DNA from: Escherichia coli | GTDB taxonomy: Bacteria; Pseudomonadota; Gammaproteobacteria; Enterobacterales; Enterobacteriaceae | Assembly: GCF_003334785.1 (NCBI RefSeq) | Contig: NZ_QOWV01000039.1 | Length of the DNA: 6,249 nucleotides | Reading direction: 5' to 3' (one strand) | In this document: piece after piece, positions 1 through 6,249 of the stretch | Numbering within the stretch: position 1 is the stretch's first letter | Layout: each line of letters begins with the position of its first letter | Program-made: the position numbers and the translations under genes | The notes under the pieces: model-generated | Databases searched by the model: none | What the model saw: the letters and a program-made list of their open reading frames with translations, nothing else | What the model was told of the DNA's origin: nothing

Positions 1-49
1 GAATGGCCCTCCAACCGTGTTGACGAACTCCTGCCATGGAACGTAGTAC

Positions 50-379
50 TCACCAATAAATAAGCGTCAATACGGTGCTCCGTTGACGCTTACAGAGAAT
101 GCGTTTGACCGCCTCGCTATATACTTCCGAGCGTTCTCTTTTCCCAACAGAAATCACGAAAACGACAACTTTCTCGTCTATAACCTGGTATACAAGGCGA
201 TAGCCTGAAGACCGGAGCTTAATCTTGTAACAATCAGGCATACCACGGAGCTTGTTTGCTTCAATCCGGGGTGACTCAAGTACTTCAACCAGCTTCTTTT
301 TCAACTGTTCACGTACCGTCGAGCCCAGCTTTCGCCATTCCTTTAGTGCCCGCTCGTCAAAATCCAGAAAATACGCCAT
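50..379 (-). CDS. relE: RelE mRNA-interferase toxin (RelE/ParE family), 109 aa; first 95 aa match E. coli RelE as recalled, followed by a 14-aa C-terminal extension
   Basis: Translation MAYFLDFDERALKEWRKLGSTV...VYSEAVKRIL is recognisably RelE; start codon shares one base with the relB stop (TGATG); the gene sits directly downstream of relB on the same strand. Confidence 0.9.
   Translation of the reverse strand: MAYFLDFDERALKEWRKLGSTVREQLKKKLVEVLESPRIEANKLRGMPDCYKIKLRSSGYRLVYQVIDEKVVVFVISVGKRERSEVYSEAVKRILCKRQRSTVLTLIYW
53..91 (-). terminator. Stem-loop (9-bp stem 62-70/83-91, inner CGG/CCG pairs) followed on the minus strand by UAUUUAUU; probable terminator or mRNA fold at the relE 3' end
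   Basis: Inverted repeat AAGCGTCAA...TTGACGCTT read directly; U-rich tract follows on the minus strand. The extended relE ORF reads through it. Confidence 0.4.
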
Positions 380-618
380 CAGAGTTCATCCAGCGTCACA
401 CGTACTGGCTTAGGATTACGAAGCCGTTCTTTCACTATCTCCACAAGTTCAGCATCTTCATCACTCAGGAGTGTCTGTTTGAACGGCAAGCGTTCATTGT
501 CAGCGATATACTCGAGCATGAGACGAAGCGCTTCAGAAGGAGTTACACCCATTTTTTCAAGCGCGGCGTAAGAACGCGCTTTAAGTTCATCGTCAATACG
601 CAGGTTAATGCTACCCAT
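379..618 (-). CDS. relB: RelB antitoxin, 79 aa
   Basis: Translation MGSINLRIDDELKARSYA...PKPVRVTLDEL matches RelB as recalled; GAGGTG Shine-Dalgarno about 6 nt upstream of the ATG; overlaps the relE start. Confidence 0.92.
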   Translation of the reverse strand: MGSINLRIDDELKARSYAALEKMGVTPSEALRLMLEYIADNERLPFKQTLLSDEDAELVEIVKERLRNPKPVRVTLDEL

Positions 619-700
619 GTCTTACACCTCTTGTAATTACAAATGTCATTACAAGTATCGCACTACAACATGCTTAGGGCAAGTCACGAAGGAAGTCAGA
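619..700 (-). promoter_or_regulatory. relBE promoter region with relO-type operator (perfect 12-bp palindrome TTGTAATTACAA at 631-642, plus partial repeat to 655)
   Basis: Palindrome read directly, immediately upstream of relB; consistent with RelB/RelE autoregulation at an operator overlapping the promoter. Exact -35/-10 positions not resolved by eye. Confidence 0.6.
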
Positions 701-948
701 AAGTAGTCGTAAGAACGGTGATCACTGTCCGCTTTGTGCCAGGAGCAGCCATTGCTAAGTCCATCCTGTATTGTGCAGGTCAGCTCGTTTTTAAAGAGTC
801 CGGCCATCATCTTACTGGTACAGACACCATATACTTTGTGACGGTCAGGCTACATATGCACAACTCAACTTATTCATCTATTTTTTGCTTTAGCATGTCA
901 GTGTTGCTTTCTCGTCGGCGGGTGAGCGGTGACCTGACCTGTCGATAA
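643..948 (+). CDS. ydfV: Hypothetical protein, 101 aa, in the position and of the size of E. coli ydfV (divergent from relB)
   Basis: ORF of the expected length between relB and flxA; no recognisable Shine-Dalgarno; the start lies inside the relO operator. Protein sequence not independently recognised. Confidence 0.35.
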   Translation: MSLQVSHYNMLRASHEGSQKVVVRTVITVRFVPGAAIAKSILYCAGQLVFKESGHHLTGTDTIYFVTVRLHMHNSTYSSIFCFSMSVLLSRRRVSGDLTCR

Positions 949-1100
949 AGGAACGTAACACGTTTTATGCAACACCCGCATGCGGCAGAAAATTATTGCC
1001 GAACGTTTACCCCTGTCAACAAGCTTTACTTTCTGAGGCGCGCCAGCCCGCGAGGAAAACAATCTGAACATCAAACAATTAATGACACAAGAAATACGAT

Positions 1101-1127
1101 TAAAGATTTTTTTGTGCATGCCGATAG
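1101..1127 (+). promoter_or_regulatory. sigma28 (FliA)-type promoter: TAAAGATT, 11-bp spacer, GCCGATAG
   Basis: Matches the sigma28 consensus TAAAGTTT-N11-GCCGATAA at 7/8 and 7/8 with the exact spacer, about 24 bp upstream of the flxA start; flxA is a known FliA-dependent gene. Confidence 0.6.
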
Positions 1128-1150
1128 TGCTTTTTTAAAAGGAGAAATCT

Positions 1151-1483
1151 ATGTCTGTCACAATTCAGGGAAATACCTCAACCGTTATTTCAAACAACTC
1201 CGCCCCGGAAGGAACATCAGAAATAGCCAAAATCACAAGACAAATTCAGGTGCTGACTGAAAAGCTTGGGAAAATCTCATCGGAAGAGGGGATGACGACA
1301 CAGCAGAAAAAAGAAATGGCTGCATTGGTACAGAAGCAAATTGAAAGCCTCTGGGCTCAACTGGAGCAGTTGTTAAGGCAGCAGGCAGAGAAAAAGAATG
1401 AAGACGCGACAGTTCAGCCTGATAAAAAAGAAGAGAAAAAAGACGATACAAATACCGCTGGCACCATTGATATTTACGTCTAA
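1151..1483 (+). CDS. flxA: FlxA-like protein (FliA-regulated), 110 aa
   Basis: AAGGAG Shine-Dalgarno about 6 nt upstream of the ATG; translation MSVTIQGNTSTVISNNSAPEG... with a Q/E/K-rich coiled-coil-like centre; gene order relB-ydfV-flxA as in the Qin prophage. Confidence 0.85.
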   Translation: MSVTIQGNTSTVISNNSAPEGTSEIAKITRQIQVLTEKLGKISSEEGMTTQQKKEMAALVQKQIESLWAQLEQLLRQQAEKKNEDATVQPDKKEEKKDDTNTAGTIDIYV

Positions 1484-1497
1484 GTGACAGCCGTATT

Positions 1498-1522
1498 GTG
1501 GCCCTCATCGGGCCACTTTTCG
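1498..1522 (+). terminator. Rho-independent terminator downstream of flxA
   Basis: GTGGCCC-tcatc-GGGCCAC hairpin followed by TTTTC, 15 bp after the flxA stop. Confidence 0.6.
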
Positions 1523-1570
1523 CCATCAGCCTTTTCTTTAAAGACATATTATCTTTGTATCATTTCTGAT

Positions 1571-3419
1571 AGTTAACATTACAAGATATAAGTAATGGAC
1601 GCACTCCCAATTAGTCTATTTAAATCGCCACGAGTTTAACTGACAACCCATGATCAATTATGAATTGCAACTATTTCTGTAGTCACTTTTGTGGGGACAG
1701 TCCACAAAACTGCCAACTTCCGCTTCTTGCTCTTAGCGGACATTAGCATAGGCTATTTACCATAACGCCTCATTACGCGCACCGCCCAGACTGACTCAGC
1801 GCGTTTCTGGCATATCCCCGGTAAAACAAGTAACAAACCACCCGAAAATGAACACCAGAAACGCGACTTAAGAATCTACCCTATGAATGGATATGCACTC
1901 AACCGAATCGATCTTGGTTTCAATCTTTTTTATCGGGATCAGGCTTCTTTTTAGGTAACTTCGGGGGCTTAACTTGCTGATGACTTTGCGTTCGGCGCGT
2001 AAGCCAGGGATGGTCAGCTTTAGGTTTAACATAGTATTTTGAGCGTAAATCAATACGGGCATTATCCACTCGTTCATGGACACTCTTTTCATCATCCAGT
2101 GGTATAGGCTCCGGGCCATCAACATACTTTTCCCAGCCCAGCGCTTTCCCGTCATACAGAACGTTAATTTCACCGTCAAAGTTCTCGCATACAGTAACAA
2201 CCGAATGCCTAAGTCGATATCCCCGGCCCTCACTGCGTACCTGAAACGCACTGCTTTTGTACTGGAAAGTGAGATTTTTAGACAGAACGCGCTTCGCCTG
2301 TAGGCTGAAGATATAACCCAGTTCCTCTTCAGAATGGTGCACATCAAGATGAGCATTATCAGTAGTACGAGGCGACGTAGCGAACCGGTTGTTATAGGCT
2401 TCAATAAAGGTCGGCAACCATGCATTTGCTGTTTCAATATCACTGATATTCTGAAGCCGCATTTCTTTGACCAGCCTGTCCTGTAGTGTCTGATTGGCGC
2501 GCTCTACCCGCCCTTTTGCCTGCGGGCTGTTGGCATGGATTGGCTCGATGCCCAGTGTCTTTATCGCACGAGTGAACTGGGTCAGCTCACCTTCCCGCTC
2601 TGGGTTATTTACCCTGAATATACTGTGTCTATCAGAGTAGAGAGCGAGCGGTACGCCATGATCATTAAGGTAACCCCGGAGGGTTTCCATGTAAGCCCGG
2701 GTTGTTTCAGCAGGCACAAAACGCAACGCCATCAACGCACTGGTGGCATCATCAATGAAAACGATCAGTGTACATCTGGGGCCTCGATTTTCAAACCAGT
2801 CATGAGGTGAGCCATCAATCTGGATCAGTTCACCGTAAGATGGTCGTCGCATGCGGCGTTGATATATACGGGCAATTTTACGACGGCGTTCACGCCATAA
2901 CCCCTCTTCTATCATCCACTTTCTGAGAGTTTCAACGGATAAAGATAAACCGTGTATCTCGCGCAATTTTTCGCACGCAAACGTAGGTCCAAAATCAGCG
3001 TAACGGCCTTTGAGGAGTGAAATTACTGTTGCTCTGAATTCAGTAGAAAAGGAATTATTAGGACGCTTTCCACGTCGGTGGGAAACCAGACCAGAAGGCC
3101 CTTCATTTCTATACCGTTGCACCAGACGTTTAACCTGCCGAATAGAAATGCCAATGCGTGCCGCAGCTTGTTCCTGAATAATCTGAAGTCGGTGGAGTTC
3201 CTTATGACTCATCGTAACAGTCTCTTTGATCATGAAAAATCCCCCAGAGAATTGTCTGGGGACATTTTAGAATGGTTCAAAGGGGACATTACAGCTTGGT
3301 GTTAACAATAGCCTGCTTCTCCGTGCCTTTCGGCACGTAAGAGGCTAACCTACATGTGTCTAGCATGAAATTGGCCTCAGATTAATGTTAAGCGTCTTGC
3401 AGGACGCGTAATGTTAACT
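1571..3419 (-). mobile_element. ISNCY-family (IS1202-group-like) insertion sequence; boundaries tentative
   Basis: Boundaries are placed at a perfect 12-bp inverted repeat (AGTTAACATTAC at 1571-1582; GTAATGTTAACT at 3408-3419) bracketing the transposase gene. No target-site duplication was found and a 12-mer match could arise by chance in 6 kb. Confidence 0.35.
1920..3233 (-). CDS. ISNCY-family DDE transposase (IS481/IS1202-like), 437 aa
   Basis: N-terminal helix-turn-helix (AARIGISIRQVKRLVQRY); integrase-type catalytic core with D in IQIDGS, D in FIDDATS and E in SPQAKGRVERANQTL; lysine/proline-rich C-terminal tail. An alternative ATG at 3212 (MSHKEL...) is in frame. Confidence 0.9.
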   Translation of the reverse strand: MIKETVTMSHKELHRLQIIQEQAAARIGISIRQVKRLVQRYRNEGPSGLVSHRRGKRPNNSFSTEFRATVISLLKGRYADFGPTFACEKLREIHGLSLSVETLRKWMIEEGLWRERRRKIARIYQRRMRRPSYGELIQIDGSPHDWFENRGPRCTLIVFIDDATSALMALRFVPAETTRAYMETLRGYLNDHGVPLALYSDRHSIFRVNNPEREGELTQFTRAIKTLGIEPIHANSPQAKGRVERANQTLQDRLVKEMRLQNISDIETANAWLPTFIEAYNNRFATSPRTTDNAHLDVHHSEEELGYIFSLQAKRVLSKNLTFQYKSSAFQVRSEGRGYRLRHSVVTVCENFDGEINVLYDGKALGWEKYVDGPEPIPLDDEKSVHERVDNARIDLRSKYYVKPKADHPWLTRRTQSHQQVKPPKLPKKKPDPDKKD

Positions 3420-3567
3420 GGGGCTTTTCTCTATCTGCCGTTGGTGTCCATGCCCGAGGCAGATAGCCTCAAGCACCCGCAGTCATTCTACTTAACTAAG
3501 ATTTCCCCGCAAACCGTTTTTGTCCAGCACAGTAAATATCCAACTAAACCAATGGAGTTCGCTGTAT

Positions 3568-3747
3568 TTACCGCCAGTATTCAATGCACATGACCGCCAT
3601 GAACACCCCTAAAAAAAGGGCATTTATATATCCAAATATTAATATCAAAACATCAACTTTTTCCATATACCTTGCTGTGAAGATGATGGGCATACATGAT
3701 GCGAACAACCAGAACGCAACAAACAAAAACTGCAATGCGTTTTTCAT
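3568..3747 (-). CDS. Small hydrophobic membrane protein, 59 aa, two predicted transmembrane helices
   Basis: Consensus AGGAGG Shine-Dalgarno 5 nt upstream of the ATG at 3747; translation MKNALQFLFVAFWLFASCMPIIFTARYMEKVDVLILIFGYINALFLGVFMAVMCIEYWR. The ORF-track version (start 3786) has no ribosome-binding site. Confidence 0.45.
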   Translation of the reverse strand: MKNALQFLFVAFWLFASCMPIIFTARYMEKVDVLILIFGYINALFLGVFMAVMCIEYWR

Positions 3748-4001
3748 TATTCCTCCTACAATCAATGTGCAATTACATTTAAACACACCTCAATTTGGCC
3801 GGACATATAAATATCTAAACCAGAAAAAATCACTTACATAGCGTTACAAACTCTTTAGTCTAAAGGTTCATCGTAAAACATTCCCCATACTTATCAGTCC
3901 GTTCCGCGCCAGGTAGCTCATTGCCTTATCTGGCAACCTGTAATCAGGTTTCCGCTTTTTCAGTTGGCTGGTCGTTTAACCGACATAGTTAATCCATTAA
4001 T

Positions 4002-4289
4002 CTAGTTGCCGGATGTTGGTGGATTTTCGCGTTTTAGTTGTTCATAAAAGTGCACAGCTTTAACCAGTTCTTCTGATGTAACTGGGACTGGTGAGGCAGT
4101 GAATAAGGCCTGAATTTGATAGTTCGGCCTGTCGTTACAATCCTCTTTTTTCGGTACATATTTCCAGTCACCAGACCACTACTTCCCCTGAAAGTCCGTA
4201 ACGCCTTTTTTCACGTAGCGATATCGCCATGCCACTGGTTTTGCTTGCCCCGCCGTTTCATGCCCTTCCTGATAATTAATCTCGCTCAT
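4002..4289 (-). pseudogene. Small prophage-like ORF (about 95 codons) interrupted by an in-frame amber codon at 4179-4181
   Basis: Reads MSEINYQEGHETAGQAKPVAWRYRYVKKGVTDFQGK-TAG-WSGDWKYVPKKEDCNDRPNYQIQ...; its ATG overlaps the TGA of the upstream ORF (ATGA). Confidence 0.25.
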
Positions 4290-4477
4290 TCATCGCCCCA
4301 CTCATCACAATATGCTTCGACCGGAGTTTTTCCCGCTTCATAGTCATCACGCTAGGATTCGACATCAGCAGCACTTCCACCGCGTAACTCACCATAGTCC
4401 ATTAATAGTTCATCCCGCTCTTCAAAACTGATGTTATATTTAGCTGAACAAAAATCAGCCACTTTGTTCTTCCTCAT
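4286..4477 (-). pseudogene. Small acidic ORF (about 63 codons) interrupted by an in-frame amber codon at 4352-4354
   Basis: Reads MRKNKVADFCSAKYNISFEERDELLMDYGELRGGSAADVES-TAG-RDDYEAGKTPVEAYCDEWGDE; an internal GTG at codon 6 is preceded by GAGGAAG; stop overlaps the next start. Confidence 0.2.
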
Positions 4478-4899
4478 CGTCTTTTATTTCGTGGTATGAG
4501 TAATTGCAGTAGTTAAAGAAAATTTCTTATGCTCCGTCATGAATTTCCTCAGGTGTTGCGTCATCGTCCACTTCGAATACATCCTCAAAATCTCCACCAG
4601 CTATTCCCGTTTCAATAATAATTTTGAACTTTCGCATTTCACTACCGCCCTTTCGGGCGGCCTCCTGATGTTCTGAGGGTGCAGAAATCCATCCGGTTAA
4701 GGATTAAATTTTATTTACAGAACTGAATTTAATTATTCAGATATACGTATCTGTAGCCTTACGAATCTACTCACTGGATGCCTCTTTCATAAAAATAATC
4801 CAGTGGGTTTTATCGTTTTTTCCCTGTTCGTTGACAGATAACAGGTTTTCTGTCTGTCAGTGCCAGAATCTGGCTTACCGGTATTTGCGTTTCATTCCA

Positions 4900-5256
4900 T
4901 TAAAAAATCAGAACGCCGTGCGGCCTCAACACCCGAAAGGCTTCTTTAAATCTCTGTCGCGAATCATCACGCCAGGCATCTTTATTCAGCCGTCCATATT
5001 TCTTTCCCATCCAGGCGTTATCACCAACACTCTCAAGATGCGGAGGGTCTAATACAACCATCGAAAAAGATGCGTCTGCAAATGATAATGCACGAAAATC
5101 TGCGATAATGTCAGGGCTGATAATCAAGCGTCTCCCATTGCGTAATGTGTATCCTTCTTTTCTGATATCGCTGAATATCGCCCGTTCGTCAGACTTATCG
5201 AACCAGAACATGCGGCTGCCACAGCACATATCAAGAATGGTTGCCGGTGCACTCAC
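4900..5256 (-). CDS. Putative SAM-dependent methyltransferase (motif I ILDMCCGS; motif IV VVLDPPH), 118 aa; probably cut short by a premature TAA
   Basis: GTG start overlapping the stop of the upstream ORF; motif I and a DPPH motif about 55 residues apart, as in small N6-adenine/N4-cytosine-type methyltransferases; after the TAA at 4900-4902 the same frame stays open 29 codons (WNETQIPVSQILALTDRKPVICQRTGKKR). Confidence 0.6.
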   Translation of the reverse strand: MSAPATILDMCCGSRMFWFDKSDERAIFSDIRKEGYTLRNGRRLIISPDIIADFRALSFADASFSMVVLDPPHLESVGDNAWMGKKYGRLNKDAWRDDSRQRFKEAFRVLRPHGVLIF

Positions 5257-5519
5257 TGCGCCACGTCCTGAAAATTACCCTGATAGAAAGCCAGTATGCG
5301 CTGCATAACTTCGCTCTTCCGGCACTCGCGACAGATTATGTTTAGGCGACTGTCGTAGCGACGTATTTCTCCGTCAGGTGATGACCAGATAAGGTCCGGA
5401 TCAACCACAGCAGGTTTCTTCACCTTTGCCCTCGAGAGTTTTTTGCGGGCGTTTTGCCAGTCCTTACGCGCCTGTTCAGAGGGGAATAACCCGTATCCGG
5501 AGCTTAAGTTGCACGCCAT
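5253..5519 (-). CDS. Hypothetical basic protein, 88 aa (contains CRECRK), coupled to the methyltransferase gene
   Basis: Stop overlaps the methyltransferase GTG start (GTGA); no clear Shine-Dalgarno; its 5' end overlaps the longest version of the opposite-strand ORF. Confidence 0.3.
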   Translation of the reverse strand: MACNLSSGYGLFPSEQARKDWQNARKKLSRAKVKKPAVVDPDLIWSSPDGEIRRYDSRLNIICRECRKSEVMQRILAFYQGNFQDVAQ

Positions 5520-5892
5520 TGGGTGGGTTAAGCATAAATGTATTCCTGGTGCTAAATGGCCCGAAATTCAGGCAGAGATGCGCATCTGGAAAAAACGTCG
5601 CGAAGGTGAACGCAAGGAAACCGGAAAATACACGTCTGTTGTTGATCTCGCCCGCGCCAGAGCCAATCAACAGTACACTGAAAATTCAACAGGAAAAATC
5701 AGCCCGGTCATTGCTGCCATTCATCGCGAATACAAGCAGACATGGAAAACACTGGATGACGAACTGGCCTACGCTCTCTGGCCTAGTGATGTGGATGCCG
5801 GAAACATTGACGGCAGCATCCATCGCTGGGCAAAAAAAGAAGTTATCGACAACGACCGCGAAGACTGGAAGCGTGAGGTGTACTGGCAATAG
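5443..5892 (+). CDS. Hypothetical protein of unknown function (149 aa from TTG 5443; alternative starts TTG 5509 with a GGAG site, or ATG 5578)
   Basis: Long open frame with mixed charged composition (…KISPVIAAIHREYKQTWKTLDDELAYALWPSDVDAGNIDGSIHRWAKKEVIDNDREDWKREVYWQ); the 3' end abuts or lies within the IS3-family terminus. Confidence 0.45.
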   Translation: MRAFCQSLRACSEGNNPYPELKLHAIGWVKHKCIPGAKWPEIQAEMRIWKKRREGERKETGKYTSVVDLARARANQQYTENSTGKISPVIAAIHREYKQTWKTLDDELAYALWPSDVDAGNIDGSIHRWAKKEVIDNDREDWKREVYWQ

Positions 5893-6249
5893 CGGACACT
5901 ACCATTTGTTCTTTTTTTAAGCAGCCATCTGATGATATTTTTCCCTGAAGGCTGCCGGGGAGATATTCCCCAGACGAGAGTGACGACGCTGACGATTGTA
6001 GAAAATCTCAATGTATTCCCGTATTACTGAGATGGCTTCATCCCGGTTATTAAAACGATAGTGGCTCAGGCTCTCATTTTTCAGCGTTCCCCAGAAGCTT
6101 TCCATCGGAGCGTTGTCGTAACAGTTACCTTTACGCGACATTGATGTTTTCAGACCAAACTGCTCCTGTATGACCCGGTAATCGTATGCGCAGTACTGTG
6201 AACCTCGATCGGAGTGGTGGATTAGCACGGCAGGTGGGCGCTGGCTCCT
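5874..6249 (-). mobile_element. IS3-family insertion sequence, partial (continues beyond window); terminus near 5874-5900
   Basis: Transposase OrfB C-terminus ends at 5917; the adjacent GGCAATAGCGGACAC (5885-5899) resembles the IS3 terminal repeat as recalled (GCAATAGTGGACAC). Exact terminal base uncertain by about 10 bp. Confidence 0.6.
5917..6249 (-). CDS. IS3-family transposase OrfB (integrase core), C-terminal part; 5' end lies outside the window
   Basis: Translation ...VLIHHSDRGSQYCAYDYR...MSRKGNCYDNAPMESFWGTLKNE...YNRQRRHSRLGNISPAAF carries the IS3-family DDE-region signatures (HSDRGSQY; KGNCYDNAPMESF); the frame stays open to the window edge. Confidence 0.9.
   Translation of the reverse strand, partial: RSQRPPAVLIHHSDRGSQYCAYDYRVIQEQFGLKTSMSRKGNCYDNAPMESFWGTLKNESLSHYRFNNRDEAISVIREYIEIFYNRQRRHSRLGNISPAAFREKYHQMAA

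Follow-up and report, generated by a model that had tools for sequence, protein, structure and literature searches.

We asked why the relE toxin gene at the edge of an E. coli contig, which in E. coli K-12 stops after codon 95, is read here for another 14 codons. The window, i.e. the whole stretch of DNA that was analysed, is the entire 6,249-bp contig QOWV01000039.1 of the E. coli draft assembly GCA_003334785.1. As set out below, the extended gene very probably arose when an IS66-family element (ISEc47-like, ~2.5 kb) transposed once into the relE TGA of a Qin-type prophage in one E. coli isolate.

The extended relE frame and its operon

The open reading frame at 50..379 on the minus strand translates into 109 aa. 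Its first 95 codons (95..379, minus strand) are the native and unchanged relE, based on the translation and on DNA identity, with Leu95 encoded by CTC at 95-97. Across these codons the DNA is 100% identical to K-12, ATCC 8739 and FORC 064, and residues 1-95 are identical to the E. coli RelE in PDB 4V7K/4FXE (E = 3e-57). They equally match the 95-aa RELE_ECOLI, with which the product shares a 90% cluster. The first-pass annotation had given the canonical RelE as a protein of 95 aa ending in EAVKRIL, and this agrees with both RELE_ECOLI and PDB 4V7K. The 109-aa product is recorded with Pfam PF05016 (ParE_toxin). The residues K52, K54, R61, R81 and Y87 as well as the pair R93/E14, which anchors helix α3, all occupy their expected positions in the 109-aa RelE (for their roles see PMC2807027 and PMC3507626). 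The C-terminus is where the product departs from the canonical protein: RelE ends at L95 right after helix α3, whereas here TGT replaces the stop codon and 14 residues are added. The 109-aa ORF is a relE allele with an altered end and does not constitute a separate family.

The read-through extension covers 50..94 on the minus strand. Following the residues shared with K-12 RelE, the frame adds the 14 residues CKRQRSTVLTLIYW and closes at a new TGA at 50-52; the loss of the stop to TGT at 92-94 and the tail itself had been described correctly by the first-pass annotation. Codon 96 (TGT, 92-94) is chimeric: base 94 is the T of the former TGA and bases 93-92 are the GT that opens the IS terminus GTAAGCG. 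Codons 97-109 (53-91) come from the right end of the IS, read antisense, and translation of the ISEc47 right end in phase 1 yields xKRQRSTVLTLIYW*. These 13 antisense codons cross the right inverted repeat of the IS and then the last 4 codons and the stop of tnpC. Both the sequence and the length of the tail are thus set by the end, the orientation and the phase of the IS. Given the base composition of the window, a stop is expected after 19.6 codons on average, so that a run-on of 14 codons is unremarkable and lies below the chance expectation (~20). The tail carries a net charge of +3; its first half is hydrophilic and basic and its last half is hydrophobic.

The antitoxin gene relB (379..618, minus strand) is intact and encodes 79 aa. 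It shares an ATGA-type one-base overlap with the relE start at 379. Its DNA is 100% identical to K-12 and ATCC 8739, where it is annotated as relB, and its product matches Pfam PF04221 (RelB). The relB and relE coding sequences and the upstream region correspond to K-12 base for base. Compared with K-12 RelE (b1563) and the relBE(-hokD/relF) operon of the cryptic prophage Qin, we find the same residues 1-95, the same gene order and the same prophage context, and 100% DNA identity beginning at the T of the stop codon and continuing across relB, ydfV and flxA. The window differs from K-12 in the destroyed stop codon, in the 14 IS-encoded residues added to RelE and in hokD, which is no longer adjacent.

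Origin of the junction at base 93

A 700-base query was compared with 5,426 complete E. coli genomes and its matches fell into two parts: many strains carry relE-relB-ydfV with 100% identity to bases 93-700, and in thousands of records the 3' ends of IS66-family transposase genes align with bases 1-93/94. Intact relE-relB-ydfV-flxA loci read ggtTCAgagaatg at the position where the window reads cttaCAgagaatg, and K-12, ATCC 8739 and FORC 064 all read ...ggtTCAgagaatgcg... at the end of relE. In a wider view the intact loci (K-12 MG1655, ATCC 8739, FORC 064) show ...gctttggtTCAgagaatgcg..., in which TCA is the reverse complement of the TGA stop, and the counterpart in the window is ...gttgacgcttaCAgagaatgcg.... 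Going left, identity to the intact locus ends at base 93; going right, identity to ISEc47 ends at base 94. The two joined sequences therefore overlap by 1-2 bases, with C at 93 and A at 94 fitting both. Left of base 93 the window does not resemble the relE-hokD spacer of the intact loci in K-12, ATCC 8739 or FORC 064 at all. The alignment to K-12 that the first-pass annotation had proposed as a check thus speaks against the event it had in mind: K-12 keeps its native TGA and its 3' flank is unrelated to the window left of 93.

Bases 1..93 (plus strand) form the right end of an IS66-family (ISEc47-like) element and consist of the end of tnpC and the right terminal inverted repeat, ending in ...ACGCTTAC at 93. 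The last 20 tnpC codons lie at 1-60 on the plus strand and are followed by the stop TAA at 61-63. Bases 1-94 are 100% identical to ISEc47 (E. coli O111:H8 copy), and the same end is 92-99% identical to ISEc23/ISEc43 and other E. coli IS66-family elements. In matching DNA with 100% identity the protein at 1-63 is annotated as 'IS66-like element ISEc47 family transposase'. The likeness to ISEc47/ISEc23/ISEc43 (tnpA-tnpB-tnpC) extends over the tnpC C-terminus, the terminal GTAAGCG and an internal palindrome. As the contig ends inside the element, the IS is visible by its terminal 93 bases alone. With tnpC on the plus strand, tnpC and relE are convergent; the tnpC stop TAA (61-63, plus strand) and the stop TGA of the extended relE (50-52, minus strand) let the two frames overlap by 14 bases (50-63).

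The exact terminus can be placed by means of a complete copy. The reference ISEc47 (E. coli O111:H8) is complete with 2,532 bp, ends in GTAAGCGT.../...ACGCTTAC and is directly abutted on both sides by a perfect 8-bp target duplication, AAACATCG. On the minus strand of the window, bases 93-87 read GTAAGCG and match both ends of this complete copy. In an alignment of six further IS66-family copies the shared sequence reaches up to GTAAGCG and the flanks beyond are unrelated. IS66-family inverted repeats begin with GTAAGCG and 8-bp direct repeats are typical for the family (PMC11946415). Because the reference ISEc47 ends there and the flanks diverge exactly before GTAAGCG, the IS terminus is base 93.

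We propose the following course of events. An IS66-family element would have landed inside the TGA of relE, with its tnpC convergent with relE. Its terminus GTAAGCG abuts the retained T of the stop codon and turns it into TGT, and the relE frame reads antisense through the right end of the IS up to the first in-frame stop. The IS sitting inside the TGA, with its end read antisense, accounts at once for the lost stop, the tail and the 'downstream hairpin' mentioned in the first-pass annotation. Since the stop codon itself was hit, the coding sequence is fully kept and extended instead of truncated. A simple insertion further predicts a left junction in which ...TTGGTTCAGAGAATG is directly followed by GTAAGCGTAAACTG... 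(in a longer reading, TTGGTTCAGAGAATG followed by GTAAGCGTAAACTGACC), with AGAGAATG duplicated. The predicted 8-bp target-site duplication AGAGAATG would lie at 94..101, as derived from the geometry of the reference ISEc47, and its second copy would stand beside the left end of the IS, off the contig. The mechanism of the extension, a frame running into an IS end up to the first stop, is the same as in generic fusion ORFs created by IS insertions, which are routine; relE::IS is unusual among them in keeping the entire coding sequence. As the third gene of relBEF, hokD/relF shares a full-length relBEF mRNA with relBE (PMC3598666). If the insertion is simple, it is nearly certain that hokD/relF has been parted from the relB promoter by an IS of ~2.5 kb.

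The junction could also be real and have arisen in another way, namely by an IS66-mediated deletion or inversion or by recombination between IS copies, in which case hokD and the duplication would not be found across the element. The left end of the IS is off the contig, the prophage carries other IS elements and E. coli genomes tend to have IS66-type ends in more than one place (a median of 2 and a maximum of 42 per genome), all of which would allow for such a rearrangement. The right side of the junction is, however, perfectly collinear with the intact loci and nothing speaks specifically against a rearrangement; we consider it unlikely. An assembly artefact, where the first 93 bases were misjoined at the contig end and the real relE stop is intact, is very unlikely. 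Each end of the draft contig does lie in a repeat (IS66 left, IS600 right), but the break coincides exactly with the true IS terminus GTAAGCG, as expected for a real transposition. A contig that breaks shortly inside a multicopy IS should also be the normal short-read signature of a real insertion, and with only 1-2 shared bases a false path via a shared k-mer appears implausible and reads should span the join.

To assess how rare the allele is, we searched with a 151-bp query across the join. No record spanning the junction was found among 5,426 complete E. coli genomes, 72,556 PLSDB plasmids and 50,697 INPHARED phage records (0 in each case), and an insertion of this kind of element at the relE stop, which sets the window apart from the ISEc47/ISEc23/ISEc43 copies, was not found in any other record searched. 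The exact-sequence look-up for the 109-aa protein (RCR35064.1 / WP_114476282.1) returned 1 contig, QOWV01000039.1, compared with at least 1,000 contigs for the 95-aa RelE. The 109-aa protein is thus not a common reference form, in line with the first-pass annotation. A literature search by assembly and protein accession found no mention of it. We also noticed that the 90%-identity cluster of RelE (722 members) lists a 51-aa HokD protein; the sequences are unrelated and its presence is presumably a clustering or bookkeeping artefact.

These figures bear on a reading in which the protein is a selected natural long isoform of RelE with a functional tail. The tail is basic and then hydrophobic (net +3) and sits on a helix that contacts rRNA. 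Nevertheless the 109-aa form is a singleton, all ten other cluster members that were aligned (10/10) end at L95, and the tail is an accidental antisense reading of a transposon end that any ORF hit in the same phase would gain. We regard this reading as highly improbable; the allele occurs once, in a prophage where ISNCY and IS600 elements have already inserted, and shows no sign of selection. The event assumed by the first-pass annotation, namely that one base of the relE stop was substituted or an extra one inserted and that the frame then enters the 3' flank of relE itself, has practically no probability left: TGA to TGT does locally resemble a single-base change and the junction bases C 93 and A 94 fit both sequences, but nothing left of 93 resembles the native relE-hokD spacer, that part being 100% ISEc47 right end including the tnpC C-terminus, and the alignment to K-12, ATCC 8739, FORC 064 and ISEc47 refutes a mutation of the stop codon.

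The palindrome and the predicted effect of the tail

The palindrome or potential hairpin GTAAGCGTCAACGG-AGCA-CCGTATTGACGCTTAT (in minus-strand reading) lies at 60..93 inside the right inverted repeat of the IS. On the minus strand (93-60) it forms 14 pairs with a 2-nt bulge, and a segment of 71 nt folds at -20.8 kcal/mol (z = -2.4). Every aligned IS66-family right end has it, and the spacer between relE and hokD in native loci does not. The extension does contain the downstream hairpin of the first-pass annotation, yet this hairpin lies within an IS inverted repeat that the native locus lacks and is not a terminator of relE or relBEF. A scan of 1-760 for promoter and terminator consensus sequences gave no hits, where the bulged stem falls outside the rules of the scan. 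The palindrome is invariant in 6/7 IS66-family copies. In the divergent copy (L007, from E. coli strain 10) three bases within or beside the stem are substituted without compensation. We detected no covariation of the palindrome among the aligned IS66-family right ends, which are nearly invariant. From the invariance and the uncompensated changes in strain 10 it follows that the palindrome looks like inverted-repeat or transposase-binding DNA and not like a selected RNA hairpin. On the plus strand no T-run follows the palindrome downstream of tnpC, and transposase transcripts could therefore run out antisense into relE. It is speculation that such a tnpC read-through makes antisense RNA to relE.

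Two more far-reaching consequences were considered. Either the IS palindrome together with UUUAUUGG acts as an inward-facing intrinsic terminator that silences RelE, or the +3/hydrophobic tail alters the ribosome binding or the codon preference of RelE; we hold this pair of options to be very doubtful. If there were such a terminator, relBE transcripts would end at ~59-51, i.e. before or within the new TGA (50-52), and the resulting non-stop relBE mRNA would lead to RelE that is tmRNA-tagged and degraded. An IS hit in the stop codon would then silence the toxin post-translationally and leave the autoregulation by relB intact.

We now return to the extended protein that a plain IS insertion into the stop codon would produce. 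No part of RelE is more flexible than helix α3 (residues 85-95), the helix that bears Tyr87. This tyrosine stacks on the second A-site base, and cleavage depends on it. Arg93-Glu14 fastens α3 to the RelE core, α3 and α1 jointly contact the 16S h31 region, and binding of RelB displaces α3, which then becomes disordered (PMC3507626; PMC2807027). The suggestion of the first-pass annotation that the toxicity may be weakened or altered is a reasonable prediction because the tail is fused to helix α3 with its Tyr87 (PMC3507626; PMC2807027). The tail could disturb the docking of α3, the fit into the A site or the stability of the protein. As RelB expels α3 anyway, the tail is unlikely to block the binding of RelB.

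We used these properties to predict the behaviour of the 109-aa RelE. The chances are about even that RelB still neutralises it and that the activity or stability of the toxin is reduced and not enhanced. It is also quite conceivable, though with somewhat less than an even chance, that the protein is essentially unchanged and that the tail has no material effect. Any other outcome would be rather surprising. An AlphaFold2 model based on a shallow alignment has low confidence overall (mean pLDDT 58.8); it recovered the secondary structure of RelE and modelled residues 96-109 as coil with pLDDT < 50, which gives weak support to a floppy, unstructured tail. In the literature the tagged RelE of ribosome complexes is named both 'His6-RelE' and 'RelB-RelE-His6'.

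Prophage context and significance

The remainder of the window places the allele in an IS-ridden cryptic prophage of the Qin type, and in this respect the decaying prophage that the first-pass annotation had suspected is borne out. Compared with K-12 there is no mismatch over 93-2104, where collinearity ends. Compared with FORC 064 we counted 2 mismatches over 93-6249, at 6211 and 6227, both of them in the terminal IS600 repeat. FORC 064 has an intact relE followed by hokD. Its near-identity combined with the intact relE/hokD therefore makes it an 'empty-site' version of this prophage haplotype; at the relE locus nothing but the IS66 insertion sets the window apart from FORC 064. The two mismatches fall into the last 40 bases, as would fit another IS600 copy or a repeat collapsed at the contig edge. 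The segment 1480-6249 is 100% identical in many complete genomes, and 456 of them cover at least 80% of it.

The distribution of the two parts of the 700-base query differs. The relE-relB-ydfV segment (93-700) was found with at least 80% coverage in ~1,200 of the 5,426 complete E. coli genomes. At least one match to the query was obtained in 4,716/5,426 genomes, mostly to the IS66-type end. The relBE locus is itself an accessory one, and far more genomes carry the IS than the target that it hit.

Several other elements of the prophage are worth recording. At 5917-6249 an IS3-family (IS600) transposase gene is represented by its 3' part, which means that both contig ends are IS copies. An ISNCY-type transposase ORF of 437 aa (1920-3233, minus strand) is uninterrupted in the window. 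This full-length ORF lies downstream of flxA, where the Qin prophage of K-12 has only a remnant. The K-12/RefSeq gene 'ydfW' (49 aa; 4175-4324 in the K-12 locus L004) maps to 1920-2069 and shares the stop of the 437-aa ORF, so YdfW is the C-terminal remnant of an ISNCY-type transposase. For identical DNA in FORC 064, PGAP calls a 'partial' ISNCY pseudogene and a separate ydfW. Around the 437-aa ORF we found no convincing terminal inverted repeats. Prophage debris occupies 3300-5900, from the ISNCY ORF to IS600. It includes an ORF for a 118-aa class I SAM-dependent methyltransferase (4900-5256, minus strand) and a DUF977 fragment (5253-5519, minus strand). The FORC 064 DNA identical to 3300-5900 holds frameshifted or internally stopped pseudogenes, among them one for a DUF7167 protein.

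Overall the finding is ordinary, an allele created once by IS insertion and located at the edge of a contig, and both RelE and the IS66 family are thoroughly known. What looks like a 'lost stop codon' in a familiar toxin gene is the junction with an IS, and this matters little beyond annotation: WP_114476282.1 (109 aa, 'RelE/ParE family toxin') is to be read as a fusion of RelE with an IS66 end and not as a natural long form. The allele could serve to ask whether RelE tolerates a C-terminal extension on helix α3. For the prophage it is a further example of IS-driven decay of the Qin type and of the uncoupling of hokD from the relB promoter.

Follow-up and report, generated by a model that had tools for sequence, protein, structure and literature searches.

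The locus and its genes

The window, by which we mean the whole stretch of 6,249 nucleotides that was analysed, contains a segment (positions 93-1600) that is 100% identical to the relE-relB / ydfV / flxA region of the Qin prophage of E. coli K-12. The annotation of MG1655 (NC_000913.3) can be transferred to it with an offset of 1,645,254. On the minus strand lies relB (379-618), which the ORF list, the identity to K-12 and the annotation all give as the gene for a ribbon-helix-helix antitoxin and repressor of 79 aa. It is followed on the same strand by the relE toxin gene (50-379), an ORF of 109 aa here compared to 95 aa in K-12 (95-379). In the opposite direction run ydfV (b1565), an annotated ORF of 101 codons at 643-948 on the plus strand (present both in the ORF list and in NC_000913.3), and flxA at 1151-1483, also on the plus strand, which was placed by mapping the MG1655 annotation with the same offset. 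The y-ome lists ydfV among the uncharacterised Qin genes.

Homology to K-12 stops exactly at the relE stop codon (junction 92/93), where TGA has become TGT, and read-through past this junction adds 14 codons to relE, giving the 109 aa. Positions 1-92 resemble the end of an IS66-family, ISEc23-like element (about 93% identity), and hokD is absent from its K-12 position in the window. Among the complete E. coli genomes listed as best matches, none extends its match over the junction; the matches begin at base 93. An Rfam scan found nothing at the relBE/ydfV locus. Its sole match in the window is the sok antitoxin RNA (RF01794, 104 bits) at 3307-3478 on the minus strand, a marker of a hok/sok type I toxin-antitoxin locus, which is adjoined by a 437-aa ISNCY-family transposase ORF (1920-3233, minus). 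IS600 and a SAM-methyltransferase are annotated farther along in matching genomes.

The relO operator and the relBE promoter

A perfect 12-bp palindrome, TTGTAATTACAA (631-642), lies 13 bp from the start of relB. It is abutted by ATGTCATTACAA at 643-654, in which 10 of the 12 positions match. The initial annotation had described a palindrome and a partial second repeat just upstream of relB and had called them relO. Both elements are where they were said to be, except that the repeat ends at 654 and not at 655. In the orientation of relB, the 24 bp run TTGTAATGACAT and then directly TTGTAATTACAA. This is identical to the published relO (PMC2812701), and at -7 to +17 it falls inside the published extent of -10 to +17, so the name was well chosen. 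The operator (631-654, both strands) is built of four [A/T]TGT[A/C]A hexads, two per strand. On the plus strand these are hexad 1, TTGTAA (631-636), and hexad 2, ATGTCA (643-648); on the minus strand they are TTGTAA at 642-637 and TTGTAA at 654-649. Together they form two 12-bp half-sites that abut with zero spacer.

A perfect 12-bp palindrome alone is statistically unremarkable; the four-hexad architecture is the unusual part. The window has two such palindromes; in first-order Markov simulations the average was 1.6 per window, and 80% of the simulated windows had at least one. A regular-expression search for the 24-bp four-hexad layout found a single instance in the window and not one in 2000 simulations. 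The second perfect palindrome, AGATGCGCATCT at 5576-5587, illustrates how frequently they arise by chance. The relO hexads are also kept in loci from Enterobacter, Klebsiella, E. coli plasmids and Pantoea (74-98% identity). In a seven-locus alignment, relO and the -10 and -35 boxes are nearly invariant in the Enterobacteriaceae copies, and the hexads are still recognisable in Pantoea at 74%.

The relBE promoter is placed on the minus strand by a relaxed promoter scan. Its -10 box is GATACT (654-659), preceded by the TG of an extended -10 and overlapping the first base of relO; its -35 box is TTGCCC (677-682), with a spacer of 17 bp. The transcription start of relB (+1) is at 647, according to the numbering in PMC2812701 and to SMRT-Cappable-seq. 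The supplement of the latter gives a start at NC_000913.3 1645901 on the reverse strand for b1564, b1563 and b1562 (relBE-hokD), which is window position 647 exactly with the offset of 1645254. Substitutions at -10 to -7 (TA, CT) abolish relBE promoter activity (PMC2812701), and these promoter-killing mutations, together with the operator extent in the same paper, fix the -10 box, the -35 box and the start point. The 5' UTR of relB is 647-619. It contains a Shine-Dalgarno region, AAGAGGTG (625-632), that abuts relO and has an anti-Shine-Dalgarno duplex energy of -7.1 kcal/mol. Running from 654 to 631, or -7 to +17 relative to the start, relO covers both the -10 box and the transcription start of relBE.

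In the work of Overgaard, Borch and Gerdes (2009; PMC2812701) relO was dissected by DNase and hydroxyl-radical footprints, scanning mutagenesis, gel shifts and lacZ fusions. The published extent, or protected region, is -10 to +17. Two RelB ribbon-helix-helix dimers bind relO on one face of the helix and RelE is a co-repressor. Both RelB2 and RelB2-RelE bind, the cooperativity depends on RelE, and insertions of 2 or 10 bp between the half-sites abolish repression. The relBE toxin-antitoxin operon regulates itself through this operator, relO at 631-654, which is already well characterised. It serves as a textbook model of conditional cooperativity in the regulation of type II toxin-antitoxin systems.

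The annotated ydfV start is an operator triplet

The ATG of ydfV (643-645) makes up the first three bases of hexad 2 and lies in the centre of the operator, opposite +5 to +3 of the relB mRNA. That it sits inside the operator and has no Shine-Dalgarno had been pointed out in the initial annotation, and both observations hold: anti-Shine-Dalgarno pairing in the 20 nt upstream is 0 kcal/mol for ydfV, compared to -7.1 for relB and -8.7 for flxA. When the published operator substitutions are mapped to the window, relO5 (CA to AC) changes bases 644-645 and relO6 (the central TT) changes bases 642-643. Two groups of substitutions in this half-site, one of which includes relO5, lead to 12- and 36-fold derepression, and relO6 to 190-fold derepression (PMC2812701). 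Repression by RelB-RelE therefore needs every base of the ATG, so that its conservation can be explained by the operator alone. We infer that the triplet is conserved since RelB needs it, and not through its use by ribosomes. Codons 1-14 of ydfV cover relO as well as the -10 box, spacer and -35 box of the relBE promoter. If an experimenter were to knock out the ydfV ATG, relBE would be de-repressed as well.

The ydfV frame in other relBE contexts

A protein-coding ydfV would be expected to keep its reading frame in homologous loci. relBE occurs as a mobile cassette, and comparison with plasmid copies and with a context lacking relBE places its right-hand boundary (on both strands) at about 727-746. 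Homology of the plasmid cassettes (about 800-840 copies, in Enterobacter, Klebsiella, Citrobacter, Salmonella, Pantoea and other hosts) to the window ends at ~745/746 (in a few copies at 756 or 761). In a chromosomal context that lacks relBE, the match to the window begins at ~727. It follows from these two limits that the junction of the cassette lies within the Qin ydfV ORF. Some 14 codons at the start of the ORF are the operator and promoter read on the other strand; about 20 more belong to the upstream flank of the cassette, and the last two thirds are Qin-specific DNA past the junction.

We compared seven relBE contexts, measuring the length of the frame from the same operator start position in each. 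The frame has 101 codons in Qin, 64 in an IncHI2 plasmid and 46 in an IncFIB plasmid. It has 51 codons in Enterobacter sp. 638 and 63 in pECLA, with a frameshift after codon 20 in both. In P. dispersa it is reduced to 24 codons, and in P. agglomerans, where TTG replaces ATG, to 7. In the copies outside Qin the frame from the operator ATG enters unrelated sequence.

A search of 5.8 billion proteins with YdfV returned only 31 matches, all of them Enterobacterales proteins with near-identical stretches in common. Some agree over the first ~33 residues and then diverge into at least 7 unrelated tails; in the others the C-terminal part is shared and the N-termini differ. Judged from such comparisons, this pattern is the signature that would be expected of a promoter region conserved as DNA, not of a conserved protein. 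Within E. coli, about 1150 genomes carry an intact ORF of at least 99% identity. A dN/dS analysis within the species is powerless here, because about 1290 of the 1305 records that match share at least 99% identity through recent common descent.

Plasmid relBE cassettes end in a conserved hairpin, GTCCGCTT-N8-AAGCGGAC. Its position corresponds to 727-750 of the window and to about 948-971 of locus L005, and there are equivalents in L001, L002 and L006. In the IncHI2 copy the hairpin is followed by TTTTT and looks like a plus-strand terminator; the other copies do not have the TTTTT feature. In Qin only the left arm is derived from the cassette. A similar imperfect hairpin in L008, a context without relBE, suggests that the cassette recombined at the hairpin structure.

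Is ydfV translated?

Several intrinsic properties of ydfV are unlike those of a coding sequence. Its GC content hardly varies with codon position (0.49/0.44/0.48); three neighbouring real genes have the usual pattern, with the first codon position high and the second low. Six of its eight arginine codons are rare ones (AGA, AGG, CGA or CGG). Searches of Pfam, NCBIfam and PHROG returned zero family matches for YdfV. An AlphaFold model from the single sequence averages a pLDDT of 52 and stays below 70 at every residue, which is weak evidence. In the predicted fold of the plus-strand RNA, the operator can form an AU-rich hairpin whose loop contains the ATG, and the z-score of -1.06 is not significant. 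RNA structure as the cause of non-translation was dropped on account of that z-score.

Published data on initiation give the same impression. In INRI-seq the ydfV template, a synthetic one that joins an arbitrary 30-nt leader to the start of ydfV, was in the designed pool, and the ydfV peak is 0 in all five replicates (Table S2 of PMC9825163); relB, hokD and flxA are positive. The in vivo Ribo-RET column of the same table also has a ydfV peak of 0. Thus, the published initiation data, as far as they answer the proposal of the initial annotation to look at ribosome occupancy, have no ydfV signal. These negatives are not proof, since INRI-seq confirms about 70% of annotated starts (and so misses ~30%) and Ribo-RET about 18%. 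A combined transcriptome and proteome study found ydfV RNA strongly increased in microaerobiosis, with the protein undetected. Genetic data are also available. A ydfV::Tn10 insertion that suppresses rne lethality has been ascribed to lowered relB expression, and, as summarised in PMC12288877, the phenotype is reversed by overexpression of relB and not of ydfV.

The evidence gathered here makes ydfV probably a spurious, or mis-annotated, ORF. It is most likely a chance reading frame that is not translated.

Transcription around the operator

RNA from the plus strand is another matter. ydfV RNA has been reported in tiling-array and RNA-seq studies and is regulated in several transcriptomes. The ExcludonFinder study (NAR 2025, PMC12288877) found that relBE and ydfV RNA change oppositely under four antibiotics and proposed a divergent excludon. 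The pair is missing from the 16 core divergent excludons in Table 1 of that paper. We found no plus-strand start between relB and dicA in the transcription start table of Kim et al. (2012), and the SMRT-Cappable-seq operon table lists no start for b1565; both datasets cover a limited set of growth conditions, and absence from them is not proof.

A standard promoter scan finds no plus-strand promoter, which is weak evidence since the same scan misses the true relBE promoter too (8/12 matches). A relaxed scan gives only plus-strand candidates with 7-8 of 12 matches and poor -35 boxes; the best has the -10 box TATACT at 507-512, inside relB. A leaderless ydfV start from TGTAAT (632-637) was considered and rejected, as the second position of that hexamer is not the essential A and no -35 box goes with it.

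On the minus strand, weak transcription starts in the Kim et al. (2012) table map to 819, 985 and 1054 of the window. A near-consensus sigma-70 promoter, TTGACA-16-AATAAT (992-1019, minus, 11/12 match), points towards relB, and the low-count start at 985 is 7 nt downstream of it. Minus-strand RNA antisense to the whole ydfV ORF exists. The 5' UTR of relB already overlaps the annotated ydfV CDS by 5 nt; we infer from this that a call of 'overlapping transcription' is almost built into the annotation.

Transcripts from the promoter at 992-1019 would run into relO and the relBE promoter. Upstream of flxA, at 1101-1127 on the plus strand, TAAAGATT-N11-GCCGATAG resembles a sigma-28 (FliA) promoter. 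The consensus for such promoters is TAAAGTTT-N11-GCCGATAA. The site fits a FliA-regulated flxA that would have its own promoter, independent of ydfV.

A proposal for the locus

The account that we favour is as follows. Two RelB dimers, stabilised by RelE, bind both 12-bp half-sites of relO. The bound RelB-RelE covers the -10 box and the +1 of relBE, and initiation is blocked. An excess of RelE breaks the cooperative complex and de-represses the promoter, which is conditional cooperativity. Binding to relO, occlusion of -10 and +1, repression of relBE and control by the RelB:RelE ratio have been shown in the literature for this exact sequence. Any plus-strand RNA polymerase that crosses relO would meet, head-on, the polymerase from the relBE promoter as well as the bound RelB-RelE. 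The level of plus-strand RNA would then be tied to relBE activity as a side effect of collision or a roadblock. In sum, we are largely confident that 631-654 is relO, that it works by conditional-cooperativity repression and that the ydfV ORF opposite to it is not a protein gene.

Other explanations have to be weighed against this one. ydfV could be functional without encoding anything, as a non-coding antisense partner whose transcript starts inside relB, passes through relO and overlaps the 5' end of relB, and which excludes relBE expression, and is excluded by it, through polymerase collision and cutting of the RNA duplex by RNase III; the ORF would then be irrelevant. If so, relBE control would have an extra transcriptional layer. 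The same model was put forward in PMC12288877 to explain why relBE and ydfV RNA move in opposite directions under four antibiotics, and the array and RNA-seq reports, an RpoD genomic-SELEX peak in the relB/ydfV spacer and the candidate TATACT box at 507-512 all agree with it. Nevertheless, the SELEX peak is accounted for by the relBE promoter itself, the plus-strand promoter candidates are weak, neither Kim 2012 (relB-dicA) nor SMRT-Cappable-seq (b1565) has a plus-strand start, and the pair is outside the core set of 16. In addition, the overlap call may stem from annotation alone, given the 5-nt overlap and the minus-strand starts at 819, 985 and 1054, and the plus-strand flank is unconserved past the cassette boundary in other relBE loci. 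We regard such an antisense partner as possible but rather doubtful. A bolder version would make plus-strand transcription through relO, with or without translation of YdfV, a regulated third output of relBE, gated or roadblocked by RelB-RelE at relO; the RNA would interfere in return with relBE initiation, so that operator occupancy would set a bistable choice of direction. This seems improbable to us. A variant of the same idea is that the promoter at 992-1019 (start at 985) might supply Qin with a long-leader relBE transcript that is subject to a RelB roadblock.

Two further possibilities concern the ORF and the palindrome themselves. YdfV might be a real protein of 101 aa, started at the ATG at 643 in a leaderless or Shine-Dalgarno-independent manner and made only when relO is free. 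It would then be a third, operator-gated product of the relBE locus. About 1150 E. coli genomes do carry an intact ATG-initiated ORF of 101 codons, and so does an inducible phage (the phage collection has one record with this region and no added annotation). The A-rich ATTACAA before the ATG can favour initiation on unstructured mRNA, and the operator RNA hairpin is weak (z-score -1.06). Yet the frame is unconserved in other relBE cassettes and the ORF is a chimera across the cassette junction. Shine-Dalgarno pairing is nil, neither the in vitro nor the in vivo data have an initiation peak, and no promoter could be placed for a leaderless start at 643. Homologues occur only in near-identical DNA, YdfV matches no family, and the fold model is of low confidence. 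We find a real YdfV very improbable. As for the palindrome, perfect ones of 12 bp do arise ~1.6 times per window of such composition. Even so, the idea of a chance AT-rich repeat without binding function can practically be dismissed, having been refuted already by footprints, scanning mutagenesis and gel shifts on the exact sequence (PMC2812701); moreover, the four-hexad layout was seen in 0 of 2000 simulations and is kept in diverged loci.

We therefore return to relO opposite an ORF that is no protein gene. The initial annotation had left two options, either that ydfV is not translated or that its expression is tied to operator occupancy. The former is favoured by an unconserved ORF, by the lack of an initiation peak and by the lack of a family, and the latter would survive only at the level of RNA. 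Reported insertions, deletions and mutations of ydfV in suppressor and evolution studies are then better read as mutations of the relBE promoter or operator. Likewise, transcriptome studies that score ydfV as a gene, the excludon proposal included, should be interpreted with the operator overlap in mind.

Comparison with known systems

The overlap of relO and ydfV is already known, and the idea of an operator-gated ydfV has been published at the RNA level (PMC12288877). The closest relative of the present locus is relBE-hokD of K-12 (Overgaard 2008, 2009; Li 2008; Boggild 2012). Sequence, position and context of relO are identical and there are no differences in the operator. The loci differ only downstream: in the window, the relE stop codon and hokD have given way to one end of an IS66-family element.

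Other ribbon-helix-helix operators (Arc, Mnt, CopG and ParD; ccdAB, phd-doc and vapBC) likewise consist of short inverted-repeat half-sites contacted by a beta-ribbon in the major groove. In ribbon-helix-helix and type II antitoxin systems adjacent dimers also bind cooperatively and the operator is also placed on top of the core promoter. Where type II systems have conditional cooperativity, the toxin likewise acts as a co-repressor or de-repressor depending on the toxin:antitoxin ratio. What sets relO apart is its own hexad sequence and the requirement for zero spacer.

The divergent excludon proposed for relBE and ydfV (PMC12288877) involves the same two annotated genes and the same mutual coupling through promoter overlap. 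The data considered here differ from it in pointing to an ORF that is unconserved and untranslated, with a plus-strand start undocumented in two datasets. ydfV can also be compared with the orphan or spurious ORFs of K-12 cryptic prophages, which it resembles in its lack of homologues outside near-identical DNA, of a Shine-Dalgarno and of domains, and in its atypical codons. It differs from other spurious prophage ORFs in that its start is a functionally constrained operator triplet, so that its conservation looks inflated.

Follow-up and report, generated by a model that had tools for sequence, protein, structure and literature searches.

The sigma-28 promoter of the Qin-type prophage gene flxA and its conservation across the FlxA-like family

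We analysed a window of 6,249 nucleotides from Escherichia coli (contig NZ_QOWV01000039.1) in which positions 1101-1127 almost certainly constitute flxAp, a genuine class 3 flagellar promoter for RNA polymerase carrying sigma-28 (FliA). The assignment is supported by the sequence motif and how strongly it stands out from chance, by sequence identity with the K-12 promoter and by conservation within the FlxA family, together with experiments that were carried out in K-12 rather than in this host, where FliA is presumably expressed. Base for base, flxAp is already known as a long-established, repeatedly validated FliA target of E. coli K-12, and the promoter itself adds nothing new. The modest value of the analysis lies in its comparative result, which is of mild interest for specialists of the flagellar regulon: conservation of a sigma-28 promoter throughout the FlxA-like family and a chromosomal, yfeR-linked home of FlxA-like genes, neither of which we found in the literature searched. 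From the sequences, the most economical reading would be that an old class 3 cassette of gene plus promoter was captured by mobile elements.

Both promoter boxes and the 11-nt spacing between them were read directly from the sequence (Table 1), as expected from the original prediction of a near-consensus sigma-28 promoter, and the strong ribosome-binding site that it placed downstream was likewise seen. Compared with the sigma-28 consensus TAAAGTTT-N11-GCCGATAA, flxAp agreed at 14 of 16 positions with exact spacing; its two deviations were A instead of T within the -35 box and G instead of A at the last position of the -10 box. The promoter is on the same strand as flxA, with 23 nt separating the -10 box from the start codon. 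With three or fewer mismatches allowed, flxAp was the only site for this consensus on either strand of the window, where chance would supply 0.07 per window (one or more in 14 of 200 shuffles). Two or fewer mismatches in 16 have a probability of 1129/4^16 = 2.6e-7 per position under uniform base composition, or about 3e-3 per window over both strands. Table 2 of Fitzgerald et al. 2014 (PMC4183435) lists in-vivo FliA sites; leaving flxAp out, we built a sigma-28 weight matrix from the other 51. On this matrix flxAp scored 18.9 bits and ranked 13th among the 52 FliA sites, a score reached in 1 of 2000 first-order Markov random windows (window maxima: mean 10.9, sd 2.1).

Table 1. Features of the flxA transcription unit, in window coordinates.
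Feature	Position	Strand	Basis
flxAp -35 element, TAAAGATT	1101..1108	+	7/8 matches to TAAAGTTT
flxAp spacer, tttttgtgcat, 11 nt (canonical sigma-28 spacing)	1109..1119	+	read directly
flxAp -10 element, GCCGATAG	1120..1127	+	7/8 matches to GCCGATAA
Probable transcription start region, 5' UTR ~14-17 nt	1134..1137	+	distance from -10 box
Shine-Dalgarno AAGGAG, 6 nt upstream of ATG	1139..1144	+	read directly
flxA coding sequence, 110 aa + stop, ATG at 1151	1151..1483	+	ORF, Pfam, phrog, annotation in E. coli genomes
Predicted intrinsic terminator, stem GUGGCCC/GGGCCAC, loop UCAUC, then UUUU	1498..1520	+	folding

Positions 620-1620 of the window agreed fully (100% identity) with numerous E. coli genomes, MG1655 derivatives among them, in which ydfV and flxA are annotated, and were matched in 1283 of 5426 complete E. 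coli genomes (~24%), nearly all at 99% identity or more. Because the sequences are identical, the published K-12 experiments apply to flxAp here. A FliA ChIP-seq peak at flxA carries the motif TAAAGATTTTTTTGTGCATGCCGATAGT, the same 28-mer as window positions 1101-1128, with a fold-above-threshold (FAT) score of 16, below the 43-110 of core flagellar promoters (Fitzgerald et al. 2014, PMC4183435). In the same study flxA RNA fell significantly by RNA-seq, from 280 in motile MG1655 to 2 in a fliA deletion. This amounts to the comparison of wild type with a fliA deletion put forward with the original prediction, already carried out on the same sequence in K-12 (PMC4183435). In microarrays, flxA changed -28.4-fold in a fliA deletion and +8.2-fold 5 min after sigma-28 induction (Zhao et al. 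2007, PMC1935009), and genomic SELEX in vitro showed a binding peak between ydfV and flxA with the sigma-28 holoenzyme alone (Shimada et al. 2017, PMC5493296). The gene had been described in 1997 as FliA-dependent and not needed for motility (Ide & Kutsukake 1997). It was strongly up together with motB, fliC, cheA and tsr in a study of motility-activating mutations upstream of flhDC, and it shifts together with flagellar genes in transcription-factor knockouts.

FlhDC turns on fliA, and the anti-sigma factor FlgM holds FliA until the hook-basal body is complete and FlgM is exported. Free FliA would then recognise TAAAGATT (-35) and GCCGATAG (-10), 11 nt apart. Transcription from sigma-28 promoters usually starts ~7-10 nt past the end of the -10 box, so the start was placed at ~1134-1137, where the first purine is A1137. 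The product would be a monocistronic mRNA of ~385 nt, comprising a leader of 14-17 nt with AAGGAG, the 110-codon flxA and the hairpin at 1498-1520, which may act as its terminator. This hairpin begins 15 nt 3' of the flxA stop, and the region 1481-1535 was predicted to fold at -17.3 kcal/mol (z = -3.0), with none of 200 shuffles folding as well; the U-tract is short (4 U), and a stricter terminator scan did not list the hairpin. The -10 box should be needed, such that changing GCCGATAG to GCCTTTAG would abolish expression. The promoter would be silent if the host had lost flhDC or fliA function, as in Shigella-like lineages.

The gene downstream is flxA, as originally named: its product matched Pfam FlxA PF14282 (E = 2.9e-14, residues 7-101 on model positions 2-96 of 101), and it is annotated as flxA in identical E. 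coli genomes. The product also matched phrog_11044, a family of unknown function (E = 1.8e-71); its other Pfam matches were weak coiled-coil noise, and an NCBIfam search returned no match. An AlphaFold model (pLDDT 64) predicted disordered residues at 1-21, a helical hairpin formed by helices 24-42 and 50-87, and a disordered stretch at 88-110. A Foldseek search of this model against the PDB gave generic helical hairpins alone, all at E of 0.9 or above. Neither NCBIfam, PHROGs nor Pfam, nor the AlphaFold model and Foldseek, allowed a function to be assigned. That its function is poorly defined, as the prediction had remarked, agrees with its listing among the uncharacterised 'y-ome' genes of E. 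coli in 2024 (PMC11551758).

The window from 93 to 6249 was 100% identical to ordinary E. coli isolates, such as FORC 064. In that strain the annotated gene order is rzpQ-rrrQ-essD-cspB-ydfT(Q)-ydfU-rem-hokD-relEB-ydfV-flxA-ydfW, with cspF also among the genes there and ydfT being a Q-type antiterminator; past ydfW lie IS remnants, a methyltransferase, an exonuclease fragment, an excisionase and an integrase fragment or remnant. The relBE-ydfV-flxA arrangement also occurs in PhiR42_1, a complete 48.7-kb lambdoid phage genome from ECOR13 and the only record in the phage collection to carry flxA. The FORC 064 context and the PhiR42_1 arrangement bear out the claim that flxA lies in prophage DNA, here a decayed lambdoid prophage of the Qin type. 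In PhiR42_1 flxA is on the strand opposite O, cII, Q and the lysis, head and tail genes, and in FORC 064 it likewise opposes Q, the lysis genes, O and cII, so that it runs against the early-right and late phage genes around it. With its own promoter and predicted terminator, and oriented against the surrounding phage operon, flxA appears to be an autonomous cassette within the prophage. GC content over flxA was 0.39-0.44 vs ~0.47 in the flanks, a small difference.

The region is rich in insertion sequences, with ISEc47, ISEsa1 (carrying a deletion) and IS600 present as elements or remnants alongside several pseudogenes. Positions 1-92 matched the end of the IS66-like ISEc47 at 100% identity, with the junction at 92/93. 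The element is inserted exactly at the relE stop codon (TGA to TGT), extending the relE ORF (50-379, minus strand) by 14 codons into ISEc47, to 109 aa vs 95, and the ISEc47/relE junction was absent from all 5426 complete E. coli genomes. On the other side of flxA, the annotated ydfW (1920-2069) is just the 3' end of a continuous 437-aa ORF (1920-3233, minus strand) that encodes the transposase of ISEsa1 (IS1202/ISNCY), lacking 9 aa in frame close to its N-terminus; all aligned residues were identical to those of the copy on plasmid pYK16-mcr-10 (98% identity counting the deletion). Two further promoter-like sequences were observed on the minus strand. Between ydfV and flxA, at 992-1019, a near-consensus sigma-70-type promoter (TTGACA-N16-AATAAT, 11 of 12 matches) points leftwards, antisense through ydfV towards relBE, and raises doubt over ydfV as a real gene. 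At 5842-5869 there is a second strong match to the sigma-28 matrix, TCCAGTCT-N11-GTCGATAA (17.8 bits), antisense inside a pseudogene-fragment ORF (5443-5892) and with no obvious gene downstream, resembling the many intragenic FliA sites reported in K-12.

Relatives of FlxA extend well beyond prophages. Searching 1.84 billion cluster representatives exhaustively yielded only 48, among them full-length homologues at 30-66% identity that share the C-terminal motif IDIY[VI]. The 66%-identical copy adjoins a TraI relaxase gene, which places it on a conjugative element, and copies at 38-43% identity lie in chromosomal contexts next to a LysR gene, gltX, yfeH-like genes and ligA. We also scanned one genome per species with an alignment of six FlxA sequences. 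This identified 34 loci, in named Enterobacteriaceae (Citrobacter, Enterobacter, Kluyvera, Leclercia, Lelliottia, Buttiauxella, Cedecea, Kosakonia, Pluralibacter, Pseudocitrobacter, Phytobacter, Siccibacter, Superficieibacter, Pantoea and others) and in one Burkholderiaceae metagenome match (L044). Since the same convergent yfeR-like LysR gene follows in 29 of the 34, FlxA-like genes occupy a fixed chromosomal locus (L011-L043), which adjoins yfeH, ypeB and ligA. At the orthologous yfeH/ypeB locus of E. coli (yfeR/yfeH), no DNA-level match to a FlxA-like gene was found in 5426 genomes. FlxA genes were present in 32 plasmid records. One of these, the conjugative IncFII plasmid pYK16-mcr-10 of Enterobacter roggenkampii (L046), carries a near-identical flxA with an identical promoter. 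Its positions 3713-7110 are colinear with the prophage DNA at window positions 1-3233 over hok-relE-relB-ydfV-flxA-ISEsa1, and the distance from the flxA stop to the transposase stop is 437 nt in both, so phage and plasmid backbones evidently exchange the toxin-antitoxin/flxA segment.

Upstream DNA of the homologues was scored with the E. coli FliA weight matrix, and all 33 chromosomal enterobacterial FlxA-like genes had a sigma-28 match (13.3-22.9 bits) that ended 26-34 nt upstream of the conserved MTTI start. In four of these loci (L027, L036, L037 and L040) the start was not taken at the most upstream ATG, and the motif was present in all four. The homologue promoters gave the consensus TCAAGnTn-N11-GCCGATAnC, with GCCGATA invariant in 33 of 33. 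Per position, the -10 box held 1.82 bits of information and the -35 box 0.89, as against 0.26 for the spacer and 0.17 for the 5' flank; with flanks and spacer randomised, the promoter boxes alone have been kept. As controls, 0.6% of 1323 other 253-nt windows from the same loci reached 12 bits, and the 145 regions upstream of other long ORFs all stayed below that score (maximum 10.7). Copies on mobile or less certain backgrounds had sites as well: 17.1 bits next to the TraI relaxase gene, 11.6 bits on a Citrobacter IncFIB plasmid and 21.4 bits in a copy with 45% identity whose short contig gives no clear context. The Burkholderiaceae metagenome match is a doubtful homologue, and its best site (9.9 bits) was unconvincing. 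A literature search on promoter conservation among FlxA-like or PF14282 genes returned nothing relevant, and the accessible part of a 2017 preprint on the evolution of FliA promoters does not mention flxA.

These results bear on three other explanations of the promoter. It is scarcely credible that the motif is a chance resemblance, or that flxA is driven by an overlapping or upstream sigma-70 promoter (e.g. TTAAAG-N17-GATAGT) or by read-through from ydfV. The flxAp bases do allow a weak sigma-70-like reading by eye (GATAGT 4/6, TTAAAG 3/6), and ydfV lies upstream of flxA on the same strand. However, a match as good as flxAp to sigma-28 has a chance of ~3e-3 to 5e-4 per window, a sigma-70 consensus scan found no plus-strand promoter in 600-1900, and conservation across homologues is restricted to the sigma-28 boxes. 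The identical K-12 sequence, moreover, went from an RNA value of 280 to 2 without FliA (PMC4183435), and we rejected a sigma-70 promoter or read-through on the grounds that there was no plus-strand site and no residual expression in the published fliA deletion. A further explanation accepts sigma-28 recognition and treats flxAp as intact but idle, in a decayed, IS-ridden genome that does not express FliA and leaves flxA untranscribed. We consider such a silent relic a minor possibility. The three IS elements or remnants, the several pseudogenes and an ISEc47/relE junction missing from complete E. coli genomes would fit it, whereas the rest of the window is indistinguishable from DNA of ordinary E. 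coli isolates, and the window itself is silent on flhDC and fliA status.

It is also improbable that flxAp, though real, arose or was recruited within the prophage, with a phage gene secondarily wired into the flagellar regulon. Such an origin would account for the presence of flxA in E. coli only in Qin-type prophage DNA and on plasmids, and for the lack of a DNA-level match to a chromosomal FlxA-like gene at the orthologous yfeR/yfeH locus. Against this, homologues at 30-45% identity, sitting at a fixed chromosomal locus in 29 of 34 cases, already possess a sigma-28 promoter with the same spacing to the start codon, and the TraI-adjacent and Citrobacter plasmid copies carry one too. As chromosomal, plasmid and phage copies all have the promoter, the gene seems to travel with it, rather than the prophage having recruited it. 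We therefore regard capture of an old cassette as likelier than new wiring of a phage gene into the regulon. The original prediction held that a prophage-borne gene had been placed under the host class 3 regulon: control by FliA stands, but the prophage location is not what placed the gene there, since the promoter is found in chromosomes, plasmids and phages alike.

A wider reading, which we offer tentatively, is that FlxA-like proteins are an overlooked, conserved member of the class 3 regulon with a role tied to the finished flagellum, e.g. as a substrate or partner of the export apparatus. Under capture of the gene with its sigma-28 promoter by phages and plasmids, the only sources of FlxA for E. 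coli would be Qin-type prophages (~24% of complete genomes) and plasmids. A flagellar export substrate or partner is suggested by the disordered N-terminus and helical hairpin of the predicted model and by the conserved C-terminal IDIY[VI]. If this is true, a mobile-element gene is expressed in motile cells only. FliA control appears to be under selection, because the surrounding sequence has diverged, whereas the promoter persists in more than a dozen enterobacterial genera, as well as on mobile elements, in front of genes whose proteins share 30-45% identity. Promoter conservation thus argues for a flagellum-linked role of the 'y-ome' protein FlxA, though loss of the E. coli copy spares motility. 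The flxA cassette would then be an example of a mobile element bringing in a ready-made host regulatory connection.

The closest known system is flxAp of flxA (b1566) in the Qin prophage of K-12, where the sequence is identical and the neighbours relBE, ydfV and ydfW are the same. The window differs from the K-12 locus in having ISEc47 at the relE stop codon and a nearly full ISEsa1 transposase ORF downstream, beyond which its prophage segment matches FORC 064-type strains. Like the class 3 promoters of tar, fliC, flgMN, motAB and tsr, flxAp has a TAAAG-type -35, an 11-nt spacer and a GCCGATAA-type -10; deleting fliA removes almost all RNA of tar, fliC, motA and tsr, while flgMN falls only from 451 to 318 (PMC4183435). 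Unlike canonical class 3 genes, flxA is dispensable for motility (going by the title of Ide & Kutsukake 1997), lies in mobile DNA and not in a flagellar cluster, and has a ChIP score of 16 vs 43-110. The gene resembles (yafY)ykfB of the K-12 CP4-6 prophage, which is also prophage-borne, of unknown function, bound by FliA in ChIP-seq and FliA-dependent (PMC1935009, PMC4183435). The (yafY)ykfB promoter, however, is intragenic in yafY and has a weak effect (118 vs 42), whereas flxAp is intergenic and its effect exceeds 100-fold (PMC4183435). In its own promoter, predicted terminator and orientation against the surrounding phage operon, flxA is like the morons of lambdoid prophages. It is unlike them in that its promoter depends on an alternative sigma factor of the host and that chromosomal relatives have the same promoter, through which the likely donor source of the cassette is visible.

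Follow-up and report, generated by a model that had tools for sequence, protein, structure and literature searches.

A family-level study of IS1202-type insertion sequences (Harmer, Pong & Hall 2023, PMC10132070) describes their transposase as TnsB-like and lists ISEsa1, entered in ISfinder from Cronobacter sakazakii, as an element of 1609 bp with inverted repeats matching at 15 of 22 positions, no target-site duplication (TSD) and no known target, placed in the published tree in a separate 'no TSD' subgroup. Members with long duplications are tabulated in the same work (ISTde1, 17 bp; ISShha1, 16 bp; IS1202, 27 bp), with no target or cargo reported for them. The ISAjo2-type elements of the family are simple ISs of 1.5 kb that have TGT...ACA termini and, close to either end, a second copy of the inner inverted-repeat segment; they insert in one orientation, keeping a constant distance to the sequence they recognise (5 bp from the XerC site of pdif/dif targets), with 5-bp duplications (PMC10132070). 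Transporter ISs (tIS) and Tn7-like elements carry passenger genes between IS-type ends and select specific target sites. The relB-relE-hokD genes (relBEF) of Escherichia coli K-12, in the Qin prophage, are regarded in published work as a toxin-antitoxin locus of the chromosome or of a prophage; they are reported to be co-transcribed (Gotfredsen & Gerdes 1998, as cited in PMC5120126), and relBE has been said to have 'integrated' into hokD (Ramisetty & Santhosh 2016, as cited in PMC6379469).

We analysed a stretch of 6,249 nucleotides of an E. coli contig (hereafter the window), and comparison with related copies leads us to regard positions 93-3307 as the larger part of a composite IS1202-family (ISEsa1) transposon carrying flxA, ydfV and relBE, a reading to which we give a probability of roughly 0.9. 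The support for a relBE transposon is entirely comparative, and we infer transposition itself from it; the literature searched yielded no earlier description of a relBE-carrying transposon of the IS1202 type. Its parts follow one another in the order left inverted repeat (IRL), transposase gene (tnp), boundary hairpin, variable cargo (here flxA and ydfV), relB, relE and right inverted repeat (IRR), and the element measures 3274 bp here and 3301 bp where tnp has not undergone a 27-bp deletion.

The extent of the mobile unit was read from a block common to an E. coli chromosome (L001) and a Salmonella IncI plasmid (L035), which are 99.8% identical over a segment starting with TGTTAACACC and stopping at ...GCGTTGACA. 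The IRL, the true terminus adjoining tnp, lies at 3282-3307 (minus strand, reading 5'-TGTTAACACCAAGCTGTAATGTCCCC), and all copies from other contexts diverge from the window exactly after its outer end, ...GTGTTAACA. The IRR (...GCGTTGACA) is found 64 nt beyond relE, just outside the left edge of the window, so that IRL alone is inside; the two repeats match at 19 of 26 positions. The outer ends are thus TGT...ACA with imperfect terminal inverted repeats, as in the IS1202 family (~22-29 bp). Next to the IRL, positions 3258-3276 (minus strand; direct-repeat family D10) repeat its inner part (GGGGACATTT...), with GGGGACATT found at both 3258 and 3282; at the other end the counterpart of the subterminal repeat is GAGATGTCATG (spacing 25 vs 24), and those of GGGGACATT are GGTGACACTT and ATGACATCT at a similar spacing. 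A second copy of the inner repeat is likewise a family trait, and the subterminal repeat at 3258-3276 is probably a second binding site for the transposase.

The tnp gene (1920-3233, minus strand) encodes a 437 AA protein, 446 AA in full-length copies, which are labeled in RefSeq 'IS1202-like element ISEsa1 family transposase'. The NCBIfam model NF033594 (transpos_ISNCY_2) matches residues 14-368 with 456 bits against a cut-off of 250, Pfam detects HTH_28/29/23/32 and rve_3 in a full-length copy, and the protein is homologous to the large DDE transposase of the family (394-507 AA). The difference in length is due to an in-frame 27-bp deletion between 11-bp direct repeats, whose scar at 3172-3182 (minus strand) was recognised from overlapping BLAST segments against full copies; it removes nine residues (ESINRHITQ) of the N-terminal helix-turn-helix region, and the protein alignment displays nine gaps and is otherwise identical. 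Current annotation divides tnp into ydfW, which corresponds to the last 49 codons (1920-2069) and to 'ydfW' of K-12, and a truncated or partial ISNCY transposase, thereby misdescribing an intact gene. Immediately upstream of the tnp ATG, a terminator-like hairpin followed by a T-run (3241-3262, minus strand; 8 pairs and the tail ATTTTTCATG in a consensus scan, and also seen by folding) may shield tnp from transcripts started at the hok promoter. Expression of tnp from the hok promoter was also considered; this hairpin sits just before the start codon.

At the opposite side, relE (93-379, minus strand) and relB (379-618, minus strand) were identified in the open reading frame list and by the RefSeq annotation of identical sequence in the L001 chromosome (WP_000323025.1 and WP_000534858.1, respectively), the RelB protein being annotated on plasmid copies as well. 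Together with IRR they form an end module that makes up the final 712 bp of the transposon; in window numbering it corresponds to 34-745, of which 93-745 (minus strand) are present. Every complete element found ends in this same module whatever its cargo, and between a 3.3-kb and a 12.8-kb transposon the module is 98.9% identical while the neighbouring DNA is wholly different. The variable segment (746-1714, plus strand) holds flxA (1151-1483), ydfV (643-948), whose first ~100 bp fall inside the relBE module, and 231 bp of non-coding DNA. In other copies it is substituted by genes for a cytochrome b561 and a CDF transporter, by unnamed ORFs, one of them for a P-loop protein, or by a stretch of ~10.5 kb with ncrABCY and chromate-resistance genes, so that nickel and chromate resistance are among the alternative cargoes. 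Homology among the cargo variants stops at 1715, next to a hairpin of the form TCCGCT-N10-AGCGGA (1719-1740, minus strand; fold -17.9 kcal/mol, z = -2.5), which is also the place where ISEsa2 is inserted in IncHI2 plasmids (transposon coordinate ~1599-1610).

The first 92 positions of the window do not belong to the transposon. They gave no alignment to E. coli chromosomes, which match from 93 only, whereas in 99 genomes 1-112 has a 92.9% match overlapping a gene with the annotation 'IS66-like ISEc23 family transposase'; 1-92 is therefore the end of an IS66-family (ISEc23-like) element sitting in the stop codon of relE, with the junction ...CATTCTCTG/TAAGCGTCAACGG. Because this insertion destroyed the TGA stop, the relE ORF continues to position 50, and the last 59 bp of the transposon (IRR) and hokD are severed from the window. 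The copy in the window is probably not autonomous, due to both the loss of nine residues from the DNA-binding region and the splitting off of IRR.

Beyond the IRL we found the hokD mRNA leader with its Sok target region at 3307-3478 (minus strand; Rfam RF01794, 104.1 bits, gathering threshold 59). The match is full-length, reaching the hok start codon, and the final AUG of the model aligns to 3309-3307; uninterrupted hokD loci share ~94% identity with window 3308-3600, and the whole-window Rfam scan (E <= 0.1) detected no RNA family besides this leader. The leader is orphaned, since the transposon separates it from the Hok ORF: in the L001 chromosome hokD follows relE and IRR, a region lying outside the window, and leader and ORF are contiguous only in empty sites such as L036. 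A simple insertion of the transposase module predicts a Hok ORF on its far side; none was found there, which led us to look for a longer unit. We rejected the leader itself as part of the mobile unit: leaders are ~70-94% alike against 97-100% for the element, and the leader is present in empty sites.

A perfect duplication of 15 bp accompanies the ends so defined. One copy, GGAGAAGCAGGCTAT, lies at 3308-3322 (minus strand) and comprises the hokD Shine-Dalgarno sequence and the 'AT' of the ATG; the second directly precedes hokD, beyond the window, and the duplication is perfect in L001 and 12 other loci. Its sequence depends on the target, being GGAGAAGCAGGCTAT at hokD, TGGAGGGGCTATGAT at pndA, and GGAGAAGAAGGCCAT both at the hok gene of IncF plasmids (L037, 3307 bp; L038, 12,843 bp) and at hok of an IncHI2 plasmid (L097). 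Three more copies (L045, L046, L073) have 16-bp duplications, and two, at non-hok sites, are flanked by duplications of their own (L078, L026). In the family duplications are of 3-5 bp or of more than 15 bp according to subgroup; perfect 15 bp at at least five sites and 16 bp at three fits the long-duplication class, against the published 'none' for ISEsa1. The initial annotation had noted that no target-site duplication was present, which is right for the two sequences it took as ends, beside which there is no direct repeat, and wrong for the real ends.

The corresponding empty sites exist. In the L036 locus the leader and hokD are contiguous with a single copy of the 15-mer; for IncI, the reconstructed empty site has a 400/400 match in ColIb-P9 (NC_002122.1) and is covered to at least 80% by 1799 plasmid records. 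A survey of 5426 complete E. coli genomes gave 4019 with the uninterrupted hokD-type site, 1165 with the IRR junction and 691 with the IRL junction.

In hok-family toxin genes the insertions share one orientation and fall in the translation-initiation region, so that the duplicated segment runs from the hok Shine-Dalgarno sequence through the 'AT' or 'ATG' of the start codon. Out of 40 distinct junctions on the IRL side, 29 are at a hok start: 22 flanks match the hok-leader HMM, and 7 others have a hok Shine-Dalgarno-type 15-mer adjoining the end of another element. The same transposon, or versions of 4.2 to 12.8 kb with other cargo, occupies hok or pndA of IncI, IncF and IncHI2 plasmids, each with its own perfect 15-16-bp duplication, and the hok insertions are independent events given that junction offsets and leaders differ. 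The IncF pair L037 and L038 share their duplication on related plasmids, and may go back to one insertion event with later exchange of cargo. Counting upstream from IRL, the pentamer GGCAA stands at a distance of exactly 15 or 16 nt in 4 of 12 non-hok targets (P about 7e-9), a figure with few sites behind it, two of which (L057, L091) are homologous targets. From this recurrence GGCAA, directly upstream of the duplicated segment, looks like a part of the recognised target.

Compared with the described systems, the transposon shares with the ISAjo2-type elements a related transposase family and the features of termini, inner repeats and oriented insertion listed above, and differs from them in its longer duplication, in its hok/GGCAA-N15 target and in carrying passenger genes. 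With the long-duplication members it has in common a duplication of at least 15 bp. With tIS and Tn7-like elements it shares passengers enclosed by IS-type ends and a site-specific choice of target; unlike them, it has no accessory genes of the TnsC/D/E type, and its sole constant passenger is a toxin-antitoxin pair near one end. As to ISEsa1 itself, transposase and IRL are the same, and the distance from IRL to the module boundary is 1609 bp once the 27-bp deletion is restored; the mobile unit here measures 3.3 kb, with versions of up to 12.8 kb, has relBE-IRR as its end module, and displays both a 15-16-bp duplication and a preference for hok starts. The published ISEsa1 thus covers the transposase module only, since the true unit is longer and has a duplication and a target.

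The published definition is the basis of the alternative that fares best, which we nevertheless consider improbable: that ISEsa1 is an autonomous IS of ~1.6 kb (window ~1713/1726 to 3307) moving without duplication, and that flxA-ydfV-relBE or other genes hitch-hike with it, for example by one-ended or read-through mobilisation. Its published length, 15/22 repeats and lack of TSD (PMC10132070) would agree with this, and the module boundary is sharp (1593-1620 in transposon coordinates) and marked by the hairpin and a weak end-like sequence. However, no repeat of the IRL-side flank was found 1.45-1.85 kb away and no empty site for such a unit in 54 instances, a result that agrees with the published 'no TSD'. 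It is the long unit that has the 19/26 inverted repeat and the perfect duplication, and in every complete copy this unit closes with the same relBE-IRR module. Nor does the short unit have inverted repeats of its own: the best pair near its predicted left end matches at 9/22 positions by eye, and a search for 22-nt inverted repeats between 1560-1830 and 3240-3440 gave a best score of 15/22, internal (1807/3294) or in the hok leader, with none at the observed boundaries. Moreover, 1609 bp is the distance from IRL to the ISEsa2 insertion, which 330 plasmid records contain, a plasmid of Cronobacter sakazakii among them; from this exact agreement in length we infer that the published definition ends at the ISEsa2 junction. 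The end-like sequence at the boundary, which reads ...GCGGACGTTTGGTTGACGA in the ncr version, means that a minimal IS may once have existed.

Even less probable, in our estimation, is a spread of the block between hok loci by homologous recombination through the hok leader and ORF, the 'duplication' being a part of the cassette. Both flanks are indeed hok sequences, similar between replicons, and L037 and L038 have the same site with different cargo; against this, the duplicated 15-mer varies with the target and is always the target's own sequence (hokD, pndA, IncF hok), junctions lie one base apart (15 or 16 bp) among otherwise identical leaders, the non-hok insertions have duplications of their own, and tandem IRR-15mer-IRL arrangements occur (L064, L075).

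The initial annotation had delimited an ISNCY-type element at 1571-3419 by a 12-bp perfect inverted repeat, leaving open that its true ends lie elsewhere, which is what we found. Its description of the repeat was accurate: AGTTAACATTAC is present at 1571-1582 (plus strand) and 3408-3419 (minus strand), with no other site in the window even allowing one mismatch; similarity does not continue past 12 bp (best extension 14/22 positions); the two arms bracket the ISNCY-type transposase gene, and 337 bp of non-coding DNA (~340 had been stated) separate the transposase stop from the left arm. A perfect 12-bp inverted repeat somewhere in 6.2 kb is ordinary, being present in 77% of 500 dinucleotide-preserving shuffles (mean 1.9 seed pairs), and one bracketing the transposase gene within its non-coding flanks is present in only 0.8%. 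A discrete IS with these arms as ends and an old or eroded duplication can practically be dismissed, for although the repeat is exact, brackets the gene and includes the two core motifs (GTTAACA, ACATTAC) found in the true IRL, everything rightwards from 3308 is native hokD leader found in the never-occupied L036 locus, copies elsewhere diverge at 3307 and not 3419, cargo variants diverge at 1715 and not 1571, and the perfect duplication is at other coordinates. The right arm is the 5' half of a conserved hairpin of the leader (RF01794), the same 12-mer being present in the empty site, and the left arm is non-coding cargo DNA, missing from variants that share the transposase module only to 1715. 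Both checks proposed with the annotation turned out against it: the published length of ISEsa1 fits termini at ~1726/3307 and not 1571/3419, and related genomes reveal a discrete insertion with other limits. The repeat is real and its position mildly unusual, yet by these comparisons it does not constitute the termini of an element; the resemblance of cargo DNA to the native hok leader is here fortuitous or a relic. Positions 1571-1605 are loosely end-like (GTTAACA...AAG...GTAATG), a resemblance that is suggestive of a relic IRR of a minimal IS, but the stretch is missing from other cargo variants.

Returning to the composite transposon, a mechanism can be proposed by analogy with the family (PMC10132070). 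The DDE transposase would bind with its N-terminal helix-turn-helix domains to the terminal and subterminal site at each end, cut at the TGT/ACA termini and join the ends to target cuts staggered by 15-16 bp. After insertion, the hok leader and Sok region (3307-3478) stay beside IRL, and the hok ORF keeps a copy of the ribosome-binding site and ATG, now 64 nt plus 15 nt downstream of relE, as in the K-12 relBEF arrangement. Having been split from its leader by the transposon, hokD lost antisense control.

K-12 has the same genes and the same 71-bp relE-hokD spacer, which holds IRR and the 15-mer. Of the window it keeps only the equivalent of 93-2104. Retained from the transposon are IRR, relBE, ydfV and flxA, with no more of tnp than its final 185 bp ('ydfW'), and hokD is present; IRL is absent, K-12 having lost IRL and leader by deletion. 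Insertion on the hok start codon explains the origin of the E. coli relB-relE-hokD operon, and what has been regarded as a toxin-antitoxin locus is here transposon cargo with hokD behind it. The vehicle, ends, duplication and transposase remnant (ydfW) of relBEF are undescribed in the searchable literature, in which Ramisetty & Santhosh 2016 is represented through a citing paper.

Taken together, we lean, with less assurance than for the transposon itself, towards a family of IS1202-type transposons with relBE as fixed end module, which would use a GGCAA-N15 target to reach hok-family genes of plasmids and prophages at their ribosome-binding site and start codon. By inserting there, such an element would cut hok off from its Sok-controlled leader and place it downstream of relBE together with a duplicated ribosome-binding site, so that one addiction module captures another; the same frame would ferry metal-resistance and other cargo among IncF, IncI and IncHI2 plasmids and lambdoid prophages, and relBEF of K-12 would be a decayed copy.

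These results settle a point left open in the only family-level study, as the ISEsa1 unit is longer than published and has a 15-16-bp duplication and a clear target. They also mark hok start regions as a hot spot for insertion of this transposon, which on clinical plasmids of Klebsiella and Enterobacter brings resistance to nickel and chromate as well. This is of relevance to plasmid annotation and to tracing the movement of cargo. In K-12, relBE, flxA, ydfV and the pseudogene ydfW are the cargo of a transposon, and this bears on the interpretation of relBE/hokD phenotypes and deletions.

The window corresponds to the Qin-prophage region of E. coli and, starting at position 93, matches complete E. 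coli chromosomes at 100% identity. It carries relE (93-379) and relB (379-618) on the minus strand, ydfV (643-948), flxA (1151-1483) and a 437-aa transposase ORF (1920-3233, minus strand). To the right of the transposase lie degraded prophage genes and then an IS600 remnant: a hydrophobic 72-aa ORF beside the hok leader (3568-3786, minus strand), frameshifted prophage genes annotated as DUF7167 and hypothetical pseudogenes (4034-4700), and the IS600 (IS3-family) transposase remnant (5917-6249). The ISNCY-type transposase named in the initial annotation was confirmed by NCBIfam NF033594 (456 bits, cut-off 250), while Pfam detected helix-turn-helix domains and rve_3 in a full-length copy. RefSeq divides this intact ORF into "ydfW" (1920-2069) and a "partial ISNCY transposase, missing C-terminus" (2190-3212). 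The split is an artefact, ydfW being a legacy name from K-12, which retains only window positions 93-2104 (2105 onward is deleted as far as ydfX) and in which "ydfW" represents just the 49 C-terminal transposase codons.

The initial annotation had described the transposase gene as bracketed by a perfect 12-bp inverted repeat, AGTTAACATTAC, with the element's ends unresolved, and both arms were located around the gene, at 1571-1582 (plus strand) and 3408-3419 (minus strand), as its sole occurrences in the window with up to one mismatch allowed. The similarity does stop at 12 bp, the top 22-nt comparison giving 14 matches. A perfect 12-bp inverted repeat is commonplace at this window size, appearing somewhere in 77% of 500 dinucleotide-preserving shuffles, and one bracketing the transposase gene inside its non-coding flanks in 0.8%. 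The repeat contains both core motifs of the left transposon terminus (IRL), GTTAACA and ACATTAC, and the left arm lies within a stretch loosely like a transposon end. The right arm is the 5' half of a conserved hairpin of the hok/sok leader and is native to the uninterrupted hokD locus of another E. coli chromosome (L036), so that 1571-3419 is not a discrete insertion. The repeat may be either a coincidence or a relic.

The suspicion that the true ends lie elsewhere proved correct. We compared the transposase side of the element in plasmids (L002, L005-L008), 26 contig loci taken as one genome per species, and 58 metagenome loci retrieved using the transposon end sequence as query; every copy diverged directly after ...GGGGACATTACAGCTTGGTGTTAACA, window 3282-3307. 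This IRL starts with TGT on the minus strand, and GGGGACATT is present in two direct copies, at 3258 and 3282, which is how IS1202-family ends are organised according to PMC10132070. A full-length match to the hok/sok leader model Rfam RF01794 (104 bits; gathering threshold 59) covers minus-strand positions 3307-3478, and the last AUG of the model, the hok start codon, aligns to 3309-3307; the element therefore adjoins the "AT" of that codon. Positions 3308-3600 are ~94% identical to hokD-annotated loci in thousands of E. coli genomes.

The hok gene was not found in the far flank of the transposase module, and copies with differing hok leaders had one common far flank, which suggested a longer mobile unit. 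Comparison of an E. coli chromosome (L001), whose sequence continues past the window, with a Salmonella IncI plasmid (L035) revealed one common block of 99.8% identity, ordered TGTTAACACC, tnp, flxA, ydfV, relB, relE and ending at ...CTGCTTTGCGTTGACA, 64 nt past the relE stop codon. This right terminus (IRR) is an inverted copy of IRL (19/26 positions identical), and it too is accompanied by a subterminal repeat, spaced much as at IRL. Contrary to the earlier view of an element lacking a target-site duplication, a perfect 15-bp direct repeat lies immediately outside both ends: GGAGAAGCAGGCTAT in the chromosome, followed by G AAG CAG... and the hokD ORF, and TGGAGGGGCTATGAT in the plasmid, followed by the pndA ORF. 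The duplicated segment runs from the toxin gene's Shine-Dalgarno sequence up to and including the "AT" of its start codon, and one copy is within the window (3308-3322).

Empty sites were identified for the chromosomal and the IncI insertion alike. In L036 the hokD leader and ORF are contiguous, with a single GGAGAAGCAGGCTAT. For the IncI site, excising the 3301-bp block together with a single 15-mer gave a reconstructed sequence that was identical to ColIb-P9 (NC_002122.1) at 400/400 positions and was covered to at least 80% in 1799 plasmid records. Among 5426 complete E. coli genomes, 4019 have the uninterrupted hokD-type site, 1165 the relE-IRR-hokD junction and 691 the leader-IRL junction.

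The transposon is modular. An IncF plasmid form (L037, 3307 bp, flxA-ydfV cargo, duplication GGAGAAGAAGGCCAT) and an IncFII/IncR plasmid form (L038, 12,843 bp, carrying ncrABCY, chromate resistance and other genes, also with duplication GGAGAAGAAGGCCAT) are 99.7% identical over the first ~1620 bp and 98.9% over the last 712 bp (relB-relE-IRR), with no common sequence in between in their alignment. In the window these parts are the shared transposase module (1715-3307), the unshared cargo (746-1714) and the relBE module (from 745 leftwards); a hairpin at 1719-1740 marks the module/cargo boundary. Other cargoes include cytochrome b561 and a CDF transporter, in an IncHI2 plasmid (L097, 6093 bp, with an ISEsa2 insertion and a perfect 15-bp duplication) and a metagenome locus (L073, ~4.6 kb, 16 bp); two further metagenome loci carry unnamed ORFs including a P-loop protein (L046, ~4.2 kb, 16 bp) or flxA-ydfV (L045, ~3.3 kb, 16 bp). 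At non-hok sites we found a 2575-bp contig copy with an internally deleted tnp, a 333-aa ORF and relBE (L026, 15-bp duplication with 2 mismatches) and a 2180-bp metagenome derivative without transposase (L078, 161-2340), comprising a variant IRL (TGTTAAGACTAT...), a short-chain dehydrogenase, an alpha/beta hydrolase, relB and IRR, with a perfect 15-bp duplication and GGCAA ahead of the site.

The transposase module has been published as ISEsa1, an IS of 1609 bp with inverted repeats of 15/22, for which neither a duplication was detected nor a target identified (PMC10132070). None of 54 instances with sufficient sequence had a repeat of the IRL-side flank 1.45-1.85 kb away, in agreement with the published lack of duplication. 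Exactly 1609 bp separate IRL from the point where plasmid L002 diverges, which is an insertion of ISEsa2 (IS110 family) at transposon coordinate ~1599-1610; this arrangement occurs in 330 plasmid records, including one Cronobacter sakazakii plasmid. We infer that the ISfinder entry covers only the stretch from IRL to the ISEsa2 junction, and this insertion probably accounts for its length. ISEsa2 sits in the module-boundary hairpin (equivalent to window ~1715-1726), as seen in L097 (NZ_JBRAVH010000002.1).

Target choice was surveyed in 40 distinct 45-nt flanks adjoining IRL. A hok-leader HMM matched 22 of them; in 7 a hok-type 15-mer came directly after a different element's end, which belonged to an IS481-like element or was the IRR of a second copy, and 11 had neither leader nor 15-mer. 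The leaders hit vary (hokD, pndA, IncF, IncHI2 and others), and insertion took place behind the AT, behind the ATG or slightly further along, always in one orientation; the events are therefore independent and sequence-directed and do not descend from one inherited insertion. GGCAA usually forms the five bases ahead of the duplicated segment at hok sites; it was at exactly the same distance in 4 of 12 targets scored as non-hok (P about 7e-9), with GGCGA in one more. These few sites suggest that GGCAA-N15/16 may be part of the recognised target. Tandem copies, in which IRR, a single hok-type 15-mer and the IRL of another copy succeed each other (L064, 11640-11760; L075, minus strand, ~2660-2780), indicate that, once duplicated, the target can be used again although no hok leader precedes it. 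The IS481-like element (393-aa transposase, end ...CTGTGTGAACTTACACA) adjoins the 15-mer immediately upstream of IRL in L043, L047, L050 (minus strand, 3637-4892), L060, L067, L080 and L086, a second element type associated with the same spot.

The copy in the window is probably immobile, since its transposase lacks 9 aa (ESINRHITQ) in the helix-turn-helix region and its IRR has been displaced. The former results from a 27-bp in-frame deletion between 11-bp direct repeats (3172-3182). At the same chromosomal site the transposon with the deletion allele measures 3274 bp in L001, L009, L059, L068 and L070 (3273 bp in L055), and that with the undeleted allele 3301 bp in L003, L061, L065 and L084 (3302 bp in L052). 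IRR is absent from the window; it would occupy 34-59, where positions 1-92 are instead the terminal part of an IS66-family (ISEc23-like) element seated in the relE stop codon (junction 92/93). This insertion places IRR and hokD beyond the window edge and lets relE read through to position 50 (109 aa vs 95); the same junction was present in 99 complete E. coli genomes. Some strains have lost most of the orphaned leader: in E. coli UTAK-15 (L003) a deletion that begins ~30 bp beyond IRL fuses the equivalents of 3337 and 5309, reaching the DUF977 gene. A minus-strand hairpin (3262-3241) with an 8-bp stem is followed by ATTTTTC, 7 nt short of the tnp start codon; this terminator-like structure may keep transcripts that start at the hok promoter, outside the element, from reading into tnp.

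This element belongs to the IS1202 family, as judged by its transposase, its termini, the repeats just inside them and its long duplication. Length, duplication and target set it apart from ISEsa1 as published; what separates it from the ISAjo2 group, which targets dif, is its cargo, its target and how long its duplication is. By analogy with the family (PMC10132070), the DDE transposase would bind the terminal and subterminal sites and cleave at TGT/ACA, with subsequent integration at a 15-16-bp stagger. From the anatomy of the site, the hok ORF would keep its ribosome-binding site and ATG, because both are duplicated, and would then be read from the relBE promoter, leaving the hok leader and Sok region orphaned beside IRL. 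Such a placement would be the relBEF arrangement of K-12, for which co-transcription was reported (Gotfredsen & Gerdes 1998, as cited in PMC5120126). One group had earlier remarked that relBE is "integrated" into hokD (as cited in PMC6379469); nothing in the searchable literature was found to describe the transposon itself, where it ends, the duplication it makes or its preference for hok. The transposon should be of interest to researchers of mobile elements, plasmids and toxin-antitoxin systems.

Follow-up and report, generated by a model that had tools for sequence, protein, structure and literature searches.

A stretch of 6,249 nucleotides of Escherichia coli DNA (contig NZ_QOWV01000039.1 of assembly GCF_003334785.1; hereafter "the window") carries two copies of a nine-nucleotide motif a short distance upstream from a transposase gene, which raises the question of whether such repeats are sites for the transposase, control elements of its gene, or a coincidence. 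The copies, GGGGACATT, occupy positions 3258-3266 and 3282-3290 on the plus strand, with a start-to-start spacing of 24 bp, and lie 25 and 57 bp from the ATG of the transposase gene, which is read on the minus strand from position 3233. A third copy, GGGGACAGT, is found at 1693-1701 within a palindrome spanning 1687-1709. A preliminary description of the window had given these coordinates, the tandem spacing, the ATG distances and the palindromic setting, all correctly, and had claimed that the 7-mer core of the motif is present in excess of chance. A shuffled-background check bore out this claim: GGGGACA is observed 3 times on both strands against 0.57 expected, and 3 or more occurrences were seen in 1 of 200 dinucleotide-preserving shuffles. 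Allowing one mismatch in the 9-mer produces a fourth match (GCGGACATT, at 1736-1744), that is, 4 matches against 1.24 expected. Since 9 of 200 shuffles reach this number, the enrichment is only modest when distant copies are counted. The tandem pair is itself enclosed in a longer direct repeat of 19 nt, with 79% identity between 3258-3276 and 3282-3300.

Read on the minus strand, the pair falls within a terminal inverted repeat with its tip at 3307, a location overlooked in the preliminary description. The terminal 50 bp of the element are made of two tandem units of approximately 24 bp, each ending in AATGTCCCC, the reverse complement of GGGGACATT; counted from the tip, AATGTCCCC lies at 18-26 and 42-50. 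The features at this end of the element (left inverted repeat, IRL) are as follows.

1920-3233, minus strand: transposase of 437 amino acids, ISNCY/IS1202 family, ISEsa1-like (NCBIfam NF033594)
3236-3268, minus strand: predicted RNA hairpin, AAAAUGUCCCCAGA / UCUGGGGGAUUUU, with the inner motif as 5′ arm and a U-run after the stem
3258-3281, minus strand: inner IRL repeat, TTTGAACCATTCTAAAATGTCCCC, holding the GGGGACATT copy at 3258-3266 (inverted repeat positions 42-50)
3282-3307, minus strand: outer, terminal IRL repeat, TGTTAACACCAAGCTGTAATGTCCCC, tip at 3307, holding the GGGGACATT copy at 3282-3290 (AATGTCCCC at inverted repeat positions 18-26)
3308-3322: 15-bp target-site duplication on the IRL side, ATAGCCTGCTTCTCC on the plus strand and GGAGAAGCAGGCTAT on the minus strand
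3308-3478, minus strand: orphaned hok/sok leader (Rfam sok, RF01794), severed from the hokD coding sequence by the transposon

Several observations fix the boundary at 3307. In E. coli, Salmonella, Enterobacter and Klebsiella, homology to the window extends to position 3307 in every copy of the element and is lost from position 3308. In an E. coli locus without the element (L005), the sequence from window position 3308 onward is joined directly to the hokD ATG, and the 15 bp at 3308-3322 correspond to the hokD Shine-Dalgarno sequence plus the AT of its ATG. The identity of the leader is given by this contiguity with hokD in the empty site as well as by a match to the full RF01794 model (104 bits, positions 3307-3478) that ends at 3307. 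The outer IRL repeat agrees with the family consensus, TGTYARCSCAAAGYAGWAATGTCCCCTT, at 25 of 28 positions. BLAST coordinates from plasmids, which would extend the IS to 3378, were rejected, the extra 70 bp being accounted for by hok leaders that differ across records. A perfect inverted pair of 12 nt (1571-1582 / 3408-3419) never forms a conserved boundary and was taken as chance.

The preliminary description had suggested that the copies might be subterminal transposase-binding repeats, and had named comparison with other members of the IS family as a check. Scanning a species-representative genome collection with a transposase alignment yielded 80 loci, from which we took the 17 relatives with both ends definable (44-62% transposase identity) as the comparison set. 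They span several phyla, including gamma- and betaproteobacteria, Chloroflexi and others; their inverted repeats fit the consensus TGTYARCSCAAAGYAGWAATGTCCCCTT, and 10 of them are flanked by perfect target duplications of 15 or 16 bp. In 13 of the 17 the core [A/G]TGTC[C/A] is found at both positions 19 and 43 from the left tip, the second left-end core, at 43, being present in 14. At the right ends, the core ends at 24 and 49/50 from the tip in 16 relatives, the two right-end cores occupying 18-26 and about 43-51. Elsewhere inside these elements the core is rare. An alignment of the first 64 nt of every end shows conserved blocks at 1-26 and about 33-51 in left ends and at 1-27 and about 37-53 in right ends, with peaks of information content at 18-24 and 42-48 (left) and at 18-24 and about 43-51 (right). 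The intervening bases are variable and information content is close to zero beyond position 52. The left end in the window fits this two-block layout exactly. The second left-end site is not universal, as the inner core is unrecognisable in three of the 17 relatives (L029, L032 and L037).

The comparison thus came out positive for the two tandem copies, which sit at fixed positions near the ends. Their position and conservation, along with what is known of the family, make them most likely to be transposase-binding sites. More specifically, we hold it to be highly probable that the two GGGGACATT copies are conserved recognition-repeat cores in the transposase-proximal end (3307 to 3258, minus strand) of an ISEsa1-like transposon. 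This part of the earlier proposal stands; the part concerning the copy at 1693 does not (see below). The outer copy is a known feature of the IS1202 family. For the inner repeat at 42-50, no description as a second directly repeated site was found in the available sections of the IS1202-family papers (bioRxiv 10.1101/2022.12.17.520857; PMC10132070).

Assignment of the element to this family, and within it to the ISTde1 subgroup, follows from several sequence features. The transposase scores 456 bits against NCBIfam NF033594 (cut-off 250), and near-identical transposases in many plasmids bear the RefSeq label "IS1202-like element ISEsa1 family transposase". The protein is a homologous DDE transposase with an N-terminal helix-turn-helix region, its homologues carrying HTH_23/28/29/32 and rve_3 domains. 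Both inverted repeats start with 5′-TGT and have a second conserved block around position 20, IRL reading TGTTAAC...AATGTCCCC (block at 18-26) and the right repeat, IRR, TGTCAAC...AGTGTCACC. What defines the ISTde1 subgroup is the length of its direct target repeats, 15-17 bp (Siguier et al., bioRxiv 10.1101/2022.12.17.520857). Three independent perfect 15-bp duplications (described below) and the 15- to 16-bp duplications of the 10 relatives therefore place the element there. The ISAba32/ISAjo2 subgroup, whose members target Xer sites, is not matched: the duplication is 15 bp rather than 5-6 bp and the sequence flanking IRL is a hok leader. In that subgroup IRL lies 5 bp from the XerC arm of a dif-like site; here a cer-like site is instead internal, near the other end. 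The window carries a variant transposase: compared with L004 and L006, 27 bp are deleted in frame near the N-terminus, and 9 residues of the N-terminal region that relatives keep are missing.

The preliminary description had assumed an IS extending between about 1690 and 3300. The real right end lies about 1.7 kb further left, outside the window. It was identified in locus L001, where TGTCAACGCAAAGCAGAAGTGTCACCTT (1535-1562) adjoins hokD, matches the consensus at 26 of 28 positions and the left end at 19 of 26, and holds a second core at positions 43-51. The same right end lies beside the hokD start codon in ATCC 8739, in K-12 and in several plasmids. This hokD-side end and the perfect duplications that flank the unit define a mobile unit of 3274 bp, or 3301-3302 bp in copies retaining the 27-bp segment, in the order IRL, transposase, cer-like site, flxA, ydfV, relB, relE, IRR. 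Open reading frames and the RefSeq annotation of near-identical DNA identify the window as the Qin cryptic-prophage region of E. coli, and in L001, L007 and L008 the four cargo genes are enclosed by IRL and the right end. In the window, the cargo side of the element comprises the following.

1-92: terminal part of an ISEc47-like element (IS66 family) that has inserted at the stop codon of relE; homology to L001 starts at 93
93-379, minus strand: relE (open reading frame and RefSeq annotation of identical DNA)
379-618, minus strand: relB (same basis)
643-948, plus strand: ydfV (same basis)
1151-1483, plus strand: flxA (same basis)
1755-1783, minus strand: cer-like XerC/XerD core, GGTGCGCGTAA-TGAGGCG-TTATGGTAAAT, with accessory-sequence homology to about 1865

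The IS66-family insertion separates the window from the right end, which is why the latter is missing. Lacking 9 transposase residues and cut off from its right end, the copy in the window is probably immobile. The cer-like region is 75-82% identical to thousands of small ColE1-like plasmids and was aligned with pLP5-1-3kb; the XerC and XerD arms of its core are tentatively assigned by reference to the dif and cer sequences. Further right, the window contains a methyltransferase gene and a fragment of an IS3-family transposase gene.

In a transcript of the transposase gene, the inner copy may have a second, regulatory role. The 3′ arm of the predicted hairpin contains a Shine-Dalgarno-like GGGGGA (3245-3240), 6 nt before the AUG at 3233, and the 5′ arm is the inner motif. 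Due to the U-run that follows the stem, a scan flags a terminator-like site at 3262-3241. The fold energy is -22.5 kcal/mol, with a z of only -1.9. The pairing has analogues in most relatives, where the innermost left-end core is complementary to a purine-rich stretch shortly before the start codon, and in L041 and L053 a CCCC to CCGC change in the core is matched by a GGGG to GCGG change in its partner. We infer that in RNA the inner copy would pair with the transposase ribosome-binding site, thereby blocking or terminating read-through transcripts that originate outside the element. The recurrence of this pairing with compensating changes could be taken to mean that the inner copy is relevant at the RNA level only, as half of a hairpin stem whose formation hides the ribosome-binding site or ends transcription, its likeness to the outer copy being secondary. 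However, right ends conserve the inner core just as strongly, at about 43-51 bp from the tip, with no ribosome-binding site there to serve as its partner, and the outer core has no complementary partner at all. As a result, RNA pairing is insufficient to account for the whole pattern, and an RNA-only role appears unlikely.

In place of recombination sites, the repeats might be promoter or operator elements of the transposase gene, under control of the host or of a repressor, as the preliminary description also proposed. The transposase promoter lies within the left inverted repeat in many IS elements. The repeats are suitably located, between 25 and 57 bp upstream from the ATG, and a TAAAAT hexamer (3269-3264, minus strand) abuts the 5′ side of the inner core, overlapping its first three bases. 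Against this, a consensus scan of the minus strand of 3234-3307 found no sigma-70-like promoter, and the right end, with no gene to control, has the same two-core layout. The proposal is thus without support as originally put, and we judge it quite improbable that the repeats are control elements instead of recombination sites; control of the transposase gene could be an extra role, beside recombination.

The third copy of the motif lies in cargo DNA, next to a second fold.

1687-1709: palindrome TTTTGTGG-GGACAGT-CCACAAAA, 8-bp stem, holding the third copy (1693-1701)
1711-1748, minus strand: hairpin AATGTCCGCT...AGCGGAAGTT, including the one-mismatch copy GCGGACATT (1736-1744); homology to ncr-context copies ends at about 1712-1715

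One might take the third copy for a functional third binding site or for the right end of a 1.6-kb IS. It shares 8 of the 9 motif positions, lies about 15 bp past the point where ISEsa1 copies lose homology, and would be close to the end of ISEsa1 as defined in ISfinder (1609 bp, 15/22 inverted repeat); moreover, a manual count gives 15 of 28 positions at which the minus strand from 1720 to 1693 agrees with the left-end consensus. However, the bases around the 9-mer agree with the consensus no better than background. The copy has C at inverted repeat position 19, where relatives have A or G, and it is oriented the same way as the IRL copies rather than inverted. Copies of the element found in an ncr (nickel-resistance) context diverge from the window at about 1712-1715 and have TATATATA at the site of the palindrome, unrelated sequence being seen there in L004 and L010, so the 1693 copy is specific to the cargo. 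Finally, the 1.6-kb ISEsa1 has no reported target duplication, whereas the 3.27-kb unit has perfect ones. A functional role of this kind is therefore very improbable: the 1693 copy is outside the binding-site architecture and may be a chance occurrence or a relic. As for the tandem pair, chance repetition without function has next to nothing in its favor beyond the shortness of the motif and the modest enrichment noted above, and on the comparative data it is already refuted, core positions being constant in 17 relatives from several phyla while the bases between them vary.

The hairpin at 1711-1748 is read as a vestigial, truncated remnant of an older right inverted repeat. It is also present in L010, L004 and L014, being conserved in ISEsa1 copies and in a relative of 88% identity. 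Measured from the IRL tip, this vestigial end lies at about 1596 bp in the window and at about 1620-1630 bp where the 27-bp segment is retained. ISEsa1 is tabulated from its ISfinder entry as 1609 bp long, with a 15/22 terminal inverted repeat, no target-site duplication and a transposase of 439 amino acids (PMC10132070). The published ISEsa1 appears to stop at the vestigial right end, which would explain why no target duplication has been detected for it. Right-end candidates near 1690-1720 paired with the left end at 13 of 22 positions in the best ungapped match and were set aside in favor of the hokD-side repeat. Beyond the ncr genes of two ncr-context copies (L010, L090), no right end was found at a consensus score of at least 17; the ncr context is probably a rearrangement and not a transposon. 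In the 88%-identity relative (L014), a candidate right end at 6655-6682 has an inverted-repeat score of 18/28 and lacks a target duplication.

The flanks of the 3.27-kb unit point to a preferred target. GGAGAAGCAGGCTAT flanks both ends of the unit in the Qin prophage (L001, L002, L091 and 26 contigs of a viral collection) and is present in single copy in the empty site of L005. Perfect 15-bp duplications around the unit are also found in other hok genes, GGAGAAGAAGGCCAT on an IncF plasmid of E. asburiae and TGGAGGGGCTATGAT on an IncI plasmid of Salmonella. Hence, the unit is bordered by perfect 15-bp duplications in three different hok start regions, and at least five different hok leaders have received an insertion at one and the same position. 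Site-specific targeting is reported only for the subgroup with 5-bp duplications, at Xer sites, in the available sections of the family papers (bioRxiv 10.1101/2022.12.17.520857; PMC10132070).

These data suggest a route by which relBE, the textbook example of a chromosomal toxin-antitoxin pair, came to the Qin prophage and to several plasmids: as the cargo of a transposon directed at hok start regions. Such an origin would account for the co-transcription of hokD (relF) with relBE and for its lack of a regulatory leader of its own. Ramisetty and Santhosh (2016) reportedly noted the integration of relBE into hokD; our search of the available literature found nothing on relBE as cargo of an IS1202/ISNCY element, or on hok targeting. 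Taken as a whole, the evidence inclines us to the following reconstruction, which we consider somewhat better than an even bet. ISEsa1 would be one portion, the one with the transposase, of a cargo transposon of 3.27 kb within the ISTde1 subgroup. This transposon would make a 15-bp duplication on insertion and would prefer the Shine-Dalgarno/ATG stretch of toxin genes of the hok family, entering directly 3′ of a motif resembling GGCAA. The relB-relE-hokD (relBEF) operon of K-12 would have arisen through one of these insertions, which would also have left behind the orphaned mok/sok leader of hokD; the "YdfW" of K-12 would be the last 49 codons of the transposase; and the ATGTCCCC core would have two functions, as a transposase site and as the arm that pairs with the Shine-Dalgarno sequence in a conserved fold-back hairpin. 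Three points in this picture go beyond the literature that we found, namely the redefined ISEsa1 (a section of a cargo transposon that makes 15-bp duplications), the repeated insertion in hok leaders and the entry of relBE into Qin as cargo.

For the motif itself, which would be the recognition core of the inverted repeats of a known IS family, the result is mostly tidying. ISEsa1-like elements gain proper ends and a 15-bp target duplication, where published tables list none. Annotation could be corrected, with ydfW as a probable transposase tail and "ISNCY transposase" genes as part of a larger mobile unit. The two-site layout, conserved at each end across phyla, offers a concrete target for footprinting.

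We envisage that the N-terminal helix-turn-helix region of the DDE transposase would recognise each repeat of approximately 24 bp, so that two protomers would load per end, the right end having the same two-site layout in inverted orientation. With two sites at each end, a synaptic complex of higher order may form, as is the case for the ends of Tn7, Mu or IS21; the synapsed ends would be cut at the terminal TGT and joined to the target with a stagger of 15 bp.

Several known systems resemble the element in one aspect and differ in others. Tn7, Mu and IS21 ends contain several directly repeated transposase-binding sites, the outermost abutting the cleavage position. The likeness to the TnsB sites of Tn7, the L1-L3 and R1-R3 sites of phage Mu and the terminal repeats of IS21 thus consists in directly repeated sites at each end; here, however, there are only two sites per end, with a spacing of 24 bp on the left and 25 bp on the right, and the element encodes no accessory proteins. 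Membership in those families is not claimed. The catalytic regions of the IS1202 family have been aligned with that of TnsB (Harmer and Hall 2023, PMC10132070). The proposed fold-back has a counterpart in other insertion sequences. IS10 and IS50 have a sequence in the inverted repeat that pairs with the transposase translation start in transcripts begun outside the element. In contrast to those cases, the 5′ arm would here be the transposase-site core itself, and the hairpin, known from prediction, also resembles an intrinsic terminator. ISEsa1, compared through its tabulated description, has a nearly identical transposase and the same left end. It differs in that its 1.6-kb definition ends at the vestigial right end (window positions about 1712-1735), a consensus right end and perfect 15-bp duplications being found only for the 3.27-kb unit. 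Other members of the ISTde1 subgroup are 1.3-1.5 kb long according to the family papers (bioRxiv 10.1101/2022.12.17.520857; PMC10132070), whereas the present element reaches 3.27 kb because it carries relBE, ydfV, flxA and the cer-like site; it is, in addition, found repeatedly in the translation start region of hok genes. Lastly, toxin-antitoxin passengers of the Tn3 family (PMC7157771) and "transporter IS" such as ISKpn21 share with it the presence of type II toxin-antitoxin or other passenger genes between the ends, but have a transposase of another family; in the element described here, relBE is accompanied by a cer-like site for multimer resolution, and insertion is into hok, itself a toxin gene.

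The cargo of the transposon, an ISEsa1-like element of the IS1202 family, includes a site related to the multimer-resolution site cer, positioned after the transposase stop codon and ahead of the hairpin read as a vestigial right end. This and the other features needed here are as follows.

1755-1783, minus strand: core of a cer-like XerC/XerD recombination site, with accessory homology to about 1865
about 1883-1898: possible ArgR-box-like sequence, TATGAATGGATATGCA
1-92: end portion of an element of the IS66 family (ISEc47-like), whose insertion point is precisely the stop codon of relE
5917-6228, minus strand: fragment (C-terminal) of a transposase of the IS3 family, at the right-hand margin of the window

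Read on the minus strand, the core of the cer-like site is GGTGCGCGTAA-TGAGGCG-TTATGGTAAAT, and at 75-82% identity the site matches cer regions found in thousands of small plasmids of the ColE1-like type. Because it occurs together with the toxin-antitoxin genes relBE, the cargo looks like a plasmid-maintenance set. In the window, the IS66-family insertion changes the relE stop codon from TGA to TGT, leaving an open reading frame (50-379) of 109 amino acids that includes a 14-residue tail, and pushes the right end of the transposon outside the window. This junction was absent from every complete E. coli genome of the collection searched. On the other side of the transposon, pseudogenised small open reading frames occupy 3600 to 4900, a stretch with frameshifts and internal stops in the annotation of the reference strain.

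The E. coli K-12 "protein YdfW" (49 amino acids) corresponds to the final 49 codons of the transposase reading frame (1920-2069, minus strand). Homology between the window and K-12 ends at 2104, where ydfX starts; judged by this end point, K-12 retains no more of the transposon than the 3' portion of the transposase gene, the cargo and the right end. The transposase of the window, compared with the common 446-amino-acid form, lacks 27 bp (9 amino acids) in frame at 3172-3182, between two TCCTGA repeats. Since the missing residues belong to an N-terminal region conserved in relatives, the window copy may be defective.

In many plasmids, the 1.6-kb part bearing the transposase directly adjoins the nickel-resistance genes ncrABCY (for example L004, L009, L010 and L140, from plasmids of Klebsiella and Enterobacter and from one genome). 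No consensus right end was found within about 6 kb in these copies, and the ncr context looks like a single rearranged configuration that has since spread, rather than a separate transposon. The same 11-12 nt, (A/T)TGTATGGGTC(C), precede the tip of the left inverted repeat (IRL) in three contexts (L004, L140 and L141), beyond which the DNA is not alike. One viral contig (L093) carries the full unit at a non-hok site, with a repeat of only 6 bp, CGCCTT. In two records (L008 and L133) the hok flanks of the unit do not match each other, which suggests recombination between copies at different hok loci.

Flanks on the IRL side were compared among the window, L006, L007, L008, L142 and the distant relatives L011, L012, L025, L028 and L037. 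Directly outside the target duplication sits a G(G/T)CAA-like pentamer (3323-3327 in the window), reading GGCAC, GGCAA or TGCAA in most hok insertions. It takes the form GGCAA or GTCAA in five of ten distant relatives with perfect duplications, two others having GCAGT in its place. The right tip of the element itself (TGTCAAC) is similar to the pentamer. This pattern suggests a target-recognition rule.

The conserved tip of the right inverted repeat is, on the transposase strand, TTGACA, a perfect -35 hexamer (1535-1540 in L001, an element copy), and positions 15-20 of IRL (3293-3288) read TGTAAT. Speculatively, if the two ends abutted with about 3 bp between them, they would create a junction promoter, TTGACA-N17-TGTAAT, like that of IS3, IS30 and IS21 circles.

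Follow-up and report, generated by a model that had tools for sequence, protein, structure and literature searches.

Genes and features of the locus

The stretch of DNA analyzed here, in the following called the window, comprises 6,249 bp of Escherichia coli. It belongs to a cryptic lambdoid prophage of the Qin type (E. coli/Shigella), whose nin/early-right region it represents. Its features are listed in Table 1. The initial annotation had described a strain-variable cryptic-prophage region, and comparison of the locus across relatives agreed with this; the segment between the IS elements was uniform and IS-free in only some of them.

Table 1. Features in the window, with positions counted from its first base.
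Feature	Position	Strand	Remarks
IS66-like (ISEc47-family) element end	1–92	+	inserted at relE stop codon
relE	92–379	-	passenger gene; annotation of identical DNA in L001 and sequence at 90–97
relB	379–618	-	passenger gene; annotation of identical DNA in L001
ydfV ORF	643–948	+	crosses transposon module junction (hairpin motif 727–752)
flxA	1151–1483	+	passenger gene; also in plasmid copies L080, L082
Internal degenerate right-end-like hairpin (ATGTCCGCT..AGCGGAA)	1715–1748	-	stand-alone IS homology ends there
Transposase gene	1920–3233	-	IS1202-family (ISEsa1-like) DDE, intact 437-aa ORF
Transposon left end	3241–3307	-	this end borders unrelated DNA in 34 distinct flanks
Left copy of 15-bp target-site duplication GGAGAAGCAGGCTAT	3308–3322	-	hokD ribosome-binding site and AT of ATG
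Orphaned hok/sok leader	3308–3490	-	Rfam RF01794, full-length model
59-aa two-helix membrane ORF, intact	3568–3747	-	strong ribosome-binding site
Pseudogene of 85-aa nin-region ORF	4037–4289	-	frameshift near 4206–4210; tblastn with intact phage vB_EcoS-640R1 protein
Pseudogene of 58-aa nin-region ORF	4289–4462	-	internal stop
DUF7167 pseudogene	4458–4637	-	internal stop
Phage orphan DNA methyltransferase	4774–5256	-	118-aa ORF 4900–5256, premature stop; homology on to 4774
LygF/DUF977 (Ren-like) C-terminal fragment, residues 58–140	5256–5504	-	homology
Deletion junction, 10-bp microhomology	5493–5502	.	comparison with phage PhiR42_1
Internal fragment of exonuclease VIII (RecE-like)	5493–5874	+	phrog_2082 positions 156–290/823
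IS600 end (IS3 family)	5874–6249	-	inserted in exoVIII

The transposase ORF matched the NCBIfam ISNCY transposase model NF033594 with 456 bits (cut-off 250; profile positions 7–365 of 368) and contains the Pfam domains HTH_28/HTH_32 plus rve_3; it thus has the DDE type, the N-terminal HTH domains and a size within the 394–507 aa by which transposases of the family are recognized. Compared with the 446 aa of plasmid copies, a 27-bp in-frame deletion has removed 9 aa of the first HTH domain, and the window copy lacking these residues is probably immobile. Its final 49 codons correspond to 'ydfW/intK' of K-12.

The left end terminates in the inverted repeat TGTTAACACCAAGCTGTAATGTCCCC (3307–3282), which starts with TGTTAAC, and is followed by a second ATGTCCCC repeat (3258–3276) and a terminator-like hairpin (3262–3241) directly ahead of the ATG of the transposase gene. 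The right inverted repeat, read outside the window in L001, K-12 and plasmids, ends with ...GCGTTGACA, and both ends carry ATGTCCCC-like subterminal repeats. Aligned by eye, TGTTAACACCAAGCTGTAATGTCCCC and TGTCAACGCAAAGCAGAAGTGTCACC match at 19 of 26 positions as imperfect inverted repeats, their tips being TGT and ACA. Imperfect inverted repeats, TGT/ACA tips and subterminal repeats are traits of the IS1202 family (PMC10132070), and the ends found here have the ~22–29 bp imperfect repeats, 5′-TGT/ACA-3′ tips and internal repeat of the inner repeat part used to define ends of this family.

The ISNCY-type element initially placed on the left side (1571–3420) hence exists as an intact transposase gene, which belongs to one end of a cargo transposon; its inverted repeat already ends at 3307. 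No boundary lies at 1571, the IS homology stops at ~1715, and the unit extends leftwards through flxA, ydfV, relB and relE. Positions 3308–3478, previously counted as IS or segment, are a hok/sok leader.

This leader was matched by RF01794 at 3307–3478 on the minus strand with 104 bits (gathering score 59; model positions 1–157), and thus has the fold and the Sok-complementary region conserved in hok mRNA leaders. It includes the −10 motif TAGAAT (3490–3485), the 5′ leader of the hok mRNA (3478–3308) and a mok remnant (3366–3289), the frame of which terminates after 25 codons. Positions 3327–3323 presumably represent the Sok promoter region, by analogy with plasmid R1, with GGCAA changed to GGCAC. 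The leader is strongly structured (z = −4.8) and has 98.4% identity to its counterpart in the intact E. coli B locus, where leader and hokD are contiguous. With known hok/sok loci it has the hok promoter and the complete Rfam architecture in common; in contrast to them, it is separated from the toxin gene by a 3.3 kb transposon, hokD being located downstream of relE in relatives. The leader breaks off where the hok ATG is expected, abutting the inverted repeat at 3307. The position of the ATG reads ATTGTTAAC, i.e. the transposon end, and no hok ORF (~50 codons) was found behind the leader. At 3308–3490, a toxin-related element is thus present with the toxin gene lost.

Decay of the remaining prophage segment

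The remaining segment reflects ordinary, independent prophage decay, which comprises point nonsense and frameshift mutations in small nin genes and the methyltransferase gene, a deletion, and insertions of IS600 and an IS66-family element. The nonsense-interrupted phage ORFs initially noticed between the IS elements are indeed present, with a frameshift in the 85-aa ORF and stops in the 58-aa ORF, the DUF7167 gene and the methyltransferase gene. The methyltransferase matches cover profile positions 52–165 of 229 and 3–122 of 169, the stop being located at ~70% of the family profile, and PADLOC revealed no restriction partner. The right third of the segment (5493–5874) is not a nin gene but an exonuclease VIII fragment joined to lygF by a deletion; relative to PhiR42_1, 4.6 kb are missing, namely the lygF 5′ end, O, cII, cro, cI, the dic region and the exoVIII 5′ end.

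The IS3-family element on the right was correctly recognized and is the end of the multicopy IS600: other IS600 copies begin to match at 5873/5874, the exonuclease homology ends at 5874, and the relatives L004 and L032 have no IS600 at this exoVIII site. On the other side of the window, positions 1–92 match multicopy ISEc47-family copies at 100% and the best E. coli relatives align only from base 93; the relE stop codon was destroyed by this insertion, so that the ORF continues for 14 codons to base 50. The left element and IS600 are unrelated, as initially stated, and do not act together; therefore, the bracketing of the segment is coincidental. A composite transposon, which would need the same or a related IS on both sides of its cargo and a single duplication outside the two, was also considered and rejected, as the left element belongs to the IS1202 family and the right one to the IS3 family, with no shared ends.

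The initial annotation had suggested that beneficial defence, toxin or methylation genes were retained here. A reading in which two independent simple IS elements bracket an accessory hotspot, with the membrane protein and the methyltransferase kept for host benefit, appears unlikely to us, and as a full account it is refuted by the target-site duplications described below. Both transposase genes are real, the region differs between strains, and PGAP annotates the methyltransferase ORF as intact; this ORF is, however, cut by the stop, and PADLOC found only the truncated orphan methyltransferase and no defence system in the window. For the left element, the boundary is at 3307 instead of 3420, and it belongs to a 3.3-kb unit that has a duplication of its own. 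The small membrane gene was rightly described as well signalled; it is intact and has the same sequence in 32 of the 35 copies seen; against a retained benefit, many database copies are frameshifted, the sole two substitutions seen are both non-synonymous, no relatives were found outside E. coli/Shigella, and searches of Pfam, NCBIfam, PHROG and PADLOC gave no match. Of what is retained here, nothing resembles a beneficial defence, toxin or methylation gene.

Insertions at hokD and other hok loci

The uninterrupted hokD site reads GGCAAGGAGAAGCAGGCTATGAAG. In L001, which has a window-type locus, GGAGAAGCAGGCTAT occurs twice, preceding TGTTAACACC... in one place and following ...GCGTTGACA in the other, where it directly precedes hokD. 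The right junction of K-12 is identical, with the second duplicate copy preceding hokD, and the leader is lost entirely in this strain. Between leader and hokD, relatives contain the unit IRL-tnp-flxA-ydfV-relB-relE-IRR′ with a length of 3274–3301 bp. The window contains only the left transposon end because the IS66 element cuts it at base 92; right end and second duplicate are deduced from the relatives.

According to this comparison, insertion of the element separated the coding sequence of the prophage hokD from its regulatory leader and duplicated 15 bp, which hold the hok ribosome-binding site together with the AT of the start codon. As a consequence, the hok promoter, the mok start and the Sok antisense gene would have been stranded with no toxin behind them, and hokD, keeping its own copy of the ribosome-binding site, would have become the third gene of a relB-relE-hokD operon, no longer under Sok/mok control. 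The K-12 hokD (relF) locus was reportedly described by Pedersen and Gerdes (1999) as inactivated by a 'major genetic rearrangement'.

The element was inserted independently at different hok loci. Apart from the 27-bp deletion, the Qin copy differs from two plasmid copies by 3–4 mismatches in ~3300 bp (~0.1%), and on IncF and IncI plasmids, unrelated hok genes carry such copies at the same position, each copy with a 14–16-bp duplication of its own: TGGAGGGGCTATGAT at the IncI pnd-type hok, GGAGAAGAAGGCCATG and GGAGAAGAAGGCCA at IncF hok. When the empty sites were reconstructed, those of the three hok types shared only 54–59% identity with one another, and the two IncF sites 76%. Rfam hok leaders adjoin the left end in L080 and L081, the relBE-IRR′ module was present in 879 plasmids, and the junction of IRR′ with IncF hok in 454.

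Genomes, viral contigs and metagenomes yielded 34 distinct left flanks. Several types of hok start region account for ~21 of these, a share that is inflated by over-sampling of copies on successful plasmids and prophages, and three are tandem copies at hok start sites (tandem copies at one site in L108 and L119). For several elements with hok-type left flanks, the right end was not identifiable in the DNA examined. The other ~10 are neither hok nor tandem, and several of these have no GGCAA motif (L007, L009–L011, L023, L059). Four non-hok flanks (L101, L110, L122/L131, L135/L138) carry GGCAA ending 15–16 bp ahead of the element (4 of 14, binomial P = 7e-8; 3 of 13, P = 7e-6, if the similar L101 and L135 sites are counted as one). 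The non-hok GGCAA site in L122 has a perfect 15-bp duplication, L023 a duplication matching at 13 of 15 positions at a site without the motif, and L059 a repeat of 6 bp only. The duplication length of 14–16 bp, found at eight sites, borders on the 'long' class of IS1202; by subgroup, lengths of 3–5 bp, 16–28 bp or no duplication are known, the ISEsa1 branch being reported to have none (PMC10132070).

In hok loci, GGCAA corresponds to the conserved hairpin that immediately precedes the ribosome-binding site of hok on its 5′ side; judging by plasmid R1, the motif is also the complement of the Sok −35 box. The transposase would cut directly 3′ of GGCAA and again 14–16 bp further on, always in one orientation, which would make hok loci of prophages, IncF and IncI plasmids preferred landing sites. 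Both the active recognition of the target by the transposase and every functional consequence are what we infer from these sequence comparisons.

The relBE block might instead have arrived at hok loci in a single event of illegitimate or homologous recombination; its link to hok would then be due to inheritance and selection, e.g. by loss of insertions elsewhere, and not to target choice by the transposase. We regard this as improbable, since local hok sequence is present as the direct repeat at all three divergent hok types, the element itself being nearly invariant, and since its position is constant within 1 nt and its orientation constant. The same distance from GGCAA at non-hok sites and the tandem copies likewise speak against a single arrival. 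In its favour, hok-bearing replicons are over-sampled, and a hybrid locus with a pnd-type left flank and a hokD right flank (L070) indicates that copies recombine. Also, relBE was called 'integrated' into hokD, with plasmids as the source, by Ramisetty and Santhosh (2016, cited in PMC6379469), with no mechanism named in the statement as cited there.

Extent of the mobile unit and relation to known elements

One pair of inverted repeats around transposase and passenger genes, with the duplication outside and at more than one site, defines a unit transposon, and this structure was found in L001, L080, L081, L082, L023, L089 and L122; in the window, the left end is seen. Duplication-bearing units range from 2.2 to >12 kb and end beyond relBE. 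A Citrobacter plasmid transposon with other cargo contains the relBE-IRR′ module at 99.7% identity, and homology to this module in L014, L023 and L081 begins at reference positions 2838–2845 (window ~745–755) within ydfV, which is probably a chimeric ORF.

Could the mobile unit be the 1.6-kb IS (ISEsa1) alone, with flxA-ydfV-relBE entering later or the IS landing beside an existing relBE-hokD? A stand-alone 1620-bp copy with 99.75% identity occurs in Enterobacter sp. Ag1, its homology to the window stopping at ~1715 close to the end-like hairpin, and the cargo between transposase gene and relBE varies among copies. This hairpin, however, lacks the tip TTGAC of the stand-alone copy, and the distal end fits the left repeat better (by eye, with the same spacing). 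No duplication was found around any 1.6-kb unit examined, including L007, and in all cases with a duplication and two identified ends, ...GCGTTGACA beyond relB/relE formed the right one, so we consider this origin very improbable. Since L007 has no duplication and ISfinder lists ISEsa1 as 1609 bp without TSD (PMC10132070), the shorter unit may also move, or the stand-alone copies may be rearranged.

In PGAP annotation, the plasmid copies bear the name 'IS1202-like element ISEsa1 family transposase'. Compared by its ISfinder description only, ISEsa1 (inverted repeat 15/22, 439-aa transposase, 'no TSD') has a transposase of similar size (437–446 aa here) and resembles the 1620-bp left part that occurs alone, but is shorter than the duplication-carrying units. 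For the ISEsa1 branch, to which the transposase belongs, neither a TSD nor a target was found (PMC10132070). The ISAjo2 group of the IS1202 family (Harmer and Hall 2023, PMC10132070) likewise has a DDE transposase of large size that carries HTH domains at its N terminus, TGT...ACA tips with an extra internal transposase-site repeat, a fixed orientation at a short fixed distance from a recognized DNA motif and a preference for a plasmid-typical site, and some members carry passengers (tIS). Its target is the XerC side of dif/pdif and its duplication 5 bp, whereas here GGCAA at the hok translation-initiation region and 14–16 bp were found, and the cargo includes, at its right end, a type II toxin-antitoxin pair. 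Tn7-like elements (attTn7 downstream of glmS) also insert in a fixed orientation and at a fixed distance relative to a conserved sequence, and they share the 'safe harbour' logic and TGT/ACA ends; in contrast to them, TnsC/D/E-type accessory genes are absent here, and the regulation of the target gene is disrupted instead of the gene being spared. As in ISEcp1-type mobilization, a degenerate proximal right end and a distal end bounding the mobilized cargo are present, but instead of a surrogate end differing in each event, the distal end is a good recurrent inverted repeat common to all copies.

From these comparisons, we conclude that the element can be regarded as a cargo-carrying IS1202-family transposon targeting hok translation-initiation regions; no description of a hok-targeting cargo transposon was found in the searchable literature. 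Its insertion is the main event in shaping the locus. Most probably, a ~3.3-kb transposon of this family reshaped the hokD locus by its target choice, and the remainder results from independent decay. The insertion at the hok start would thereby account for the origin of the E. coli relB-relE-hokD operon.

The relBE-bearing transposon and the orphan hok/sok leader

A search of the window against Rfam returned a full-length hok/sok leader on the minus strand (104 bits, gathering score 59) and no other RNA family above chance. Over 191 nt, the leader is 98.4% identical to the DNA directly upstream of the intact hokD of E. coli B and shows 93–95% identity in O157:H7 and MLI114. It stops where the hok ATG is expected: the intact hokD locus reads GGCAAGGAGAAGCAGGCTATGAAG, the window GGCACGGAGAAGCAGGCTAT followed by TGTTAACACCAAGCTGTAATGTCCCC. 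The arrangement of the window, with no IS66 on the left, is found in O157:H16 strain 98-3133 (locus L001). There, the 15-bp sequence GGAGAAGCAGGCTAT is repeated 3274 bp further on, directly before the G of the hokD ATG, the second copy being preceded by ...GGTGACACTTCTGCTTTGCGTTGACA. The right end of the transposon reads ...GCGTTGACA; the inner end sequences are imperfect inverted repeats with TGT/ACA tips (19/26 in an alignment by eye), and each end carries ATGTCCCC-like subterminal repeats. Such inverted repeats, tips and subterminal repeats define the IS1202 family (PMC10132070). Between the inverted repeats lie the transposase gene (tnp), flxA, ydfV, relB and relE.

The tnp ORF is unbroken and matches the NCBIfam ISNCY transposase profile with 456 bits (positions 7–365 of 368); a PHROG transposase family is covered over its whole length. 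PGAP divides it into 'ydfW' and a 'pseudogene missing its C-terminus', which is an annotation artefact taken over from K-12. K-12 MG1655 is 100% identical to the window from position 2104 leftwards via relE, the right repeat, the duplication and hokD, and it has no left repeat, most of tnp is missing and the orphan leader is absent. As this identity runs leftwards from 2104 only, 'ydfW/intK' of K-12 is the end of an IS1202-family transposase gene. The window tnp lacks residues 22–30 of the 446-aa protein encoded by plasmid copies such as that of pSA20064858.1, within the first HTH (Pfam HTH_28, residues 14–66), and judged from its sequence this transposon copy is probably inactive. Within the left end lies a terminator-like hairpin, with a T run, that overlaps the start of tnp and would screen it from read-through from the hok promoter. 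Folding of the relE-hokD junction gave no significant structure by which the right end might mask the hok ribosome binding site (z = −1.3).

Insertion sites, proposed target motif and related elements

The relBE-right-end module is present on 879 plasmids, of which three were read in detail. On a Salmonella IncI-gamma/K1 plasmid, a 3301-bp element with TGGAGGGGCTATGAT on both flanks lies between a pnd-type leader, which ends at the left repeat (Rfam, 128 bits), and the toxin gene (MMPQRTF...). A Citrobacter IncFIB plasmid carries an element whose cargo differs and whose flanks are GGAGAAGAAGGCCATG, and the duplication on an Enterobacter IncFIB/FII plasmid is GGAGAAGAAGGCCA. The two 3301-bp plasmid copies are 3 mismatches apart, the Qin and plasmid copies differ by 4 mismatches and a 27-bp deletion, and the reconstructed empty sites share 54–59% identity among three hok types (76% between both IncF sites). 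On these sequence grounds, transposition has recently and separately reached different hok genes, each time at the same nucleotide position. The junction of the right end with the IncF hok was found on 454 plasmids, that with the IncI locus on 3.

For a survey of left flanks, the right end was used to search viral contigs and the left end to search metagenomes, and genome loci were collected via the transposase. Thereby, 100 left flanks were obtained, 34 of them distinct; about 21 of these are hok start regions of several sequence types, 3 are tandem arrangements (right end, 15 bp, left end), and about 10 are other sites. At hok sites, the duplication begins directly after GGCAA, on the 3′ side of a conserved GCCGnAAGGCAA hairpin, and at four non-hok flanks GGCAA ends 15 or 16 bp before the element (binomial P = 7e-6 with two similar sites counted once). 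The GGCAA-bearing non-hok site L122 holds a 2180-bp transposase-less derivative carrying an SDR gene, a hydrolase gene and relB, with a perfect 15-bp duplication, yet the copy at L023 shows a 13/15 duplication at a site without GGCAA. Taken together, the flanks support the target rule well, though not without exception. Orientation is constant: GGCAA, duplication, left repeat, tnp, then relBE facing into hok.

Some loci have been rearranged. Locus L070 combines a pnd-type leader on its left side with hokD on its right, indicating recombination between two copies, and L108 and L119 (right end, 15 bp, left end) represent tandem copies at one hok site. Right ends of the hok-flanked elements L095, L087, L119 and L126 were not found within the DNA available for each. 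At a hok-type site, locus L085 (1306–13876) holds a related transposon in which tnp and relBE are more than 10 kb apart; the cargo in between includes genes for nickel/cobalt efflux, for an MFS transporter and for chromate efflux.

By analogy with plasmid R1, we take AGGCAA to be the complement of the Sok −35 hexamer; the window carries AGGCAC instead. In most Qin copies, the base immediately 5′ of the duplication (window 3323–3328) is C, not A (GGCAC vs GGCAA), a change which abolishes the proposed target motif. It would also weaken the Sok −35 box (TTGCCT to GTGCCT), and could represent decay after uncoupling or protection from a second insertion. A promoter scan of positions 3200–4000 gave nothing above shuffled sequences.

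Shorter copies also occur. Enterobacter sp. Ag1 contains a stand-alone 1620-bp copy with 99.75% identity to the left part of the plasmid element and no duplication. The window sequence matching its end has the hairpin ATGTCCGCT...AGCGGAA, the terminal TTGAC being absent. Around the stand-alone 1.6-kb copies and diverged relatives (L007, L009–L011), no duplications were found with 3 mismatches allowed. ISEsa1 is given in ISfinder with 1609 bp and no target site duplication (PMC10132070); compared by description, it most likely corresponds to the left part of the transposon. This suggests that ISEsa1, listed without duplication or target, has been given the wrong limits. In that case, a transposon with cargo, a 15-bp duplication and a defined target would have ISEsa1 as its transposase end, and the IS1202 family would gain a second site-specific branch.

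A second copy of the hairpin motif marks the start of the conserved relBE module in elements with other cargo. It lies inside ydfV, which straddles the junction between variable cargo and this module and is missing from elements with other cargo; ydfV is therefore probably a chimeric, non-genuine ORF. In Leclercia adecarboxylata (L014, 5286–7094), the relBE-right-end module joins the transposase gene directly at an internal position, which may reflect a second element inserted in the first, or an inversion.

Prophage surroundings of the transposon

Window bases 93–6249 are 100% identical to many E. coli chromosomes, and at least 80% of the window is present in 448 of 5426 complete genomes. In L001, the region lies within a Qin-type lambdoid prophage adjoining rspB, in the order hokD, relE, relB, ydfV, flxA, 'ydfW', ISNCY transposase pseudogene, several pseudogenes and methyltransferase, followed by a DUF977 fragment, IS600 (itself interrupted by IS30), an exonuclease fragment, xis and int. 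IS elements are thus nested in the closest complete genomes, IS30 splitting the IS600 copy (L001 18728–19879); the window stops short of there. Other IS600 copies match from window 5873/5874, where the exonuclease homology stops.

The initial annotation described decayed prophage genes bracketed by two unrelated IS elements, ISNCY-type on the left and IS3-family on the right. Decay of the genes between the two transposase genes is real, as tblastn with intact proteins of phage vB_EcoS-640R1 and strain MLI114 revealed (see table). The phage DNA methyltransferase has a premature stop after codon 118, with homology extending to 4774; its ORF spans positions 52–165 of 229 of phrog_954 and 3–122 of 169 of the PADLOC methyltransferase profile. 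PGAP treats this ORF as an intact 'class I SAM-dependent methyltransferase' of 118 aa; what remains is the N-terminal two thirds of an orphan phage DNA methyltransferase, cut by a nonsense mutation. Compared with the complete phage genome PhiR42_1 (PV340562), 4.6 kb are absent between the lygF and exoVIII pieces. The missing DNA comprises the 5′ ends of lygF and exoVIII together with O, cII, cro, cI and the dic region; the deletion junction shows 10 bp of microhomology.

Features of the window (positions refer to the window unless stated otherwise)
Feature	Position	Observation
IS66-like (ISEc47-family) end	1–92	at relE stop codon
relE ORF	50–379	
ydfV	643–948	
Second hairpin motif copy	727–752	
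Hairpin at end of stand-alone copy	~1715–1748	
'ydfW/intK'	1920–2069; K-12 locus L142, 5328–5477	last 49 tnp codons
tnp ORF	1920–3233 (−)	437 aa
Terminator-like hairpin	3262–3241	
hok/sok leader (Rfam)	3307–3478 (−)	
Small membrane ORF	3568–3747	
85-aa ORF	4037–4289	frameshift (tblastn)
58-aa ORF	4289–4462	internal stop (tblastn)
DUF7167 gene	4458–4637	internal stop (tblastn)
Methyltransferase ORF	4900–5256	premature stop
LygF/DUF977	5256–5504	residues 58–140 only
Exonuclease VIII, internal piece	5493–5874, opposite strand	positions 156–290 of 823
lygF/exoVIII microhomology	5493–5502	10 bp
IS600 start	5874	

The broken phage genes are thus present, but the segment is heterogeneous. The left boundary assigned to the segment was wrong, the hok/sok leader having been overlooked there, and a defence island was rejected on the basis of the PADLOC scan. 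A composite transposon built from both IS elements was also rejected: they belong to different families, common ends are absent and some relatives have no IS600. The account of prophage decay is ordinary and in part mis-delimited; following up the left 'IS' led to a transposon that bears cargo and whose target specificity is new.

In the 48.7-kb phage genome PhiR42_1, deposited from ECOR13, the complete transposon (L032, 3386–6830) occurs together with the orphan leader and the same pseudogenes. This genome retains cI, cro, O, exoVIII, xis and int, so the element is able to move with a phage that is possibly inducible. At the other end of the window, the IS66-like insertion changes the relE stop codon from TGA to TGT, lengthens RelE by 14 residues and parts relE from the transposon right end and hokD. 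This junction is in no complete E. coli genome of the collection.

The small membrane ORF has a strong ribosome binding site, two hydrophobic helices and AT-rich DNA (34% G+C), and its position directly upstream of the hok promoter is confined to some prophages. It has no match in NCBIfam, PHROG or PADLOC, and its database relatives, all near-identical, from E. coli or Shigella and in several cases frameshifted, have no precomputed Pfam domain. Two substitutions were seen, both non-synonymous and too few for a selection test. PGAP leaves it out, and some phage records annotate the opposite strand; the evidence for a function is weak.

Proposed route of relBE into hok loci

That relBE was 'integrated' into the Qin hokD from plasmids has already been stated (Ramisetty and Santhosh 2016, as cited in PMC6379469). 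The literature outside subscription-only journals, including the IS1202 family paper (PMC10132070) and a 2026 survey of hok loci, yielded no account of hok targeting, of the vehicle and its ends, of the duplication and the orphan leader, or of insertion at further hok loci. Structure, duplications and repeated occurrence at hok start regions are established by the sequences. We infer that the transposase would recognise GGCAA, perhaps plus its surroundings, and make staggered cuts 14–16 bp apart. Insertion would take hok out of mok/Sok control, and with the duplicated ribosome binding site, the relBE transcript would allow translation of hok; in K-12, relBEF is known to be co-transcribed (Gotfredsen and Gerdes 1998, as cited in PMC5120126). 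With hok loci as targets, the element would be steered to plasmids and prophages, and its relBE might stand in for the maintenance function it disrupts.

On balance, we lean towards the reading that a relBE-bearing IS1202-family transposon homes to hok start codons via a GGCAA hairpin, possibly identical with the Sok −35 box, so that it lands almost only on plasmids and prophages, uncouples hok from its RNA antitoxin and puts it under relBE transcription. One toxin-antitoxin system would thus spread by capturing another, and this would be the origin of the K-12 relBEF. We are highly confident of the anatomy, moderately so of active targeting, and have low confidence in any functional advantage. 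This reading would offer a mechanism for a 25-year-old oddity, the position of hokD (relF) behind relBE without sok or mok, and explains 'ydfW/intK' of K-12 as a transposase remnant. The element is common on plasmids of Klebsiella, Enterobacter, E. coli, Citrobacter and Salmonella, would alter the hok/sok maintenance system of its plasmids, and can carry large cargo, for instance metal efflux genes, hence its relevance to plasmid stability and to annotation.

Follow-up and report, generated by a model that had tools for sequence, protein, structure and literature searches.

Close to the end of an insertion sequence (IS) in a 6,249-nucleotide stretch of Escherichia coli DNA (hereafter the window, meaning the whole stretch analysed) lies a short inverted repeat, and the question raised by this locus is what the repeat is and to which genetic unit it belongs. 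The left arm (CTATCTGCC, positions 3431-3439) and the right arm (GGCAGATAG, positions 3458-3466) are perfectly complementary, and both were placed correctly in the original prediction of a 9-bp inverted repeat; its 19-nt loop proved to be one nucleotide too long, as the spacer GTTGGTGTCCATGCCCGA (3440-3457) comprises 18 nt and one G had been counted twice. The distance from the repeat to the IS end (3307) is 124 nt. As had also been predicted, neither strand has a U-tract after the stem; before the left arm, and extending into it, stands a U-rich run (CTTTTCTCT, 3424-3432, plus strand), which is part of the terminator of the Sok-like antisense RNA described below. In total, the window has four inverted repeats with perfect 9-bp arms and a loop of 3-30 nt, and dinucleotide-preserving shuffling (n = 200) gave a mean of 0.66 such repeats, with at least one in 43.5% of the shuffled windows. 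The bare repeat is not significant by chance; its significance comes from homology and covariation.

A scan of the whole window against Rfam gave one strong match, RF01794 ("sok antitoxin"), at 3307-3478 on the minus strand, with a score of 104.1 bits against a gathering threshold of 59 (E 1.5e-23) and the full model (1-157) covered. The sense strand of this family is that of the hok mRNA: in K-12 the model matches on the hokC/mokC strand, with the annotated sokC on the opposite strand inside the match, and hok-sense matches were likewise obtained at K-12 hokC, hokB, hokE and hokA and at nine hok loci on plasmids. The first helix of its consensus structure consists of both repeat arms and their flanking pairs. 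A second Rfam match over the repeat, ceN48, for which tRNA- or snoRNA-like readings had been considered, was dismissed as far below threshold (23 bits against 70). The inverted repeat is very probably the hairpin between the tac and ucb elements of a hok-family toxin mRNA leader, present here as a relic disrupted by an IS, and the description of the repeat as an "RNA structural element" was correct, as homology and covariation indicate. The hairpin itself is already known biology, namely a standard element of the hok mRNA folding switch that is placed by an existing Rfam model, and its identification prevents the region from being mis-annotated as an unexplained palindrome: positions 3308-3520 hold a type I toxin leader that has been orphaned, together with a gene for an antisense RNA. 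The parts of the leader are the following (mRNA numbering, nt = 3479 minus the window coordinate):

3308-3478, minus strand: hok-family (hokD-type) leader remnant, from the putative start G3478 to the "AU" of the hok start codon, delimited by RF01794 and by alignment with the intact hokD-type locus of CRE1493 (L001)
3471-3478 (nt 1-8), minus strand: tac element, GGGUGCUU, pairing with ucb in the activated fold or with the 3' fbi in the full-length mRNA of intact homologues
3458-3466 (nt 13-21), minus strand: 5' arm of the repeat in mRNA sense, CUAUCUGCC, shared with the alternative 5' metastable hairpin
3450-3476 (nt 3-29), minus strand: alternative 5' metastable hairpin, mutually exclusive with the inverted-repeat helix
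3431-3439 (nt 40-48), minus strand: 3' arm of the repeat in mRNA sense, GGCAGAUAG
3420-3426 (nt 53-59), minus strand: ucb, the anti-SD box AAGCCCC, pairing with tac or with the SD of the upstream ORF (GAGG, 3375-3378)
3485-3513, minus strand: putative hok promoter, with the -10 box TAGAAT at 3485-3490 and a -35-like TTTGCG/TTGCGG at 3507-3513

The promoter pattern AGTTAAGTAGAAT-N6-GGGTGCTTGAGG is kept in more than 50 homologous loci, and homologues with unrelated upstream flanks share the -10 box and its distance from the 5' GGG, so the hairpin is part of the hok unit rather than of the small ORF at 3568-3786. A consensus promoter and terminator scan of positions 3200-3900 returned no promoter-like (sigma-70) site and a single terminator-like site, located inside the IS, and the promoters given here are therefore placed from conservation alone. 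The hydrophobic ORF at 3568-3786 (minus strand, 59-72 aa), located upstream of the hok promoter, gave no match in NCBIfam or PHROGs and is unannotated in the RefSeq copies. It is conserved in CRE1493, and other sequences take its place at other hok loci.

The covariation analysis was based on 34 distinct 5' domains, taken from the window, prophage contigs, nine plasmids (from Escherichia, Salmonella, Citrobacter, Enterobacter and Cronobacter) and K-12 hokA, hokB, hokC and hokE, and aligned by MAFFT; at the 3' arm, hokE is shifted by one column in this alignment, which makes the pairing percentages slightly conservative. Scans of viral contigs for more diverse hok loci yielded three R1-type Hok loci and none of the HokB type, and the diversity of the leaders was supplied by plasmid BLAST matches and the K-12 paralogs. 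Across the 34 leaders, 98.7% of the cells of the repeat helix are paired, and both sides have changed in four of nine pairs (A-U to G-C or U-A, and C-G to U-A, for example). The full tac-hairpin-ucb stem is paired in 96.9% of the cells and includes five pairs with both-side changes, while partners slid by one to three columns gave 37-58% and none of 500 shuffles reached the observed values. The alternative hairpin (nt 3-29), paired in 94.4% of the cells, shows compensatory changes in four of its 11 pairs.

A chance repeat without function would be in line with the frequency of such repeats in shuffled windows. This explanation has already been refuted by the covariation and is left with a practically negligible probability: the arms, for which conservation in homologous loci had been proposed as a check, are kept and covary in 34 hok leaders from chromosomes, prophages and plasmids, and they lie inside a 104-bit Rfam match.

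The direction of the signal was assessed by comparing the two strands. For the repeat helix, 98.7% of the cells are paired in the sense direction and 91.8% in the antisense direction, and for the alternative hairpin the corresponding values are 94.4% and 71.7%. G-U wobbles occur in 23 cells of the repeat helix, in 16 of the 34 sequences; since these variants would be C-A on the other strand, both helices are RNA structures of the minus-strand transcript and not a DNA palindrome. The original prediction had also considered a protein-binding site, and a palindromic operator for a dimeric protein (a phage or toxin-antitoxin regulator, or the IS transposase) would fit a symmetrical sequence close to a promoter region and to an IS end. 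It is nevertheless highly improbable, as the wobble variants break the DNA symmetry and their covariation works solely in the minus-strand RNA, spacer lengths in homologues range from 6 to 35 nt, loci that lack the IS also have the hairpin, and the repeat lies downstream of the putative transcription start, inside the transcript.

The strand comparison and the flanks also bear on a terminator or other 3' structure of the ORF at 3568-3786, whose stop codon lies about 100 nt upstream of the repeat on the same strand, and on a plus-strand read-through structure, since the repeat stands on that strand immediately behind the U-rich tail of the Sok-like RNA. The stem has no following U-tract on either strand, the terminator scan found nothing at the repeat, and the wobble variants lose their pairing on the plus strand. 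Homologous hairpins sit behind unrelated upstream sequences at other loci, so that the earlier assignment of the repeat to the region downstream of a small membrane gene was not upheld, and these alternatives together are very improbable.

The hairpin of the hok leader acquires its role from the folding switch that has been described for plasmid R1. In R1 hok/sok the full-length mRNA is silent, with tac paired to the 3' fbi and ucb sequestering the SD of mok; 3' trimming leads to a tac-ucb "tac-stem" in which the SD and the Sok target are opened, and the nascent RNA is kept inactive by a metastable 5' hairpin (PMC9841398). For a full-length intact homologue (421 nt), the predicted fold pairs nt 1-12 with CCUCAACGCACCC at the 3' end, with the repeat hairpin stacked above and GCCC(C) paired with GAGGC of the SD. 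The 3'-truncated form (374 nt) is predicted to form the tac-ucb stem around the repeat hairpin, and its SD region refolds. Both predicted folds reproduce the R1 scheme. Structure prediction for the window, which had been proposed as a check on the repeat, gave a divided result: the isolated 59-nt domain pairs the arms and folds into the tac-stem (nt 1-8 with nt 53-59, -26.8 kcal/mol), whereas the 172-nt and 260-nt remnants favour the competing hairpin. The minimum free energy fold of the 172-nt leader is the metastable hairpin conformer at -64.5 kcal/mol, compared with -63.2 kcal/mol for the tac-stem conformer (a gap of 1.3 kcal/mol), and the predicted probability of the repeat helix is 0.15 in the 172-nt remnant and 0.02 in the 260-nt remnant. 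With the ensemble tilted towards the competing hairpin, pairing of the repeat may be rare in the relic.

In intact hok loci, the repeat hairpin would thus serve as a constant scaffold upon which either the fbi-tac or the tac-ucb helix stacks. In the full-length mRNA, tac would pair with the 3' fbi while ucb sequesters the SD of the upstream ORF, leaving the message silent; after 3' trimming, tac would pair with ucb at the base of the hairpin, and the SD and the Sok target would be freed. During synthesis, the 5' arm would be captured by the metastable hairpin, by which premature activation would be prevented. Transcription, processing and regulatory roles are inferred here from the R1 hok/sok literature. 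In the window, the switch is a relic of which only the promoter, the leader, a truncated upstream ORF of 25 codons and an antisense Sok-like gene are left.

Compared with R1, the window shows the same 5' order of tac, hairpin, ucb, SD and Sok target, an equivalent alternative 5' hairpin and, on the antisense strand, a putative Sok-like gene that overlaps the upstream start. It differs in its location in a chromosomal cryptic prophage, in its loop of 18 nt (34-35 nt in L092 and L093, two R1-like loci on plasmids), and in its upstream ORF in frame with hok, with the toxin ORF and fbi removed by the IS. The 5' domain is nearly identical to that of K-12 hokC/mokC/sokC (gef), whose arms are CUGUCUGUC and GGCAGAUAG and which, unlike the window, has retained its toxin ORF. 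Outside this sequence family, and in another phylum, aapA3/IsoA3 is a system unrelated to hok in sequence. In this Helicobacter pylori system, a type I toxin mRNA is silenced by metastable co-transcriptional hairpins together with 5'-3' pairing (PMC9841398).

The disruption itself was located by alignment with the intact hokD-type locus of CRE1493, which is collinear with the window from upstream of the promoter to "GGCTAT". Beyond this point the window continues as the IS end (TGTTAACACC...) and CRE1493 as "G AAG CAG..." of hok, which places the IS end (3307) behind the "AT" of the hok start codon, two bases inside it. Demonstrated at this locus are the homology and the covariation of both helices, together with the predicted folds and the IS disruption. 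The Hok/Gef toxin ORF (about 50 aa) that would lie directly 3' of the leader is absent, the HokD ORF being 3.27 kb away in related genomes, and the window also lacks the 3' fbi complementary to tac, which is found as CCUCAACGCACCC downstream of hok in CRE1493 and downstream of K-12 hokD. The coupling of mok and hok has been lost: the start codon of the mok equivalent is kept, and its frame runs into the IS. The features on the two sides of the junction, together with the genes behind it, are as follows:

3289-3366, minus strand: truncated upstream (mok-equivalent) ORF, with AUG at 3366-3364, 25 codons and UAA at 3291-3289 inside the IS, aligned with K-12 mokC
3308-3323, minus strand: left copy of the 16-bp target duplication, AGGAGAAGCAGGCTAT, with the first base A changed to C in the window allele
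3282-3307, minus strand: terminal inverted repeat (IRL) of the ISNCY element, TGTTAACACCAAGCTGTAATGTCCCC, cutting the hok start codon
1923-3233 (also delimited as 1920-3233), minus strand: ISNCY-family transposase of 437 aa (NF033594, 456 bits against a cutoff of 250)
1151-1483, plus strand: flxA
643-948, plus strand: ydfV
379-618, minus strand: relB
92-379, minus strand: relE

The transposase ORF is open and 92% identical to a 446-aa plasmid copy, from which it differs by an in-frame deletion of 9 aa (SLNRHITQE) in the N-terminal region; RefSeq annotates the transposase DNA as a pseudogene and as "ydfW". The start of the upstream ORF and the Sok target (3353-3366, corresponding to about 530-560 in L005-L084) form a mosaic of sharply different alleles in leaders that are otherwise near-identical and of hokD type, and that encode identical HokD proteins; this mosaic may reflect a diversifying Sok specificity.

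Where the missing toxin half has gone is indicated by strains that carry the same DNA without the IS66 element found at the left edge of the window. In these strains (e.g. FORC 064, L004), the HokD ORF lies just beyond relE, and AGGAGAAGCAGGCTAT flanks the intervening DNA on both sides, once at the IS end (with C as first base in the window allele) and once directly before the hokD ATG. Between the copies lie 3273 bp, or 3300 bp in alleles without the 27-nt in-frame transposase deletion, and the intact locus contains a single copy. The far end of the unit reads GGTGACACTTCTGCTTTGCGTTGACA, and by eye 19 of 26 positions match the reverse complement of the left end. This flanking duplication and the match between the ends argue for the insertion of a passenger-carrying ISNCY unit into a hok leader with a 16-bp duplication, and its insertion in the hokD leader explains both the relBE-hokD operon of K-12 and the missing hokD leader. 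relBE, ydfV, flxA and the transposase make up one unit (93-3323 in the window, 1427-4731 in L004) with imperfect terminal inverted repeats. For the plain IS, similarity among copies stops near window position 1714, and no convincing right inverted repeat was found there; GGGGACAGTCCACAAAACTGCCAAC at 1699-1724, located where the similarity to the other IS copies ends (about 1714), resembles the right-end motif GGGGACATTACAGCTTGGTGTTAACA of the IS in direct instead of inverted orientation.

K-12 hokD (relF, the third gene of relBEF) relates to the window in a corresponding manner. The protein encoded by intact relatives of the leader is 100% identical to HokD, and in FORC 064-type strains the HokD ORF lies 3.27 kb from the leader, across the inserted unit. 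K-12 hokD differs in being located directly downstream of relE with just 16 nt of homology to the hok leader, its own leader having been lost. Separation of the leader by a passenger-carrying IS would explain why K-12 HokD is without its own regulatory region. An integration of relBE into hokD has been noted before (PMC6379469); in the literature found, the IS ends, the 16-bp duplication and the surviving leader were not mentioned, and the terms "sokD" and "mokD" occurred in none of the papers listed.

The position of the IS end within a hok start codon is not restricted to the window. Exact matches to the left end of the IS were examined in a collection with one genome per species and in viral contigs, and the left end was found within 0-4 nt of the hok start codon in the leaders of four different hok paralogs, with the following sequence directly before the IS:

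Qin type: ...GGCTAT
hok of IncHI plasmids: ...GCCATG
Kluyvera hok: ...CGCTATG
fourth type: ...GCTATGATG

Three further left junctions lie outside hok, and in an unbiased scan of the genome collection hok accounted for three of the five left junctions. The observation on the IS left end and hok covers 3282-3307 in the window and the stretch of L004 equivalent to window positions 35-3307, as well as L101, L105, L106 and L135. Target duplications were not found in the examined flanks of the IS copies L101, L102, L103, L105, L106, L109 and L135. A 5.5-kb contig labelled as a Collinsella MAG (L104, JAIJJM010000167.1) contains the E. coli Qin junction between IS and hok leader, and the 200 nt upstream of its IS end are identical to the window; this contig is probably a binning contaminant.

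These junctions suggest that the ISNCY element has a target preference for the translation-start regions of hok genes, a preference that was not found described in the literature on the IS1202 family. In this family, the ISTde1 subgroup (formerly ISNCY) is described as having TGT ends, direct repeats of 15-17 bp and passenger genes; the element in the window has TGT at both ends, a 16-bp repeat and passengers, and is likened to this subgroup by these described features, with NCBIfam naming it "ISNCY family". We lean slightly towards a combined reading, in which ISNCY prefers hok starts, its 3.27-kb form with relBE, ydfV and flxA split hokD and thereby made relBEF, and the window holds the other half of hokD. 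According to this scenario, the 3.27-kb insertion with its 16-bp duplication would have cut hokD off from the promoter, leader and Sok that belonged to it, and the previously unlocated other half would be the window's leader with its Sok-like gene. Should the IS indeed target the start codons of hok genes, a mobile element would be at work whose specific effect is to disarm one toxin family, of relevance to toxin-antitoxin turnover and to IS target choice, and this apparent preference is a more notable by-product of the analysis than the hairpin.

On the strand opposite to the leader, alignment with K-12 sokC, sokB and sokE placed an antisense gene and its promoter:

3358-3434 (ends approximate), plus strand: Sok-like antisense RNA gene
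3323-3351, plus strand: putative Sok promoter, with the -35 box GTGCCT at 3323-3328 and the -10 box TAACCT at 3346-3351

In the predicted fold of the RNA (-30.5 kcal/mol, z -4.17), a long hairpin (3373-3425) stands between a 5' tail and a U-rich tail, and the 3' end of the RNA falls within the arm at 3431-3439. The annotated K-12 sokC maps onto 3358-3434; the hairpin of the window differs by an insert of 18-20 alignment columns, giving a predicted length of 77 nt against 59. The -35 box is GTGCCT in the window (T to G), compared with TTGCCT in nearly all intact relatives, and this mutation, as read from the sequence, is one sign of decay.

Whether the relic is still active was considered in this light. 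The orphan leader and the Sok-like RNA could act as an anti-addiction or decoy module against incoming hokD-type loci on prophages or plasmids, with the hairpin still shaping a stable non-coding transcript; the sequences of promoter, leader and Sok-like gene are intact, and 784 of 5426 finished E. coli genomes carry the junction between IS and leader (90-nt probe, complete). On the other hand, the Sok -35 box is weakened, and the wide distribution is explicable by descent with the Qin-type prophage, so we regard an active relic as unlikely. As the remnant is identical across many genomes, its conservation is uninformative on selection acting on the relic. K-12 MG1655 has lost the leader (0 matches).

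The window as a whole derives from a Qin-type cryptic prophage of E. coli, and many sequenced strains match its positions 93-6249 at 100.0% reported identity. The sequence common to E. coli ends precisely at the relE stop codon, where TGA becomes TGT, and positions 1-92 match the end of an IS66-family (ISEc23-like) element; at this junction the RelE ORF is extended by 14 codons, to 109 aa compared with 95. At the right edge, 5917-6249 (minus strand) encodes a C-terminal fragment of an IS3-family (IS600-like) transposase, and a gene for a class I SAM-dependent methyltransferase is found at 4900-5256 among frameshifted prophage genes.

Follow-up and report, generated by a model that had tools for sequence, protein, structure and literature searches.

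The hok/sok locus is a classic type I toxin-antitoxin system. GhoT/OrtT, a type V toxin encoded by E. coli, has 57 residues and two transmembrane (TM) helices. Class II holins and pinholins have two TM domains in about 65-75 residues, and the unimolecular spanins, for example T1 gp11, combine an N-terminal lipobox with a C-terminal TM domain. Cor, Llp, Bor and Rz1 are small phage lipoproteins acting at the envelope, of which Cor and Llp are superinfection-exclusion factors. Small membrane proteins like these are routinely missed in annotation. The available excerpt of a recent survey preprint on Hok describes hok as enriched in prophages; the genes that this excerpt names at the locus are hok, mok and Sok, with no further protein gene.

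Here we describe ORF59, an open reading frame (ORF) of 59 codons that is strictly syntenic with hok/sok and that is widespread yet absent from protein family libraries. It was found in a stretch of 6,249 nucleotides of Escherichia coli DNA (contig NZ_QOWV01000039.1 of assembly GCF_003334785.1), which was analysed as a whole and is called the window below. We consider it rather probable, taking the statement as a whole, that ORF59, which travels with hok/sok, encodes an accessory phage protein that is non-essential and acts at the envelope. The gene and its cassette are the well supported part of this statement; the function, as an envelope accessory or exclusion protein, is the part that we infer from the sequence and its context. 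ORF59 is a cheap and well-defined candidate for tests of exclusion, toxicity or Hok modulation.

The Window and the ORF59 Reading Frame

The source of the window is a defective, lambda-like prophage of the Qin-type lambdoid group in E. coli. The window is identical (100%) in many genomes and in the deposited phage PhiR42_1, and K-12 MG1655 is without the segment, so that ydfW abuts ydfX there. From its left end, the window holds relE/relB (50-618), ydfV and flxA (1151-1483). An ISNCY-family element follows on the minus strand (at least 1920-3307), covering its transposase ORF (437 codons, 1920-3233, minus strand) and reaching to the end of phage homology at 3308/3307. Terminal inverted repeats of the element were sought and none could be made out. 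Farther to the right lie a phage methyltransferase gene (4900-5256, minus strand) and, at the right end of the window, a fragment of IS600. The lysis genes essD/ydfR/rrrQ/rzpQ are several kilobases away from ORF59, beyond ydfT(Q).

Several entries in the public databases deserve a comment. The K-12 'gene' ydfW, annotated with 49 residues, is the C-terminal end of the ISNCY transposase frame (window 1920-2069, minus strand). The transposase itself is flagged as a partial pseudogene by PGAP, yet its frame is open throughout in the window. Two 4.83-Mb assemblies labelled 'DH5alpha' (NZ_CP026085.1 and NZ_CM135829.1) carry the segment at 100% identity, unlike MG1655. Both are ~0.2 Mb larger than MG1655 (4.64 Mb); either the label or the assumed structure of the K-12 Qin prophage may need correction.

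The initial annotation had placed a 59-residue ORF within 3568-3790, and it is present there on the minus strand (3568-3747), with its ATG at 3747-3745, its stop codon at 3570-3568 and the product MKNALQFLFVAFWLFASCMPIIFTARYMEKVDVLILIFGYINALFLGVFMAVMCIEYWR. The AGGAGG motif that had been reported 5 nt before the ATG was also found (3752-3757, minus strand), albeit with a spacer of 4 nt (AATA). It had further been described as the only strong translation signal in its stretch. Indeed, AGGAGG-N3-9-ATG occurs once in the 6.2-kb window, where 0.23 occurrences are expected, but 45 of 200 shuffled sequences contained at least one match, so the ribosome-binding site alone proves nothing. The Shine-Dalgarno sequence is moreover polymorphic, reading AGGGGG in 6 of 21 haplotypes, and the paralogue described below has a weaker one (AGGGA). 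We also considered a 72-residue form extended to a GTG codon (from 3786) and rejected it. The paralogue has an in-frame TAA 15 nt upstream of its ATG, and the 59-residue form is therefore the conserved product.

Upstream of ORF59, the region 3868-4637 (minus strand) holds three early-operon genes that are pseudogenes in the window and intact in phage relatives, where their stop and start codons overlap. In the window, the phrog_660 homologue (171 residues in relatives) carries an in-frame TAG and a 90-nt deletion, the phrog_519 homologue (58 residues in relatives) is truncated, and the DUF7167 gene (phrog_1997) contains an internal stop; PGAP likewise flags the genes upstream of ORF59 as pseudogenes. 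The description of ORF59 as set between an insertion sequence (IS) and decayed ORFs was hence accurate, with the ISNCY ORF on one side and these three pseudogenes on the other. An AT-rich spacer of ~120 nt (3748-3867, minus strand) separates the stop codon of the phrog_660 pseudogene (3868-3870) from the ATG of ORF59. The ORF59 segment is AT-rich as well, with a GC content of about 35-37% and T at 53% of the second codon positions. Just past the stop codon of the phrog_660 pseudogene lies the palindrome CTTTAGaCTAAAG (3853-3865, minus strand), which might, as a tentative suggestion from two lineages, bind a protein or form a small hairpin.

A consensus scan returned neither a promoter nor a terminator around ORF59, from the upstream genes to the ORF, and no terminator between ORF59 and the hok promoter. 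No unusually stable RNA fold was detected in the 5' region of ORF59 (z = -1.3 to +0.3 against shuffled sequences). With this arrangement, ORF59 would most simply be expressed by read-through of the delayed-early operon. The intergenic stretch downstream of ORF59 (3479-3567, minus strand) bears the putative hok promoter, with a -35 element TTTGCG (3513-3508), a 17-nt spacer, a -10 element TAGAAT (3490-3485) and +1 at 3478. This promoter was read off the sequence, with the beginning of the Rfam model as the reference point, and is absent from the output of the consensus scan.

ORF59 and Its Paralogue

An exhaustive phmmer search revealed a second lineage, lineage B, with a 59-residue paralogue that aligns to ORF59 (lineage A) free of gaps, shares its start and stop and is identical at 24 of 59 positions (41%). 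HMPREF0358_2809 from E. coli 83972 is one example. Between the two lineages, pS was 0.70 and pN 0.35, giving a dN/dS of about 0.24 (Fisher p = 2e-4). The identities by codon position were 0.58/0.69/0.47, and the order 2 > 1 > 3 was obtained in the ORF59 frame only. When the 74 substitutions were re-dealt in a neutral simulation, the ORF was kept in 0.26% of 20,000 trials, and none of the surviving ORFs attained the observed identity or the observed hydropathy correlation of 0.71. On the basis of the dN/dS, the frame-only codon pattern and these simulations, we conclude that ORF59 is very probably a true protein-coding gene, now or long in the past. Purifying selection on the frame was thereby detected across diverged homologues, in one deep comparison of two lineages that both come from E. 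coli/Shigella. A reciprocal tblastn search with the paralogue in 2.3 Gb of phage DNA returned only three lineage-A phages (E = 3e-11).

An antisense ORF of 83-85 residues over ORF59 was considered as the coding strand and rejected, as it gains two stops in the paralogue. Three deposited phage genomes, including ON470619.1, annotate such an opposite-strand ORF over ORF59 (5907-6158, minus strand), which is named 'hornerin' in two of them; judged by the sequences, these calls look like mis-annotations. At the site aligned with the palindrome upstream of ORF59, the paralogue reads TTCAGtCTGAA, with both half-sites changed symmetrically.

Within the databases searched, ORF59 is confined to prophage DNA of E. 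coli/Shigella. The 241-bp ORF59 segment is present in 1568 of 5426 complete E. coli genomes (29%) and lineage B in 1045 of the 5426 (a further 19%), including ST131, CFT073 and 83972. A word-indexed protein search returned only relatives at least 74% identical, from E. coli/Shigella, and no third lineage emerged when 5.8 billion proteins were searched with a profile. Scanning the DNA of one genome per species gave a single match, a contig of a 'Collinsella' metagenome-assembled genome at 100% identity, and no other species. This 5.5-kb contig (JAIJJM010000167.1, 'MAG: Collinsella sp.'), which encodes ORF59 at 100% identity, is by its sequence almost certainly mis-binned E. coli prophage DNA. 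RefSeq PGAP left ORF59 uncalled in 60 of 60 evenly sampled records and in two fetched regions, and the paralogue is uncalled too.

The initial annotation had treated the protein as an orphan, and our sequence, profile and structure searches agree with it in finding no described family. ORF59 had no match in PHROGs at E <= 1, in NCBIfam, or in Pfam even at E <= 10, and consequently none to Hok/Gef (PF01848), to GhoT/OrtT (PF10753) or to the Imm/SieB/Cor-type families of Pfam. PADLOC gave no family at E <= 1, a two-lineage profile found no match among PDB sequences, Foldseek against BFVD yielded only generic hairpins (E > 1), and literature searches by either peptide string returned nothing. ORF59 is an uncharacterised family of small phage-encoded membrane or lipoproteins outside the described families.

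The lineage B site is an unannotated relic of ~1.2-1.4 kb reaching from an integrase fragment beside ttcA (the Rac attachment locus) to uspF, as in the ST131 chromosome (8001-8501 of the region examined). In this relic, no Met-started ORF of 40 or more codons survives apart from the paralogue. Starting 54 nt downstream of the paralogue is the C-terminal half of a hok coding sequence, at 74% identity. A decaying endosymbiont genome (GCA_013422975.1, QIBI01000051.1) was considered as a host of the paralogue and rejected as an indel-ridden assembly of the E. coli locus. The assembly contains dozens of single-base indels relative to two other copies of the locus, one of them from ST131, and ompN, dbpA and zntB are fragmented in it, an instance of low quality mimicking decay.

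The Cassette with hok/sok

ORF59 had been thought to stand alone, with no obvious partner gene. Neither view could be upheld, since a hok/sok leader lies between ORF59 and the IS and a complete hok follows in intact relatives; hok is merely split in the window. The leader was recognised by the Rfam model RF01794 (sok) with 104.1 bits and an E-value of 1.5e-23 at 3478-3307, on the same strand as ORF59, and begins 90 nt past the ORF59 stop codon. Together with an alignment against phage vB_EcoS-640R1, whose hok is intact, the match delimits a hok leader at 3308-3478 (minus strand) that stops short of the G of the hok ATG. The order DUF7167 (phrog_1997), phrog_519, phrog_660, spacer, ORF59 and hok leader was invariant in 84 loci. 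Of the 84, 50 have an intact hok after the leader and 31 have the IS there, and deposited phages share this arrangement. The neighbouring hok matched phrog_251 at 2.8e-33. ORF59, which comes behind the replication genes and a further three small genes, is part of an invariant cassette in the dicC/cro-driven rightward early operon of Qin-type lambdoid prophages and not a stand-alone gene.

The window also reveals how the hok locus was split. It is collinear with vB_EcoS-640R1 up to the end of GGAGAAGCAGGCTAT (3308), where the phage continues with the G of the hok ATG and the rest of a HokD-type toxin gene, and the window has IS-side sequence instead. The junction 3308/3307 thus splits the hok ATG and forms the ISNCY side of a block of ~3.3 kb comprising the IS, flxA, ydfV and relBE. 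Behind relE, just left of the window (5773-5928 in the fetched region), lies hokD, whose homology to the phage hok begins only at GGAGAAGCAGGCTATG. The collinearity to 3308 and the homology of hokD from GGAGAAGCAGGCTATG indicate, at the level of sequence, that one ancestral hok/sok locus is split. The window retains the leader/mok/sok half, and the coding half with the 3' end corresponds to hokD/relF, ~3.3 kb away. The 15-nt repeat GGAGAAGCAGGCTAT is present at both junctions. The split locus appears to preserve the very rearrangement by which K-12 hokD was parted from its regulatory half, and the window displays this loss by hokD/relF in one piece. It agrees with a 'major rearrangement' of hokD that Pedersen and Gerdes reportedly described in 1999.

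Architecture and Possible Roles of the ORF59 Product

The AF2 model of ORF59 contains helices at residues 2-24 and 31-58 (pLDDT 72.5), and the hydropathy peaks agree with it. The earlier description as two hydrophobic helices is thus reproduced, but it now has a rival for helix 1. An N-terminus with a charge of +1 or +2, a loop that is either neutral or acidic and an E-x-W-R tail predict an N-in/C-in topology. The lipoprotein rule PROSITE PS51257, which asks for K/R within the first 7 residues and a Cys at position 15-35, is satisfied at Cys18 in both paralogues and by only 1.6-1.8% of composition-preserving shuffles. S17-C18 is invariant, and the classical V-I-S-C occurs in lineage B. What looks like helix 1 may thus be the signal peptide of a lipoprotein, in which case the mature form would be a 42-residue lipid-anchored single-pass protein of the inner membrane. 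The residues S17-C18-x-P20-I-I-x-T24, F38-G39-x-x-N42-A-L-x-x-G47-V-F and E56-x-W58-R59 are invariant between the paralogues. Such invariant small and polar residues suggest a specific helix packing or partner binding, not a generic greasy peptide.

In the reading we favour, ORF59 would most likely be synthesised with the delayed-early genes upon induction or infection, and its product would enter the inner membrane with the positively charged N-terminus inside. Either the N-in/C-in helical hairpin would stay as such, or cleavage and lipid modification at Cys18 would leave the single-pass protein, which would expose a few residues to the periplasm and keep its E-x-W-R tail in the cytoplasm. 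Its role would probably be at the envelope, in exclusion and defence or in membrane modulation, like that of the neighbouring hok/sok.

Recent variation bears on a different reading, which we regard as unlikely: ORF59 might be a relic, a past phage gene that now drifts neutrally without function and owes its intactness to the recent spread of the cassette and to the small target of 180 nt. All six variable sites in lineage A are non-synonymous (A16V, M28I, V31I, I37M, Y40H and L44I), and so are the two changes in lineage B (V6M and R33I). Such a ratio of 8 non-synonymous to 0 synonymous recent changes, at very low diversity, fits neutrality (P = 0.17) and is improbable at an omega of 0.24 (P = 0.003). 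The lineage B ORF changes at the rate of its flanks (2 in 180 nt vs 31 in 2044 nt). In lineage A, by contrast, the density of variable sites is 3-4 times lower in the ORF (5/180 nt) than in the flanks (34/321 nt), and all six changes are conservative or equal to the paralogue residue, which argues against mere drift.

ORF59 is intact in 156 of 156 full-length copies, comprising six DNA haplotypes. Between phages, however, the non-coding spacer and the hok leader vary hardly more than ORF59 does, whereas the upstream genes are ~8% diverged. This mosaic boundary points to a recent spread of the cassette rather than to demonstrated selection on ORF59. The broken upstream genes of the window stem from a lineage ~8% diverged from the intact phages. 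The initial annotation had proposed that ORF59 is kept under selection while its neighbours decay; the intact ORF beside broken genes is confirmed, but the near-equal invariance of spacer and leader and the wholly non-synonymous changes leave the selection unsupported. The partner hok is, furthermore, destroyed in both lineages of chromosomal relics, and the entire segment is gone from MG1655, a loss not known to have had any effect. On the other hand, the paralogue has remained the sole Met-started ORF of 40 or more codons in the Rac-site relic of 1045 genomes, and a slippage-prone T7-A-G4 tract (3608-3619, minus strand; ORF59 codons 43-47) was of wild-type length, free of frameshifts, in 76 of 76 viral contigs (IMG/VR). 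In the reading we favour, too, ORF59 appears to be under relaxed constraint in present-day cryptic prophages.

Database proteins frameshifted at this homopolymer tract do exist, as variants of 55 and of 83-84 residues, mostly from raw-read assemblies. We considered a frameshift hot-spot, by phase variation or decay, as the common state and rejected it; the 76 wild-type tracts imply that the frameshifted raw-read entries are rare or errors.

As the initial annotation suggested, ORF59 could also be a stand-alone toxin of the type I, type V or holin-like kind that depolarises or permeabilises the inner membrane when made, which we regard as distinctly unlikely. The product is small, very hydrophobic and two-helical like GhoT or the class II holins, the Shine-Dalgarno sequence is strong, and the gene lies in a phage region next to the membrane toxin gene hok. 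Nevertheless, none of the Hok/Gef, GhoT/OrtT, holin or other models of Pfam, PHROGs and PADLOC matched it, the leader is unstructured, the antisense frame is not conserved, no antitoxin-like gene is adjacent and the lysis cassette is kilobases away. We specifically rejected a type I-like leader or antisense RNA for ORF59, as the only Rfam match is the downstream one at 3478-3307, with none on ORF59, and the folds are unstable. It would, in addition, be difficult for 29% of genomes to maintain an intact, unrepressed toxin gene with a consensus Shine-Dalgarno sequence.

All 84 lineage-A loci have hok strictly adjacent to ORF59, which raises the possibility, very unlikely in our estimation, that ORF59 is a third component of the locus. 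It would be a membrane or lipoprotein factor gating, enhancing or neutralising Hok, or else read-through from the early operon would alter the 5' end and folding of the hok mRNA and its activation. A hok remnant lies beside lineage B as well, so that the synteny has outlasted the near-saturation of synonymous sites in mosaic phages, and no terminator separates ORF59 from the hok promoter. If true, some hok/sok loci would consist of three components, and ORF59 would be the first protein found to modulate a type I toxin-antitoxin system. However, ~1450 further genomes match the hok-leader part of the query alone, which means that hok loci commonly lack ORF59 and that hok does not need it. ORF59 is also intact where hok is split or half-deleted, the synteny of only two lineages could be explained by common descent, and the excerpt of the survey preprint lists hok, mok and Sok only.

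Finally, it is barely credible that ORF59 is a chance ORF, an AT-rich and T-rich spacer open for 59 codons with a hydrophobicity arising from T at second positions, because the base composition, the silence of PGAP in the 60 sampled records, the insignificance of the Shine-Dalgarno pattern alone and the opposite-strand calls in two phages, which fit such an origin, are outweighed by the low dN/dS, the absence of indels, the shared start and stop, the rare neutral survival with no survivor at the observed identity, and the two stops that the opposite-strand ORF gains in the paralogue.

An envelope-acting accessory protein encoded beside hok/sok, the reading we prefer, can be set against the described systems. 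GhoT/OrtT resembles ORF59 in size and in the predicted helical hairpin, a likeness of architecture only and not diagnostic. Unlike GhoT/OrtT, ORF59 matches no profile of that family, has a prophage early-operon context and bears a conserved lipobox, and its neighbours are the phrog_660, phrog_519 and phrog_1997 genes and hok, with no GhoS-type antitoxin gene adjacent. The class II holins are small two-TM membrane proteins of phages, as ORF59 may be. Unlike them, ORF59 is located in the early (nin-like) region, with no adjacent endolysin gene, no Pfam or PHROG match and no conserved dual-start motif. The layout of the unimolecular spanins, a lipobox followed by a C-terminal TM domain, is formally matched by ORF59. 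In contrast to the spanins, its mature part would have 42 residues, with ~12 residues from Cys18 to the TM segment, far too short for the periplasm, and the gene is in the early region.

The closest neighbours in the genome are the Hok/Gef proteins (PF01848, phrog_251), which are also small, hydrophobic inner-membrane proteins of lambdoid prophages and are encoded in the same cassette and orientation as ORF59. Their sequences are unrelated to that of ORF59. Hok/Gef proteins consist of one TM segment and a periplasmic tail containing Cys, whereas ORF59 has two hydrophobic segments, or a putative signal peptide and one TM segment. An overlapping mok-like frame, a Sok-like antisense RNA and a folded leader, as in hok, are all missing from ORF59. 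Cor, Llp, Bor and Rz1 differ from ORF59 in sequence, and the lipidation of ORF59 is putative; its mature form would keep a full TM helix and would thus reside in the inner membrane, not the outer. ORF59 nonetheless resembles these lipoproteins in the K/R, the hydrophobic core and the [A/I]-S-C motif ending at residue 18, and in being phage-encoded and non-essential.

What the first reader, a model, noticed from the sequence alone, without database searches (positions are those of the whole stretch)
4002..5256. Three consecutive minus-strand genes each interrupted by a single nonsense codon with the frame preserved
The methyltransferase-like gene stops at TAA (4900-4902) but stays open 29 more codons. 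The next two small ORFs each contain one in-frame TAG (4352-4354; 4179-4181) with protein-like sequence on both sides. Start/stop overlaps (GTGA and ATGA) indicate translational coupling. Single-codon lesions without frameshifts suggest recent inactivation of an operon; the alternative, expression only in a nonsense-suppressor background, is unlikely but not excluded.
Basis: seen in the sequence. Interest (0 to 1): 0.55.

Follow-up and report, generated by a model that had tools for sequence, protein, structure and literature searches.

The report
Decayed genes in Qin cryptic prophage
The stop codons are real, but they are old, fixed lesions in a row of dead accessory genes of the Qin cryptic prophage of E. 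coli, already flagged as pseudogenes by standard annotation, so this is ordinary prophage decay.

Summary
The picture is nevertheless incomplete. The window is the Qin-type lambdoid cryptic prophage of E. coli (relBE, flxA, IS elements). The region is its accessory operon downstream of the replication genes: lygF/DUF977 – DNA methyltransferase – DUF7167 – two small genes. Intact homologs in phages and prophages carry sense codons at every stop. They are AAA→TAA (methyltransferase), TGG→TAG (gene B) and CAG→TAG (gene C). The frame is not preserved everywhere. The methyltransferase also has a +1 G frameshift (4822-4824). Gene C has a second amber (4002-4004) and a roughly 5-nt deletion. The 1.6 kb is 100% identical in hundreds of independent complete E. 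coli genomes. All lesions are shared with a haplotype that differs by 0.8%. They are therefore neither sequencing errors nor recent. Four nonsense changes among 50 lineage-private substitutions is close to the neutral expectation (2.5; P=0.24). Suppressor-dependent expression is excluded by mixed TAA/TAG plus frameshifts. NCBI's PGAP already marks these genes "internal stop; frameshifted". Verdict: ordinary neutral decay of a cryptic prophage, low interest.

The parts
5253..5504 (-). 3' fragment of lygF (DUF977 / Ren-like exclusion protein). The N-terminus was lost by deletion. Its stop overlaps the methyltransferase start (GTGA).
   Evidence: PGAP marks it 'incomplete; missing N-terminus' on identical sequence. 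Similarity to the intact lygF of strain H15 ends at about 5504. It matches phrog_142.
4767..5256 (-). Pseudogene of a phage DNA methyltransferase (phrog_954 type, DPPH motif). The intact length is about 162 aa.
   Evidence: The repaired product matches phrog_954 over residues 5-161. It also matches 244 phage records over >=80% of its length. It was aligned to intact alleles L008, L010 and L028. PGAP calls the H15 copy 'frameshifted; internal stop'.
4900..4902 (-). Ochre codon TAA in the methyltransferase. The ancestral codon is AAA (Lys); T5A3 became T6A2.
   Evidence: all intact homologs read TTT AAA TGG.
4822..4824 (-). +1 G insertion (GGG versus GG) that frameshifts the methyltransferase. 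It creates a secondary TAA at 4810-4812.
   Evidence: alignment. In one search the tblastn match to the identical PhiR42_1 allele stops at residue 146 of 162.
4455..4637 (-). DUF7167 gene (gene A, 60 codons), a pseudogene.
   Evidence: PGAP marks it 'DUF7167 family protein, internal stop'. It matches phrog_1997 at full length. There are 94 intact 60-aa alleles among the surveyed loci.
4527..4529 (-). Ochre codon TAA in gene A. The ancestral codon is AAA (Lys).
4286..4462 (-). Gene B (58 codons, phrog_519 C-terminal type), a pseudogene.
   Evidence: There are 101 intact alleles.
4352..4354 (-). Amber codon TAG in gene B. The ancestral codon is TGG (Trp37). The site reads CCTAG, as expected from a Dcm site CCTGG.
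3868..4289 (-). Gene C (phrog_660 type; intact relatives are about 119-131 aa), a pseudogene with several lesions. Its ATG overlaps the stop of gene B (ATGA).
   Evidence: PGAP marks it 'frameshifted; internal stop' at exactly these coordinates. Intact alleles were seen.
4179..4181 (-). First amber codon in gene C. Intact alleles have CAG, CCG, CTG, ATG or TGG here.
4002..4004 (-). It aligns with CAG of the intact allele in L085.
   Evidence: The alignment in this 3' part is only moderately similar.
3957..3961 (-). Deletion of about 5 nt (3+2) that frameshifts the 3' end of gene C. The conserved tail LPDKAMSYLARNGLISMGNVLR is in another frame.

Best explanation
The region is the accessory ('nin-like') rightward operon of a Qin-type lambdoid cryptic prophage of E. 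coli. In this prophage lineage the operon is dead. Four consecutive genes have accumulated five nonsense substitutions and at least two frameshifting indels. The genes are a DNA methyltransferase, a DUF7167 gene and two small genes of unknown function. The lesions arose by ordinary neutral mutation after selection on these phage genes lapsed. They are inherited vertically, or spread by recombination, together with the prophage. In the window's strain the segment is further cut off from its promoter by a deletion and by IS elements.

Shown: the lesions, their ancestral codons, their fixation across many genomes, and a nonsense count compatible with neutrality.

Inferred: absence of function and expression, and the mutational routes. 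The proposed routes are 5-methylcytosine deamination at a CCTGG Dcm site for the gene B amber, and a change at a homopolymer junction for the methyltransferase ochre.
For: Context. relE, relB, flxA, an ISNCY transposase and an IS600 fragment are in the window. Identical sequence in complete genomes lies between ydfU/rem/hokD/relBE/flxA and the exonuclease, integrase and ynfA side of Qin.

Ancestral codons. AAA, AAA, TGG and CAG stand at the four stops in intact alleles from phages, prophages and 120 IMG/VR loci.

Homology across the stops. The repaired proteins match full-length PHROG profiles. The methyltransferase matches 244 phage records over >=80% of its length.

Extra lesions. There is a +1 G in the methyltransferase and a second amber plus a roughly 5-nt deletion in gene C. 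Relatives of the same gene C allele add A-run slippage, with 6, 7 or 8 A's, which is typical progressive decay.

Fixation and age. The sequence is 100% identical in many unrelated complete genomes. All lesions are shared with the H15 haplotype, which differs at 13 of about 1650 sites.

Neutral test. There are 50 lineage-private substitutions, of which 4 are nonsense. The expectation is 2.5 and P=0.24.

Independent annotation. PGAP flags gene A as 'internal stop', gene C as 'frameshifted; internal stop', and the methyltransferase as 'frameshifted; internal stop' in strain H15.
Against: For the three small genes alone, 3 nonsense among 18 private substitutions is a mild excess (expected 1.0, P=0.07).

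The amber at Trp37 of gene B also occurs on two other allele backgrounds, each seen once (L004 and L022).

The methyltransferase family was inactivated independently in an O157:H7 prophage.

These points could hint at selection for loss, or at a hotspot, rather than pure drift.

PGAP leaves the 118-aa truncated methyltransferase unflagged in most genomes. Residual function of that fragment is therefore not formally excluded. No expression data were available.
Confidence: 0.92

Rival explanations
1. Selection-driven inactivation ('domestication'). The host benefited from knocking out these phage genes, for example a foreign DNA methyltransferase or small host-takeover proteins. Nonsense mutations were therefore favoured rather than merely tolerated.
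For: There is a mild excess of nonsense changes in the three small genes (3/18, P=0.07). The homologous methyltransferase was inactivated independently by a different amber in the O157:H7 prophage copy, and it is truncated in phage HannyBb. The Trp37 amber of gene B recurs on other backgrounds.
Against: Over all four genes the nonsense count fits neutrality (P=0.24). One knockout per gene would suffice, yet lesions keep piling up, with frameshifts, a second amber and A-run slippage. The recurrent gene B ambers are rare singletons: only one such locus exists in all of IMG/VR. Intact alleles are abundant in other prophages of the same species.
Confidence: 0.06
2. The genes are functional and are expressed by stop-codon readthrough, either through a nonsense-suppressor tRNA in the host or through programmed recoding.
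For: The reading frame and protein-like sequence continue beyond each of the first stops. The same stops persist unchanged in hundreds of genomes.
Against: Two stop types are involved (TAA x2, TAG x3). Frameshifts in the methyltransferase and in gene C cannot be suppressed. Homologs carry sense codons at these sites, so the stops are not a conserved family feature. There is no tRNA gene in the window. TAG is itself the proper terminator of intact methyltransferase alleles. In the window's strain the operon is severed from its upstream promoter region.
Confidence: 0.01
3. The stops are sequencing or assembly errors in this window.
For: None specific. The methyltransferase TAA and the +1 G lie at homopolymer junctions, where some platforms err.
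Against: The sequence is identical in hundreds of independently sequenced complete genomes and in a phage record. A diverged haplotype carries the same lesions.
Confidence: 0.01

Closest known systems
Qin (Kim) cryptic lambdoid prophage of E. coli, with dicA/dicC, dicB/dicF, relBE, hokD and flxA
   Same: The flanking genes and their order are the same: relE, relB, ydfV, flxA, the ydfW/ISNCY remnant and, further on, hokD, rem, ydfU and ydfT. It is a defective, IS-riddled, vertically inherited prophage.
   Different: From my own knowledge of the K-12 map, the K-12 copy lacks the O-lygF-methyltransferase-A-B-C segment. The window's version retains that segment as pseudogenes, and it carries additional IS66-like and IS600 pieces.
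Intact accessory operons of inducible lambdoid phages such as vB_EcoS-689R5, vB_EcoS-640R1 and Stx2c-converting phages
   Same: The gene order is the same: O - lygF - (methyltransferase or another module) - 60-aa DUF7167 - 58-aa gene - roughly 119-aa gene. The 8-nt and 4-nt start/stop overlaps are also the same. DNA identity is 88-92%.
   Different: Those copies have sense codons at all the stop positions and full-length ORFs. Some show their own single lesions: 640R1 has a +2 A frameshift in gene C, and 606R7 has an amber in gene B.
Pseudogenised prophage genes in E. coli O157:H7 and Shigella, and the general pattern of defective-prophage decay. The last is from my own knowledge of the literature on prophage domestication, for example Bobay, Touchon and Rocha 2014.
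   Same: Point nonsense mutations, homopolymer frameshifts, IS insertions and deletions accumulate in prophage accessory genes, while toxin-antitoxin and a few other modules stay intact. The O157:H7 copy of the same methyltransferase has an independent amber.
   Different: Nothing of substance. This is one more instance.

Membership tests
Pseudogenes of a Qin-type cryptic prophage | Located inside the Qin prophage context of E. coli | tested here: met
   relBE, flxA, ydfV and the ydfW/ISNCY remnant are in the window. Identical sequence is annotated within Qin in complete genomes.
Pseudogenes of a Qin-type cryptic prophage | Intact homologs carry sense codons at the stop positions | tested here: met
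   AAA (methyltransferase), AAA (gene A), TGG (gene B) and CAG/CCG/CTG/ATG/TGG (gene C) are seen in intact alleles.
Pseudogenes of a Qin-type cryptic prophage | Homology to full-length proteins continues downstream of the stop | tested here: met
   PHROG profile coverage is 5-161/162 (methyltransferase), 1-57/60 (A), 1-58/58 (B) and 2-93/95 (C). tblastn was run for the methyltransferase.
Pseudogenes of a Qin-type cryptic prophage | Further disabling lesions, as expected for decay rather than a single regulated stop | tested here: met
   There is a +1 G in the methyltransferase, a second amber and a roughly 5-nt deletion in gene C, a 5' truncation of lygF, and A-run length variants in relatives.
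Pseudogenes of a Qin-type cryptic prophage | No functional product is made | not testable with these tools
   This needs transcript, proteome or methylome data.
Programmed stop-codon readthrough / recoding | The stop codon is conserved at the same position across homologs | tested here: not met
   The stops are confined to one prophage lineage. 94-101 surveyed loci have sense codons for genes A and B. The only exceptions are two singleton ambers in gene B.
Programmed stop-codon readthrough / recoding | The downstream frame is intact to a conserved C-terminus | tested here: not met
   The methyltransferase and gene C need frameshift repair as well.
Suppressor-dependent (amber/ochre) conditional genes | All lesions are suppressible by one suppressor tRNA that is available to the element | tested here: not met
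   The lesions are mixed TAA and TAG plus frameshifts. There is no tRNA gene in the window. The host's tRNA set could not be examined.
Phage DNA methyltransferase (phrog_954; N6/N4 type with DPPH motif) | Full-length catalytic domain is encoded | tested here: not met
   As encoded, the ORF ends after 118 of about 162 residues. The Pfam N6_N4_Mtase hit is weak (E=0.025). There was no PDB sequence relative.

The most novel reading that the evidence does not exclude
The lesions might not be purely neutral. E. coli may repeatedly disable this phage methyltransferase and the 58-aa gene B. Gene B could be hit through a mutational hotspot at Trp37, which sits in a Dcm CCTGG context in this lineage. 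That would imply selection against these phage accessory functions during prophage domestication. Alternatively, the 118-aa N-terminal fragment of the methyltransferase might be kept for some residual role.
Probability: 0.05. Interest if true: 0.3.

Novelty: already known. Interest (0 to 1): 0.08.

Why it matters
It matters little beyond annotation hygiene. It shows that a cluster of in-frame stops in a prophage can be fully explained by neutral decay. It also corrects two details. First, the widely propagated 118-aa 'class I SAM-dependent methyltransferase' (WP_001310834.1) is a truncated, frameshifted remnant. Second, the 58-codon gene B pseudogene is not annotated at all in the records examined. 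If the low-probability reading were true, meaning recurrent selected loss of a phage methyltransferase, it would be a small data point on prophage domestication.

Tried and rejected
NCBIfam gave no hit for any of the five repaired products. Pfam gave only weak methyltransferase hits. A PDB sequence search found nothing. I therefore could not say more about the methyltransferase's specificity or about what the small genes do.

Literature searches found nothing specific to this locus. I searched for 'PhiR42' and for Qin prophage, pseudogene and decay. Whether the ECOR13 element deposited as phage PhiR42_1 is actually inducible remains unknown. It carries the same lesions.

Pairwise pN/pS among the 'intact' alleles was 0.38-0.67. 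It was not informative, because the set includes non-homologous replacement modules and the genes are short. I did not use it.

A scan for an intact precursor of the window's gene B allele (TCC TGG) in IMG/VR found none. A scan for further GCA-TAG alleles found only the one already known. The 'recurrent amber' idea therefore stays anecdotal.

Suppressor, recoding and sequencing-error explanations were considered and rejected, as set out under the rival explanations.

Full report
**What the window is.** The ORF list shows RelE (50-379, minus strand), RelB (379-618, minus strand) and FlxA (1151-1483, plus strand). It also shows a 437-codon ISNCY-type transposase frame (1920-3233, minus strand) and an IS3-family transposase fragment (5917-6228, minus strand).

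Megablast of window 93-6249 finds 100% identical stretches in many complete E. coli chromosomes. In those records the segment lies inside the Qin-type lambdoid prophage. It sits between ydfT/ydfU/rem/hokD/relBE/ydfV/flxA on one side and exonuclease, excisionase and integrase remnants on the other.

In better-preserved copies the gene order on the window's minus strand is cI/dicA – cro/dicC – cII/ydaT – O – lygF (DUF977) – methyltransferase – three small genes. Examples are strain H15 and the ECOR13 element deposited as phage PhiR42_1. This is the accessory operon downstream of the replication genes.

**Checking the observation.** The minus-strand sequence and its translations confirm the stated stops.
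- TAA at 4900-4902 ends a 118-codon methyltransferase ORF that starts at GTG 5256. Twenty-nine further open codons follow it.
- TAG lies in frame at 4352-4354.
- TAG lies in frame at 4179-4181.
- The GTGA overlap (5256-5253) and the ATGA overlap (4289-4286) are present.

This is a 60-codon DUF7167 gene (4637->4455) with an in-frame TAA at 4527-4529. It overlaps the following gene by 8 nt (GTGGCTGA, 4462-4455).

**Comparison with intact homologs.** Inducible-phage records vB_EcoS-640R1, vB_EcoM-606R7 and vB_EcoS-689R5 carry the same small genes as ORFs of 60, 58 and 85-119 codons, with the same overlaps. DNA alignments give the ancestral codons.
- Methyltransferase: TTT AAA TGG became TTT TAA TGG (Lys to ochre).
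- Gene A: GCA AAA GA(A/T) became GCA TAA GAA (Lys to ochre).
- Gene B: TGG became TAG (Trp37 to amber).
- Gene C: CAG became TAG (Gln to amber). Intact alleles show CAG, CCG, CTG, ATG or TGG at this variable position.

I also ran a pattern scan of IMG/VR, which brought in 120 related loci. Reading the codons at the four sites in all loci shows that TAA/TAA/TAG/TAG occur together in one lineage. AAA and TGG are the rule elsewhere. Among the surveyed loci, 94 carry an intact gene A, 101 an intact gene B and 71 an intact gene C.

The repaired products match PHROG profiles over their full length.
- Methyltransferase: residues 5-161 against phrog_954, 'DNA methyltransferase', E=7e-80.
- Gene A: residues 1-57 against phrog_1997.
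- Gene B: residues 1-58 against phrog_519.
- Gene C: residues 2-93 against phrog_660.

The repaired methyltransferase also matches 244 phage records over at least 80% of its length. Neither is met. These are true internal stops.

**More lesions than reported.** The methyltransferase has a one-base insertion 25 codons after the TAA. It reads ACA GGG AAA (GGG at 4824-4822), where three intact alleles read ACA GGA AAA. The conserved C-terminus KNDKTHWIIFMKEASSE, which ends at TAG 4769-4767, is therefore in a different frame. The '29 open codons' stop at a frameshift-generated TAA at 4812-4810.

Gene C does not end naturally at 4002-4004. Against the intact 131-aa allele in locus L085, that TAG aligns with CAG. 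A deletion of about 5 nt near 3957-3961 moves the conserved tail (LPDKAM.YL..NGLIS...) into another frame. This is exactly the 4289->3868 'frameshifted; internal stop' pseudogene that PGAP annotates on identical sequence.

Upstream, lygF is truncated at about 5504. It abuts a fragment of an exonuclease gene and an IS600 fragment, so in this strain the operon has also lost its promoter-proximal part.

Relatives that share the window's gene C allele and its amber show additional slippage in the A-run at 4208-4213, with 6, 7 or 8 A's. This is typical of progressive decay.

**Age and reality of the lesions.** The 1611-bp query is 100.0% identical in the top 30 of 377 genomes that hold at least 80% of it. 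These come from humans, pigs, cattle, birds, food and the environment. The methyltransferase segment is at least 99% identical in 382 records and 95-99% identical in 98 more.

The 95-99% group is represented by strain H15. It differs from the window at 13 substitutions in about 1650 nt, yet it has every lesion. Sequencing error is therefore excluded. The lesions also predate the split of these haplotypes, so they are not recent. No intact precursor of the window's gene B allele exists in IMG/VR.

**Is the number of stops surprising?** I counted positions where the window differs from every intact allele sampled.
- Genes A, B and C have 18 such lineage-private substitutions: 5 synonymous, 10 non-synonymous and 3 nonsense (counting the gene C amber).
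- The methyltransferase has 32: 15 synonymous, 16 non-synonymous and 1 nonsense.

With a transition:transversion weight of 2, between 3.8% and 6.2% of random substitutions in these genes create a stop. That gives 2.5 expected against 4 observed among 50, with P(>=4)=0.24. For the small genes alone it gives 1.0 expected against 3 observed, with P=0.07. This is compatible with neutral decay. The region was also picked out because of its stops, which biases towards an apparent excess.

**Mechanism.** The best-supported reading is loss of selective constraint on phage accessory genes in a prophage that no longer replicates as a phage. Random point mutations and homopolymer indels then accumulated.

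Two mutational details are inferences from sequence context.
- The gene B amber lies in TCC-TAG-CG. The precursor CCTGG is a Dcm site, and deamination of 5-methylcytosine on the other strand gives CCTAG. This is the classical amber hotspot, from my own knowledge of Coulondre and Miller's lacI work.
- The methyltransferase ochre converts T5A3 to T6A2 at a homopolymer junction.

The independent amber in the O157:H7 copy of the methyltransferase (KDT*RDD) is likewise CCTGG to CCTAG.

**Rivals.** Suppressor-dependent or programmed readthrough fails on five counts. Both TAA and TAG are involved. Frameshifts are present. Homologs have sense codons. TAG is used as the genuine terminator of the intact methyltransferase. 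The window encodes no tRNA.

Selection for inactivation cannot be excluded, but nothing requires it. The hints are the mild excess in the small genes, independent methyltransferase knock-outs, and the same Trp37 amber on two other backgrounds (L004 and L022). The last is rare, because only one such locus exists in IMG/VR.

**Comparison with the known.** This is the Qin cryptic prophage, and the phenomenon is standard prophage decay. NCBI's pipeline already labels gene A, gene C and, in some genomes, the methyltransferase as pseudogenes.

The only additions here are small. The 118-aa 'class I SAM-dependent methyltransferase' protein (WP_001310834.1) is a truncated and frameshifted remnant. The gene B pseudogene is unannotated in the records examined.

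Novelty: already known. Interest: low.

Noticed in passing
window 1-92 and 50-379: The first 92 bases are the end of an IS66-like element (ISEc47 family). It encodes the transposase C-terminus ...VDELLPWNVVLTNK* and has a GTAAGCG-type terminal repeat. The junction falls inside the relE stop codon: TGA in other genomes reads TGT here. The RelE ORF is therefore extended by 14 codons, to 109 aa instead of 95.
   Followed up: partly
window 3307-3478 (-): Rfam finds a full-length sok antitoxin RNA (RF01794, 104 bits). It lies between the gene C pseudogene and the ISNCY element. No intact hok-type ORF was seen next to it in the ORF list. Homologous phages have a 'host killer protein' gene at this place.
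   Followed up: no
window 3568-3747 (-): An intact, unannotated 59-codon hydrophobic ORF (MKNALQFLFVAFWLF...MCIEYWR, two predicted membrane-spanning stretches) lies just downstream of the dead genes on the same strand. It is conserved with a few conservative changes in loci L003, L015, L053 and L123. It has no PHROG match. PGAP annotates nothing here.
   Followed up: partly
L004 (phage vB_EcoM-606R7) and L022 (IMG/VR), gene B: The same Trp37 TGG to TAG amber as in the window occurs on two other allele backgrounds whose flanking bases differ (GCA-TAG versus TCC-TAG). Each was seen once, and intact sister alleles exist (L045, L103). It may be a coincidence, a hotspot or a short-patch conversion from a co-resident Qin copy. 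This is unresolved.
   Followed up: partly
L009 (E. coli O157:H7 strain 2149), 2501-2974: A homologous methyltransferase in a different prophage is inactivated independently by TGG to TAG (KDT*RDD). This is again in a CCTGG Dcm context. It also shares a GAG to TAG change five codons before the normal end with the allele that PGAP treats as intact in L008.
   Followed up: partly
L003, L015, L024 and relatives; window 4208-4213: The A-run in gene C (AAAAAA in the window) varies between 6, 7 and 8 A's among loci that share the window's amber allele. This produces different spurious ORFs, which phage records annotate as 'hypothetical protein', for example the 85-aa product in vB_EcoS-640R1.
   Followed up: yes
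window 1920-3233 (-): A single uninterrupted 437-codon ORF covers both the region PGAP annotates as 'ISNCY family transposase, missing C-terminus' (2190-3233) and the separate 49-aa 'protein YdfW' (1920-2069). The named K-12 protein YdfW therefore looks like the tail of this transposase frame.
   Followed up: no
window 4900-5256 (-): The truncated 118-aa methyltransferase is propagated in RefSeq as an apparently intact protein (WP_001310834.1, 'class I SAM-dependent methyltransferase'). The same gene in strain H15 is flagged 'frameshifted; internal stop'. The annotation of one lesion is inconsistent.
   Followed up: yes

Follow-up and report, generated by a model that had tools for sequence, protein, structure and literature searches.

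A short segment on the minus strand of the window, the 6,249-nucleotide stretch of Escherichia coli DNA analysed here, is a copy of a conserved non-coding intercistronic linker of about 103 nt (positions 4638–4740). The linker was delimited by BLAST break points, and 139 listed copies with varied flanks from viral contigs form the basis of the copy counts given below. Among the early operons of lambdoid E. coli prophages (Qin/Rac/Stx type), it reappears between many different accessory genes. The explanation that we favor, with a probability of roughly 0.6, is a joint one: a linker at the junctions of mosaic prophages that carries a split ribosome-binding site (RBS), palindromes that are incidental, and a copy in the window that is a relic. 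In the proposed mechanism, neighbouring gene cassettes would be shuffled when phage Red/RecET-type or host enzymes recombine homologous copies of the linker; on the polycistronic early transcript a hairpin would fold and reduce the distance between the Shine-Dalgarno sequence (SD) and the AUG from 23 nt to an effective spacing of about 7 nt, and the folded unit would act as a split RBS like those of T4 genes 38 and 25. A literature search found no description of the linker sequence, of DUF7167 or of such a linker. The linker does not represent a new kind of system; it adds one more boundary sequence, and one more candidate split RBS, to two kinds already known.

A BLAST search with positions 4540–4790 as the query matched 2,693 of 5,426 complete E. 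coli genomes at 5,025 places, with at most nine per genome. The ends of the matches fall sharply at 4740, 4709, 4668 and 4637, the last being the A of an ATG start codon, and many matches span 4637–4740 alone, i.e., the spacer without either neighbour gene. A scan of viral contigs with a 16-mer from the middle of the spacer returned at least 120 stretches in at least 80 distinct contexts, and their flanking open reading frames (ORFs) comprise at least eight upstream gene ends and at least seven unrelated downstream genes in at least 42 pairings. Among the matches listed, one upstream end (TKSRTE followed by the stop) precedes seven different genes; DUF7167, in turn, is preceded by at least five different gene ends. 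Downstream genes assigned with PHROGs include DUF7167 (phrog_1997), Ea22-like genes (phrog_660 and others), a Q-like antiterminator (phrog_79), a 72-aa membrane protein (phrog_1832) and several ORFs without a function label. Four annotated contexts show the same exchange of partners: the linker lies between LygF/DUF977 and a 167-aa protein, between a hypothetical gene and a 155-aa protein in phage mEp460, between a methyltransferase and a 65-aa protein in O157:H7, and between DUF4406 and a 141-aa protein, with the next coding sequence starting 2 nt past the end of the BLAST match in all four. Thus, non-homologous genes stand on each side of an element that is placed at gene boundaries and overlaps stop and start signals, and these varied upstream and downstream partners mark the linker as a mosaic-junction "boundary sequence". 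From the gene-combination table and the internal break points, we infer that recombination takes place inside the linker.

The element appears to be confined to E. coli prophages. All DUF7167 homologues that were found are from E. coli, and a degenerate SD-hairpin pattern was located in two contigs only when representatives of 100,044 species were scanned. These two contigs (L202 and L203; 3.0 and 5.5 kb), labelled as Collinsella sp. metagenome-assembled genomes, are probably mis-binned E. coli prophage fragments. The linker is absent from the Rac prophage of K-12 MG1655. In one prophage (L007, 11040–11800), a QueH moron with its own upstream region is joined at the 3' edge of the hairpin; from our reading of the sequence, we take the inserted gene to be QueH-like (epoxyqueuosine reductase, DUF208-type).

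Judged from its ORF list and from two annotated relatives used for context, a chromosome labelled DH5alpha and phage PhiR42_1, the window is a portion of a decayed Qin-like lambdoid prophage. It contains relE/relB (50–618, minus strand), ydfV, which is listed between relE/relB and flxA, flxA itself (1151–1483, plus strand), an ISNCY-type (ISNCY/IS1202-like) transposase gene (1920–3233, minus strand) and a sok/hok remnant (3307–3478, minus strand; Rfam sok match of 104 bits). In a scan of the whole window against Rfam 15, this sok match is the sole hit above a family's gathering score, and nothing overlaps 4600–4800 at E ≤ 1. The locus is a second hok/sok, besides the hokD that lies beside relBE in related records, and its hok side is apparently cut off by the adjacent transposase gene. 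Gene order on one strand of the relatives is dicC(cro), ydaT-like, O-like, DUF977, methyltransferase, linker and DUF7167, and the linker there belongs to the rightward early operon, on the minus strand. In the window, the DUF977 gene (5253–5519), upstream of the methyltransferase, is shortened to 88 aa versus 140 aa in the dicA/dicC locus (L001), and an IS3-family transposase fragment (5917–6228) follows it, so that the operon is interrupted upstream of the linker too.

Both genes next to the linker are pseudogenes. On its downstream side, the DUF7167 gene (phrog_1997; 4455–4637, minus strand) is interrupted by an in-frame TAA at 4529–4527, for which PGAP notes an internal stop; intact homologues have 60 aa. 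On its upstream side, a class I SAM-dependent DNA methyltransferase pseudogene (4766–5256, minus strand), whose original stop is the TAG at 4768–4766, carries a nonsense TAA at 4902–4900 and a 1-nt insertion in a GGGAAAAAA run (4824–4816). PGAP labels this gene "frameshifted; internal stop" in L204 and extends it to the TAG; the repaired translation (162 aa) matches phrog_954 over residues 5–161, and in the ORF list of the window the gene appears as a 118-aa ORF that stops at 4900. The same decay is present in many E. coli records. Because the methyltransferase reading continues to the TAG, the true intergenic spacer is 4638–4765 and not 4638–4899: the annotated-ORF gap is not wholly intergenic, and its part at 4766–4899 is the decayed 3' part of the methyltransferase. 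The first 25 nt of the spacer on the minus strand, ATTCGTAAGGCTACAGATACGTATAT (4741–4765), are the tail of the methyltransferase module and occur only in copies that have the methyltransferase as the upstream gene (19 of the 139 listed copies). With pseudogenes on either side and IS elements breaking up the operon, the window copy of the linker is probably an inert relic.

Two further observations concern these flanks. An inverted repeat on the plus strand, ACTCACTGGAT / ATCCAGTGGGT (4769–4808; 11-nt arms and an 18-nt loop), is followed by GGTTTTATCGTTTTTT and lies inside the decayed methyltransferase; this terminator-like structure may be a coincidence or a terminator of antisense transcription. 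In addition, the database DUF7167 entries P0002, P0003 and P0006 have 87 aa instead of 60, which is likely an annotation artefact, with the ORF calls apparently extended upstream through the non-coding linker and the hairpin.

Read along the minus strand, the linker is organized in four modules. Module A is AT-rich, contains stops in all three frames and runs CTGAATAATTAAATTYAG...CTGTWAAWAAAA. It opens with the stop block CTGAATAATTAA (4729–4740), in which TGA, TAA and TAA occupy the three frames; TGAATAAnTAA is present in 127 of the 139 listed copies, and the flanking-ORF table shows several unrelated upstream genes terminating on the GAA-TAA of the stop block CTGAATAA. Module B, TTTAATCCTTAACCGGAGG, consists of TTTAATCCTTAACCGG and a first GGAGG-like, SD-like motif, which is mutated to GGATGG in the window. 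Module C is GATTTCTGCACCCTCAGAACA, and module D is TCAGGAGG with the hairpin and TA. The modules also occur apart: at a split-element locus, modules A and B stand directly before a 70-aa gene (phrog_4659), which uses the first GGAGG as its SD, and the stop of this gene is followed by TGTCGGGAGG, the hairpin and the TAAGAA-ATG of the next gene. Such a solitary SD-hairpin unit follows the 70-aa gene about 40 times among the matches listed, before at least four downstream genes. An intact junction of this type, in which the 70-aa gene, SD and hairpin precede DUF7167, is found in E. coli 2013C-3252 (L205, 1286–1714). In one linker subtype (L003, ~1560–1575, and related viral contigs), the GGGATTT of module C is replaced by a G homopolymer of about 7–9 G just upstream of the SD-hairpin; its length differs between copies, which could reflect slippage-prone variation or a sequencing artefact.

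Two coding interpretations of the linker were rejected. The window contains a 16-codon ORF (ATG-GAT...TAG) that might be read as a leader peptide or small ORF, yet it is not conserved because its ATG arises from a window-specific G-to-T change of the consensus GGAGGG. An N-terminal extension of DUF7167 across the linker is incompatible with the commonest variant, which has an in-frame TAA just before the ATG, and is also excluded by other downstream genes lying in different registers.

The 3' end of the linker forms a compact unit on the minus strand, in which the SD AGGAGG (4661–4666) directly abuts the hairpin CCGCCC-GAAA-GGGCGG (4645–4660), with a 6-bp stem and a GNRA tetraloop, and a 7-nt spacer, TAGTGAA (4638–4644), which lacks a separate SD and contains the stops TAG and TGA, leads to the ATG (4635–4637). 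The initial annotation had listed the hairpin, the AGGAGG before it, the ATG 7 nt on and the nested palindromes, and we find all of them at the positions it gave. Folding of the minus strand places the hairpin in both the minimum-free-energy (MFE) and the centroid structures of the region, with −12.4 kcal/mol for the 16-mer, and the fold z-score of the whole region on this strand is an unremarkable −1.3. Across 83 natural sequence contexts, the mean pairing probability of the hairpin is 0.98, and the mean unpaired probabilities of the SD and the AUG are 0.45 and 0.51, respectively. The SD core GGA is invariant among 43 distinct copies, and the fourth G is at least 90% conserved. Pairing of this upstream SD with the 16S 3' end is predicted at −9.2 kcal/mol on average, as against −0.4 kcal/mol for pairing of the spacer alone with the anti-SD.

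The spacing of this unit is held before different genes. From the end of the AGGAGG to the start codon there are 23 nt in the window and 22–27 nt in other copies, and the hairpin is separated from the start by 6, 7, 8, 9 or 11 nt throughout the 48 distinct SD-hairpin-tail combinations. The SD-hairpin unit stands 6–11 nt before the starts of at least seven unrelated genes, and an alternative SD in the spacer is found only in the Q-like gene family (GGAG, 11-nt spacer); a few copies have no ORF after the hairpin. The SD thus lies well outside normal spacing, for which 15 nt is the upper bound, and neither it nor the AUG is part of the stable stem in between. Folding would leave 6–11 nt, inside the functional range of about 5–11 nt, and only the Q-like gene has an alternative SD at normal spacing. 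Mechanistically, this layout is best read as a plausible candidate for a hairpin-bridged, or "split", RBS of the kind known from T4 genes 38 and 25. The initial annotation had suggested such a structure-dependent start, and the layout before at least seven unrelated genes strengthens this reading, whereas covariation in the stem does no better than shuffles. Across copies, 95.3% of the stem cells are paired, with one double-sided change (G-C to A-U), 11 wobble and 12 unpaired cells, and the covariation measures equal those of shuffles in a test that is without power because the copies are 96% identical. Alternative helices (GAGGG/CCCUC and the SD-masking CCUC/GAGG) are conserved in sequence and show no covariation.

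Other readings were considered and set aside. The hairpin is not an intrinsic terminator because neither strand has a U-run after it (minus strand, UAGUGAAAUG; plus strand, CCUCCUGAUG), and a terminator scan of the window and of a consensus copy made no call in the element. A 7-nt match to the GcvB seed (AACAUCA), seen by eye, was judged to be at chance level.

The conservation of the linker is uneven. Identity was measured among copies sharing DUF7167, with the retrieval anchor excluded and the window as the single reference: the 55 nt that separate the anchor from the ATG reach 0.937 and module A reaches 0.851, and in the adjacent gene identity is 0.970, 0.951 and 0.826 at codon positions 1, 2 and 3, respectively. 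The 3' half of the linker therefore resembles codon positions 1–2 and the AT-rich half resembles third codon positions. When copies of a single flank class are compared, the linker is at least as diverse as the genes beside it, and the higher conservation of its 3' half could stem from recent recombination rather than selection.

The window copy was also said to be dense in palindromes, and this is borne out: compared with 2,000 dinucleotide-preserving shuffles, the segment 4686–4755 contains 12 inverted repeats with 5-nt arms versus 3.75 ± 2.41 (P = 0.0035) and six with 6-nt arms versus 1.09 ± 1.34 (P = 0.0095). The excess in the window copy is real. Four palindrome patterns are read on the plus strand. 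AATCC (4686–4690) and GGATT (4701–4705), separated by an N10 loop in modules B and C, are present in 119 of the 139 listed copies and are lost in the short form of the element. The dyad CTGAAT (4723–4728)-TTAATT-ATTCAG (4735–4740) is perfect in the window; it is perfect in 24 of the 139 listed copies (17%) and has one mismatch in 102, the dominant form CTGAATAATTAAATTTAG being one with a mismatch. The remaining two are ATACGTAT (4743–4750) and TACAGA (4716–4721)/TCTGTA (4750–4755); ATACGTAT and the outer TACAG arm are carried by the 25-nt methyltransferase tail and belong to the methyltransferase-linked subtype only (19 of the 139 listed copies).

The initial annotation took these palindromes for repressor operators, i.e., sites at which a prophage repressor or another DNA-binding protein would act on a local promoter. 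Their density above chance and a plus-strand fold z-score of −2.9 point in that direction, yet the symmetry of the dyad is not conserved across homologous sites and the outer repeats are limited to one subtype. None of the four patterns recurs in the 12.8 kb of L001, which includes the dicA/dicC immunity region and contains each of them once, so that multiple sites are lacking there. A scan for sigma-70-like promoters in the window and in a consensus copy placed none in the element, and the AT-rich half that holds the dyad drifts at about the rate of third codon positions. We regard an operator function as very improbable. The palindromes are best explained as by-products of AT-rich composition, of the stop-codon block and of chance juxtaposition with the methyltransferase tail. 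The main point that escaped the initial annotation is that the segment is a widely repeated mosaic-junction linker.

Three other accounts of the SD-hairpin unit have to be weighed against the split RBS. The hairpin may be an intercistronic element of mRNA stability or processing, either a REP-type 3' barrier or a 5' protective stem; a stability element was the alternative offered in the initial annotation. It would set the relative levels of the cistrons while the adjacent SD is non-functional or serves as a standby site only. The high stability of the GC hairpin, its GNRA loop, its lack of a U-tract and its place between cistrons of a long operon would suit such a role, as would its retention where no ORF follows directly or where a moron brings its own signals. 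This account, however, leaves unexplained why starts lie 6–11 nt past the hairpin before unrelated genes, most of which have no other SD, and why the SD core is invariant. We consider it unlikely as the main explanation, and a role in stability or processing is in any case compatible with a role in ribosome binding. The opposite possibility is that the hairpin inhibits translation: the SD-like sequence in use would be the 3' arm, (A)GGGCGGU, which the 5' arm would mask, and the accessory genes would be kept weakly translated or dependent on a melting factor. Indeed, in a melted hairpin the 3' arm and spacer could pair with the 16S 3' end at −8.2 kcal/mol and at an ideal distance of 6–9 nt from the start, and among the 43 distinct copies conservation is higher in the 3' arm, the 5' arm being among the more variable columns. 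Nevertheless, opening the hairpin costs 10–12 kcal/mol, more than the pairing would gain, and a perfect AGGAGG, roughly half-accessible, lies immediately upstream; the asymmetry of the arms can be accounted for by C-to-U changes in the 5' arm that retain pairing as G-U. Masking of this kind is, in our estimate, improbable.

We are equally doubtful that the linker has no present function, i.e., that it is a neutral spacer spread by recent recombination in which the SD-hairpin is an inherited accident. Several findings fit neutrality: linker diversity within one flank class equals that of neighbouring coding DNA, the stem gives no covariation signal, the taxonomic range is narrow (DUF7167 all in E. 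coli; two hits among 100,044 species representatives), and the AT-rich half drifts as third codon positions do. Set against these are a 3' half conserved like codon positions 1–2, the invariant SD core, the start spacing held before unrelated genes, and the persistence of the element, in many different settings, in roughly half of the E. coli genomes.

Beyond the favored reading, a mosaic-junction linker with a split RBS, there is a bolder proposal, which we put forward tentatively and with less than even confidence: the linker may be a selected portable "cassette adaptor" that combines a stop for any upstream frame, a hairpin-bridged high-affinity RBS for any downstream ORF and a preferred site of homologous recombination. 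If so, accessory genes of E. coli lambdoid prophages could be swappable as plug-and-play cassettes, and the linker would be a functional analogue of integron attC-bounded cassettes, driven instead by Red/RecET-type recombination. Apart from this proposal, the linker offers a concrete and abundant example of the boundary sequences that have long been proposed to underlie lambdoid mosaicism and have rarely been identifiable. It also explains annotation artefacts, namely the 87-aa DUF7167 calls and a methyltransferase annotated as truncated, and it flags the stretch, in this window only, as non-regulatory relic DNA.

Comparison with known elements places the linker more precisely. REP/BIME elements are GC-rich extragenic palindromes without a U-tract that occur between cistrons in many copies per genome and can be barriers to mRNA decay. 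The linker hairpin is likewise GC-rich, devoid of a U-tract, repeated and intercistronic; however, it bears no obvious similarity to REP sequences by eye, its copies are confined to prophages and number at most nine per genome, and its distances to an SD and to a start codon are fixed. With the boxB of lambdoid nut sites it shares a short GC stem, a GNRA-like purine-rich loop and a place on an early phage transcript. In contrast to boxB, it is separated from the early promoters by kilobases, has an SD directly on one side and a start codon on the other, and is present, downstream of those promoters, in both pL-side and pR-side operons. No boxA-like sequence was seen by eye upstream of the hairpin in the region read, and a nut/boxB interpretation was rejected on this ground and on position.

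Short conserved boundary sequences at the junctions of lambdoid mosaics are described in PMC3029335, which cites Clark 2001 and Susskind & Botstein 1978. Like them, the linker is non-coding, conserved and placed where genes meet, with non-homologous genes as its neighbours, and it fits a scheme in which homologous recombination yields new gene combinations; phage Red is able to recombine short, diverged homologies between lambda and the Qin/Rac prophages (PMC3945230). Unlike them, the linker is long (~100 nt) and internally modular, and it carries translation signals of its own in the form of three-frame stops, SD and hairpin. In the split RBSs of T4 genes 38 and 25, a hairpin brings a spacing of 22 nt down to 5 nt and one of 27 nt down to 11 nt, and initiation falls when mutations destabilise it (PMC3014915; PMC7297116). 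The layout is the same: in both systems the SD stands at too great a distance from the AUG (22 and 27 nt in T4, 22–27 nt in the linker), a stable hairpin in between shortens the effective distance to 5 and 11 nt in T4 and would shorten it to about 6–11 nt in the linker, and the site is an intercistronic junction of a phage operon. The two have no sequence relationship; the linker hairpin is a minimal 6-bp GNRA stem that abuts the SD, and the T4 sites have mutational and probing support, whereas the linker is a candidate. If the hairpin-bridged RBS works as proposed, it would be a temperate-phage counterpart of the T4 gene 38/25 split RBS, differing from it in that the linker unit serves not one gene but is reused, as a portable unit, before many unrelated genes of temperate phages.

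What the first reader, a model, noticed from the sequence alone, without database searches (positions are those of the whole stretch)
4900..5519. Solitary DPPH-motif methyltransferase module with a coupled 88-aa basic partner and no restriction gene
The methyltransferase carries motif I (ILDMCCGS) at its extreme N-terminus and a DPPH motif about 55 residues later, a small gamma-like architecture. It is translationally coupled to an upstream basic 88-aa ORF containing CRECRK. No endonuclease-like gene is nearby. The pair could be an orphan phage methyltransferase (anti-restriction or epigenetic) with a DNA-binding partner, or one gene split by a frameshift (combined length about 206-235 aa).
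Basis: partly seen in the sequence, partly recalled or inferred. Interest (0 to 1): 0.55.

Follow-up and report, generated by a model that had tools for sequence, protein, structure and literature searches.

The report
Decayed prophage methyltransferase and DUF977 pseudogenes
The two overlapping reading frames are real, but they are dead leftovers in a decayed E. coli prophage: a phage methyltransferase gene cut short by a stop codon and a frameshift, next to the tail end of a neighbouring gene whose front half was deleted.

Summary
The window is the Qin-type defective prophage of E. coli and is 100% identical to many complete genomes. There is a 118-aa ORF with ILDMCCGS and DPPH, a GTGA stop/start overlap with a basic 88-aa ORF containing CRECRK, and no restriction gene.

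Neither ORF is an intact gene. Intact relatives of the methyltransferase are about 160 aa. In the window, the family-invariant codon Lys119 (AAA) is TAA (4900-4902), and a 1-nt insertion in GGGAAAAAA (4816-4824) shifts the rest of the gene. The ancestral gene spanned 4767-5256 and encoded 162 aa. The truncation removes the end of strand β5, one helix and strands β6-β7 of the Rossmann core.

The 88-aa ORF is codons 59-140 of a 140-aa DUF977 gene. A 4.6-kb deletion (junction 5493-5502) removed its winged-helix half, the whole immunity and replication region, and the 5' end of the divergent exonuclease VIII gene. The ORF's ATG lies in antisense exonuclease DNA.

In nine intact loci the upstream neighbour of the methyltransferase is never DUF977, although the 4-nt overlap recurs. 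The overlap is ordinary phage gene packing and does not indicate a partnership. The fusion idea is rejected.

The parent family is a catalogued but uncharacterised orphan phage methyltransferase. Its DNA substrate is inferred and has not been shown. This is ordinary prophage decay and of low interest.

The parts
4900..5256 (-). 118-aa ORF. It is the first 118 codons of an ancestral 162-codon phage SAM-dependent methyltransferase gene, with motif I (ILDMCCGS) at residues 7-14 and motif IV (DPPH) at residues 70-73.
   Evidence: ORF. (phrog_954, 6.7e-58, covering only profile positions 52-165 of 229). (tblastn of the intact 162-aa P0004: residues 1-146 align in this frame, 83.6% identity, with '*' at position 119).
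4900..4902 (-). Premature stop codon. TAA stands where intact relatives have AAA (Lys119, invariant in the family).
   Evidence: DNA alignment A1. Invariant columns K119 and W120 in the 52-sequence alignment A2. The TAA probe matches exactly in 473 of 5,426 genomes, and the AAA-reverted probe has no full-length exact match.
4816..4824 (-). GGGAAAAAA homopolymer tract carrying a 1-nt insertion. This is the second lesion, a frameshift.
   Evidence: gap against the Stx2c phage gene. (P0004 residues 145-161 align at 4823-4773 in the frame shifted by one base).
4767..4899 (-). Untranslated 3' remainder of the ancestral methyltransferase gene. It holds codons 120-162 in two frames (WNETQIPVSQILALTDRKPVICQRTGK, then NDKTHWIIFMKEASSE*).
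   Evidence: The ancestral TAG stop is at 4767-4769.
5253..5502 (-). 3' remnant (codons 59-140) of a 140-codon DUF977 ('LygF', Ren-like) gene. The N-terminal winged-helix half is missing.
   Evidence: PF06163, model positions 62-134 of 134, 1.4e-14. (phrog_142, positions 59-115 of 116). (PGAP: pseudogene, missing N-terminus). (comparison with the intact PhiR42_1 gene).
5493..5502 (.). Deletion junction, with up to 10 bp shared by both flanks (microhomology). Relative to PhiR42_1, about 4.6 kb is missing (record positions 4688-9297).
   Evidence: Window 903-5502 equals PhiR42_1 13897-9298 (99.9%), and window 5493-5874 equals PhiR42_1 4687-4306 (100%). The junction probe is found in 91 of 5,426 genomes.
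5503..5519 (-). Start of the 88-aa ORF, created by the junction (ATG at 5517-5519, residues MACNLS). It is read from the antisense strand of the exonuclease VIII fragment.
   Evidence: Homology to DUF977 DNA ends at about 5502, and this stretch is 100% exonuclease VIII DNA.
5493..5874 (+). Internal fragment (about codons 163-290 of 823) of a RecE-like exonuclease VIII gene. The deletion cut off its 5' end and IS600 cut off its 3' end.
   Evidence: phrog_2082, positions 156-290 of 823, 4.6e-94. (intact 823-aa gene in PhiR42_1).. (PGAP: pseudogene, missing both termini).
5875..6249 (-). End of an IS600 copy that interrupts the exonuclease gene. The C-terminus of its transposase lies at 5917-6228.
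   Evidence: IS3-like element IS600 family transposase, itself interrupted by IS30 beyond the window.
5253..5256 (-). GTGA overlap between the DUF977 stop codon and the methyltransferase GTG start codon.
   Evidence: The same 4-nt overlap with unrelated upstream genes occurs in 9 intact loci.

Best explanation
The region is a pair of adjacent pseudogene remnants in the nin-type region of a Qin-type defective lambdoid prophage of E. coli. It is not a working methyltransferase module.

The ancestral prophage resembled PhiR42_1. Its gene order was int-xis-exoVIII, then the dicA/dicC immunity region, then cII, O, DUF977 and the methyltransferase. The small (about 160 aa) orphan SAM-dependent methyltransferase sat directly behind the DUF977 gene with the compact 4-nt overlap that is common in phage operons.

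First, the methyltransferase gene acquired a nonsense mutation at the invariant Lys119 and a 1-nt insertion further downstream. Both lesions are already present in PhiR42_1.

Later, in a sub-lineage, a 4.6-kb deletion between short matching sequences joined the interior of the leftward exonuclease VIII gene to the interior of the rightward DUF977 gene. This removed both early promoters, the repressor and cro genes, the replication gene, and the winged-helix half of DUF977. The junction happens to supply an ATG that opens an 88-aa frame.

Shown here: the lesions, the breakpoints, the family membership, the conservation of the lost residues, and the variability of the upstream neighbour.

Inferred: the 118-aa product is inactive because it lacks the end of β5, one helix and strands β6-β7 of the Rossmann core, together with K119, W120, P138, G141 and W152. 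Also inferred: the ancestral enzyme methylated an exocyclic amino group (from the DPPH motif), most probably of phage DNA early in infection to evade host restriction.
For: Identity of the locus: the window is 100% identical to E. coli FORC 064 and others, and lies between relBE/flxA and rspB.

Intact relatives are 157-175 aa.

The nonsense codon and the 1-nt insertion are seen in the DNA alignment and by tblastn, which shows two frames and '*' at residue 119.

K119 and W120 are invariant, and P138, G141, W152, F155 and K157 are at least 90% conserved, across 52 diverse members. Relatives at the 50% clustering level align over residues 6-158.

The AF2 model of the intact protein has pLDDT 93.9, with β5 at 110-121, a helix at 127-131, β6 at 140-144 and β7 at 150-156.

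The deletion breakpoints were mapped against PhiR42_1. The DUF977 N-terminal region was predicted to be a winged helix in PMC2686095.

PGAP independently marks the DUF977 remnant, the exonuclease fragment and two downstream genes as pseudogenes.

The upstream neighbour is variable and never DUF977 in 9 intact loci.

Other short family members end at different points, and one (P0134) is a further-decayed version of this same allele. This argues for decay and against a conserved short isoform.

No sigma-70-like site was found on the minus strand upstream of 5519 (weak evidence).
Against: RefSeq/PGAP annotates the 118-aa product (WP_001310834.1) as an intact protein. The TAA allele is retained unchanged in 473 complete genomes, which could in principle reflect selection, although vertical inheritance within a young species explains it just as well.

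The IS600 and IS30 transposase genes upstream are in the same orientation, so read-through transcription of the remnants cannot be excluded.

No expression or methylome data were available. Inactivity of the truncated product is inferred from structure and conservation and was not measured.
Confidence: 0.9

Rival explanations
1. One reading: a functional orphan phage DNA methyltransferase (anti-restriction or epigenetic), translationally coupled to a small basic DNA-binding partner that supplies target recognition.
For: The motifs for SAM binding and amino-group methylation are intact in the 118-aa ORF. There is a 4-nt GTGA overlap and an AGGA 9 nt upstream of the GTG. The 88-aa ORF is basic, with pI 9.55. 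The family lacks a target-recognition domain of its own, being about 160 aa in total, so a partner is conceivable in principle.
Against: The methyltransferase lacks 44 of 162 residues, including invariant K119 and W120 and two core strands. The 88-aa ORF retains only the non-winged-helix half of DUF977, and its start codon is a deletion artefact present in only 91 of the 473 genomes that carry this methyltransferase allele. DUF977 is not the upstream gene in 9 of 9 intact loci. In a Klebsiella phage that has both genes, two other genes separate them.
Confidence: 0.03
2. One ancestral gene of about 206-235 aa, split into the 88-aa and 118-aa ORFs by a frameshift.
For: The two ORFs abut with a 4-nt overlap. 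Some family members are 205-255 aa, and the phrog_954 profile has 51 positions N-terminal to the window match.
Against: PhiR42_1 has a complete 140-aa DUF977 gene ending at the same stop codon, followed by the separate methyltransferase gene. Most intact members start within 15 residues of motif I (164 of 221). phmmer with DUF977 finds nothing at E<=10 in 268 family proteins, including those with N-terminal extensions. The two ORFs match different PHROG and Pfam families.
Confidence: 0.01
3. The truncated 118-aa protein has been retained for a new role, for example as a SAM-binding or regulatory half-domain. This would explain its persistence in hundreds of genomes and its annotation as an intact protein.
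For: The TAA allele is exact in 473 of 5,426 genomes, with no revertant. The ORF keeps its start codon, Shine-Dalgarno sequence and SAM-binding motifs.
Against: Neighbouring genes in the same stretch are also pseudogenes. The native promoters are deleted in this sub-lineage. A variant of the same allele (P0134) has a further internal deletion. The locus is a single vertically inherited chromosomal copy, so persistence needs no selection. A Rossmann sheet lacking β6-β7 is unlikely to fold; this last point is an inference.
Confidence: 0.05

Closest known systems
Small orphan phage methyltransferase family (PHROG phrog_954 'DNA methyltransferase'; PADLOC PDLC03288 MTase_II and PDLC03730 oMTase; RefSeq 'class I SAM-dependent methyltransferase', e.g. 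the intact 161-162-aa E. coli prophage proteins P0002 and P0004)
   Same: 83-85% identical over residues 1-146. It has the same motif I (D-x-CCG) and the invariant DPPH. It has the same kind of position in early phage operons, with a 4-nt overlap to the preceding gene, and no restriction partner.
   Different: The window copy has a stop at the invariant Lys119 and a frameshift, so it encodes only 118 of 162 residues. No member of the family could be found with an experimentally determined substrate.
Amino-group (N6-adenine / N4-cytosine) DNA methyltransferases with a (D/N/S)PP(Y/F/W/H) motif, gamma-type motif order (e.g. M.TaqI; Pfam N6_N4_Mtase PF01555)
   Same: Class I Rossmann fold, with motif I before motif IV, and a DPPH tetrapeptide at the end of β4. 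M.TaqI is recovered by Foldseek at E 1.4e-4.
DUF977 (PF06163) / phrog_142 'Ren-like exclusion protein', e.g. the 140-aa 'LygF' of phage PhiR42_1
   Same: Residues 7-88 of the 88-aa ORF are identical to residues 59-140 of the PhiR42_1 protein, apart from a synonymous DNA difference.
   Different: It lacks residues 1-58, the part predicted to be a winged-helix DNA-binding domain (PMC2686095). Six foreign residues (MACNLS) replace them.
Qin (Kim) cryptic prophage of E. coli K-12 and the inducible-looking relative Escherichia phage PhiR42_1 (PV340562)
   Same: The flanking genes are the same (relBE, ydfV, flxA, ydfW on one side; exoVIII, xis, int and rspB on the other). The window is 99.9-100% identical to PhiR42_1 over the shared DNA.
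   Different: This version lacks the 4.6-kb dicA/dicC immunity-replication segment, and it carries IS600::IS30 inside the exonuclease gene.

Membership tests
Small orphan phage methyltransferase family (phrog_954 / PADLOC MTase_II-oMTase) | Significant profile match | tested here: met
   phrog_954 at 6.7e-58 for the window ORF. The intact homologue P0002 matches PDLC03288 at 1.2e-73 over positions 3-164 of 169.
Small orphan phage methyltransferase family (phrog_954 / PADLOC MTase_II-oMTase) | Full-length conserved core (residues about 6-158, including invariant K119 and W120) | tested here: not met
   The window ORF ends at residue 118. The remainder is present but lies behind a TAA and a frameshift. 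The window copy is therefore a pseudogene of the family, not a functional member.
Amino-group DNA methyltransferases (N6A/N4C) | SAM-binding motif I and catalytic (D/N/S)PP(Y/F/W/H) motif IV | tested here: met
   ILDMCCGS at residues 7-14. D70, P71, P72 and H73 are invariant in 52 sequences.
Amino-group DNA methyltransferases (N6A/N4C) | Match to a curated DNA methyltransferase profile (Pfam N6_N4_Mtase, N6_Mtase, MethyltransfD12, etc.) | tested here: not met
   Only insignificant Methyltransf_11/25 hits for the window ORF and for intact homologues. N6_N4_Mtase matches 0 of 52 members at E<=0.001 and 15 of 52 at E<=0.1.
Amino-group DNA methyltransferases (N6A/N4C) | Target-recognition domain | tested here: not met
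   The AF2 model of the intact 161-aa protein is a bare Rossmann core with one small β-hairpin insertion at residues 34-46. There is no separate domain.
Amino-group DNA methyltransferases (N6A/N4C) | Closest structural relatives are DNA methyltransferases | tested here: inconclusive
Amino-group DNA methyltransferases (N6A/N4C) | Demonstrated methylation of DNA | not testable with these tools
   No methylome or biochemical data were available, and no paper was found.
DUF977 (PF06163) | Match to the C-terminal region of the family model | tested here: met
   PF06163 at 1.4e-14, model positions 62-134 of 134.
DUF977 (PF06163) | N-terminal winged-helix region (model positions 1-61) | tested here: not met
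   This region was deleted. Homology to the intact PhiR42_1 gene begins at codon 59.
Restriction-modification system | Cognate restriction endonuclease gene adjacent to the methyltransferase | tested here: not met
   None in the window or within 9 kb on either side. None in 12 loci with intact relatives.
Dedicated translationally coupled two-gene module | The same partner family is found upstream across relatives | tested here: not met
   The upstream gene is DUF2737 or an unrelated 177-205-aa protein in 9 of 9 loci, and the 4-nt overlap is kept. Only the Qin-type lineage has DUF977 directly upstream.

The most novel reading that the evidence does not exclude
The truncated 118-aa N-terminal half of the methyltransferase, which is fixed with its TAA in every Qin-type copy seen (473 genomes), may still be made, for instance by read-through from the upstream IS600/IS30. 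It might have been kept for a non-catalytic role such as SAM binding or interference with incoming phages that encode intact relatives. Separately, the parent family is a roughly 160-aa DPPH enzyme with no target-recognition domain, no Pfam model and no solved or characterised member. It may not be a sequence-specific DNA methyltransferase at all, and could instead act non-specifically on DNA or on RNA.
Probability: 0.04. Interest if true: 0.45.

Novelty: already known. Interest (0 to 1): 0.1.

Why it matters
It matters little for biology. The locus shows how prophage decay can create ORF pairs that look like operons: a deletion junction supplies a start codon, and normal phage gene packing supplies an apparent translational coupling.

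Two practical points follow. First, RefSeq presents the 118-aa product (WP_001310834.1) as an intact 'class I SAM-dependent methyltransferase' in hundreds of E. coli genomes, although it lacks a quarter of the conserved core. Surveys of orphan methyltransferases or of methylome determinants should not count it. Second, the intact parent family is very widespread in temperate phages (over 6,500 proteins at 90% clustering and about 2,000 representatives at 50%). It is unusually small, has no Pfam model and has no experimentally defined substrate. That makes it a reasonable target for a methylome experiment, but using an intact copy and not this one.

Tried and rejected
Pfam scans of the 118-aa ORF, of a 175-aa intact homologue and of all 52 alignment members gave no significant family.

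NCBIfam gave only sub-threshold hits.

A sequence search of the PDB with one protein found nothing. With a profile it found only weak generic or Trm11-type matches.

Literature searches for DUF977, for orphan methyltransferases in lambdoid prophages, for DPPH with motif IV, and for the Qin prophage with methyltransferase found nothing on either family beyond a 2009 fold prediction for DUF977.

The fusion (split-gene) hypothesis was tested and rejected.

A conserved short isoform was considered and rejected, because other short family members break at different positions.

Programmed read-through or frameshifting was considered and rejected. Two independent lesions would both have to be bypassed: a UAA stop, then a shift at a tract of only six A's. 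Intact relatives have neither lesion.

The promoter scan found no minus-strand site upstream of the 88-aa ORF, but this scan is weak evidence.

Full report
**What is in the sequence**

The window's minus strand carries an ORF of 118 aa (4900-5256, GTG start) and an ORF of 88 aa (5253-5519, ATG start). They overlap by the four bases GTGA. The 118-aa product has ILDMCCGS at residues 7-14 and DPPH at 70-73. The 88-aa product is basic (pI 9.55) and contains CRECRK. No restriction endonuclease is nearby.

**Where the window comes from**

The 4500-5950 stretch is 100% identical to many complete E. coli chromosomes. In strain FORC 064 the annotated neighbourhood is cspB/cspF, ydfT, ydfU, rem, hokD, relE, relB, ydfV, flxA and ydfW. 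These are followed by a partial ISNCY transposase, two pseudogenes, 'class I SAM-dependent methyltransferase', a DUF977 pseudogene (missing its N-terminus), an exonuclease pseudogene (missing both termini), IS600 interrupted by IS30, the rest of the exonuclease, xis, an integrase split by an IS66 element, and rspB. This is the Qin-type defective lambdoid prophage in a heavily decayed form.

**The methyltransferase ORF is a truncated pseudogene**

PHROG profile phrog_954 ('DNA methyltransferase') matches at 6.7e-58, but only over profile positions 52-165 of 229. Intact relatives are longer: 160 aa in Klebsiella phage ST846-OXA48phi9.2, 175 aa as the longest ORF in an Stx2c phage, and typically 157-170 aa among more than 6,500 database proteins. 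All of them continue ...VLIFKWNETQIPV... exactly where the window has a stop.

The DNA alignment shows TAA in the window where the Stx2c phage gene has AAA. It also shows one extra base in the tract GGGAAAAAA further downstream. tblastn with an intact 162-aa E. coli homologue (P0004) aligns residues 1-146 in one frame (83.6% identity, '*' at residue 119). Residues 145-161 align in the frame shifted by one base (4823-4773, 94% identity). The ancestral gene therefore spanned 4767-5256 and encoded 162 aa.

In an alignment of 52 members down to 40% identity, K119 and W120 are invariant. P138, G141, W152, F155 and K157 are at least 90% conserved. Representatives at the 50% clustering level align over residues 6-158. 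The lost part therefore belongs to the conserved core.

An AlphaFold2 model of the intact protein (pLDDT 93.9) places β5 at 110-121, a helix at 127-131, β6 at 140-144 and β7 at 150-156. The 118-aa product thus lacks the end of β5 and everything after it. I infer that it is inactive and probably does not fold.

**How common the allele is**

A 60-nt probe across the TAA matches exactly in 473 of 5,426 complete E. coli genomes, always once and always on the chromosome. The same probe reverted to AAA has no full-length exact match. The nonsense codon is therefore fixed in this prophage lineage, including in PhiR42_1, whose DUF977 gene and immunity/replication region are undeleted.

Other short members of the family end at different places, or run into unrelated sequence. 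One of them (P0134) is this same allele with a further internal deletion. This pattern indicates decay, not a conserved short isoform.

**The 88-aa ORF is the tail of a DUF977 gene with an accidental start**

Pfam DUF977 matches residues 9-84 to model positions 62-134 of 134 (1.4e-14). phrog_142 ('Ren-like exclusion protein') matches positions 59-115 of 116.

In phage PhiR42_1 of E. coli ECOR13 the gene is complete (140 aa, 'LygF') and ends at the same GTGA overlap with the same 118-aa methyltransferase ORF. BLAST of the window against PhiR42_1 gives two collinear blocks. Window 903-5502 equals record 13897-9298 (99.9%), and window 5493-5874 equals record 4687-4306 (100%).

The window therefore differs by a single deletion of about 4.6 kb, with up to 10 bp of shared sequence at the junction. 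In PhiR42_1 the deleted segment holds the following:
- the first ~162 codons of exonuclease VIII
- ydfD, ydfC and ydfB
- the dicA-type repressor and the dicC-type cro
- cII
- replication gene O
- the first 58 codons of DUF977

The two genes that were cut are divergently transcribed, so both lost their 5' ends and their promoters. The ATG of the 88-aa ORF (5517-5519) and its first six codons (MACNLS) lie in exonuclease DNA read backwards. The lost DUF977 part is the region previously predicted to be a winged-helix DNA-binding domain (PMC2686095), so the proposed DNA-binding role is weakened further. A junction probe is present in 91 genomes, a subset of the 473 with the methyltransferase allele.

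**Is DUF977 a partner of the methyltransferase?**

In nine loci encoding intact relatives (E. coli and Cronobacter prophages), the methyltransferase sits in the early-left 'ea' region between recombination genes and the integrase. It starts 4 nt before the end of the preceding gene in every case. That preceding gene is DUF2737 or an unrelated 177-205-aa protein, and never DUF977. In a Klebsiella phage that has both genes, two other genes lie between them. The overlap is therefore generic phage gene packing.

The alternative of one gene split by a frameshift also fails. Both genes are complete and separate in PhiR42_1. Most members start within 15 residues of motif I. phmmer with DUF977 finds nothing in 268 family proteins.

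**What the intact family is**

The family is catalogued as a DNA methyltransferase by PHROGs and by PADLOC, whose MTase_II model matches at 1.2e-73 and oMTase model at 2.2e-49. RefSeq calls it only 'class I SAM-dependent methyltransferase'.

From established knowledge of these enzymes, the invariant DPPH is the signature of methyl transfer to an exocyclic amino group: m6A or m4C in DNA, m2G or m6A in RNA, or glutamine in HemK. The family has no target-recognition domain. Its position in early phage operons without a restriction gene fits a self-protective orphan DNA methyltransferase, but the substrate remains an inference. I found no paper on it.

**Verdict**

It also misses that both ORFs are fragments. 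The best explanation is ordinary prophage decay (confidence 0.9).

The residual uncertainties are these. PGAP treats the 118-aa product as intact. The upstream IS600 and IS30 transposase genes are co-oriented, so read-through transcription could occur. No expression or methylome data could be consulted.

Novelty: already known kinds of genes, in a known cryptic prophage. Interest is low.

Noticed in passing
window 3307-3478 (-): Full-length Rfam match to the sok antitoxin RNA (RF01794, 104 bits against a gathering score of 59). This suggests a hok/sok-type type I toxin-antitoxin locus between the ISNCY transposase and the nin-region pseudogenes. The overlapping plus-strand ORF 3411-3593 ends in ...EFAVFTA..., which is reminiscent of Hok peptides. 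PGAP annotates nothing here in FORC 064.
   Followed up: no
window 1920-3233 (-): A continuous 437-aa ORF. PGAP splits it into a partial ISNCY-family transposase (2190-3212, 'missing C-terminus') and the 49-aa 'protein YdfW' (1920-2069). YdfW therefore looks like the out-of-context tail of a chimeric transposase ORF.
   Followed up: no
window 3868-4289 (-) and 4455-4637 (-): Two more pseudogenes lie directly downstream of the methyltransferase: a hypothetical protein (frameshifted, internal stop) and a DUF7167 family protein (internal stop). The whole nin-type stretch is decaying.
   Followed up: partly
window 5875-6249 and L001 10418-14467: The RecE-like exonuclease VIII gene is cut a second time by an IS600 copy, which is itself interrupted by IS30. 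The rest of the exonuclease gene resumes beyond them (L001 12860-14467). Further on, the integrase is split by an IS66-family element.
   Followed up: partly
window 4900-5256 (-) / RefSeq WP_001310834.1: RefSeq annotates the 118-aa truncated product as an intact 'class I SAM-dependent methyltransferase' in hundreds of genomes. Its neighbours are flagged as pseudogenes. This is a likely annotation error.
   Followed up: yes
protein P0001 (294 aa, metagenome): A family member that consists of one and a half to two tandem copies of the methyltransferase domain fused in one ORF. It may be a duplication or an assembly artefact.
   Followed up: no
protein P0134 (120 aa): A variant of the same Qin-type allele in which an internal deletion removes ...VLRPHGVLIF*WN..., including the TAA. 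The ORF then runs on to the second stop (…QRTGKKR*). This is further decay of the same pseudogene in another strain.
   Followed up: partly
window 50-618 (-), 643-948 (+), 1151-1483 (+): Intact relE and relB (a type II toxin-antitoxin pair), ydfV and flxA at the left end of the window. They are the familiar Qin prophage cargo genes.
   Followed up: partly
L006-L014 (intact relatives): In P22/lambda-like prophages the intact methyltransferase lies in the 'ea' region, usually followed by an Ead/Ea22-family gene and DUF551. In the Qin-type and Klebsiella phages it lies after the replication genes instead. The gene is a mobile moron-like cassette that appears in either early operon.
   Followed up: partly

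Follow-up and report, generated by a model that had tools for sequence, protein, structure and literature searches.

The Qin prophage of Escherichia coli K-12 carries the pseudogene ydfE, which lies downstream of dicB-ydfD and upstream of xis/int beside rspB and is cut by an IS2 element (insD-7). One study describes it as being transcribed together with dicB-ydfD from promoters upstream of dicB (bioRxiv 10.1101/2024.09.21.614188), and the literature gives ydfE no more than a brief mention as a pseudogene sharing a transcript with these two genes. An intact version of the gene, annotated as an exonuclease, is found in strain LSN03-016011/A (L002), where it spans 2472 bp, encodes a protein of 823 aa (WP_000048341.1) and is preceded by dicC-dicA-ydfABC-dicB-ydfD and followed by xis and int. 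In this intact protein, Pfam recognises domains at residues 642-813 only, namely an Rv2179c-like 3'-5' exoribonuclease domain (E=6e-66) and a weak RNase_T match, and its PDB sequence matches are restricted to the C-terminal domain.

Here, we analysed a stretch of 6,249 nucleotides of E. coli DNA (the window), in which a plus-strand ORF at 5443..5892 starts with TTG, comprises 149 codons and ends with ...DREDWKREVYWQ-TAG (Table 1). This locus belongs to the Qin prophage, which occupies its usual place in the chromosome. With high confidence, the ORF can be described as a non-functional internal remnant of the exonuclease gene of a Qin-type lambdoid prophage in decay, with a deletion on one side and an IS600 insertion on the other.

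Table 1. Positions of the exonuclease remnant, its two junctions and the adjoining features in the window
Feature	Position	Strand	Remarks
Three-part chimeric ORF	5443..5892	+	17 antisense DUF977-gene codons + 127 native exonuclease codons + 5 IS600 codons + stop
Internal fragment of the exonuclease gene, native codons 164-290	5493..5874	+	DNA 100% identical to the intact L002 gene (3001-3382)
Deletion junction, imperfect microhomology GTATCCGGAG	5493..5502	.	DUF977 parent GTAGCCGGAG, exonuclease parent GTATCCGGAG; crossover within GTA 5493-5495
DUF977 / Ren-like gene remnant	5253..5502	-	PHROG 142; N-terminal ~56 of 140 codons gone
Divergent 88-aa ORF	5253..5519	-	C-terminal ~82 codons of a 140-aa DUF977/Ren-like exclusion protein + antisense exonuclease DNA
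GCG, left copy of the IS600 3-bp target-site duplication	5871..5873	.	Right copy in the related locus L001 at 9109-9111, beyond the window
IS600 right end, running off the window	5874..6249	-	Terminal inverted repeat begins TGAGGTGTACTGGCAATAGCGGACACT at 5874
IS600-derived codons GAG GTG TAC TGG CAA (E V Y W Q) + stop TAG	5875..5892	+	Match to IS600
orfB transposase, C-terminal 110 codons	5917..6249 (codons 5920-6249)	-	NF033516 transpos_IS3, profile positions 271-369 of 369, E=1e-39; score under the full-length cut-off solely owing to the incomplete gene in the window

By alignment, window positions 5493-5874 are identical to nt 489-870 of the intact exonuclease gene, and residues 18-144 of the ORF equal residues 164-290 of WP_000048341.1 (127/127 identical). 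A megablast search with 5253-5878 as query against 5,426 complete E. coli genomes returned thousands of matches, in which the similarity to intact genes annotated as 'exonuclease' or '3'-5' exonuclease' was confined to 5493-5874. The ORF also matches the PHROG 2082 profile 'exonuclease' (E=4.6e-94, profile positions 156-290 of 823); an NCBIfam search with the ORF gave no match. Two statements of a preliminary description of this DNA have to be revised here. The ORF had been listed as being of unknown function, and its product had been viewed as a 149-aa protein with an exchanged tail. It derives from the Qin-type prophage exonuclease and is a pseudogene fragment, in which the 5' end is truncated as well and only native residues 164-290 are left.

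Compared with the intact protein, residues 1-163 and 291-823 are missing, the whole catalytic domain included: the ORF stops at native residue 290, and the absent Rv2179c-like/DEDD 3'-5' exonuclease domain is located at 642-813. A Pfam search of the full-length protein found no domain within residues 164-290, and no recognised domain is present in the fragment because the only Pfam domains and PDB matches of the intact protein fall at its C-terminal end. The native start and the upstream dicB-ydfD operon context are also missing at the ORF in the window, where the similarity to intact loci starts at 5493 (native nt 489). The ORF is a piece of a member of the Qin-type prophage exonuclease family (PHROG 2082, homologue of K-12 ydfE) and not itself a functional member.

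At the 3' end, the identity to the intact gene ends after 5874, with ...GGAAGCGT/GAGGTGTACTGG in the window versus ...GGAAGCGT/ATCTCGG in the intact gene. A 91-nt junction probe (5835-5925) was matched by intact exonuclease genes up to probe position 40 and by unrelated IS600 copies from position 40 (5874) onwards; copies beside kgtP, helicase genes, plasmid genes and others matched from probe position 39-40 (window 5873-5874). Since the exonuclease similarity stops there, unrelated IS600 copies start there, and the repeats and the target duplication in strain FORC 064 (L001) fit, the outer end of the element is placed at 5874 (TGAGGTGTACTGG...). The T at this position is shared by target and element: it is the first base of IS600 and by chance also the one that the native codon CGT (Arg290) would have here. 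IS600 has TG...CA ends, and its inverted repeats agree at 19 of the first 27 positions (TGAGGTGTACTGGCAATAGCGGACACT versus TGAGGTAGCCTGAGTTTAACGGACACT, the latter being the reverse complement of the far end in L001, which finishes ...CCTCA). In the PGAP annotation, the transposase appears as 'IS3-like element IS600 family'.

These data largely bear out what had been said about this end. The ORF stop was expected inside an IS terminal repeat or within a few bp of it, and TAG 5890-5892 indeed lies 17-19 nt within IS600; the IS terminus is located upstream of this stop and not downstream of 5892. The motif GGCAATAGCGGACAC at 5885-5899 had been read as resembling the end of IS3. It does belong to the terminal inverted repeat, of which it forms IS positions 12-26, but the element is IS600, a member of the IS3 family, and its end is found 11 bp further to the left. 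IS3 proper was ruled out as the element by annotation and termini, and an IS end at 5885 was rejected in favour of 5874 on the basis of the intact-gene alignment and the unrelated IS600 copies.

As the window ends inside IS600, the second IS600 end, the second GCG and the distal gene part were read in the near-identical relatives L001 and L005. The sequence of strain FORC 064 is identical to window positions 93-6249 except for two bases inside the IS (6211 and 6227). In this strain, the exonuclease gene resumes exactly at the point of interruption 2487 bp past the junction (...GGCTACCTCA/GCG/TATCTCGG...), and the distal part following the IS is annotated at 9107..10714 as a pseudogene missing the N-terminus. 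The distal 533 exonuclease codons follow the IS in both relatives. The occupied site GGAAGCG/TGAGG...CCTCA/GCG/TATCTC in L001 contrasts with the empty site GGAAGCG/TATCTC, which is present (GGAAGCGTATCTC) in L002 and many other genomes. The junction is a precisely defined IS insertion and not a chance pattern, and it is common to 43 complete E. coli genomes.

Instead of a simple insertion, an IS-mediated deletion or a recombination between two IS600 copies could have made the junction in the window, in which case the distal exonuclease part would be absent and not displaced. The window stops inside IS600, and the IS66-family junction at its left end sets it apart from each of the 5,426 complete E. 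coli genomes, which marks a further rearranged lineage. However, the exonuclease-IS600 junction is base for base the one in L001 and L005, where the distal gene part and the 3-bp duplication are in place, and this makes such a rearrangement an unlikely origin of the junction.

Several further observations were made beyond the right end of the window. At L001 6622-9108, IS600 is itself interrupted by an intact IS30, and the same is seen in L005; the IS600/IS30 composite of 2487 bp corresponds to 1264 + 1221 + 2, if we assume the usual lengths of the elements. Further on in the closest relatives, the Qin integrase region is disrupted by an IS66-family element (ISCro1-like), resulting in nested IS insertions in the prophage.

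At the 5' end, the window upstream of 5493 matches a minus-strand DUF977 gene, which itself precedes a SAM-dependent methyltransferase gene. In a three-way alignment, the DUF977 parent reads ...AACCC GTAGCCGGAG TTGTAT, the exonuclease parent ...GCCAT GTATCCGGAG CTTAAG and the window ...AACCC GTATCCGGAG CTTAAG, with a microhomology of 9/10 bp at the deletion junction. In comparison to the reference locus L004, at least ~2.6 kb were lost (calculated from the alignments), comprising the first ~56 DUF977 codons, the replication gene O, dicB, ydfD and exonuclease codons 1-163.

The deletion also explains the unusual arrangement of reading frames around the junction. In the divergent ORF, the ATG and the first six codons (MACNLS) are supplied by antisense exonuclease DNA, and PGAP treats the stretch as a pseudogene missing the N-terminus. 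Reciprocally, codons 1-17 of the exonuclease ORF in its longest form are antisense DUF977-gene sequence, and the ORF extends over 149 codons because no in-frame stop happens to occur upstream of the deletion junction. The overlap between the longer forms and the 88-aa ORF, pointed out in the preliminary description, is real and arose as a by-product of the junction, since the deletion joined two divergent genes head to head. The ambiguous starts proposed in the same place, TTG 5443, TTG 5509 (6 nt behind a GGAG at 5499-5502) and ATG 5578, all exist in frame, but none of them is the start of the gene: TTG 5443 lies in antisense DUF977 DNA, the other two encode a Leu and a Met inside the exonuclease, and all three are non-native because the deletion removed the native start.

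The deletion junction was detected in 90 complete E. coli genomes and the exonuclease-IS600 junction in 43. A synthetic probe combining the deletion junction with the empty IS600 site gave full-length matches of 100% identity in at least 12 genomes, for example in strain 300709, where the 5'-truncated exonuclease gene reaches its native stop and is followed by xis, int and rspB. As genomes with the deletion and an empty IS600 site exist, the deletion occurred first and IS600 was inserted later; the two lesions bounding the ORF are independent.

Based on these findings, the ORF very probably arose as follows. The parent was a gene of the early left operon, a homologue of the K-12 pseudogene ydfE, whose 823-aa product has a DEDD-type 3'-5' exonuclease domain at its C-terminus. 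Through a deletion between imperfect microhomologies of 10 bp, exonuclease codon 164 came to lie head to head with the DUF977/Ren-like gene, itself truncated, of the rightward operon on the other strand. IS600 then transposed into codon 290/291 with duplication of GCG, and the reading frame continues into its terminal repeat for five codons (EVYWQ) up to the TAG within the repeat. The pseudogene itself is a case of ordinary genome decay, already known and annotated.

With regard to expression, a simple consensus scan of 5200-6000 detected no sigma-70-like promoter, and the native promoter region of the exonuclease gene was part of the deleted segment. PGAP labels the exonuclease stretch as a pseudogene 'missing N-terminus and C-terminus'. 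Among public gene calls, the 149-aa form occurs on 4 contigs, the 127-aa form on 306 and the 104-aa form on 146, under names such as 'exonuclease, partial', 'putative exonuclease' and even unrelated ones, with some fragments being called 'exonuclease VIII'; these calls prove only that the ORF is mechanically callable. Divergence gives no measure of relaxed selection, since the fragment and the intact gene share 100% identity. We infer a lack of expression or of function for the fragment; given the GGAG before TTG 5509 and the public gene calls, read-through transcription may take place, as may some translation.

It is very improbable that a small protein starting at TTG 5509 (127 aa) or at ATG 5578 (104 aa) is expressed with a kept or gained function, for instance as a non-catalytic, partner-binding piece. 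The GGAG 6 nt upstream of TTG 5509 would fit such a product, but in the intact gene the same GGAG and TTG belong to normal internal coding sequence, where they read E-L-K-L. Products of exactly 127 and 104 aa have been called on hundreds of public contigs, as listed above, whereas the deletion has taken away the native start and promoter region, the scan found no promoter-like site and no domain is recognised in residues 164-290. Likewise, the arrangement persists in 43 complete genomes, but descent of a single locus from a common ancestor accounts for this, and the PGAP annotation is that of a pseudogene. Finally, the idea that ...EVYWQ is the native C-terminus and that the IS merely abuts the natural end of the gene is refuted by the intact homologues, which run 533 residues further (...DREDWKR-ISASMRKQ...), and by the EVYWQ codons, which match unrelated IS600 copies. 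The earlier proposal that the IS insertion truncated the gene and supplied the EVYWQ-stop thus holds: uninterrupted homologues do extend past the C-terminus of the ORF, and the codons at 5875-5892 are IS600 sequence.

Elsewhere in the window, positions 1-93 represent the end of an IS66-family element (ISEc47/ISEc23-like; the reverse complement starts GTAAGCGTCAACGG), and other copies of it match 1-93. This end sits in the stop codon of a relE ORF (50..379, minus strand), changing TGA to TGT, and the similarity to relE loci begins at 93. As a result, the RelE ORF is lengthened by 14 IS-derived residues (CKRQRSTVLTLIYW), to 109 aa versus 95. No complete E. coli genome among the 5,426 contains the relE/IS66-family junction. 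A 437-aa ORF at 1920-3233 on the minus strand resembles an ISNCY-family transposase; in relatives, PGAP annotates only a partial ISNCY pseudogene 'missing C-terminus' at the equivalent of ~2190-3212, and IS150 adjoins it in strain 300709. In relatives, PGAP lists two more pseudogenes in the interval from the ISNCY remnant to the methyltransferase gene (L001 4616-5385, window ~3868-4637). A frameshift and an internal stop disrupt the first, which encodes a hypothetical protein, and an internal stop the second, which encodes a DUF7167 family protein; this fits a general decay of the prophage.

The correct label for the ORF is Qin-type prophage exonuclease pseudogene fragment, and not hypothetical protein of 149, 127 or 104 aa as in several public records. 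The locus illustrates how IS terminal repeats can serve as a source of stop codons and how deletion junctions lead to chimeric, overlapping ORFs that mimic divergent genes; past the correct annotation, it has little significance.

In comparison to known systems, the IS600 at this locus shows nothing unusual: the TG...CA ends, the imperfect repeats, the 3-bp duplication and the IS3-family orfB are all present in the window or in the element of the relative. Of the intact exonuclease WP_000048341.1 (PHROG 2082, with the PF16473 Rv2179c-like domain at its C-terminus), the window contains nt 489-870. Residues 246-623 of this intact protein resemble the non-catalytic middle part of RecE, the exonuclease VIII of the Rac prophage (NF007259, positions 271-600 of 877), with a score of 281.6 bits that is far below the cut-off of 1269 bits. 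The Qin-type exonuclease gene is not a RecE equivalog, and the two differ in that RecE has a 5'-3' nuclease fold and the Qin-type enzyme a DEDD 3'-5' domain.

The K-12 pseudogene ydfE is the same gene in the same prophage. It is 100% identical to the fragment over the shared part and is also interrupted by an IS3-family element. In contrast to the fragment in the window, which lacks codons 1-163 and carries IS600 after codon 290, ydfE has kept the native start and codons 1-256. The IS2 cut in K-12 follows ydfE nt 768, equivalent to window 5771/5772 (L003 3279/3280), ~102 bp upstream of the IS600 site. Two independent IS3-family insertions have therefore hit one gene within ~100 bp in different lineages, and their proximity could be due to chance or to a local target preference. 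From the IS2 at codon 256 in K-12, the IS600 at codon 290 and the deletion of the 5' end in the window, one might suspect that the gene is a recurrent target of inactivation and that the intact exonuclease is selected against, or else that the leftover 104-127-aa fragment is translated and acts alone. We consider both ideas far-fetched; neutral decay of a cryptic prophage would likewise give rise to two nearby IS3-family insertions and one deletion.
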